The position numbers were made by a program, and so were the translations under genes. Below are positions 1-6,447 of a stretch of 6,447 nt of DNA, one piece after another. This stretch comes from a virus (lineage: Duplodnaviria > Heunggongvirae > Uroviricota > Caudoviricetes), in the IMG/VR virus record IMGVR_UViG_2690316121_000004, positions 1 through 6,447 of that record; one strand, written 5' to 3'. How positions within the stretch are numbered: the stretch's first letter is position 1; the number at the start of each line of letters is the position of its first letter. A model generated the notes under the pieces. That model ran no database searches. It was not told the DNA's origin and was given only the letters and a program-made list of their open reading frames with translations.

Positions 1-55
1 TACATAACGAAAAACGCCTCGAGTGAAGCGTAATTGGTATGCGGTAACGCCGCGC

Positions 56-424
56 TCAGGCGGCCTTGATAGTCATATCATCTGAATCAAATATTCCTGA
101 TGTATCGATATCGGTAATTCTTATTCCTTCACTACCATCCATTGGAGGCCATCCTTCCTGACCATTTCCATCATTCCAGTCGAACTCACACACAACACCA
201 TATGCATTTAAGTCGCTTGAAATTGCTATAAGCAGAGCATGTTGCGCCAGCATGATTAATACAGCATTTAATACAGAGCCGTGTTTATTGAGTCGGTATT
301 CAGAGTCTGACCAGAAATTATTAATCTGGTGAAGTTTTTCCTCTGTCATTACGTCATGGTCAATTTCAATTTCTATTGATGCTTTCCAGTCGTAATCAAT
401 GATGTATTTTTTGATGTTTGACAT
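56..424 (-). CDS. ea10: Ea10-like early protein (122 aa), in the position and of the length of lambda ea10
   Basis: Intact 369-nt ORF including stop. Lies downstream of ral on the leftward (pL) transcript, as ea10 does in lambda, and has the same length. Sequence identity to lambda Ea10 is not verified from memory; the call rests on synteny and length. Confidence 0.6.
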   Translation of the reverse strand: MSNIKKYIIDYDWKASIEIEIDHDVMTEEKLHQINNFWSDSEYRLNKHGSVLNAVLIMLAQHALLIAISSDLNAYGVVCEFDWNDGNGQEGWPPMDGSEGIRITDIDTSGIFDSDDMTIKAA

Positions 425-584
425 CTATTCATATCCTCATAGATAAAAATCGCCCTCACATTAGAGGGCAAAGAAGATTTCCAATAATCAGAACAAGTCG
501 GCTCCTGTTTAGTTACGAGCGACATTGCTCCGTGTATTCACTCGTTGGAATGAATACACAGTGCAGTGTTTATTCTGTTGTTTA

Positions 585-614
585 TGCCAAAAATAAAGGC
601 CGACTATGCGGCCT
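585..614 (-). terminator. Rho-independent terminator downstream of the 149-aa gene
   Basis: On the minus strand, a stem AGGCCG / CGGCCT (597..602 and 609..614) with a 6-nt loop is followed by TTTATTTTT. It begins 5 nt after the stop codon at 619..621. Confidence 0.6.
586..601. repeat. 16-bp direct repeat GCCAAAAATAAAGGCC, copy 1 (flanks the inserted gene)
   Basis: Exact 16-bp match to 1107..1122, read directly from the sequence. Confidence 0.9.
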
Positions 615-618
615 GAAA

Positions 619-1068
619 TTACTTAACCAATGATGCTGCATATTCGATAAGGTAAAGCTTTGGGGCCAGCCAAATTTTTAACCAAGTCATATTGGTTACT
701 ACAGCAATAATAAAACTTACCCACAGAACAAAAACTGCTGCTAATGGTAAGATTAGAAAACTAATCTCACCGTTACTTTCCCAAATCATAGTCGGTTTGT
801 ATTTAGGCTTTCCCTTCTCCCATGCCCATCCTTCATCATCGAACTTACCAATTTCAACTTTTTGGTACTGTTTCTTCATAAACCAGAAAACCAACGGGAT
901 TGTTAAAATGGCTATTAATGTTTTAATCAGACTGTCAACCATATTCCATAGCAGCAACTGATGAACAACATCAGGAATCTGTGCCTGGCTAAATGAGACA
1001 GCCGCGTCTATTCCATTACTGGCTTTTTGCAATAGTTCTACGAGAATCTTGTTTGCTTGTTCTTCCAT
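619..1068 (-). CDS. Hypothetical 149-aa membrane protein with two predicted transmembrane helices; accessory (moron) gene inserted between ea10 and ral
   Basis: Intact ORF with ATG at 1068 preceded by AAGGTGA. Two long hydrophobic segments (LIKTLIAILTIPLVFWFM and ISFLILPLAAVFVLWVSFIIAVV). Has its own terminator and is flanked by 16-bp direct repeats. Looks AT-rich by eye. No homolog recognised. Confidence 0.7.
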   Translation of the reverse strand: MEEQANKILVELLQKASNGIDAAVSFSQAQIPDVVHQLLLWNMVDSLIKTLIAILTIPLVFWFMKKQYQKVEIGKFDDEGWAWEKGKPKYKPTMIWESNGEISFLILPLAAVFVLWVSFIIAVVTNMTWLKIWLAPKLYLIEYAASLVK

Positions 1069-1106
1069 ATATCACCTTGATTGTAATAAGCATGAAATTA
1101 TTTACG

Positions 1107-1122
1107 GCCAAAAATAAAGGCC
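1107..1122. repeat. 16-bp direct repeat GCCAAAAATAAAGGCC, copy 2
   Basis: Exact match to 586..601. Lies between the ral stop and the start of the 149-aa gene. Confidence 0.9.
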
Positions 1123-1126
1123 ACCA

Positions 1127-1224
1127 TCAGGCAGCCTTGTTGTTCTGTTTACCAAATTCTCTGGCAATCATTGCCGTCGTTCGTATTGCCCACACCATTG
1201 ATTTTTATCAATGGTCGTAGTCAT
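1127..1224 (-). pseudogene. ral: ral (restriction alleviation) remnant with an internal out-of-frame deletion
   Basis: From the ATG at 1224 the minus strand reads MTTTIDKNQWCGQ, matching the lambda Ral N-terminus, then YERRQ and a stop at 1168..1170. A different frame reads WAIRTTAMIAREFGKQNNKAA with a stop at 1127..1129, matching the lambda Ral C-terminus. The roughly 30 central codons are missing. The junction sits at GTGGGCAAT (1185..1193). Confidence 0.6.
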
Positions 1225-1294
1225 ACGGATAGTCCTGGTATTGTTCCATCACATCCTGAGGATGCTCTTCGAACTCTTCAAATTCTTCTTCCAT
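1208..1294 (-). CDS. 28-aa hyperacidic peptide (MEEEFEEFEEHPQDVMEQYQDYPYDYDH), positional equivalent of lambda orf28
   Basis: ATG at 1294 preceded by GAGGTGAGAT. It overlaps the ral start by 17 nt, the same arrangement as orf28/ral in lambda. It is too short to appear in the supplied ORF track. Confidence 0.5.
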   Translation of the reverse strand: MEEEFEEFEEHPQDVMEQYQDYPYDYDH

Positions 1295-1352
1295 ATCTCA
1301 CCTCAAATAAGTGGTTTGCTGCCTAATTTCATTTTCTGGCGATCAACACAAG

Positions 1353-1736
1353 TCATCTTGCTGTCAGTTGTTTGGATTTCCGGTAGCCTGCCGCGTAAAG
1401 AGCTACATTTGGAAGACATACACCAGTTTCTGGTTGCTTATGTCCAAACTCATTCGCGTACACAATGGCCGCTCGCTCCAGATTGCGTCTGTATTCTTCC
1501 TGCTGCCAGATCACGTCCTGTGCCATGAACTTAATTGGCTTAGCGTCTTCTATGCGCTTAGGCGTTTCGTGAGTACCTTTAGCCTGAATCTGCGCTCTGC
1601 TTAGAGTAGGGCGGCGTAATACTTCTGAACTTATTGCTTCTTCGCAGGCCAGTACGCCGTTAGCTAATGCCTTTGCCTTTAAACGCTCACGACGACGAGA
1701 ACGTGAATTGCCTTTGAACTGAGTTCTGCGTGTCAT
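1353..1736 (-). CDS. N: N-family transcription antiterminator of the P22 gene 24 type (127 aa)
   Basis: Start ATG at 1736 with AGGAGG 6 nt upstream. Arginine-rich motif near the N-terminus (FKGNSRSRRRERLKAKA). C-terminus LPNVALYAAGYRKSKQLTAR closely resembles the P22 gp24 C-terminus. First gene downstream of pL and nutL. Confidence 0.8.
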   Translation of the reverse strand: MTRRTQFKGNSRSRRRERLKAKALANGVLACEEAISSEVLRRPTLSRAQIQAKGTHETPKRIEDAKPIKFMAQDVIWQQEEYRRNLERAAIVYANEFGHKQPETGVCLPNVALYAAGYRKSKQLTAR

Positions 1737-1865
1737 GTGGAACCTCCTGATGAACTTTGGCGGTGAATACAGCCGGGCGACTAACTCCGGTCGCGTAATC
1801 ATTGCAAAGCGCCTCCGCCGAGAAGGTTAGCTTCTGCATTCACCCCAAAGTTCACTTTGGTTATT

Positions 1866-1880
1866 GCGCTTTGTCAGCGC
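1866..1880 (-). promoter_or_regulatory. nutL boxB RNA hairpin (P22 type)
   Basis: The transcribed (minus) strand reads GCGCTGACAAAGCGC: a 4-bp GC stem with loop TGACAAA, identical to the P22 boxB-left as I recall it. It lies in the pL leader upstream of N. No convincing boxA was found. Confidence 0.7.
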
Positions 1881-1948
1881 CGTAGATTCATATTCGAATC
1901 GTTGTATATTCACCGCCCTGGTGAGTAGTGCGTCCTGCTGATGTGTTT

Positions 1949-1977
1949 AGTATCACCGCTAGTGGTATTTGTGTCAA
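1949..1977 (-). promoter_or_regulatory. pL promoter (-35 TTGACA at 1972..1977, -10 GATACT at 1949..1954, minus strand)
   Basis: Canonical lambda pL hexamers with 17-bp spacing, overlapping OL1 and OL2. Confidence 0.8.
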
Positions 1978-2011
1978 CACCGCTAGAGATAATTCATCAC
2001 CGCAGATGGTT
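1951..2011. promoter_or_regulatory. OL operators: OL1 1951..1967, OL2 1975..1991, OL3 1995..2011
   Basis: Three 17-bp lambda-type repressor sites: TATCACCGCTAGTGGTA, CAACACCGCTAGAGATA, CATCACCGCAGATGGTT. Confidence 0.85.
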
Positions 2012-2157
2012 ATCTGTATGTTTTTTATATGAATTTATTTTTTGAATTGGGGTATTGCTTTGGAGGGCGAGAGATCTGAATTGCGATGTTTAGTGAGTTG
2101 TATCTATTTATTTTTCAATAAATACAATTGGTTATGTGTTTTGGGGGCGATCGTGAG

Positions 2158-2185
2158 GCAAAGAAAACCCGGCGCTGAGGCCGGG
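2158..2185 (-). terminator. Rho-independent terminator ending the cI-operon transcript (lambda timm equivalent)
   Basis: On the minus strand, stem CCCGGC / GCCGGG with a 6-nt loop is followed by TTTTCTTTG. It starts 7 nt after the stop of the 332-aa ORF. Confidence 0.7.
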
Positions 2186-2192
2186 ATGAGGA

Positions 2193-3191
2193 TTATGTTA
2201 TCTCTTTGACATAAAGTATTATCGCGGACTTTATTTCACCATCTAGTTCTTTTGCGTTGATTGACAAATGAACTGGTTTTCTATCCCACTCAGCTTGCTG
2301 AAGAGCTTTTTTATGCTCGGATGCGTCGAGAAAAACATCTTGTACTATGCACGATATTCTTAGATCGGAGTCAACATTTCTCACTTGCACTTTGAAGCTC
2401 TCTGGATCAGTGGAGTCAACCTTTTCAATGCGATAATTTCCATCAAGGCGGATCTCCATTGATTTCCGCCTTGCATTTGTAGTGAGGGTTTTGGATAGAT
2501 CTGCATCCAATACAACGCCATCAATCTGAGCTGTATCAGCCTTGACAAATGATTTAACTATGTCGGTTTTTGCGTCATGAGCAAGTCTTTCCATGTTGTC
2601 TAGCTTGGGTTTTTCGCTAATAATCTGAGTCAATAATTCACTTCGTTTTGTTTCCTGCTCAGACATGAAGCGCATGGTCGCAAGGTGTTCACGCTCAGAC
2701 TCGCTTTTTACTTCTGCCATGCGAATCTCTTTGCGGTCTTCTAGATATTTTTTGAATAGGACGACGCCGCCCCATATAAGAGCGACCCCTAAAACTGTAA
2801 TAACGATCTCTTGAGGGCCCACTTTACTCACCGCAGTTTGTATAACCTCACCCATGAACCCATCCATATTAACTTCTATCAAGGACGAGCCATTCTCAAC
2901 ATTCACCTGAATTTCGATAGCTTCCTTCTCTTCTTTTGAAAGCTTTCTTGGGTCAGGAACTCCGTACTTTAACAATGCATAAGCTCGGTTTATTTGGGCC
3001 TGCATTTCAACAAAACCCTTCATCACAGAAGGAGTCAAACTGCCATGAAATTTGTCACCAGTAAGACGGAAGGTTAAGTTAGGCCACCCTTCAAATGATA
3101 TTCCATCAGGAAGATCTTGCCCAGCGATGTACATCTCAACAAAACGCAAAGCATCTTCTTCGGAATGAATAACCGCCGTGCTGATTTCCAA
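2193..3191 (-). CDS. Hypothetical 332-aa single-pass membrane protein in the rexA-rexB slot; candidate phage exclusion / abortive-infection determinant
   Basis: Intact ORF directly downstream of cI on the same strand. The first in-frame start is TTG at 3191 with GAGG 7 nt upstream; the first ATG is at 3134 (residue 20) and has no Shine-Dalgarno. One strongly hydrophobic segment (IVITVLGVALIWGGVVLF, about residues 130-147) is followed by KKYLEDRKEIR and a long charged region. Not similar to RexA or RexB as I recall them. Confidence 0.8.
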   Translation of the reverse strand: MEISTAVIHSEEDALRFVEMYIAGQDLPDGISFEGWPNLTFRLTGDKFHGSLTPSVMKGFVEMQAQINRAYALLKYGVPDPRKLSKEEKEAIEIQVNVENGSSLIEVNMDGFMGEVIQTAVSKVGPQEIVITVLGVALIWGGVVLFKKYLEDRKEIRMAEVKSESEREHLATMRFMSEQETKRSELLTQIISEKPKLDNMERLAHDAKTDIVKSFVKADTAQIDGVVLDADLSKTLTTNARRKSMEIRLDGNYRIEKVDSTDPESFKVQVRNVDSDLRISCIVQDVFLDASEHKKALQQAEWDRKPVHLSINAKELDGEIKSAIILYVKEIT

Positions 3192-3261
3192 GACTAAACC
3201 TCTATAATTATTAATAATTTCAAATGATTGCTGTTTTTATTAGGAGACATTTAGCCCTTCA

Positions 3262-3978
<717 letters not shown>

Positions 3979-3981
3979 TTA

Positions 3982-4010
3982 AATCTATCACCGCAAGGGA
4001 TAAACATCTA
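3982..4010 (-). promoter_or_regulatory. pRM promoter (-10 TAGATT at 3982..3987, -35 TAGATG at 4005..4010, minus strand)
   Basis: Lambda pRM architecture overlapping OR3 and OR2. The -35 reads TAGATG where lambda has TAGATA. Confidence 0.75.
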
Positions 4011-4049
4011 ACACCGTGCGTGTTGACTATTTTACCTCTAGCGGTGATA
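3986..4049. promoter_or_regulatory. OR operators: OR3 3986..4002, OR2 4009..4025, OR1 4033..4049
   Basis: TATCACCGCAAGGGATA, TAACACCGTGCGTGTTG, TACCTCTAGCGGTGATA. Lambda-type tripartite operator between divergent cI and cro. Confidence 0.9.
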
Positions 4050-4051
4050 AT
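4022..4051 (+). promoter_or_regulatory. pR promoter (-35 TTGACT at 4022..4027, -10 GATAAT at 4046..4051)
   Basis: Canonical lambda pR hexamers with 18-bp spacing. The cro Shine-Dalgarno (TAAGGAGG) and ATG follow. Confidence 0.85.
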
Positions 4052-4075
4052 GATTACCTGTACTAAGGAGGTTGT

Positions 4076-4276
4076 ATGGAACAACGCATAACCCTGAAAG
4101 ATTATGCAATACGCTTTGGGCAAACCAAGACGGCTAAAGATCTCGGTGTATATCAAAGCGCGATTAACAAGGCCATTCATGCAGGCCGAAAGATTTTTTT
4201 AACTATAAACGCTGATGGAAGCGTTTATGCGGAAGAAATAAAGCCCTTCCCAAGTAACAAAAAAACAACTGCATAA
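4076..4276 (+). CDS. cro: Cro repressor, lambda type (66 aa)
   Basis: Matches lambda Cro over all 66 residues except about 2 conservative changes (M12I, V55I from memory). Strong Shine-Dalgarno upstream. Confidence 0.95.
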
Positions 4277-4314
4277 GTAACACCGCTATTTTCACAATGG
4301 ACATTCGTCCTACG

Positions 4315-4329
4315 TCGCTGACAAAGCGA
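4315..4329 (+). promoter_or_regulatory. nutR boxB hairpin (TCGCTGACAAAGCGA), with a possible boxA-like CGCTATTTT at 4284..4292
   Basis: 4-bp stem with loop TGACAAA, the same loop as nutL boxB, located just downstream of cro. The boxA call is weak: one or two mismatches to CGCTCTTTA and a longer spacer than in lambda. Confidence 0.6.
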
Positions 4330-4403
4330 GTCCCAATATATCTGACCAACTAAGGCCATATGCGTTTCCACGCATACCTTTCAACTAACTATTCACTATT
4401 GGA

Positions 4404-4437
4404 AATCTTAAGAAATGGAACAAACAAATTACAGCAA
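4404..4437 (-). promoter_or_regulatory. pRE-like CII-dependent promoter (TTGC-N6-TTGT site at 4424..4437, -10 AAGATT at 4404..4409, minus strand)
   Basis: On the minus strand: TTGCTGTAATTTGT, then 14 nt, then AAGATT. This mirrors lambda pRE (TTGC-N6-TTGC, 13 nt, AAGTAT) and overlaps the cII start codon as in lambda. Confidence 0.5.
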
Positions 4438-4711
4438 ACTATCACAGCGCGACGTTGATCGCGCAGAAACAGATTTACTTATCAACCTGTCAACGCTTAC
4501 TCAGCGCGGTCTGGCAAAGATGATTGGCTGTCATGAATCGAAGATAAGCAGAACAGACTGGAGGTTTATAGCTTCGGTCTTGTGTGCTTTTGGCATGGCA
4601 TCAGACATCAGTCCGATTAGCAGAGCTTTTAAGTATGCGCTTGATGAAATCACCAATAAAAAACGCCCGGCGGCAACCGAGCGTTCTGAACAAATCCAGA
4701 TGGAATTCTGA
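4415..4711 (+). CDS. cII: CII transcriptional activator, chimeric (98 aa)
   Basis: The C-terminal 19 residues (TNKKRPAATERSEQIQMEF) are identical to lambda CII. The N-terminal 79 residues are divergent but alignable, including the helix-turn-helix region. Confidence 0.85.
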   Translation: MEQTNYSKLSQRDVDRAETDLLINLSTLTQRGLAKMIGCHESKISRTDWRFIASVLCAFGMASDISPISRAFKYALDEITNKKRPAATERSEQIQMEF

Positions 4712-4734
4712 GGTCATTACTGGATCTATCAACA
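4655..4734 (-). ncRNA. oop: oop antisense RNA with its intrinsic terminator
   Basis: The minus strand reads GTTGATAGATCCAGTAATGACCTCAGAATTCCATCTGGATTTGTTCAGAACGCTCGGTTGCCGCCGGGCGTTTTTTATT, matching lambda oop as recalled. A promoter-like pair lies upstream on the minus strand (-10 CATAAT near 4741..4746, -35 TTGAGT near 4764..4769). Confidence 0.8.
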
Positions 4735-4743
4735 GGAGTCATT

Positions 4744-5642
4744 ATGACAAATACAGCAAAAATACTCAACTTCGGCAGAGGTAACTTTGCCGGACAGGAG
4801 CGTAATGTGGCAGATCTCGATGATGGTTACGCCAGACTATCAAATATGCTGCTTGAGGCTTATTCAGGCGCAGATCTGACCAAGCGACAGTTTAAAGTGC
4901 TGCTTGCCATTCTGCGTAAAACCTATGGGTGGAATAAACCAATGGACAGAATCACCGATTCTCAACTTAGTGAGATTACAAAGTTACCTGTCAAACGGTG
5001 CAATGAAGCCAAGTTAGAACTCGTCAGAATGAATATTATCAAGCAGCAAGGCGGCATGTTTGGACCAAATAAAAACATCTCAGAATGGTGTATCCCTCAA
5101 AACGAGGGAAAATCCCCTAAAACGAGGGATAAAACATCCCTCAAATTGGGGGATTGCTATCCCTCAAAACAGGGGGACACAAAAGACACTATTACAAAAG
5201 AAAAAAGAAAAGATTATTCGTCCGAGAATTCTGGCGAATCCTCTGACCAGCCAGAAAACGATCTTTCTGTGGTTAAACCGGATGCTGCAATTCAGAGCGG
5301 CAGCAAGTGGGGGACAGCAGAAGACCTGACCGCCGCAGAGTGGATGTTTGACATGGTGAAGACCATCCGCCATCAGCCAGAAAACCGAATTTTGCTGGGT
5401 GGGCTAACGATATCCGCCTGATGCGTGAACGTGACGGACGTAACCACCGAGACATGTGTGTACTGTTCCGCTGGGCATGCCAGGACAACTTCTGGTCCGG
5501 TAACGTGCTGAGTCCGGCCAAACTCCGCGACAAGTGGACCCAGCTCGAAATCAACCGAAACAAGCAACAGGCTGGCGTGACAGCCGGCAAACCAAAACTC
5601 GACCTGACGAACACTGACTGGATTTACGGGGTGGAGCTATGA
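4744..5642 (+). pseudogene. O: O replication initiator, frameshifted (N-terminal 225 codons in one frame, C-terminal 73 codons in another)
   Basis: The ORF 4744..5421 matches the lambda O N-terminal domain; the ORF ending at 5642 matches the lambda O C-terminus and overlaps the P start (ATGA) as in lambda. The span is 899 nt, not a multiple of 3. The frames switch at about 5364..5372 (ATCCGCCATCAGCC here; lambda has ATCGCACCATCAGCC as recalled). Confidence 0.85.
5092..5216. other. ori-lambda: four iterons (about 5092..5111, 5112..5131, 5134..5156, 5159..5178) plus an AT-rich unwinding region (5179..5216)
   Basis: Four repeats of ATCCCTCAAAACGAGGGA-like sequence, followed by CACAAAAGACACTATTACAAAAGAAAAAAGAAAAGATTATTCG, inside the O coding region. 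Confidence 0.9.
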
Positions 5643-6340
5643 AAAACATCGCCGCACAGATGGTTAACTTTGACTGTGAGCAGATGCGCCGGATCGCCAA
5701 CAACATGCCGGAACAGTACGACGAAAAGCCGCAGGTACAGCAGGTAGCGCAGATCATCAACGGTGTGTTCAGCCAGTTACTGGCAACTTTCCCGGCGAGT
5801 CTGGCTAACCGTGACCAGAACGAACTGAACGAAATCCGCCGCCAGTGGGTTCTGGCTTTCCGGGAAAACGGGATCACCACAATGGAACAGGTTAACGCAG
5901 GAATGCGCGTAGCCCGTCGGCAGAATCGACCATTTCTGCCATCACCCGGGCAGTTTGTTGCATGGTGCCGGGAAGAAGCATCCGTTATCGCCGGACTGCC
6001 AAACGTCAGCGAGCTGGTTGATATGGTTTACGAGTATTGCCGGAAGCGTGGTCTGTATCCAGATGCAGAGTCTTATCCGTGGAAATCAAACGCGCACTAC
6101 TGGCTGGTTACCAACCTGTATCAGAACATGCGGGCCAATGCGCTTACTGATGCGGAATTACGCCGTAAGGCCGCAGATGAGCTTGTCCATATGACTGCGA
6201 GAATTAACCGTGGTGAGGCGATCCCTGAACCAGTAAAACAACTTCCTGTCATGGGCGGTAGACCTCTAAATCGTGCACAGGCTCTGGCGAAGATCGCAGA
6301 AATCAAAGCTAAGTTCGGACTGAAAGGAGCAAGTGTATGA
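5639..6340 (+). CDS. P: P replication protein (DnaB helicase loader), lambda type (233 aa)
   Basis: Full-length, near-identical to lambda P. The start overlaps the O stop. Confidence 0.95.
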   Translation: MKNIAAQMVNFDCEQMRRIANNMPEQYDEKPQVQQVAQIINGVFSQLLATFPASLANRDQNELNEIRRQWVLAFRENGITTMEQVNAGMRVARRQNRPFLPSPGQFVAWCREEASVIAGLPNVSELVDMVYEYCRKRGLYPDAESYPWKSNAHYWLVTNLYQNMRANALTDAELRRKAADELVHMTARINRGEAIPEPVKQLPVMGGRPLNRAQALAKIAEIKAKFGLKGASV

Positions 6341-6447
6341 CGGGCAAAGAGGCAATTATTCATTACCTGGGGACGCATAATAGCTTCTGTGCGCCGGACG
6401 TTGCCGCGTTAACAGGCGCAACAGTAACCAGCATAAATCAGGCCGCG
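6338..6447 (+). CDS. ren: ren (Rex-exclusion resistance), 5' end only; runs off the window
   Basis: Translation MTGKEAIIHYLGTHNSFCAPDVAALTGATVTSINQAA matches the lambda Ren N-terminus. The ATG overlaps the P stop. Confidence 0.85.

Follow-up and report, generated by a model that had tools for sequence, protein, structure and literature searches.

Several described systems provide a frame for a small membrane protein encoded in the early-left region of a lambda-like prophage. SieA of phage P22 is an inner-membrane superinfection-exclusion protein (PMC10883804). The sieB gene lies on the strand opposite N in lambda, P22 and SPN9CC, and in P22 it has its own annotated promoter. P22 gene 17, which is located downstream of ral, after orf78 and orf87, overcomes Fels-2 exclusion. 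In phage Sf6, gene 34 has ral (gene 35) on one side and, on the other, the boundary sequence bsq4 and tL2A of the Sf6 annotation. Morons and the other gene modules that make lambdoid genomes mosaic have also been described (Juhala et al. 2000; Cumby et al. 2012, PMC3594210).

The locus considered here belongs to the same part of the phage genome. It carries an additional gene, which we call gene X, in an interval that is short in lambda, and its product is a member of the family of Sf6 gene 34, catalogued as phrog_3054 but uncharacterised. We undertook an analysis of its layout, junctions, distribution, protein family and probable expression, and we weigh below the functions that such a protein may have.

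Layout of the locus and the extra DNA

The DNA analysed, called the window in what follows, is a stretch of 6,447 nucleotides of viral origin (IMGVR_UViG_2690316121_000004:1-6447) that covers the early-left genes and the immunity region of a lambda-like prophage. Its positions 400-1330 match E. coli Z1323HEC0477 (NZ_CP148323.1) at 100% identity; in that genome a prophage of about 50 kb adjoins mdtA and possesses genes from int through the tail genes, together with the nleA effector. The annotation of that genome also gives gam, cIII and kil in this prophage, and a class II holin, an endolysin and spanin genes are present elsewhere in it. All the leftward features lie on the minus strand of the window. 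A pL-like promoter (TTGACA-17-GATACT, 1949..1977, found by promoter scan) is followed by an N-type antiterminator gene (1353-1802, recognised by the Pfam N_peptide family), an orf28 homologue (1208..1294), what is left of ral (1127..1224), gene X (619..1068) and ea10 (56-424); the genes to the right are cI, cro, cII, O and P. As had been noticed earlier, nothing occupies the sieB slot, and 58 nt separate orf28 from the N stop codon. A scan of the window against Rfam gave no match.

Alignment to lambda places window 1-607 on lambda 33481-34087 and window 1098-1192 on lambda 34059-34152. The interval between ea10 and ral measures 702 bp here versus 182 bp in lambda, and the excess is 521 bases, one repeat copy included; a preliminary description of this DNA had put the two intervals at about 700 and 180 bp and had suggested the alignment as a check, which bears it out. 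The extra DNA is a self-contained module made of a ribosome-binding site, a 149-codon open reading frame and an intrinsic terminator. The gene is supported by the ORF listing, by its match to phrog_3054 and by dN/dS, and encodes a predicted two-transmembrane inner-membrane protein of 149 aa. Its Shine-Dalgarno sequence, AAGGTGA, was read off the sequence at 1072..1078, and its terminator hairpin, AGGCCGCATAGTCGGCCT then TTATTTTTGG, was found by terminator scan at 597..614 with a folding energy of -10.1 kcal/mol, so the earlier picture of a single ORF with its own ribosome-binding site and terminator holds. In GC content the ORF, at 37.8%, is below the window as a whole (44.6%) but close to the adjacent ea10 (38.2%). 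Upstream, a leader (1079..1106) extends from the tail of the ral terminator to the Shine-Dalgarno sequence; the upstream junctions of gene X fall into three classes, and the leader is kept in class (a). Downstream, a region at about 452-564 is equivalent to Sf6 bsq4, and a tL2a-like hairpin (450..471), identified by the terminator scan and the Sf6 annotation, precedes ea10 inside this conserved boundary region.

The position between ea10 and ral was described correctly, but ral itself is only a remnant. In comparison with lambda ral it has suffered a 103-bp internal deletion and a frameshift, which leave an 18-codon ORF; the PGAP/RefSeq annotation at this place is just that 57-bp, 18-codon frame, and the equivalent in O55:H7 CB9615 is annotated as frameshifted. 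Among the 2,267 E. coli genomes matching 400-1330, flanking ea10 and ral included, 52 have gene X at the ea10-ral position. Gene X is therefore not a core gene at this place. The direction of the event, insertion in this lineage or deletion in lambda, would not be readable from one junction, and the occupancy of 52 in 2,267 may be set against that.

A shared terminator tail and the mobility of the module

The 16-mer GCCAAAAATAAAGGCC occurs exactly at both edges of the extra DNA, at 586-601 and 1107-1122, as first reported. There is no third site in the window even when up to two mismatches are allowed, none of 200 shuffles contained two matches, and the complete prophage of the nearest genome, about 50 kb in length, has two copies, so that the sequence is specific to the junctions and not a motif spread through the genome. 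In lambda the ral stop codon is followed, after 5 nt, by the one copy of that genome, at 34067, and the second copy of the window is the counterpart of this lone copy. Read on the coding strand, each copy gives GGCCTTTATTTTTGGC and forms the 3' arm of a GC-rich hairpin together with its U-tract. In fact, copy 1 (586..601, minus strand) is the 3' stem arm and U-tract of the gene X terminator, and copy 2 (1107..1122, minus strand) has the same place in a terminator-like hairpin after the ral remnant (AAGGCTGCCTGATGGTGGCCTT then TATTTTTGGC, 1117..1138, minus strand; scan, -16.2 kcal/mol, z = -2.6), of which the lambda version folds weakly. The similarity between the two repeats continues imperfectly past the 16 bases.

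The 16-mer is thus the shared tail of two terminators, and neither an insertion scar nor a target-site duplication; it is probably found twice because ral and gene X both end in it, and two terminators with a common tail are ordinary phage mosaicism. The related loci in IMG/VR behave in the same way. The downstream tail goes with gene X in 70 of 80 loci, and the upstream copy is present in 27, only where ral or a ral-like 3' end lies upstream. This pair of flanks recurs around the homologous gene in Gally, Stx2_EH2086, Sf6 and O157:H7 strain 611, in which the upstream copy mostly agrees at 15 of 16 positions. A short repeat, TGAAATTAyTTA, was also seen by eye near both junctions and is probably a chance occurrence in AT-rich DNA.

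Exact direct repeats of 16 bp, 521 bp apart and unique in the prophage, are what one would look for if a transposable element or an integrating cassette had duplicated its target, yet this reading is exceedingly improbable. Lambda already has the sequence once, in the 3' flank of ral, its conservation extends from phage to phage, and each copy supplies a functional half of a terminator hairpin. Moreover, one copy stands alone in 53 of the 80 related loci and identical copies on both sides are found in just 2. Terminal inverted repeats were not found at the ends of the insert, and no transposase ORF is present among the ORFs of the window; a transposon origin of the module was considered and ruled out by the absence of such inverted repeats. 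What survives of the scar proposed earlier is its recombinational part, since an exchange of modules is the origin that we favour, while the insertion scar itself gives way to a terminator arm with its U-tract.

The contexts of gene X indicate how such exchanges may have taken place. In 45 of the 80 close loci gene X lies 9 nt downstream of the N antiterminator gene, and in only 22 is it followed by ea10; beyond the N-adjacent arrangement, gene X is also found after ral. The start region of gene X (1057-1077) repeats that of orf28 (1283-1303), and the junction between N and gene X in the relatives, ...CCACTTATTTGAGGTGATATATGGAA, is the one that precedes orf28 in the window. In non-mobilisable phage-plasmids of 46-48 kb, gene X has unrelated flanks, with the lysis genes on one side and the small terminase subunit on the other. 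It is present in 270 of 5,426 complete E. coli genomes (about 5%), annotated every time as 'hypothetical'. When neighbours were clustered over 43 diverse contexts, N-type antiterminators were the sole recurrent ones, and no conserved partner gene was found beyond them.

Gene X is a real and movable accessory gene of lambda-like phages, and it is likely that the gene and its neighbours are exchanged as modules via their short shared ends. The module would have arrived by recombination within short end sequences common to lambdoid modules and not by transposition; a phage that carries ral and gene X in tandem would then have the terminator tail twice, with the same conserved DNA after it. We regard this explanation of the anatomy and origin of the module as very likely to be correct.

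A conserved protein family around a variable transmembrane hairpin

The gene X protein is a member of the catalogued but uncharacterised Sf6 gene-34 / phrog_3054 family: its residues 1-149 match the profile from position 1 to position 137 of 137 with an E value of 1.5e-61, and PHROG annotates the family as 'unknown function'. All of the 515 close homologues are named 'hypothetical'. Named relatives are the Sf6 gene 34 protein (AAQ12224.1), an HF4s 'TM helix-containing protein', GALLYPH_30 of Gally and WP_053896177.1. When 1.84 billion representative proteins were searched with a profile, 2,476 matched at E <= 0.001 and 1,135 at E <= 1e-10, which gives a family of at least 2,476 clusters (50% identity) at the more permissive threshold. 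Its members belong to phages of beta- and gammaproteobacteria, with prophages in Enterobacterales, Pseudomonas, Thalassotalea and several Alcaligenaceae, and some are located on larger phage contigs, for example one of 88 kb (L090). All 53 diverse members that were compared match phrog_3054.

Gene X had no match in Pfam, NCBIfam or PADLOC, and the Pfam scan of the 53 members produced scattered chance matches, each confined to a single member. A profile search of PDB sequences gave no match at E <= 10. The AlphaFold2 models are all-helical and of low confidence (pLDDT 65 with 34 aligned sequences, 64 with 140), and a Foldseek comparison of this model, at pLDDT 64-65, with BFVD and the PDB gave no match at E <= 0.001. 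A search of the literature, which also covered membrane proteins that lambdoid phages make early, turned up no paper about the family.

The sequence is conserved at both ends. About 44 N-terminal residues (consensus ...GIDAAVxFSQAQIPDVVxQLLxW) and 24 C-terminal residues (WLKIWxAPKLYLIEYAASLxK, with the motif APKLYLxEYA) are kept across the family, with conservation scores of 0.63 and 0.76 respectively, against 0.24-0.33 in the middle, where the first transmembrane segment, the loop and the second transmembrane segment vary and the loop ranges from 9 to 58 aa. The dN/dS ratio, calculated from 59 distinct coding sequences, is 0.11 for the N-terminus, 0.15 for the first transmembrane segment, 0.28 for the loop, 0.96 for the second transmembrane segment and 0.06 for the C-terminus. 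Gene X is under purifying selection, as the low ratios imply, and the two ends are the most constrained parts, with the second transmembrane segment near neutral. In the loop, where dN/dS is 0.28, diversifying selection was not detected, and nothing there points to an arms race against a target that varies.

Two hydrophobic segments, at about residues 45-63 and 102-125 and separated by a charged loop, agree with the early description of the product; both are modelled as helices and have the highest pLDDT of the AlphaFold model. Exactly two transmembrane segments are predicted in 131 of 140 family members, and gene X is accordingly predicted to encode a two-pass inner-membrane protein. In the 12 residues flanking the transmembrane segments, lysine and arginine average 3.95 on the loop side versus 1.57 on the side of the termini, with an excess on the loop side in 117 of 131 members. 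By the positive-inside rule alone, the variable charged loop is predicted to be cytoplasmic, and the conserved ends, 44 N-terminal and 24 C-terminal residues, to be periplasmic. The C-terminal tail is amphipathic, having three basic residues and one acidic residue in 24.

Expression, possible functions and comparison with known systems

The stretch from the Shine-Dalgarno sequence to the ATG, AGGTGATATATGGAA, is kept across differing upstream contexts. On the strand of gene X, pL is the sole promoter-like site between 400 and 2200 in a consensus scan; no such site was found between 1069 and pL by this simple scan, which could miss weak or non-sigma-70 promoters, and no consensus promoter was found in the leader at 1079..1106. 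A weak promoter in the tail of the ral terminator was also considered (TTGGCC-17-TATTAC, or a TACAAT -10 without -35), which was unconvincing by eye and was not reported by the scan. In the 45 N-adjacent loci of the 80, the N stop codon lies inside the Shine-Dalgarno sequence of gene X, and there is therefore no room for a promoter. Since no promoter of its own was detected for gene X, its transcription probably comes from pL, and on the sequence of the window we consider pL to be probably its only source of expression. Upon infection or induction, transcription would start at pL and the N-modified polymerase would read through the hairpin after ral into gene X; in the N-adjacent arrangement of most relatives, gene X would belong to the first early transcript. 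As a consequence of having pL as the sole promoter-like site, gene X should be silent in the repressed prophage. The late-region site in the phage-plasmids means that early timing may not be essential.

Gene X may encode a dispensable competition factor that is made early and acts on the inner membrane from its periplasmic face. By interfering with the entry of DNA from other phages, it would guard the infected or induced cell, according to the logic of T4 Imm and P22 SieA. The genomic company listed below for counter-defence, with ral and gam, P22 gene 17, Gad2 and Acb3, speaks for this role too. The explanation as a whole, from the module to an exclusion function, is offered tentatively, as somewhat short of an even chance, and an Imm- or SieA-like block to DNA entry, drawn by analogy, is possible but doubtful. 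We know of no lambdoid phage in which exclusion confined to lytic growth is an established feature. On a broader and equally doubtful reading, phrog_3054 might be an undescribed, widespread inner-membrane family with a new mechanism of exclusion or counter-defence, having periplasmic conserved ends and a place in the first transcript with N.

Counter-defence or host takeover, in which the protein neutralises a membrane-located defence of the host or of a resident prophage, or stabilises the membrane, and does not act on incoming phages, is rather unlikely although several observations speak for it. The targets envisaged are the effector or sensor of an abortive-infection system, such as RexB-like, Kiwa- or Zorya-like systems or others with transmembrane effectors. 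Gene X lies in a variable early-left region that has ral and gam here and in which abc is also found; P22 gene 17, directed against Fels-2 exclusion, occupies a similar place downstream of ral; anti-defence domains of the Gad2 and Acb3 types lie within a few genes of distant homologues; and the timing of a gene that comes first after N in most relatives would fit. This is, however, guilt by association, in neighbourhoods that are extremely diverse and have no conserved partner, and conserved ends in the periplasm, if that is where they are, suit cytoplasmic defence targets less well. To our knowledge, few membrane-embedded anti-defence proteins have been described. An unlikely alternative would have the gene expressed in the prophage, either for superinfection exclusion in place of the missing sieB or as a lysogenic-conversion moron with its own promoter. 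In its favour are the absence of sieB, with 58 nt between orf28 and N, the small size and predicted membrane location of the product, the terminator that belongs to the gene itself, its place between two genes that adjoin each other in lambda, and the site after the lysis genes in the phage-plasmids, which is typical of morons. Nevertheless, the consensus scan detected no promoter-like site in the DNA from ral to gene X, the stop codon of N and the Shine-Dalgarno sequence overlap in 45 of 80 close loci, gene X is oriented as pL and sieB is opposite N, and the protein has no similarity to SieB. Moreover, gene X occurs together with sieB and an intact ral in ETEC H10407, in SPN9CC and in 9 of the 80 close loci. 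The idea of a relocated or alternative sieB is thus not supported, and gene X is unlikely to be a SieB-type system.

The remaining proposals are improbable in a higher degree. It is quite improbable that gene X acts as cIII or Kil does, by modulating an inner-membrane host complex, such as FtsH/HflKC or the division proteins, that governs the physiology of the cell or its choice between lysis and lysogeny; cIII and kil belong to the same operon, the conserved amphipathic helices of a membrane protein would suit such a role, and one distant homologue adjoins a Band_7/SPFH protein, but that neighbour was seen once, the prophage already has both cIII and kil, and the family is also present on the 88-kb contig and in late regions. 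A holin, antiholin or lysis-timing factor would likewise be small with two transmembrane segments, and gene X is near lysozyme and Rz genes in the phage-plasmids and in the contig L092. Very little favours it when weighed against the rest: no holin family matched gene X or the 53 family members, the C-terminus is amphipathic and not highly charged, gene X is in the pL operon of a prophage that has its holin, endolysin and spanin elsewhere, and at its usual site after N the gene would be expressed very early, at a time when a holin would be lethal.

As a feature of the genome, the locus is ordinary, an accessory gene swapped into a mosaic early-left region at a conserved module boundary. Its value is in the protein family, which is large, spread among beta- and gammaproteobacterial phages, under selection, distinctive in that its ends are conserved and the transmembrane hairpin between them varies, and often encoded first after the N antiterminator gene, and which has no Pfam entry, structure or reported phenotype. 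If the broader reading given above is true, the family would represent a new mechanism of exclusion or counter-defence, very widespread among phages that infect Enterobacterales, Pseudomonas, Alcaligenaceae and other hosts.

Comparison with the described systems places gene X close to several of them in one respect and apart in another. It resembles morons and the mosaic modules of lambdoid phages in being extra DNA that separates two genes which adjoin each other in a related phage, in having its own terminator and a patchy distribution, and in junctions that lie in short conserved sequences; it differs from morons in that the consensus scan detected no promoter of its own, in a GC content like that of neighbouring ea10, although below that of the window, and in its usual place inside the N transcription unit. 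With SieB of lambda and P22 it shares the neighbourhood between N and ral, but not the strand, nor, for P22, an annotated promoter, and there is no similarity of sequence. In fact, the search proposed in the preliminary description for a relation to SieB or to holins turned out negative, with an hhalign probability of 0.2% for the family against lambda SieB and no holin family in the Pfam scans; the same procedure gave 0.1% against P22 SieA and at most 0.2% against P22 gp17.

T4 Imm offers the logic of a small membrane protein made early in infection, as gene X is by prediction, whereas the Pfam scans assigned no family to gene X or to the 53 family members. Imm is about half the size of the gene X protein. 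P22 SieA is, as gene X is predicted to be, a phage-encoded polytopic inner-membrane protein without a signal peptide and of comparable size (162-164 aa versus 149 aa); it has three transmembrane segments versus the two predicted in gene X, and it is expressed in the prophage from its own promoter, in contrast with a gene within the pL operon. SieA is therefore a plausible analogue, the closest functional one in the literature, and not a relative. The junctions of gene X lie in short conserved DNA comparable to the 'boundary sequences' of Sf6. In Sf6, CUS-3, HK633 and SPN9CC only the 5' and 3' ends match gene X (93-95% DNA identity), the central part being divergent or shorter, and Sf6 gene 34 shares with gene X its homology over the full length of the protein, its position downstream of ral and its junction sequences.

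Decay of ral beside the X gene

The X gene (619-1068, minus strand), which encodes a predicted 149-aa two-transmembrane protein, lies next to a ral pseudogene (1127-1224, minus strand). This copy of ral carries an internal deletion of 103 bp, bracketed by short TGGGCAAT-like repeats, and is therefore frameshifted after codon 13. Among the listed E. coli prophages with X at the ea10-ral position, the majority share this deletion, and it recurs in 8 IMG/VR loci; ral is intact in other carriers of X, for example O157:H7 strain 611 and ETEC H10407.

Mosaicism at N, orf28 and X

The N gene (1353-1802, minus strand) is of an unusual type, in which an N_peptide domain is joined to a P22 gp24-like C-terminus; in the RefSeq annotation it is reduced to a partial gene of the last 23 codons. 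The C-terminus of a phage-21-type N (...KMKLGSKPLI*) survives as a remnant at 1303-1360, immediately downstream on the same strand and in a different frame; it runs into the start of orf28, and this junction marks a mosaic joint. The position of orf28 here, right behind the 3' end of N, is taken exactly by X in other phages. The start regions of X (1057-1077) and orf28 (1283-1303) share 90% identity, and each of the two proteins starts with the residues MEE.

The X gene is also internally mosaic, as its relatives in Sf6 (comparison sequence L007), SPN9CC (L008), HK633 (L009), CUS-3 and N7 reveal. Only the 5' and 3' ends are common to X and these genes, with 93-95% DNA identity, and the TM1-loop-TM2 centre is divergent or shortened in all five; in HK633 the annotated part is a 58-aa fragment only.

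Other settings of the X family

X is also found on non-mobilisable phage-plasmids of 46-48 kb, namely pEC21Z144-46K (L247, 5001-5450) and about 20 others, where it is located between lysis genes with DUF4406 on one side and the small terminase subunit on the other, and where the flanking DNA is unrelated. Distant family members lie in L090, an 88-kb contig, and in the comparison sequence L093; a Band_7/SPFH protein adjoins one of them, and an anti-defence domain is encoded a few genes away in each, Gad2 in L090 and Acb3 in L093.

Nearest genome, O and the rexA/rexB slot

Relative to the nearest RefSeq genome, E. coli Z1323HEC0477, the O gene (4744-5642, plus strand) lacks one base at about 5368, where ACCATCGCGCC becomes ACCATCCGCC. 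This loss divides O into ORFs of 225 and 73 aa; the prophage is defective, or the missing base is an error of sequencing. Apart from this base, the two sequences differ by 34 substitutions, none of them within the X region. Just past its tail-fibre genes, the homologous prophage of Z1323HEC0477 carries nleA, which encodes a type III effector and lies beyond the window, at 1518-2759 of the comparison sequence L246.

A 332-aa ORF with a central hydrophobic segment (2193-3191, minus strand), followed by a strong terminator (2185-2168), had no convincing match in Pfam or PADLOC; its sole Pfam match, aRib at 17.9 bits, is under the cut-off of that family. Judged by its position just downstream of cI, in the rexA/rexB slot, it could be an exclusion or defence gene expressed from the prophage.

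What the first reader, a model, noticed from the sequence alone, without database searches (positions are those of the whole stretch)
1127..1224. ral inactivated by an internal out-of-frame deletion at a 9-bp microhomology
The minus strand encodes the Ral N-terminus (MTTTIDKNQWCGQ) and, in a different frame, the Ral C-terminus (WAIRTTAMIAREFGKQNNKAA). The join is at GTGGGCAAT (1185..1193), a sequence that, from my recollection of lambda ral, occurs near both codon 10-14 and codon 44-47. This fits a replication-slippage or recombination deletion of about 100 bp that leaves an 18-codon stub. The overlapping 28-codon ORF upstream is intact.
Basis: partly seen in the sequence, partly recalled or inferred. 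Interest (0 to 1): 0.45.

Follow-up and report, generated by a model that had tools for sequence, protein, structure and literature searches.

The report
Dead ral gene: recurrent 103-bp deletion
This lambda-like E. coli prophage carries a broken copy of the small anti-restriction gene ral, destroyed by a 103-base deletion between two short look-alike sequences; the same lesion is already annotated as a pseudogene in many E. coli genomes, so it is real but ordinary.

Summary
Window 1127..1224 (minus strand) is a 98-nt remnant of lambda ral, which is 201 nt when intact. Exactly 103 nt are missing (ral nt 33/36 to 135/138). The deletion shifts the frame. It leaves an 18-codon stub (MTTTIDKNQWCGQ+YERRQ*) and, in another frame, Ral residues 46-66. 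orf28 upstream is intact.

A rare intact allele (E. coli Z1323CEC0014) does have a perfect GTGGGCAAT at both sites. Deleting between those copies in silico reproduces an observed short allele with 0 differences in 168 nt.

The lesion is not private.
- It has identical boundaries in 31 IMG/VR contigs, in the viable phage ECP1, and in roughly 50-90 of 5,426 complete E. coli genomes.
- PGAP annotates it 'antirestriction Ral family protein, frameshifted'.
- It occurs with two junction types (TGGGCAAT and TGGACAAT).
- Three short alleles have exact parent-product pairs on different haplotypes. This suggests at least two independent deletions at the gene's best internal quasi-repeat.

The most likely consequence is loss of Ral-mediated relief from type IA restriction. 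This is a known kind of event with a known annotation. Interest is low.

The parts
1127..1224 (-). ral pseudogene remnant, 98 nt (intact ral 201 nt minus 103 nt)
   Evidence: Alignment to lambda and Stx2_EH2086. Pfam and PHROG Ral hits to the fragments. PGAP annotates the same 98-nt span as 'antirestriction Ral family protein, frameshifted' in other genomes.
1168..1224 (-). 18-codon stub ORF plus stop. It encodes Ral residues 1-13 followed by the out-of-frame residues YERRQ.
   Evidence: Sequence read directly. The identical 57-nt CDS is annotated as WP_244591461.1 in E. coli Z1323HEC0477.
1127..1198 (-). 23-codon ORF carrying Ral residues 46-66. It lies in the orf28 frame, starting 9 nt after the orf28 stop codon. 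There is no evidence that it is used.
   Evidence: The frame is interrupted by stop codons in 2 of 16 distinct short alleles.
1185..1193 (-). Deletion junction. The retained repeat copy TGGGCAAT lies at 1192..1185, preceded by G at 1193. The breakpoint is ambiguous within TGG (1192..1190).
   Evidence: Intact alleles match the window only from position 1192 onwards.
1208..1294 (-). orf28, an intact 28-codon ORF that overlaps the first 17 nt of ral
   Evidence: PHROG 16060 hit at E = 2.5e-18. The protein is identical in 60 of 75 distinct alleles.
1117..1138 (-). Terminator-like stem-loop overlapping the ral stop codon, retained in the short allele
   Evidence: Consensus scan only. The same sequence is present in lambda.

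Best explanation
The feature is a null (pseudogene) allele of the lambdoid anti-restriction gene ral. A misalignment between two short direct quasi-repeats removed 103 bp. The left repeat is ral nt 33-40 (TGGACAAT, or rarely TGGGCAAT). The right repeat is nt 136-143 (TGGGCAAT). One repeat copy was kept. The misalignment could have been replication slippage or single-strand annealing.

Because 103 is not a multiple of 3, the frame shifts after codon 13 and translation stops after 18 codons. Residues 14-45, including three of the four cysteines, are lost. No functional Ral can be made (inferred).

On induction or infection the phage therefore lacks Ral's stimulation of de novo methylation by type IA systems such as EcoKI. 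Unmodified genomes are then restricted more severely. ral is non-essential, so the phage is otherwise unaffected.

The allele is old enough to have accumulated private substitutions. It is widespread in E. coli prophages. It most likely arose independently at least twice at the same site, which is the start of the best internal quasi-repeat of the gene.

Shown: the deletion, its boundaries, its distribution, and the parent-product pairs. Inferred: the slippage mechanism, the loss of function, and the number of independent events.
For: The deletion itself:
- A clean 103-nt gap against lambda and Stx2_EH2086.
- The fragments hit Pfam Ral only at profile positions 1-13 and 46-66.

Distribution, always with the same boundaries:
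- 11 + 13 + 7 IMG/VR contigs.
- Phage ECP1, which was propagated on MG1655.
- At least 43 E. coli genomes with the window-type junction, plus about 45 with the O55:H7-type junction.
- 37 loci carrying 17 distinct alleles.
- PGAP labels the allele as frameshifted.

Parent-product pairs with 0 differences in 168 nt:
- L007/L013 equals the Z1323CEC0014 intact allele (L138) minus 103 nt. L138 has a perfect GTGGGCAAT repeat.
- L008 equals L137 with the right-copy junction.
- L152 equals L034/L039/L107 with the left-copy junction.

Other support:
- There are two junction types, G and A.
- The deletion shows all four gametes with all 4 SNPs lying within 25 nt to its left. The background for SNP pairs no more than 30 nt apart is 9 of 284.
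- The junction coincides with the 5' edge of the top-scoring internal direct quasi-repeat of the orf28-ral island, 23 of 32 identical at a shift of 103.
- Short alleles differ from lambda at 3.25 positions per allele in the 3' remnant, against 1.78 for intact alleles. Two alleles carry stop codons there.
- Ral's function is taken from the review PMC12707154.
- Lambda strains deleted for orf28-ral are viable (PMC2327257).
Against: - No intact allele was found that is an exact parent of the window's own allele. The nearest simulated product differs at 2 of 168 positions.
- Other repeats of similar quality exist in ral, yet only this deletion is seen. The quasi-repeat is no better than expected by chance: 23% of shuffles score as high. 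There is no stimulating hairpin. The reason this site is preferred is therefore only partly explained.
- Recombination clearly also acts near the junction. The same derived right-hand haplotype (224A/257T) occurs with three different left haplotypes. Part of the haplotype evidence for recurrence could therefore come from allele shuffling.
- Loss of Ral function was not tested.
Confidence: 0.85

Rival explanations
1. There was a single ancient deletion. The short allele arose once and was then moved into many lambdoid backgrounds by homologous or Red-mediated recombination within the conserved orf28-ral island. The A/G difference at the junction is a later point mutation.
For: - All 37 short loci have identical boundaries.
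- No other deletion type was seen except a 6-nt loss elsewhere.
- The island is flanked by at least 6 unrelated upstream and at least 4 unrelated downstream modules, so recombination in or beside it is frequent.
- A derived right haplotype occurs with three left haplotypes.
- Lambda Red recombines diverged sequences efficiently (PMC2327257).
Against: - Three short alleles on different haplotypes each match a sampled intact allele exactly on both sides of the junction. The matches include rare markers (77G, 234T) and opposite junction bases.
- A single origin would need crossovers within 11-25 nt of a 103-nt heterology several times, plus a junction transition.
Confidence: 0.2
2. The short allele is functional. 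The deletion creates a useful micro-ORF. One candidate is the 23-codon ORF, which puts Ral residues 46-66 in the orf28 frame 9 nt after the orf28 stop and could be translated by termination-reinitiation. The other candidate is the 18-residue stub.
For: - 14 of 16 distinct short alleles keep the 23-codon frame open.
- The ATG lies 9 nt downstream of the orf28 stop codon, in the same frame (read directly).
- The allele is common and is present in a viable phage.
Against: - There is no Shine-Dalgarno sequence.
- Two allele groups, including the common O55:H7 type and ECP1, have stop codons in that frame.
- Divergence in the 3' remnant is higher than in intact alleles.
- Three of the four Ral cysteines are gone.
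- A 23-codon frame staying open is expected by chance.
Confidence: 0.04
3. The short form is ancestral and the 66-codon ral arose by an insertion, or the gap is an assembly or sequencing artefact.
For: None found.
Against: - Both remnants are out of frame with each other, yet each matches Ral.
- Full-length Ral occurs in distant Salmonella/P22-like phages at 64-80% identity.
- The same gap is present in dozens of independent complete assemblies and viral contigs.
Confidence: 0.01
4. Loss of ral is adaptive. Inactivation is positively selected in resident prophages, for example because leaky Ral would weaken the host's type IA restriction barrier. That would explain why one easily generated null allele is so common. 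This reading is compatible with the main explanation.
For: - In the IMG/VR sample, which was pulled by exact sequence patterns, the 103-bp null is much more abundant than other nulls. It occurs in 31 contigs, against two nonsense alleles seen once each, G19* and W46*.
- It occurs in lineages with long-resident prophages, such as O55:H7 and O157:H7 493/89.
Against: - There was no test of association with the host hsd type.
- About 700 genomes keep the intact sequence.
- Neutral decay of a non-essential gene combined with a mutational hot spot is sufficient to explain the data.
- The window prophage itself looks decayed, because its O gene is frameshifted.
Confidence: 0.12

Closest known systems
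Bacteriophage lambda ral (restriction alleviation; Pfam PF11058, PHROG 1055)
   Same: The locus is the same, between N/orf28 and the sieB-position gene. The retained DNA is about 95% identical to lambda. Codons 1-13 and 46-66 are recognisable.
   Different: 103 nt are missing (codons 12/13 to 45/46) and the frame is shifted, so no full-length Ral can be made.
RefSeq/PGAP pseudogene 'antirestriction Ral family protein, frameshifted', e.g. G2583_RS32440 in E. coli O55:H7 CB9615
   Same: It has the same 98-nt remnant with the same deletion boundaries. The window's allele is 100% identical to the one in E. coli Z1323HEC0477.
   Different: The O55:H7 type has junction TAGACAAT and 8 substitutions relative to the window allele. 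In Z1323HEC0477, PGAP calls the 18-codon stub a protein (WP_244591461.1) instead of a pseudogene.
Spontaneous deletions between short direct repeats by slipped mispairing (the classical lacI deletion hot spots; from my own knowledge)
   Same: The endpoints lie in a short direct repeat about 100 bp apart. One copy is retained. The event is recurrent, and a perfect-repeat parent allele exists.
   Different: In most parents the repeat is imperfect (7/8), embedded in a 32-nt quasi-repeat that is 72% identical. The mechanism was not tested experimentally here.
Lar of the Rac prophage, a functional analogue of Ral (from my own knowledge)
   Same: It would provide the same restriction-alleviation function against type IA systems.
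   Different: It is unrelated in sequence, is not present in the window, and was not examined here.

Membership tests
Ral (Pfam PF11058) as a functional member | A single ORF matching the whole 66-position profile | tested here: not met
   Lambda Ral matches profile positions 1-66 (162.5 bits). The window fragments match only positions 46-66 (38.5 bits) and, when artificially joined, 1-13 plus 45-66. The two fragments lie in different frames.
Ral (Pfam PF11058) as a functional member | The cysteine-rich core C11, C17, C20, C26. This core is nearly invariant: only C26Y, in 2 of the 28 protein variants sampled. | tested here: not met
   The deletion removes codons 14-45. Only C11 remains.
Ral locus (orthology of the DNA) | Collinear nucleotide homology to lambda ral in the syntenic position downstream of N and orf28 | tested here: met
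   Alignment A1. The whole window matches lambda 33481-40390 in pieces.
Ral (function) | Alleviates restriction and enhances modification by type IA R-M systems (EcoKI, EcoBI) | not testable with these tools
   The function is known from the literature (PMC12707154). Its loss here is inferred from the truncation.
Short-direct-repeat (slipped-mispairing) deletion | Deletion endpoints fall within a direct repeat and exactly one copy is retained | tested here: met
   The left copy is TGGACAAT or TGGGCAAT and the right copy is TGGGCAAT, 103 nt apart. The window keeps one TGGGCAAT.
Short-direct-repeat (slipped-mispairing) deletion | An undeleted parent allele exists whose in-silico deletion reproduces the product | tested here: met
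   There are 0 differences in 168 nt for the pairs L138->L007/L013, L137->L008 and L034->L152. For the window allele itself the nearest parent differs at 2 positions.
Short-direct-repeat (slipped-mispairing) deletion | Arises de novo at a measurable rate, independently of RecA, and is stimulated by repeat length | not testable with these tools
   This needs a fluctuation assay or amplicon sequencing.

The most novel reading that the evidence does not exclude
The 103-bp ral deletion is a recurrent hot-spot null allele that is repeatedly fixed because losing Ral benefits the lysogen. A resident prophage that no longer boosts de novo type IA methylation leaves the host's restriction barrier intact. 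This would be a small, convergent step in prophage domestication.
Probability: 0.12. Interest if true: 0.4.

Novelty: already known. Interest (0 to 1): 0.15.

Why it matters
It matters little for biology at large. ral is a non-essential accessory gene, and its decay in prophages is expected and already flagged by RefSeq annotation.

There are three modest practical points:
- Annotation pipelines treat the same lesion inconsistently, as an 18-residue 'Ral family protein' in one genome and as a frameshifted pseudogene in others.
- The allele is a convenient natural example of recurrent deletion at a short quasi-repeat, with parent and product alleles both sampled.
- Phages or prophages carrying it should be more sensitive to type IA restriction when unmodified. 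That is relevant when predicting host range of lambdoid and Stx phages.

Tried and rejected
- Hairpin-stimulated deletion. Single-strand DNA folds of the deleted interval on both strands are no more stable than shuffles (z = 0.82 and 0.25). Rejected.
- The repeat as a statistically unusual feature. The best internal quasi-repeat scores 13, and 23% of shuffles reach that score. The repeat is a chance feature.
- Known RNA in the window. Rfam gave 0 matches at gathering score.
- Defence-system hits for neighbouring genes. PADLOC gave none.
- Other species. A junction scan of the GTDB species representatives gave 0 hits.
- Search for the window's exact parent, an allele with 82C plus the G variant. 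The metagenome scan found only one intact 82C allele, and it has TGGACAAT.
- Codon-level selection test on the 3' remnant. The syn/nonsyn/stop counts are 6/9/3 in short alleles and 7/14/2 in intact alleles, which is uninformative.
- The count of 154 genomes is inflated. Its low-identity band consists of intact alleles that BLAST aligned through the quasi-repeat.
- timed out and was redone.
- The paper PMC2327257 mentions orf28-ral only in strain genotypes.

Full report
**What is in the sequence.**
On the minus strand an ATG at 1224..1222 opens MTTTIDKNQWCGQYERRQ*, with its stop at 1170..1168. A second frame, ORF 1127..1198, reads MVWAIRTTAMIAREFGKQNNKAA. My recalled lambda Ral sequence (66 aa) matched lambda records at 100% by tblastn. 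The stub therefore carries Ral 1-13, and the second ORF carries Ral 46-66 with one change, L57F. Pfam PF11058 (Ral) and PHROG 1055 match the second ORF only at profile positions 46-66. The 28-codon orf28 (1208..1294) is open, with Y28H relative to lambda, and matches PHROG 16060.

**The lesion.**
Alignment with lambda and with the best phage match, Stx2_EH2086, shows one clean 103-nt gap in otherwise collinear sequence. That is 201 nt reduced to 98 nt.
- In lambda the left site is GTG-TGGACAAT-TC and the right site is AAA-TGGGCAAT-AC.
- The window keeps TGGGCAAT at 1192..1185.
- Intact alleles in the phage and E. coli collections match the window only from position 1192 onward.
- Because 103 = 3x34+1, the frame shifts after codon 13.

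**Where the window comes from.**
The window is a lambdoid prophage early region.
- It is 99.5% identical over its whole length to a prophage of E. coli Z1323HEC0477. Positions 1-1614, which include the ral remnant, are identical.
- It has a lambda-like cI, a 933W/H-19B-type N, and lambda-like cro-cII-O-P.

**The allele is not private.**
- The exact junction is found in 11 IMG/VR contigs.
- A second junction type, TGGACAAT-ACG, is found in 13 contigs. A derivative of it, TAGACAAT, is found in 7 contigs.
- Phage ECP1, isolated from chicken faeces and grown on MG1655, has the short allele.
- Among 5,426 complete E. coli genomes, 43 carry the window-type junction.
- About 45 more match the O55:H7-type junction at 95% identity or better. 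The weaker band of that search is intact alleles aligned through the quasi-repeat. The total is therefore roughly 50-90 genomes.
- About 700 genomes show only the intact-type match.
- PGAP already annotates the 98-nt remnant as 'antirestriction Ral family protein, frameshifted'. In one genome it instead annotates the 18-codon stub as a protein.
- Full-length Ral in distant Salmonella/P22-like phages shows that the short form is derived.

**One event or several.**
All 37 short loci, representing 17 distinct alleles, share the same boundaries. They sit between at least six unrelated upstream modules and at least four unrelated downstream modules. Each of these modules is also found next to intact ral.

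The evidence for more than one event is as follows.
- Simulating the deletion in each of 69 distinct intact alleles gives three exact matches, with 0 differences in 168 nt:
  - L007/L013 equals the intact allele of E. coli Z1323CEC0014 (L138) minus 103 nt. L138 carries a perfect 9-bp GTGGGCAAT at both sites and the rare markers 77G and 234T.
  - L008 equals L137 with the right-copy junction.
  - L152 equals L034/L039/L107 with the left-copy junction.
- These products lie on different haplotypes and have opposite junction bases.
- The deletion shows all four gametes with each of the 4 SNPs within 25 nt to its left. The background for SNP pairs no more than 30 nt apart is 9 of 284.

I read this as at least two independent deletions. 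Recombination also contributes, because a derived right-hand haplotype (224A/257T) occurs with three left haplotypes. A single origin followed by shuffling is therefore not excluded; I give it about 0.2.

For the window's own allele, the nearest simulated parent differs at 2 positions. An intact allele sharing its rare 82C marker has TGGACAAT.

**Why this site.**
- A self-alignment of the lambda orf28-ral island gives, as its top off-diagonal hit, exactly ral nt 33-63 against 136-167. This is 23 of 32 identical at a shift of 103, beginning at the junction.
- The deletion therefore uses the gene's best internal quasi-repeat.
- That repeat is no better than chance for this composition: 23% of shuffles score as high.
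- There is no stabilising hairpin.
- Intact alleles with a perfect repeat are rare: 1 of 5,426 genomes and 1 IMG/VR contig, against at least 120 contigs with the imperfect repeat.

**Consequence (inferred).**
Ral speeds first-strand methylation of unmodified DNA by type IA R-M enzymes and so raises phage survival (review PMC12707154). Without residues 14-45 the protein cannot be made. ral is dispensable, since lambda strains deleted for orf28-ral are used routinely (PMC2327257).

The remnant looks unconstrained.
- Short alleles differ from lambda at 3.25 positions per allele in the 3' remnant, against 1.78 for intact alleles.
- In orf28 the short alleles are not more diverged (0.69 against 1.07).
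- Two allele groups have stop codons in the C-terminal frame.

The 23-codon ORF happens to lie in the orf28 frame, 9 nt after the orf28 stop codon. Nothing indicates that it is used.

**Verdict.**
This is a real, correctly located pseudogene formed by a classic short-repeat deletion. The '9-bp repeat in lambda' is wrong in detail, although a rare intact allele does carry it. The lesion is common, probably recurrent, and already annotated in RefSeq. Interest is low.

Noticed in passing
window 4744..5642 (+), break after 5367: The replication gene O is split into a 225-codon ORF (4744..5421) and a 73-codon ORF (5421..5642). The cause is a 1-nt deletion (a missing G after 5367) relative to the 99.5%-identical prophage of E. 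coli Z1323HEC0477, where O is intact at 299 aa. Either the prophage is replication-defective or this is a sequencing error.
   Followed up: partly
window 2193..3191 (-): A 332-codon ORF of unknown function occupies the rexA/rexB position between cI and N. It matches PHROG 6191 at E = 1e-137. It has no Pfam hit above threshold and no PADLOC hit. It is a candidate exclusion or defence moron.
   Followed up: partly
window 619..1068 (-): A 149-codon ORF with hydrophobic segments lies immediately downstream of the ral remnant, in the sieB position. It matches PHROG 3054 (unknown function), with no Pfam or PADLOC hit. The O55:H7-type short alleles have the same neighbour.
   Followed up: partly
window 1208..1294 (-), and loci L001-L162: orf28 looks like a real gene. 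60 of 75 distinct alleles encode the identical 28-residue acidic peptide, and most polymorphic sites fall at third codon positions. It stays conserved in the ral-deleted alleles.
   Followed up: partly
IMG/VR loci L025, L032, L047, L051, L060, L070, L127: A second common ral variant has AAA->TAA at codon 60, giving a 59-residue Ral that lacks the last 7 residues. It occurs in 7 distinct alleles. P22-type Ral aligns only to residue 60, so this variant may still be functional. Single nonsense alleles G19* (L060, on this K60* background) and W46* (L111) were also seen.
   Followed up: no
L005 2768..3016 (phage ECP1), also L011 and L012: In ECP1-type phages the ral remnant is followed by an 82-residue protein of a different anti-restriction family (PHROG 14587), which GenBank mislabels as 'ral'. 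It may replace the lost function.
   Followed up: partly
L003 6077..6133 (E. coli Z1323HEC0477): PGAP annotates the 18-codon stub as a bona fide 'antirestriction Ral family protein' (WP_244591461.1). The same lesion is a 'frameshifted' pseudogene in other genomes. This is an annotation inconsistency.
   Followed up: yes
window 1117..1138 (-): A terminator-like stem-loop (AAGGCTGCCTGATGGTGGCCTT followed by TATTTTT) overlaps the ral stop codon. It is conserved in lambda and in the short alleles.
   Followed up: no
window 1353..1802 (-) versus 3262..3975 (-): The early region is mosaic: a 933W/H-19B-type N (Pfam N_peptide) is combined with a lambda-like cI repressor. The orf28-ral island is a ~270-bp conserved linker between unrelated modules.
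   Followed up: partly

Follow-up and report, generated by a model that had tools for sequence, protein, structure and literature searches.

The region studied here raises the question to which of the known antitermination systems the N gene and the nut sites on either side of a lambda-type immunity cassette belong, and whether the protein and its RNA targets have been exchanged together. The stretch of DNA analysed (6,447 nucleotides; positions 1 to 6,447 of the IMG/VR virus record IMGVR_UViG_2690316121_000004, in the following called the window) represents the early regulatory part of a phage or prophage of the lambda family. An earlier note on this DNA had described a P22-type N antiterminator with matching boxB hairpins embedded around the cassette. 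According to our analysis, an immunity cassette of lambda specificity is flanked on both sides by an N/nut antitermination module of the H-19B/933W/HK97 class. We assign this reading a probability of about 0.93.

The left part of the window is encoded on the minus strand and starts with the lambda-like gene ea10 (DUF2528; 56-424), followed by a non-lambda membrane ORF of 149 amino acids (619-1068) and the lambda-like orf28 (1208-1294). The latter adjoins a remnant of ral, in which an internal deletion of 103 bp was found. Upstream of these genes, still on the minus strand, lie the N antiterminator gene (1353-1736; 127 amino acids), an ORF of 332 amino acids in the slot of lambda rexAB (2193-3191), and cI (3262-3975; 237 amino acids). 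The plus strand carries the lambda-type OR/pR region (3986-4051), cro (4076-4276; 66 amino acids), nutR from boxA to boxB (4284-4329), a chimeric cII (4415-4711) with an H-19B/933W-type start and a lambda-type end, O (4744-5642), P (5639-6340), and the start of ren (6337-6447), inside which the window ends. O is frameshifted by a 1-nt deletion near position 5367; as a single-base event, it may be of recent date or due to an error in sequencing. A PADLOC search with the two neighbouring ORFs that are not of lambda type gave no match. The gene sieB is absent: in lambda, the interval between orf28 and N is occupied by the 555-nt sieB, whereas in the window only 58 nt separate the N stop (1353) from the orf28 start (1294), so that the sieB-sized gap is indeed missing, as had been noted before.

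cI, Cro and the operators of the cassette resemble those of lambda. cI (Pfam HTH_3 and Peptidase_S24) is identical to lambda cI at 231 of 237 positions (97.5% at the amino acid level) and 98.3% identical to the cI proteins of HK97 and mEp234, while Cro (Pfam Cro, E 8e-34) shares 64 of 66 residues with lambda Cro (97.0%). On the plus strand, OR3 (3986-4002) and OR2 (4009-4025) match lambda exactly and OR1 (4033-4049) has one mismatch; on the minus strand, OL1 (1951-1967), OL2 (1975-1991) and OL3 (1995-2011) have one mismatch each. A promoter scan located both early promoters, each with the lambda hexamers: pR on the plus strand (-35 at 4023-4028, -10 at 4046-4051) and pL on the minus strand (-35 at 1972-1977, -10 at 1949-1954; TTGACA/GATACT, 10 of 12 positions). 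Judged by these similarities, the window carries an immunity region of lambda specificity, and the lambda-type nature of cI, cro, OL and OR claimed in the earlier note was borne out.

The N ORF is intact and lies directly downstream of pL and nutL. Its product matched the Pfam family PF25694 ('Transcriptional antitermination N peptide') with 57.3 bits (E 2.4e-15; cutoff 27.9), the match covering positions 6-100 of the 100 in the profile. A second match, with an E value of 8e-38, was to phrog_271 ('anti-termination protein N-like'). No match at E≤0.01 was obtained to PF11438 (N36), the lambda N family. The start codon at 1736 is preceded by the Shine-Dalgarno sequence AGGAGG (1743-1748, minus strand). 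A further in-frame ATG at 1802, which would lead to a protein of 149 amino acids, was considered and rejected, since it is the ATG at 1736 that has AGGAGG in front of it, and since H-19B, HK97 and mEp234 are all annotated with the 127-residue form; the ATG at 1802 is therefore probably not the start of N.

N is identical to H-19B N at 124 of 127 positions (97.6% at the amino acid level), and none of the three changes R31C, H41R and D60K falls into the arginine-rich motif (ARM) or the C-terminal domain. The identity to the N proteins of BP-4795, ST2-8624, HK97 and 933W is 96-98% (HK97: 96.1%). The ARM covers residues 9 to 27 (GNSRSRRRERLKAKALANG) with the core 12-RSRRRER-18, and the C-terminal region that, by analogy with H-19B N, would bind RNA polymerase (RNAP) terminates in ...CLPNVALYAAGYRKSKQLTAR. 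Tryptophan is absent from the ARM region; in the alignment, N26 takes the position equivalent to W18, a residue with a known role in lambda N. A phmmer sequence search of N against the PDB returned nothing relevant, the sole match being a citrate lyase with an E value of 0.67; the N-peptide entries of the PDB are too short or too divergent to be detected by phmmer.

Both nut sites could be located on the transcribed strand of their operons, nutL in the pL transcript and nutR in the pR transcript. The nutL boxB GCGCUGACAAAGCGC (1866-1880, minus strand), between pL and N, folds as GCGCU-GACAA-AGCGC with -7.1 kcal/mol (z -3.2), and the nutR boxB UCGCUGACAAAGCGA (4315-4329, plus strand), between cro and cII, folds as UCGCU-GACAA-AGCGA with -5.6 kcal/mol (z -3.8). 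For both, a 5-bp stem with a U-A closing pair and the pentaloop GACAA is predicted. Thus, the two hairpins stand where they had been placed before, while the loop, previously given as GACAAA, is the pentaloop GACAA. Of a 13-mer common to both sites, CGCTGACAAAGCG, the window contains exactly two copies, compared to 0.01 expected occurrences (200 shuffles). Between boxA and boxB, the minimum free energy (MFE) and centroid folds contain an additional spacer hairpin at each site: GAUUC-GAAUAU-GAAUC in nutL (1885-1900, minus strand) and GGAC-AUUC-GUCC in nutR (4299-4310, plus strand). The stem of the former is conserved and its loop variable in mEp234, Oslo and BIS08P22, while the latter is unchanged in H-19B, HK97, mEp234, ev017, 2B8, Oslo and BIS08P22.

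In H-19B, ST2-8624, mEp234 and HK97, GACAA hairpins occupy both conserved nut positions, and in P22 the nutL position. The nutL boxB of the window is identical to those of H-19B, HK97, mEp234 and P22 nutL, and the nutR boxB is identical to those of H-19B, HK97 and mEp234; the mEp234 record EF120460 annotates both boxBs at the homologous positions. The nutR boxA CGCUAUUUU (4284-4292, plus strand), positioned as annotated in mEp234 and identical to that of H-19B, agrees at 7 of 9 positions with the P22 boxA CGCUCUUUA, which we take to be the general boxA consensus. For nutL, the putative boxA CGCACUACU (1924-1932, minus strand) was transferred from the mEp234 annotation, where it is also called 'putative', and matches the consensus weakly. 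The H-19B boxA is reportedly dispensable. An Rfam scan of the window (E≤1) gave no nut or boxB match, only three sub-threshold chance matches.

Do the ARM of N and the boxB loops change together? N, nutL and nutR were compared in 15 phages, a small hand-picked sample, and the ARM class followed the boxB loops of both sites, as would be expected if antiterminator and nut sites co-vary as a unit, which the earlier note had proposed. Phages with the lambda ARM (lambda, ev099, mEp332) have the loops GAAGA in nutL and GAAAA in nutR. The H-19B ARM, found in H-19B, ST2-8624, mEp234, HK97, the window and, with 87%, in Oslo, goes with GACAA at both sites, the nutL loop of Oslo being the variant GUCAA; the P22 ARM of P22 likewise goes with GACAA and GACAA. 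A VT2-Sakai-type ARM is present in ev017, 2B8 and BIS08P22 together with a GAAA tetraloop at both nut sites. These phages keep the H-19B-type spacer hairpin in an otherwise homologous nut context, and outside the ARM class the N protein of BIS08P22 is 72% H-19B-like. HK620 and HK140 combine an HK620-type ARM with a hairpin of their own that is the same at nutL and nutR, and phage 21 has its own ARM and its own hairpins. Also among the lambda-immunity phages alone, there are two N classes, and in each of them nutL and nutR carry boxBs that fit the class. Pairing was scored for the four outer positions of the boxB stem, as MAFFT had placed the gap of the tetraloop within the closing pair. These positions are paired throughout (100%), a figure that is partly circular because the sequences were picked as hairpins, and three of the four show compensatory changes. 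The co-variation as such has already been pointed out in the literature for epsilon34 N (PMC2629481).

The relationship to H-19B is also seen at the DNA level. For the segment with N and nutL (1295-1935), the best match in the DNA search was H-19B with 98.6% identity over 100% of the length; many Stx phages, BP-4795, HK97 and 933W came next. In the nutR region (4270-4420), the identity to phages of the 933W family, H-19B, HK106 and mEp234 is 99-100%. Two segments are identical to H-19B (GenBank AF034975) in every base, one reaching from the pL transcription start (+1) to the start codon of N and the other from the stop codon of cro to the end of boxB. They include boxA (putative in nutL), spacer hairpin and boxB of both nut sites, and the 5' part of cII is of the same type as in H-19B. 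The spacer hairpins at both nut sites are a hallmark of H-19B, whereas the nut folds of lambda and P22 lack them. In contrast, cI, cro and the operators of H-19B are non-lambda, its cI being only 23.6% identical to that of the window. The module is thus best assigned to the H-19B/933W/HK97 N-nut lineage, a separate and already characterised one, and not to P22's own.

N and nut sites of the H-19B/933W type have reportedly been studied by Neely and Friedman. Detailed work on H-19B N came from the Sen laboratory. The H-19B nutR contains two hairpins, and N together with NusA protects spacer and boxB in footprinting (PMC3526286). Loss-of-function mutations were found in the ARM residues 12-RSRRRER-18, with R15C/P and R18P abolishing antitermination (PMC3526286), and the C-terminal domain contacts RNAP (PMC4499122). 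With nut sites identical to those of the window, H-19B N mediates terminator readthrough that depends on N and NusA (PMC3526286, PMC4499122). The mechanism proposed for the window is in part inferred from this near-identity to characterised systems. Upon derepression, the pL and pR transcripts would carry nutL and nutR RNA with boxA, the spacer hairpin and the GACAA pentaloop of boxB. N, translated from the pL transcript, would bind boxB via its N-terminal ARM (the core and flanking residues) and contact NusA, and its C-terminal region ending in ...CLPNVALYAAGYRKSKQLTAR would contact RNAP. Thereby, the elongation complex would become resistant to the Rho-dependent terminator tR1 and to further downstream terminators, and the delayed-early genes would be switched on. 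Owing to the decay seen in O and ral, this copy of the module may have ceased to serve a productive lytic cycle.

For placing the borders of the module, the window was compared to lambda and to H-19B by pairwise BLAST. Homology to lambda covers 1-607, 1098-1319, 1910-2185, 3261-4287 and 4650-6447, and homology to H-19B covers 1292-1943 and 4269-5129; the lambda block around orf28 is also given as 1169-1319. The inner left junction is the overlap of both (1910-1943, minus strand), where the pL transcript begins; it holds the sequence ATCAGCAGGACGCACT (1927-1942), common to all three phages, and the putative nutL boxA. The inner right junction (4269-4287, plus strand) consists of the cro stop and the first boxA bases, which are common to lambda and H-19B. 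At the outer left junction (1292-1319, minus strand), the lambda-like orf28 meets H-19B-like sequence downstream of N. On the right side, the non-lambda block continues past nutR through tR1 and into cII, whose first approximately 78 codons are of the H-19B/933W type and whose last approximately 18 codons are of the lambda type, with the junction near 4650; in total, this cII is 86.7% identical to H-19B cII and 40.8% identical to lambda cII at the amino acid level. The junctions between pL and nutL and between cro and nutR that had been noted before are present, but the block on the right extends further, to approximately 4650. The module appears to have been joined to the lambda immunity region by recombination within two short stretches of conserved sequence, one at pL +1 and one at the cro stop/boxA.

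The same data bear on other readings of the locus. One is a direct acquisition of the module from P22 or a P22-like Salmonella phage, with N as a true orthologue of gp24, so that 'P22-type' would have to be taken literally. In BLASTP, N indeed aligned better with P22 gp24 (E 8e-11) than with lambda N (0.014-0.025) or phage 21 N (0.39), and P22 gp24 is also a member of PF25694 (152 bits). Neither of the two findings that would have refuted the earlier note was obtained, namely a better alignment of N with lambda N than with gp24 or GACAA hairpins away from the conserved nut positions of related phages. However, this alignment is limited to the last approximately 29 residues (100-127; 72% identity), the region to which also the matches of P22-group proteins are confined. 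Over the whole length the identity is 30% in a global alignment (38% over the columns of the multiple alignment), which speaks against a close full-length homology, and N is 27 residues longer with an unrelated centre of approximately 70 residues. The ARMs align well (GNAKTRRHERRRKLAIER in P22 gp24, GNSRSRRRERLKAKALAN in the window). In the complex of the P22 N peptide with boxB (PDB 1A4T), two residues are in contact with the loop base C8, an arginine and an isoleucine (PMC11480772). This isoleucine would be P22 I29, equivalent to L24 of the window N, and this equivalence and the missing tryptophan are consistent with a P22-style recognition of the loop. On the RNA side, P22 (NC_002371) and the window share the GACAA pentaloop and an identical nutL boxB, and both window boxBs, with a 5-bp stem and GACAA, can be assigned to the P22 boxB specificity class. 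The P22 nutR boxB, however, has another stem with a C·C closing position (CCGCC-GACAA-CGCGG), and the P22 nut spacers differ and form no spacer hairpins. Moreover, no P22 record was among the DNA matches, which were led by H-19B. The shared specificity class of ARM and boxB loop explains why the module had been seen as 'P22-type'; the protein family and the RNA-specificity class of that assignment stand, while the origin lies with H-19B/933W/HK97. We regard an origin from P22 as extremely unlikely and, on these alignments, as effectively refuted.

An H-19B-class module next to lambda immunity could also be an artefact of assembly, namely a chimera of two lambdoid prophages from one host, as E. 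coli genomes often contain several of them that share long segments (a single genome had up to 7 matching places). The same junctions are nevertheless present in HK97, mEp234, HK106 and PhiR5_2, phages that have been isolated and sequenced. Among 5426 complete E. coli genomes, searched at a query coverage of at least 80% with junction queries that pure lambda or pure H-19B sequence covers to at most 71%, the left hybrid junction was found in 111 and the right one in 118 genomes (approximately 2%), the latter including O104:H4 strains, and the window in its entirety has a 99.5% match in one complete chromosome (NZ_CP148323). The probability of a chimera is negligible, and the independently isolated phages have already refuted it. 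Another reading takes N and the hairpins as relics in a defective prophage, where the GACAA hairpins would serve, for example, only in Rho loading or as terminators or RNase substrates. The frameshift in O and the deletion in ral point in this direction. In the closest genome copy, N is furthermore annotated as a pseudogene fragment; as its N differs from that of the window by one missense change only, this call looks like an annotation artefact. Against a relic speak also the intact state of the N ORF, its Shine-Dalgarno sequence, pL, pR and both nut sites, and the identity of the nut sites to functional H-19B sequences, so that we consider it very unlikely.

Returning to the H-19B/933W/HK97-class module as the preferred reading, its significance goes little beyond correct annotation. 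The arrangement is textbook lambdoid mosaicism, in which the specificities of immunity and of antitermination form distinct modules, reshuffled at linkers that are short and conserved, and in which the arginine motif of N must travel with its two RNA targets. Labelling the module as H-19B/HK97 rather than P22 allows the transfer of experimental knowledge on ARM residues, spacer hairpins and the contacts to NusA and RNAP. Among the prophages of E. coli, also in strains of clinical serotypes, the combination of lambda immunity and H-19B-type N is common. A more far-reaching idea is that the swap of ARM and boxB specificity around an unchanged lambda immunity core has been positively selected. 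If so, the GACAA boxBs would let a lambda-immune phage evade exclusion factors aimed at lambda boxB, such as HK022 Nun, the swap might also bring the reduced NusB/S10 requirement reported for H-19B N, and the conserved blocks at pL +1 and the cro stop/boxA would be dedicated recombination linkers. This proposal is tentative, and we rather doubt it.

In comparison with known systems, lambda and phage 21 resemble the window in general architecture: N is the first gene of the pL transcript and carries an ARM, and both early transcripts contain boxA (putative in the nutL of the window), spacer and boxB. In detail they differ. The N proteins of lambda (25-27% identity) and phage 21 (24% identity) match the window N only weakly, through the ARM, and have in common a C-terminal module unlike that of the window N. 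Lambda N scores below the cutoff of PF25694 with 16.4 bits, in line with its own family, PF11438. The lambda boxBs GCCCUGAAAAAGGGC (nutR) and GCCCUGAAGAAGGGC (nutL) have the loops GAAAA and GAAGA, respectively, instead of GACAA at both sites, and the boxB hairpins of phage 21 are unrelated to those of the window.

The closest counterparts are phages in which the combination of lambda immunity with H-19B-type N and nut sites is already known. HK97 (NC_002167), with cI and Cro 99.2% and 98.5% identical to those of lambda, shares the order of the window, i.e. N, the same nutL boxB, lambda-type OL, cI and cro, the same nutR boxB, and an H-19B-type cII. It differs in the rex slot (gp48/gp49 versus the 332-aa ORF), in the N leader between nutL and N, and in the arms: those of HK97 contain erf/abc2 and replication genes of the P22 type, those of the window lambda ea10, O, P and ren. 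A paper by Degnan et al. from 2007 is said to deal with the wild lambda-immunity phages mEp234 and HK106 (EF120460, EF120461). These two have the gene order of the window and annotated boxA and boxB of both nut sites, their cI and N are 98.3% and 96% identical to those of the window, and they carry hicAB and one ORF in the rex slot. For the HK97 early region, Juhala et al. 2000 is the source as cited in PMC2629481, and PMC3442831 places mEp234 experimentally in the lambda immunity group.

The chromosome of E. coli NZ_CP148323.1 (L006), which is 99.5% identical to the window, served together with lambda as the reference for the replication gene O (4744–5642). In the window, a 1-nt deletion after position 5367 splits O into two ORFs (4744–5421 and 5421–5642; affected stretch 5340–5421), while O of NZ_CP148323.1 is intact with 900 nt. 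The deletion represents either a sequencing error or a genuine inactivating mutation, in which case the prophage is defective in replication. For the antiterminator gene N, RefSeq/PGAP annotates in NZ_CP148323.1, the genome closest to the window, only a 69-nt pseudogene fragment (L006 4353–4421) labelled as "missing N-terminus". Since the sole difference from the intact window ORF is one missense change, R41H, this pseudogene call looks like an annotation artefact.

On the minus strand, only remnants of ral are found (1098–1200). Compared to lambda, the gene carries an internal deletion of 103 bp and is therefore reduced to a frameshifted stub of 18 aa (MTTTIDKNQWCGQYERRQ, followed by a stop codon) and a C-terminal remnant, which is out of frame. 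In the matching genome, the 57-nt stub bears the PGAP label "Ral family protein". Between ea10 and ral, the lambda sequence is replaced by a minus-strand gene for a predicted membrane protein of 149 aa (619–1068), which belongs to phrog_3054 (labelled as unknown function) and had no match in Pfam or PADLOC. In Salmonella phage Oslo, the annotation also shows an ORF close to N that has the length of this gene (450 nt).

Another non-lambda ORF of 332 aa (2193–3191, minus strand) is located between cI and OL, in the slot of lambda rexAB, which is expressed in lysogens from pRM. No family was found for it in Pfam or PADLOC; it was assigned to phrog_6191 with an E-value of 1e-137, also labelled as unknown function. 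In phage mEp332, the same slot contains a distantly related protein of 345 aa (22% identity, E 6e-13). The 332-aa ORF is a candidate for an exclusion or defence gene expressed in lysogens.

The cII gene (4415–4711) is chimeric, with about 78 N-terminal codons of the H-19B/933W type and the last about 18 codons of the lambda type (TNKKRPAATERSEQIQMEF). The crossover is located at about position 4650, directly upstream of the oop terminator (4660–4687, minus strand). Compared to lambda, the operators OL1, OL2 and OR1 (1951–1991 and 4033–4049) share a central change from CTGGCGG to CTAGCGG. The same variant is present in OL1 of phage ev099 and in OL1 and OL2 of mEp332, whereas HK97 retained the lambda bases at these positions.

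The nut context of the window has homologous counterparts in Salmonella phage BIS08P22 and in phages ev017 and 2B8, in which the spacer hairpin GGACAUUCGUCC and the UCGCU/AGCGA stem are identical. However, their boxB loop is a GAAA tetraloop instead of GACAA, and the arginine-rich motif (ARM) of their N proteins (G[ST]AA[SG]RRR.RRA) is of another class than that of the window, while BIS08P22 N is H-19B-like (72%) outside the ARM. The three phages provide a naturally occurring case of a one-base change in the boxB loop coupled with a swap of the ARM.

Follow-up and report, generated by a model that had tools for sequence, protein, structure and literature searches.

The locus analyzed here raises the question of whether a CII activator, in which a DNA-binding portion clearly different from that of lambda CII is joined to a lambda-type C-terminus, has changed its DNA specificity together with the pRE site that overlaps the start of its gene and that differs from the lambda half-site by one base. 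The initial annotation of this DNA could be read as implying that it may have done so, and that the chimera is special to this prophage. We addressed this question in the window (i.e., the whole stretch of 6,447 nucleotides analyzed), which represents an early regulatory region from a lambdoid prophage. Its minus strand carries an Ea10/DUF2528 gene, a 149-aa ORF, N, a 332-aa gene in the rexAB position, and cI. Its plus strand carries cro (4076..4276), followed by nutR (4284-4329), cII (4415..4711), O (from 4744), P and the first part of ren. A blastn comparison against lambda identified three lambda-like blocks, i.e., 1910-2185 (oL/pL, 92% identity), 3261-4290 (cI-oR-cro, 95.3%) and 4650 to the end of the window (98.1%), and found no lambda similarity within 4291-4649; compared in 30-nt bins, this latter stretch matches P27 at 30/30 positions and 933W at 26-30/30 positions. 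The features on which the argument depends are as follows.

4415..4711, plus strand: cII, an intact ORF of 98 codons and a stop, encoding a transcriptional activator of the Phage_CII family
4291..4649, plus strand: block of the Stx-phage (933W/P27) type without lambda similarity, comprising nutR, the cro-cII spacer, the pRE core and cII codons 1-78
4284..4329, plus strand: nutR of the 933W type, with a boxA-like sequence CGCTATTTT (4284-4292) and a boxB hairpin TCGCTGACAAAGCGA (4315-4329), matching the nutR annotated in 933W (L082, 4508-4553)
3262..3975, minus strand: ORF for the lambda-type cI repressor, within the block 3261-4290 that is 95.3% identical to lambda at the nucleotide level; the gene expected to be targeted first by pRE transcription
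2193..3191, minus strand: 332-aa gene in the rexAB position, between cI and the terminator, expected to be co-transcribed with cI
2168-2185, minus strand: lambda-type terminator after the 332-aa gene, found by a terminator scan

The nutR stretch of the window is identical to that of 933W. Moreover, the N gene (1353..1736 (-)) is 96% identical to 933W N, and the boxB hairpins of both nutL (GCGCTGACAAAGCGC, 1866-1880 (-)) and nutR are of the type that matches a 933W-like N. As N and both boxB hairpins are of the 933W type, the block that extends from nutR through the pRE core to cII codon 78 travels with N/nut specificity. Between nutL and nutR, cI, cro, oL and oR are of the lambda type, and the region represents a naturally occurring 'imm-lambda' hybrid whose antitermination system is of the 933W type. 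In a sister prophage in NZ_CP148323, which is 99.5% identical over the whole window and 100% identical over the cII segment, N is represented in the pipeline annotation only by a fragment labelled as a pseudogene. The 149-aa ORF (619..1068 (-)) between Ea10 and N shows hydrophobic segments and is located near the position of sieB in lambda, where sieB lies on the opposite strand; it matches PHROG 3054, for which that resource gives the function as unknown (E = 1.5e-61), and showed no Pfam or PADLOC match.

The CII protein of the window scored 116.1 bits against PF05269 (Phage_CII; cut-off 21.3 bits; E = 8.6e-34), with residues 1-92 aligned to profile positions 1-91, and also matched PHROG 191 ('CII-like transcriptional activator'; E = 9.8e-39) and, in a phmmer search, lambda CII (PDB 1XWR; E = 8e-10). 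As the N-terminal 79 aa by themselves matched PF05269 with 92.7 bits (E = 1.7e-26), we conclude that the divergent part is a homologous CII DNA-binding domain and not a foreign one, and a non-homologous replacement of this domain was rejected. Profile score, HTH, gene position, pRE site, C-terminal tail and oop overlap all place the protein in the PF05269 family. Compared to lambda CII (PDB 1XWR, 1ZPQ, 8IGR), with which it shares the Pfam family, the gene position and the pRE register, the N-terminal 79 residues were indeed clearly different, as initially described; a BLASTP alignment contained 38/88 identities, 19 of which were the last 19 residues, and before the tail approx. 19/69 (28%) were identical (aligned residues 16-79), with gaps of 2 and 3 residues around the HTH and helix 4. 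The recognition helix ESKISRTDW nevertheless aligns with KSQISRWKRDW of lambda, with the core S-x-I-S-R and D-W kept, and G38, S45, R46, D48 and W49 were invariant in an alignment of 18 diverse homologues including lambda. An AF2 monomer model based on an 18-sequence alignment was too poor to confirm the fold (pLDDT 60.1, pTM 0.31). A terminator-like hairpin (AGACTGGAGGTTTATAGCTTCGGTCT) was also noted inside cII on the sense strand (4555-4580 (+)); it is followed by a T-poor tail and matches the consensus weakly.

Database comparisons indicated that this cII is an already known and very common allele. An identical protein (100%) is encoded by the Stx phage P27 (vB_EcoS_P27), by phi345 (vB_EcoP_phi345) and by Escherichia phage 2B8. 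A megablast search with 4277-4711 matched 319 phage records, including P27, phi345 and others at 99.8% and 933W at 94%, and 4283-4711 was 98.4% identical to phage 2B8 at the nucleotide level. Among 5,426 complete E. coli genomes, 1,027 contained matches to 4291-4711 with at least 80% coverage, with 104 records showing at least 99% identity. P27, phi345 and 2B8 agree with the window in the pRE site TTGCTGTAATTTGT, in the type of tail (lambda) and in oop-O-P-ren further downstream; immunity, on the other hand, differs, with 933W-type cI/cro in P27, another type in 2B8, and lambda-type cI/cro in the window. Phage 933W (and H-19B, according to the 933W annotation) has a near-identical N-terminal domain, the same nutR and pRE region, and a TTGC-N6-TTGT site (TTGCTGTAACTTGT); the 933W GenBank record annotates the gene as cII 'similar to CII protein of bacteriophage H19B and HK022'. 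Identities of the CII protein were approx. 87% for HK022 and approx. 86% for HK97 (85.7-86.7% for the two), and 87% for lambda DE3 (imm21).

As initially read, the putative CII site of pRE in the window is TTGC-N6-TTGT. The promoter elements are as follows.

4424..4437, minus strand: candidate CII site of pRE, TTGCTGTAATTTGT, with the distal TTGC at 4434-4437, a 6-nt spacer and the proximal TTGT at 4424-4427, overlapping cII codons 4-8
4405..4410, minus strand: predicted pRE -10 hexamer TAAGAT, placed by register comparison with lambda AAGTAT, in a stretch partly conserved across loci

The site is located at +10 to +23 from the cII ATG, which is the same register as in lambda (TTGCGTTTGTTTGC) and as in the annotated C1 site of P22. 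From the positions of the lambda -10 hexamer (AAGTAT) and of the lambda start point, transcription in the window would by analogy be expected to start near 4398. The motif TTGC-N6-TTGY was found twice in the window as compared to 0.98 occurrences expected (49 of 200 shuffles reached 2), and eight times in the sister prophage region of NZ_CP148323 as compared to 6.45 expected. As these counts are not above chance, the argument for the pRE site rests on its position and register, which we compared across 183 related loci. The second TTGC-N6-TTGT of the window (TTGCTGTCAGTTGT, 1358-1371 (+)) is antisense to the 3' end of N; approx. one such match is expected per window, and on direct reading it is without a -10-like hexamer at the pRE spacing, and this candidate was rejected as a CII site since it probably represents a chance match.

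The survey comprised 183 loci with a cII of the HK022/Stx lineage plus lambda, P22 and epsilon34, and yielded 58 unique pRE-region sequences; the sample is biased, as it was drawn with two queries and the best 80 hits of each. In these 58 sequences, neither the distal TTGC nor the first three bases of the proximal half-site (TTG) varied, even though the encoded residues differ from those of lambda; the spacer does vary, and the fourth base of the proximal half-site (C or T) was the only variable one of the eight half-site bases. This base tracked codon 4 of cII among the survey loci, with T occurring with ACA (Thr) and C with GCA (Ala). At HTH residues 25-52, one and the same string, LSTLTQRGLAKMIGCHESKISRTDWRFI, was found in 79 loci with TTGT and in 67 with TTGC; this N-terminal type is thus found with the standard TTGC-N6-TTGC as well as with TTGC-N6-TTGT, a finding that the initial annotation had named beforehand as one that would refute its proposal. 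HK022 and HK97, which share the HTH segment and the register with the window, carry TTGT and TTGC, respectively, and residue 4 is the sole difference between their CII proteins.

Relatives with 48-80% identity, which represent at least seven genera (Tatumella, Yersinia, Pectobacterium, Pantoea, Mixta, Edwardsiella, Symbiopectobacterium, and others), all showed TTGC-N6-TTGC. As the distant relatives all carry this form, TTGC is probably ancestral and TTGT a derived single-base variant. The start of the cII homologue of Mixta mediterraneensis contains three TTGC repeats at 10-bp phasing (TTGCgttggtTTGCtgtagtTTGC) instead of two. TTGT is found independently in P22 as well, where the site annotated as bound by C1 for PRE activation, at +10 to +23 of c1, is TTGCGAGTGCTTGT (TTGC-N6-TTGT), and it is present in epsilon34. 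P22 C1 differs from the window protein in that its N-terminal domain is lambda-like and not HK022-like, with a recognition helix almost identical to that of lambda. The CII consensus of Ho et al. (1992), as quoted in a passage of PMC10345575, is TTGC-N6-TTGC/T. Overall, as judged from these comparisons, the TTGT half-site is a common natural variant that reflects the presence of G (Ala) or A (Thr) in codon 4, and there is no sign of a new DNA specificity. The gene very probably represents the standard cII of the HK022/HK97/H-19B/933W lambdoid lineage, in its P27/2B8 allele, with ordinary function and with TTGT as a common variant.

One alternative, which is compatible with this explanation, is that TTGT acts quantitatively, i.e., that it changes (lowers or otherwise alters) the affinity of CII for pRE and shifts the lysis-lysogeny set-point and the establishment expression of cI and the 332-aa gene, with recognition specificity remaining the same. 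The confinement of variation to this one base of eight, the fixation of TTGT across a large subclade comprising Stx phages and HK022 along with its presence in P22 and epsilon34 (which indicates that it is tolerated and recurrent), and the simultaneous switch of residue 4 between Ala and Thr would all be consistent with such an effect. However, a neutral change would recur equally, and HK022 and HK97, which differ by this base alone in cII, are both functional temperate phages; we regard quantitative tuning as unlikely. The literature searched contained no DNA-binding experiment on this cII allele. It is distinctly improbable, in our view, that the C/T polymorphism, which also switches residue 4, has been selected as a tuning knob for the response of pRE to CII. 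If this were the case, the C/T base would set the frequency of lysogenization and the establishment expression of cI-linked cargo such as the 332-aa gene, and such selection would account for the fixation of TTGT among P22-like phages and within the Stx-phage/HK022 subclade.

A divergent DNA-binding portion with a changed specificity that co-evolved with TTGT, which is the reading suggested initially, is hardly tenable. It could draw on the low identity of the N-terminal 79 residues to lambda CII (approx. 28%) and on a proximal half-site that is one base off that of lambda, but the recognition residues did not co-vary with the half-site, given that the HTH segment is identical between the 79 TTGT and 67 TTGC loci and that HK022 and HK97 CII differ at residue 4 only. 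Moreover, the recognition-helix core S-x-I-S-R and D-W is shared with lambda, S45, R46, D48 and W49 are invariant, the distant relatives have TTGC-N6-TTGC, and P22 C1, with a recognition helix nearly that of lambda, uses TTGT at PRE.

The other CII-dependent promoters also argue against a changed specificity. As the pI and paQ positions lie outside the window, they were examined in the sister prophage of NZ_CP148323, where the initial annotation would have led one to look for TTGC-N6-TTGT. Instead, the canonical TTGC-N6-TTGC was found at both, i.e., as TTGCGAGTAATTGC at the pI position, just upstream of xis and aligned with lambda pI, and as TTGCGAGCACTTGC at the paQ position, antisense inside Q and identical to lambda paQ. 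Assuming that these promoters are in use, a phage with this cII would rely on canonical sites for expression of int and anti-Q, which argues for an unchanged CII specificity. Within positions 1-24 kb of 933W, no pI-like or paQ-like TTGY-N6-TTGY other than pRE was found near xis or in Q. As 933W is without recognizable pI and paQ sites, the argument from canonical sites rests on the sister prophage and not on the Stx phages. Lambda and the sister prophage also have in common a fourth perfect TTGC-N6-TTGC (TTGCTGAGGTTTGC), located within exo on the strand read leftward (4832-4845 (-) in L085 and 18350-18363 (-) in L084); we know of no CII-dependent promoter described at this place, and the site may represent a chance match preserved by conservation of the gene.

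The C-terminal end of the protein and the adjoining replication region contain the following features.

4652..4708, plus strand: lambda-identical CII tail (codons 80-98), TNKKRPAATERSEQIQMEF, 19/19 residues compared to lambda
4657..4733, minus strand: equivalent of the oop antisense RNA, 76/77 compared to lambda complement(38599..38675), overlapping the last 55 nt of cII
4660-4687, minus strand: oop terminator hairpin, found by a terminator scan
4741..4769, minus strand: predicted pO promoter for oop, TTGAGT-17-CATAAT with an upstream TG, found by a promoter scan in a region identical to lambda

The identity of the last 19 residues to lambda was thus borne out, with a single synonymous difference in the tail codons at 4700 (GAA; GAG in lambda). 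The C-terminal tail of CII reportedly plays a role in proteolysis by FtsH. Residues 82-98 are predicted to be disordered (AF2 pLDDT <50). For lambda CII, the tail has been described as the recognition and degradation signal for FtsH (PMC4651098). The oop equivalent folds into two hairpins (-28.5 kcal/mol, z = -4.66); Rfam is without a family for oop or nut and returned chance-level matches only. Lambda identity resumes at 4650 by blastn, with the identical run beginning at approx. 4648 in a pairwise alignment. As the terminator occupies 4660-4687, the junction lies approx. 10 nt beyond it, and its placement at the oop terminator in the initial annotation therefore held.

Downstream of the junction, the sequence had been described as lambda-identical, which is correct as near-identity but not as exact identity, as 98.1% of positions agree over 4650-6447 and the O gene is frameshifted by a 1-nt deletion. 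This deletion is located at approx. 5368 (window 5340-5440) as compared to lambda, P27 and the NZ_CP148323 prophage (ATC-CGCC as compared to ATCGCGCC) and splits O into a 225-aa ORF (4744..5421) and a 73-aa ORF (5421..5642). The frameshift reflects either a replication-defective prophage or a sequencing error; as it suggests that the prophage may be defective, cII may then no longer be under selection here.

The chimera is not special to this prophage. Positions 4269-6446 are collinear with P27 (95.7%) and 933W (94.4%), and the window matches P27 at 30/30 positions per 30-nt bin across the junction; as the window is unbroken compared to P27 at this point, the fusion of a lambda-type tail to an N-terminal domain of the HK022 type is old and shared. 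A recent recombination between lambda and an Stx phage, unique to this prophage, is the least credible reading of the junction, since, even though lambda-type cI/cro adjoin 933W-type nutR/cII and the DNA is 98% lambda-like from 4650, P27, 2B8, phi345 and more than 100 E. coli records with at least 99% identity already contain the cII-tail junction, and the window follows P27 unbroken over 4269-6446. As judged from these alignments, the recombination that distinguishes this prophage is located at the cro/nutR boundary (4269-4290), where lambda-type cI/cro meets 933W-type nutR, and not in cII.

Comparison of tails supported this interpretation of a standard allele with a shared junction. The same N-terminal domain was found paired with tails of the lambda type, the 21 type (KKRPVCKTERSEQIQMEF), the HK97 type (KKSPAATEDFKQIDMQF) and the 933W type (KKSPVAAGDSKQIDMQF), and a short P22-like tail is present in other genera. 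Each tail type is associated with its own oop terminator sequence, and all fold into the two-hairpin oop shape (z of about -4.6 to -5.2). For example, the tail of 933W CII is TKKKSPVAAGDSKQIDMQF and not of the lambda type, with a correspondingly different oop terminator sequence. HK022 and HK97 CII end in ...KKSPAATEDFKQIDMQF, unlike the window protein, and are followed by replication genes similar to P22 gene 18 and not by lambda O. P22 C1 carries a tail (TKEKPQDCGNSFEA) unrelated to that of lambda, with oop promoter and terminator annotated as lambda-like. The cII of DE3 (lambda imm21 hybrid) resembles that of the window in arrangement, as a lambda-like tail follows an N-terminal domain of the HK022 type, with the junction at the same place, and as the gene adjoins lambda O; its tail, however, is a variant with a 1-residue insertion (KKRPVCKTERSEQIQMEF), and its pRE site is TTGC-tgtagc-TTGC with Ala4. 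Epsilon34 gp48 represents the reverse case, in which a different N-terminal domain is combined with a lambda-like tail, along with TTGT.

The combination of a lambda-like tail and a variant repeat is already in print for a close relative, as Veses-Garcia et al. (2015, PMC4651098) state for phi24B, which carries a close allele, both that the TTGC-N6-TTGC repeat shows a single nucleotide change and that the CII carboxyl terminus, unlike that of 933W, shares the lambda FtsH-targeting sequence. PMC4651098 also places the variant repeat 'in the same locations', which was not reproduced for 933W.

These data suggest that the last 19 codons of cII physically belong to an oop-O-P replication module, which would be exchanged among lambdoid phages as a unit, with these codons inside it, while the block of nutR, pRE and cII codons 1-78 would move with N/nut specificity. 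As the last 19 codons appear to belong to that module, CII would become 'chimeric' whenever the module is exchanged.

By analogy with lambda and P22, from which binding, activation, proteolysis and antisense control are drawn, the mode of action of CII of the window is most likely that of lambda CII. Following infection, CII translated from the pR transcript would bind, within the first codons of its own gene, the TTGC-N6-TTG(C/T) repeat that flanks the pRE -35 region. The leftward transcription activated in this way would pass through cro in antisense orientation, enter cI and the 332-aa gene, and extend to the terminator at 2168-2185. Two controls would set the level of CII, namely FtsH proteolysis via the C-terminal tail and the oop antisense RNA that overlaps the last 55 nt of cII. 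It is plausible that pRE transcription runs through cI into the 332-aa gene, and a terminator scan found no strong terminator between 3262 and 3191 (-), i.e., from cI to the 332-aa gene. The 332-aa protein contains a hydrophobic stretch (IVITVLGVALIWGGVVLF); it matched PHROG 6191, which is listed there as of unknown function (E = 1e-137), and showed no PADLOC match and no Pfam match above the cut-off.

The gene can thus be named cII (Stx-phage/HK022 type) with confidence, and pRE, oop and pO can be placed by homology, which has little importance beyond annotation. Expression of the 332-aa gene in the establishment phase should follow ordinary CII/pRE control, with no need for a rewired specificity. 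The locus represents a clean textbook example of a lambdoid module boundary located inside a gene, where the end of cII overlaps the oop transcription unit.

What the first reader, a model, noticed from the sequence alone, without database searches (positions are those of the whole stretch)
5349..5423. Frameshift in the replication initiator gene O
The O reading frame changes at about 5364..5372. The upstream frame terminates at 5419..5421 after 19 out-of-frame codons (RHQPENRILLGGLTISA), while the downstream frame carrying the conserved C-terminus (MRERDGRNHRDMC...) is open from 5352. The O start-to-stop span is 899 nt. The C-terminal domain that recruits P/DnaB would not be made as a fusion, so the prophage is probably replication-defective unless the two frames are joined by recoding. 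Together with the ral deletion this suggests a decaying or domesticated prophage that still keeps its cI-linked accessory gene.
Basis: seen in the sequence. Interest (0 to 1): 0.6.

Follow-up and report, generated by a model that had tools for sequence, protein, structure and literature searches.

The report
One-base deletion splitting prophage gene O
The lambda-type replication initiator gene O in this short draft-assembly contig is missing one G, which breaks its reading frame; this is an ordinary gene-killing lesion or an assembly error, not a recoding signal.

Summary
The frameshift is in the sequence as described. One G is missing between window positions 5367 and 5368 (ATC GCG CCA has become ATC CGC CAT). 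O is split into a 225-aa ORF (4744..5421: 208 native residues plus 17 out-of-frame, not 19) and a 73-aa ORF (5421..5642, O residues 227-299). The two ORFs overlap as TGATG. Adding the G back gives a 299-aa O that differs from lambda O at 2 residues.

The deletion is private to this contig. It is absent from all 4402 homologous O copies in 5426 complete E. coli genomes, and the 225-aa product is on record only here. I found no slippery heptamer, no stimulatory RNA structure, no ribosome-binding site for the 73-aa ORF, and no conservation of the frameshift. Recoding is therefore not supported.

The lost residues 209-226 include 7 invariant positions, and the break falls inside the predicted 5-helix C-terminal domain. 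If the deletion is real, O is very probably null.

The window is a 6.4-kb contig of a draft assembly. An independent assembly of what is probably the same isolate breaks at the start of O, so O-P is repeated in that genome. An assembly error is about as likely as a real recent mutation. Frameshifted O genes are common and already annotated in E. coli prophages. Interest is low.

The parts
4744..5421 (+). Upstream O ORF, 225 aa: native O residues 1-208 plus 17 out-of-frame residues, then TGA
   Evidence: ORF list. Pfam Phage_rep_O scores 124 bits on residues 22-115. The exact product is on record only from this contig.
5367..5368 (+). Site of the missing G. Codon 209 GCG is reduced to -CG, and the frame changes here
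   Evidence: Four-way DNA alignment. It is the only indel against Z1323HEC0477 over 6447 nt and against six O-P relatives.
5368..5418 (+). 17 out-of-frame codons, RHQPENRILLGGLTISA
   Evidence: Translation.
5352..5418 (+). Interval where both frames are open. It has no slippery heptamer and no run longer than 4
   Evidence: Script. RNA fold z = +0.53.
5419..5423 (+). TGATG: the stop of the upstream ORF overlaps the ATG of the downstream ORF. In intact O this ATG is simply Met227
   Evidence: Sequence. The same TGA ends other frameshifted O alleles.
5421..5642 (+). Downstream ORF, 73 aa, equal to O residues 227-299. It lacks helix 1 and most of helix 2 of the C-terminal domain
   Evidence: ORF list. 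PHROG 'replication initiation O-like' C-terminal match. AF2 model.
5093..5176 (+). Four ori-lambda-type iterons inside O, intact
   Evidence: Pattern search found 4 matches against 0.02 expected.
5639..6340 (+). Gene P, intact. Its start overlaps the O stop (ATGA)
   Evidence: ORF list. Pfam Phage_lambda_P. The same 233-aa protein is listed in 395 blocks of the collection, and the DNA is identical to relatives.

Best explanation
A lambda-type O gene has lost a single G in codon 209, and no recoding is involved. Taken at face value, this is a very recent, strain-private loss-of-function mutation.

The ribosome would make a 225-aa product. It keeps the winged-helix ori-binding domain, the disordered linker and the first helix of the C-terminal domain, then 17 nonsense residues. 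The 18 most conserved residues of the C-terminal domain (209-226) are not encoded in either ORF. The remaining 73 residues could be made only by inefficient re-initiation at the overlapping TGATG.

The ori-binding part and the P-binding part are then no longer one polypeptide, and the P-binding domain is broken. The truncated O can therefore sit on the four intact iterons but cannot bring P-DnaB to ori. This prophage could not start replication on its own after induction.

Shown here: the lesion, its uniqueness, the absence of recoding signals, and where the break falls in the predicted fold. Inferred: that the protein is null. Not resolvable here: whether the base is truly missing in the cell.
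For: - Single-G gap against intact relatives. It is the only indel in 6447 nt.
- The repaired ORF gives a 299-aa O that differs from lambda O at 2 residues and from the 2013C-4991 O at 1 residue.
- The lost residues 209-226 include P210, A212, P215, W220, N222, R225 and L226. These are invariant across 25 O homologues from Escherichia, Salmonella, Pantoea and Mixta.
- AF2 model of an intact O: folded residues 28-112, disordered 115-186, helices 192-208, 217-229, 235-247, 258-263 and 265-278. The break is at residue 208/209, and Met227 lies inside helix 2.
- PMC6022878 reports that an O of 294 of 299 residues is already inactive, and it assigns P binding to the COOH-terminal region.
- The deletion is not in a homopolymer, which is the usual place for sequencing indel errors.
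- Real, inherited O frameshifts do exist. A TTTT->TTT allele ending at the same TGA is 100% identical over 111 nt in at least 12 complete genomes, and PGAP annotates it as 'frameshifted'.
Against: - The lesion is unique. It is absent from 4402 copies in 5426 complete E. coli genomes, from GTDB representatives, from IMG/VR and from JGI metagenomes. The 225-aa product is on record from this one contig only, with no Logan source.
- There is no sign of relaxed selection downstream: one synonymous change in O and none in P.
- The contig comes from a draft assembly. The O-P module is repeated in what is probably the same isolate's genome (Logan ERR178187 contig = window 1312..4761 exactly).
- The gap sits between the two SNPs (5364 and 5369) that distinguish the two common O alleles.
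- All of this fits an assembly or consensus error equally well.
Confidence: 0.5

Rival explanations
1. Assembly or consensus error. The isolate's O gene is intact, and the missing G was introduced when a short-read assembler or gap-closer resolved a two-copy O-P repeat shared by two lambdoid prophages in the same genome.
For: - The window is a complete 6447-bp contig of draft assembly GCA_001286485.1.
- The Logan assembly of run ERR178187 gives a contig that is an exact substring of the window, 1312..4761. It ends 18 nt into O and just left of N. So k-mers from about 4732 onward occur at another locus in that genome.
- The gap lies between the two SNPs that separate the ACT-ATC-GCA and ACC-ATC-GCG alleles.
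- The lesion is unique among 4402 copies, and the 225-aa product has no Logan record.
- The downstream coding sequence is flawless.
- Other draft assemblies show O broken at scaffold gaps or by multiple back-and-forth frameshifts, which are clearly artefacts.
Against: - The deletion is not in a homopolymer.
- De Bruijn-graph assemblers normally output one of the real paths rather than create a 1-nt loss.
- The ACC/GCG patch in an otherwise 2013C-4991-like background can be a natural mosaic. L052 has the same right-hand breakpoint.
- I could not see reads or the assembly method.
- The link between ERR178187 and this assembly is inferred from sequence identity, not documented.
Confidence: 0.43
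2. Programmed recoding, or a functional two-piece O. Either a -1 ribosomal frameshift in 5352-5418 restores full-length O, or the 225-aa and 73-aa products, translationally coupled through TGATG, together supply O function.
For: - The needed shift is -1 and both frames are open for 67 nt.
- The stop and start overlap as TGATG.
- Another allele with the same two-ORF layout persists in many complete genomes.
Against: - There is no X_XXY_YYZ heptamer in the overlap. The only one in O is at 5106, far upstream.
- The longest homopolymer run is 4, and there is no SD before ATG 5421.
- The RNA fold is no more stable than shuffled sequence.
- 0 of 4402 homologous copies and 0 of 60 sampled phage records carry the shift. 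The TGATG is therefore a by-product of Leu226-Met227 in the normal frame.
- Residues 209-226, with 7 invariant positions, are lost under the two-piece model.
- The persistent TTTT->TTT allele sits in a decayed prophage with a frameshifted integrase and IS insertions.
Confidence: 0.03
3. Selected or domesticated fragment. The ori-binding N-terminal fragment is retained because it blocks replicative killing of the host on induction, or because it interferes with incoming phages that use the lambda-type origin.
For: - The N-terminal DNA-binding domain and the iterons are intact.
- Loss of O/P function is the classic way to survive induction of a lambda fragment (the RK- mutants described in PMC6022878).
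Against: - The allele is private to one contig, so there is no evidence of retention over time.
- O is transcribed from pR, which cI represses in a lysogen, so the fragment would not normally be present (established lambda biology).
- There is no signature of selection with only one synonymous change available.
Confidence: 0.04

Closest known systems
Bacteriophage lambda replication initiator O (299 aa) with ori-lambda inside the gene
   Same: After adding back one G, the product differs from lambda O at 2 of 299 residues, S282G and D298E. It shares the same Pfam Phage_rep_O domain, the same four iterons, the same cII-O-P order, and the same O-stop/P-start overlap.
   Different: The frame is broken after residue 208. 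Residues 209-226 are not encoded, and residues 227-299 are in a separate ORF.
PGAP-annotated 'replication protein, frameshifted' pseudogenes of cryptic lambdoid prophages, for example E. coli FDAARGOS_536 at icd
   Same: A 1-nt deletion in the same 67-nt interval. The upstream ORF ends at the same TGA with the tail ...GGLTISA, and a 73-aa C-terminal ORF follows.
   Different: That lesion is a T-run contraction (TTTT->TTT). It is in an O gene with a different N-terminal type, is shared by many complete genomes, and sits in a visibly decayed prophage (frameshifted integrase, IS elements). The window's lesion is private and not in a homopolymer, and the rest of the visible module is intact.
Lambda O amber mutants studied by complementation (Oam905, Oam29, Oam205; PMC6022878)
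   Same: N-terminal O fragments that lack the COOH end. The paper reports that loss of even the last 5 residues abolishes activity.
   Different: Those are nonsense mutations in laboratory phage. Here the lesion is a frameshift in a wild prophage, and no phenotype was measured.
Programmed -1 ribosomal frameshifting (dnaX, IS elements, phage tail assembly chaperones G/GT)
   Same: Two overlapping frames related by -1.
   Different: No slippery site, no stimulator, and no conservation.

Membership tests
Lambda-type replication initiator O (Pfam PF04492 Phage_rep_O family) | N-terminal origin-binding domain matching Phage_rep_O | tested here: met
   124.3 bits against a cutoff of 28.7, residues 22-115, full profile length.
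Lambda-type replication initiator O (Pfam PF04492 Phage_rep_O family) | Origin iterons located inside the gene | tested here: met
   Four iteron matches at 5093-5176, against 0.02 expected by chance.
Lambda-type replication initiator O (Pfam PF04492 Phage_rep_O family) | Synteny cII-O-P, with the O stop overlapping the P start | tested here: met
   Gene calls and Pfam labels. ATGA at 5639-5642.
Lambda-type replication initiator O (Pfam PF04492 Phage_rep_O family) | N-terminal and conserved C-terminal domains encoded as one uninterrupted ~300-aa polypeptide | tested here: not met
   The frame is broken at 5367/5368, giving 225-aa and 73-aa ORFs. As sequenced it is an O pseudogene, not an intact member.
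Programmed -1 ribosomal frameshift site | Slippery heptamer X_XXY_YYZ in the zero frame within the two-frame overlap | tested here: not met
   None in 5352-5418. The only heptamer in O is at 5106.
Programmed -1 ribosomal frameshift site | Downstream stimulatory RNA structure or upstream SD-like element | tested here: not met
   MFE of 5352-5470 has z = +0.53 against shuffles. Best AGGAGG match is 3 of 6.
Programmed -1 ribosomal frameshift site | The frameshifted gene arrangement is conserved among relatives | tested here: not met
   All 4402 homologous places in complete E. coli genomes carry the extra base; the best identity is 99.0% with 102 against 101 nt. All 60 sampled phage records carry it too.
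Decaying (cryptic) prophage | Several independent inactivating lesions, IS insertions, or loss of essential modules | tested here: inconclusive
   Only 6.4 kb is visible. The ral internal deletion plus the O frameshift are the only lesions. N, cI, cro, cII and P are intact. The rest of the prophage lies on other contigs.
Sequencing/assembly artefact | Variant absent from the raw reads, or present only in a repeat-collapsed consensus | not testable with these tools
Indirect evidence: a draft contig, and O-P repeated in the genome according to the Logan contig break at 4761.

The most novel reading that the evidence does not exclude
The split is real and tolerated or useful. Either the 225-aa ori-binding fragment and the TGATG-coupled 73-aa fragment together still support replication, or the fragment acts as a dominant-negative origin binder that protects the host from replicative killing or from incoming lambda-ori phages. 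The independent, widely inherited TTTT->TTT allele with the same two-ORF layout would then be a second example of a retained split initiator.
Probability: 0.03. Interest if true: 0.4.

Novelty: already known. Interest (0 to 1): 0.08.

Why it matters
It matters little. If the deletion is real, one prophage in one E. coli isolate cannot start its own replication. That is a routine step in prophage decay, and genome annotation pipelines already flag it in many genomes. If it is an artefact, it only illustrates that draft contigs crossing repeated lambdoid modules should not be used to infer gene inactivation. The practical point for the scan is that a private single-base frameshift in an otherwise perfect gene, on a short contig from a multi-prophage genome, needs read-level confirmation before any biological reading.

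Tried and rejected
1. Recoding. I scanned the whole O zero frame for X_XXY_YYZ heptamers, looked for runs of 4 or more, checked for SD complementarity before ATG 5421, and folded 5352-5470. Nothing was found.

2. A mutational hotspot at 5352-5418. Exact look-ups of the 73-aa product returned several other 1-nt deletions in the same interval: GGG->GG, AAAA->AAA, TTTT->TTT and CC->C. I rejected a hotspot reading. A 73-aa ORF starting at Met227 is called only when the shift lies between the upstream in-frame Met and Met227, so the sample is selected for that interval. Lesions elsewhere give other ORF lengths, for example 222+124 aa.

3. Independent confirmation from the isolate's own reads via Logan. 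I found the isolate-like run ERR178187 through its rare N variant, but its contig stops at 4761. Look-ups of the 73-aa, P and 149-aa proteins did not surface other ERR178187 contigs.

4. Chimeric-haplotype argument. No complete genome has the window's local haplotype even when the gap is ignored; the best is 98.7% over 306 nt. However, a draft genome (L052) shows a natural mosaic with the same right-hand breakpoint. This is therefore only weak evidence for an artefact.

5. Literature searches for the assembly and run accessions found nothing.

6. No solved structure matched O by sequence, and there was no Rfam hit in the window.

Full report
**What the window is**

The 6447-nt window is the whole of contig CYGI01000033.1 from the draft E. 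coli assembly GCA_001286485.1. It holds the early region of a lambdoid prophage. On the minus strand are a DUF2528 gene, a 149-aa ORF, an N-type antiterminator, a 332-aa ORF where lambda has rexAB, and a 237-aa cI. On the plus strand are cro, cII, O, P and the start of ren.

**The observation**

I aligned 5290-5460 with the O genes of a near-identical prophage (E. coli Z1323HEC0477), phage SfI and lambda. The alignment shows exactly one gap: the G of ATC-GCG-CCA is missing between window 5367 and 5368.

- The upstream ORF (4744..5421) has 225 codons: 208 native codons plus 17 out-of-frame codons (RHQPENRILLGGLTISA).
- The other frame is open from 5352, after TGA 5349-5351. Its first ATG is at 5421 and overlaps the stop as TGATG. 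It runs to 5642 and encodes 73 residues.
- The start-to-stop span is 899 nt, against 900 nt in every relative.
- The gap is the only indel in 6447 nt against Z1323HEC0477 and against six O-P relatives.
- Adding the G back gives a 299-aa protein. It differs from lambda O at 2 residues and from the closest complete-genome allele (strain 2013C-4991) at 1 residue.

**How common the lesion is**

- A 101-nt query around the site matches 4402 places in 3220 of 5426 complete E. coli genomes. The best identity is 99.0%, with 102 record bases against 101 query bases, so every copy has the extra base.
- An exact-pattern scan found nothing in GTDB species representatives, IMG/VR or JGI metagenomes.
- All 60 sampled phage records out of 156 also carry the extra base.
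- The 225-aa product is on record, among about 15 billion proteins, only from this contig.

The lesion is private to this contig.

**Recoding**

Restoring the frame would need a -1 shift within 5352-5418.

- That interval has no X_XXY_YYZ heptamer. The only one in the O zero frame is at 5106.
- The longest homopolymer run is 4, so transcriptional slippage is not plausible.
- The sequence before ATG 5421 has no Shine-Dalgarno match better than 3 of 6.
- The RNA from 5352 to 5470 folds no better than shuffled sequence (z = +0.53).
- There is no Rfam hit.
- No relative has the shift. The TGATG overlap is therefore a by-product of Leu226-Met227 in the normal frame.

Recoding is not supported.

**Consequences if the deletion is real**

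The Pfam Phage_rep_O domain (residues 22-115) and the four iterons at 5093-5176 are intact. I aligned 25 O homologues from Escherichia, Salmonella, Pantoea and Mixta. The residues lost from both ORFs (209-226, APSARKPNFAGWANDIRL) include 7 invariant positions.

An AlphaFold2 model of an intact 299-aa O, built on that alignment, has these features:

- Mean pLDDT is 60 overall, but about 80 in the two domains.
- A folded N-terminal domain spans 28-112.
- A disordered linker spans 115-186.
- A C-terminal bundle has helices at 192-208, 217-229, 235-247, 258-263 and 265-278.

The frame breaks at the end of the first of these helices, and Met227 lies inside the second. Neither product therefore contains a whole C-terminal domain.

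PMC6022878 cites the evidence that the N-terminal region of O binds DNA and the COOH-terminal region binds P. It also reports that an O of 294 of 299 residues is inactive and that O is only weakly complemented in trans. By inference, the 225-aa product could occupy ori but could not recruit P-DnaB. P itself is intact and has its own GGTGGAG motif upstream.

**Real mutation or artefact**

Several facts point to a possible artefact.

- The contig is a short piece of a draft assembly.
- The N variant of this contig is on record in only three contigs. One of them, from the Logan assembly of run ERR178187, is an exact substring of the window, 1312..4761. That run is therefore very probably the same or a clonal isolate; this is inferred from identity, not documented.
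- The independent contig ends 18 nt into O and just left of N, which are the module boundaries of the immunity region. In a de Bruijn graph this means that sequence from about 4732 rightwards, and from about 1342 leftwards, also occurs elsewhere in the genome. A second lambdoid prophage therefore shares at least the start of O.
- The published contig runs 1.7 kb further through that repeat.
- The gap lies between the two SNPs (5364 and 5369) that separate the two common alleles, ACT-ATC-GCA and ACC-ATC-GCG.
- No complete genome has the window's local haplotype, even ignoring the gap (best 98.7% over 306 nt).
- Downstream of the gap there is only one difference from relatives, a synonymous one at 5450. 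P is identical.

Other facts count against an artefact.

- The site is not a homopolymer.
- A natural mosaic with the same right-hand breakpoint exists (L052).
- Real inherited O frameshifts are common (next section).

I cannot see reads. I put a real, very recent mutation at about 0.5 and an assembly error at about 0.43.

**How ordinary a broken O is**

- The exact 73-aa product is called in 22 contigs. Upstream of it I found other 1-nt deletions (GGG->GG, AAAA->AAA, TTTT->TTT, CC->C), scaffold gaps and a larger deletion.
- The TTTT->TTT allele is 100% identical over 111 nt in at least 12 complete genomes. In strain FDAARGOS_536 it lies in a decayed prophage next to icd, with a frameshifted integrase and IS elements. 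PGAP labels it 'replication protein, frameshifted'.
- Other assemblies split O as 222+124 aa, or carry in-frame deletions or multiple frameshifts.
- The apparent clustering of lesions in 5352-5418 is an ascertainment effect of looking up the 73-aa ORF.

Frameshifted O genes in E. coli prophages are a known and routinely annotated class.

The ral deletion is real. An 18-codon remnant (MTTTIDKNQWCGQYERRQ*) lies at 1168-1224 on the minus strand. The 284-nt stretch between the 149-aa ORF and N aligns in two pieces to 387 nt of ral-N in CUS-3, Sf6 and DE3.

The same remnant is annotated in the Z1323HEC0477 prophage, whose O is intact. That prophage differs from the window at only 4 positions left of O. 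The ral loss therefore predates the O lesion and is unrelated to it. With only 6.4 kb in view and all other genes intact, 'decaying or domesticated' is not shown.

**Verdict**

The frameshift is present as described. It is a private 1-nt deletion in an otherwise intact lambda-type O gene, with no recoding signal. It is either a very recent null mutation or an assembly error in a repeated module. Both are ordinary. Novelty: already known. Interest: 0.08.

Noticed in passing
window 1069-1352, remnant ORF 1168-1224 (-): ral is reduced to an 18-codon remnant (MTTTIDKNQWCGQYERRQ*) by an internal deletion of about 103 nt relative to CUS-3, Sf6 and DE3. The same remnant is annotated in the Z1323HEC0477 prophage, which has an intact O.
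   Followed up: partly
window 2193-3191 (-): A 332-aa ORF lies directly downstream of cI, where lambda carries rexA-rexB. It matches phrog_6191 (unknown function, E = 1e-137). It has no Pfam family above cutoff and no PADLOC defence model. The same cI/332-aa/N block recurs in several other assemblies.
   Followed up: partly
window 619-1068 (-): A 149-aa ORF between the ral remnant and the DUF2528 gene. It matches phrog_3054 (unknown function) with no Pfam or PADLOC hit, and it is found next to many different immunity regions.
   Followed up: partly
window 1312 and 4761 (ends of Logan contig ERR178187_209, L017): An independent assembly of what is probably the same isolate covers only 1312..4761 exactly. 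It breaks at the immunity-region module boundaries, which implies a second lambdoid prophage in that genome sharing the flanking modules, including the start of O.
   Followed up: partly
L039 (E. coli FDAARGOS_536, NZ_CP033762.1) 8413-9323; also L013, L019, L025, L027: A different O frameshift (TTTT->TTT at the position equivalent to window 5390-5393) ends at the same TGA and leaves a 73-aa ORF. It is identical in at least 12 complete E. coli genomes and several metagenome assemblies. In FDAARGOS_536 it lies in a decayed prophage beside icd.
   Followed up: partly
L053 and L054 (GCA_900196195.1, GCA_900196205.1) 5022-6004: Two assemblies carry O split into 222-aa and 124-aa ORFs by another lesion further upstream, linked to the same P allele as the window.
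   Followed up: no
window 4744-6447 compared with 1-4743: Mosaic signal. Against the Z1323HEC0477 prophage the window has 4 differences in the 4743 nt left of O but 31 differences in the O-P-ren part. Its O-P is instead closest to the allele of strain 2013C-4991, which has a different immunity region.
   Followed up: partly
window 5450: A private synonymous change (CGA instead of CGC, Arg) 83 nt downstream of the deletion. It was not seen in any of the roughly 25 related loci compared. It could serve as a marker to anchor reads to this O copy.
   Followed up: no
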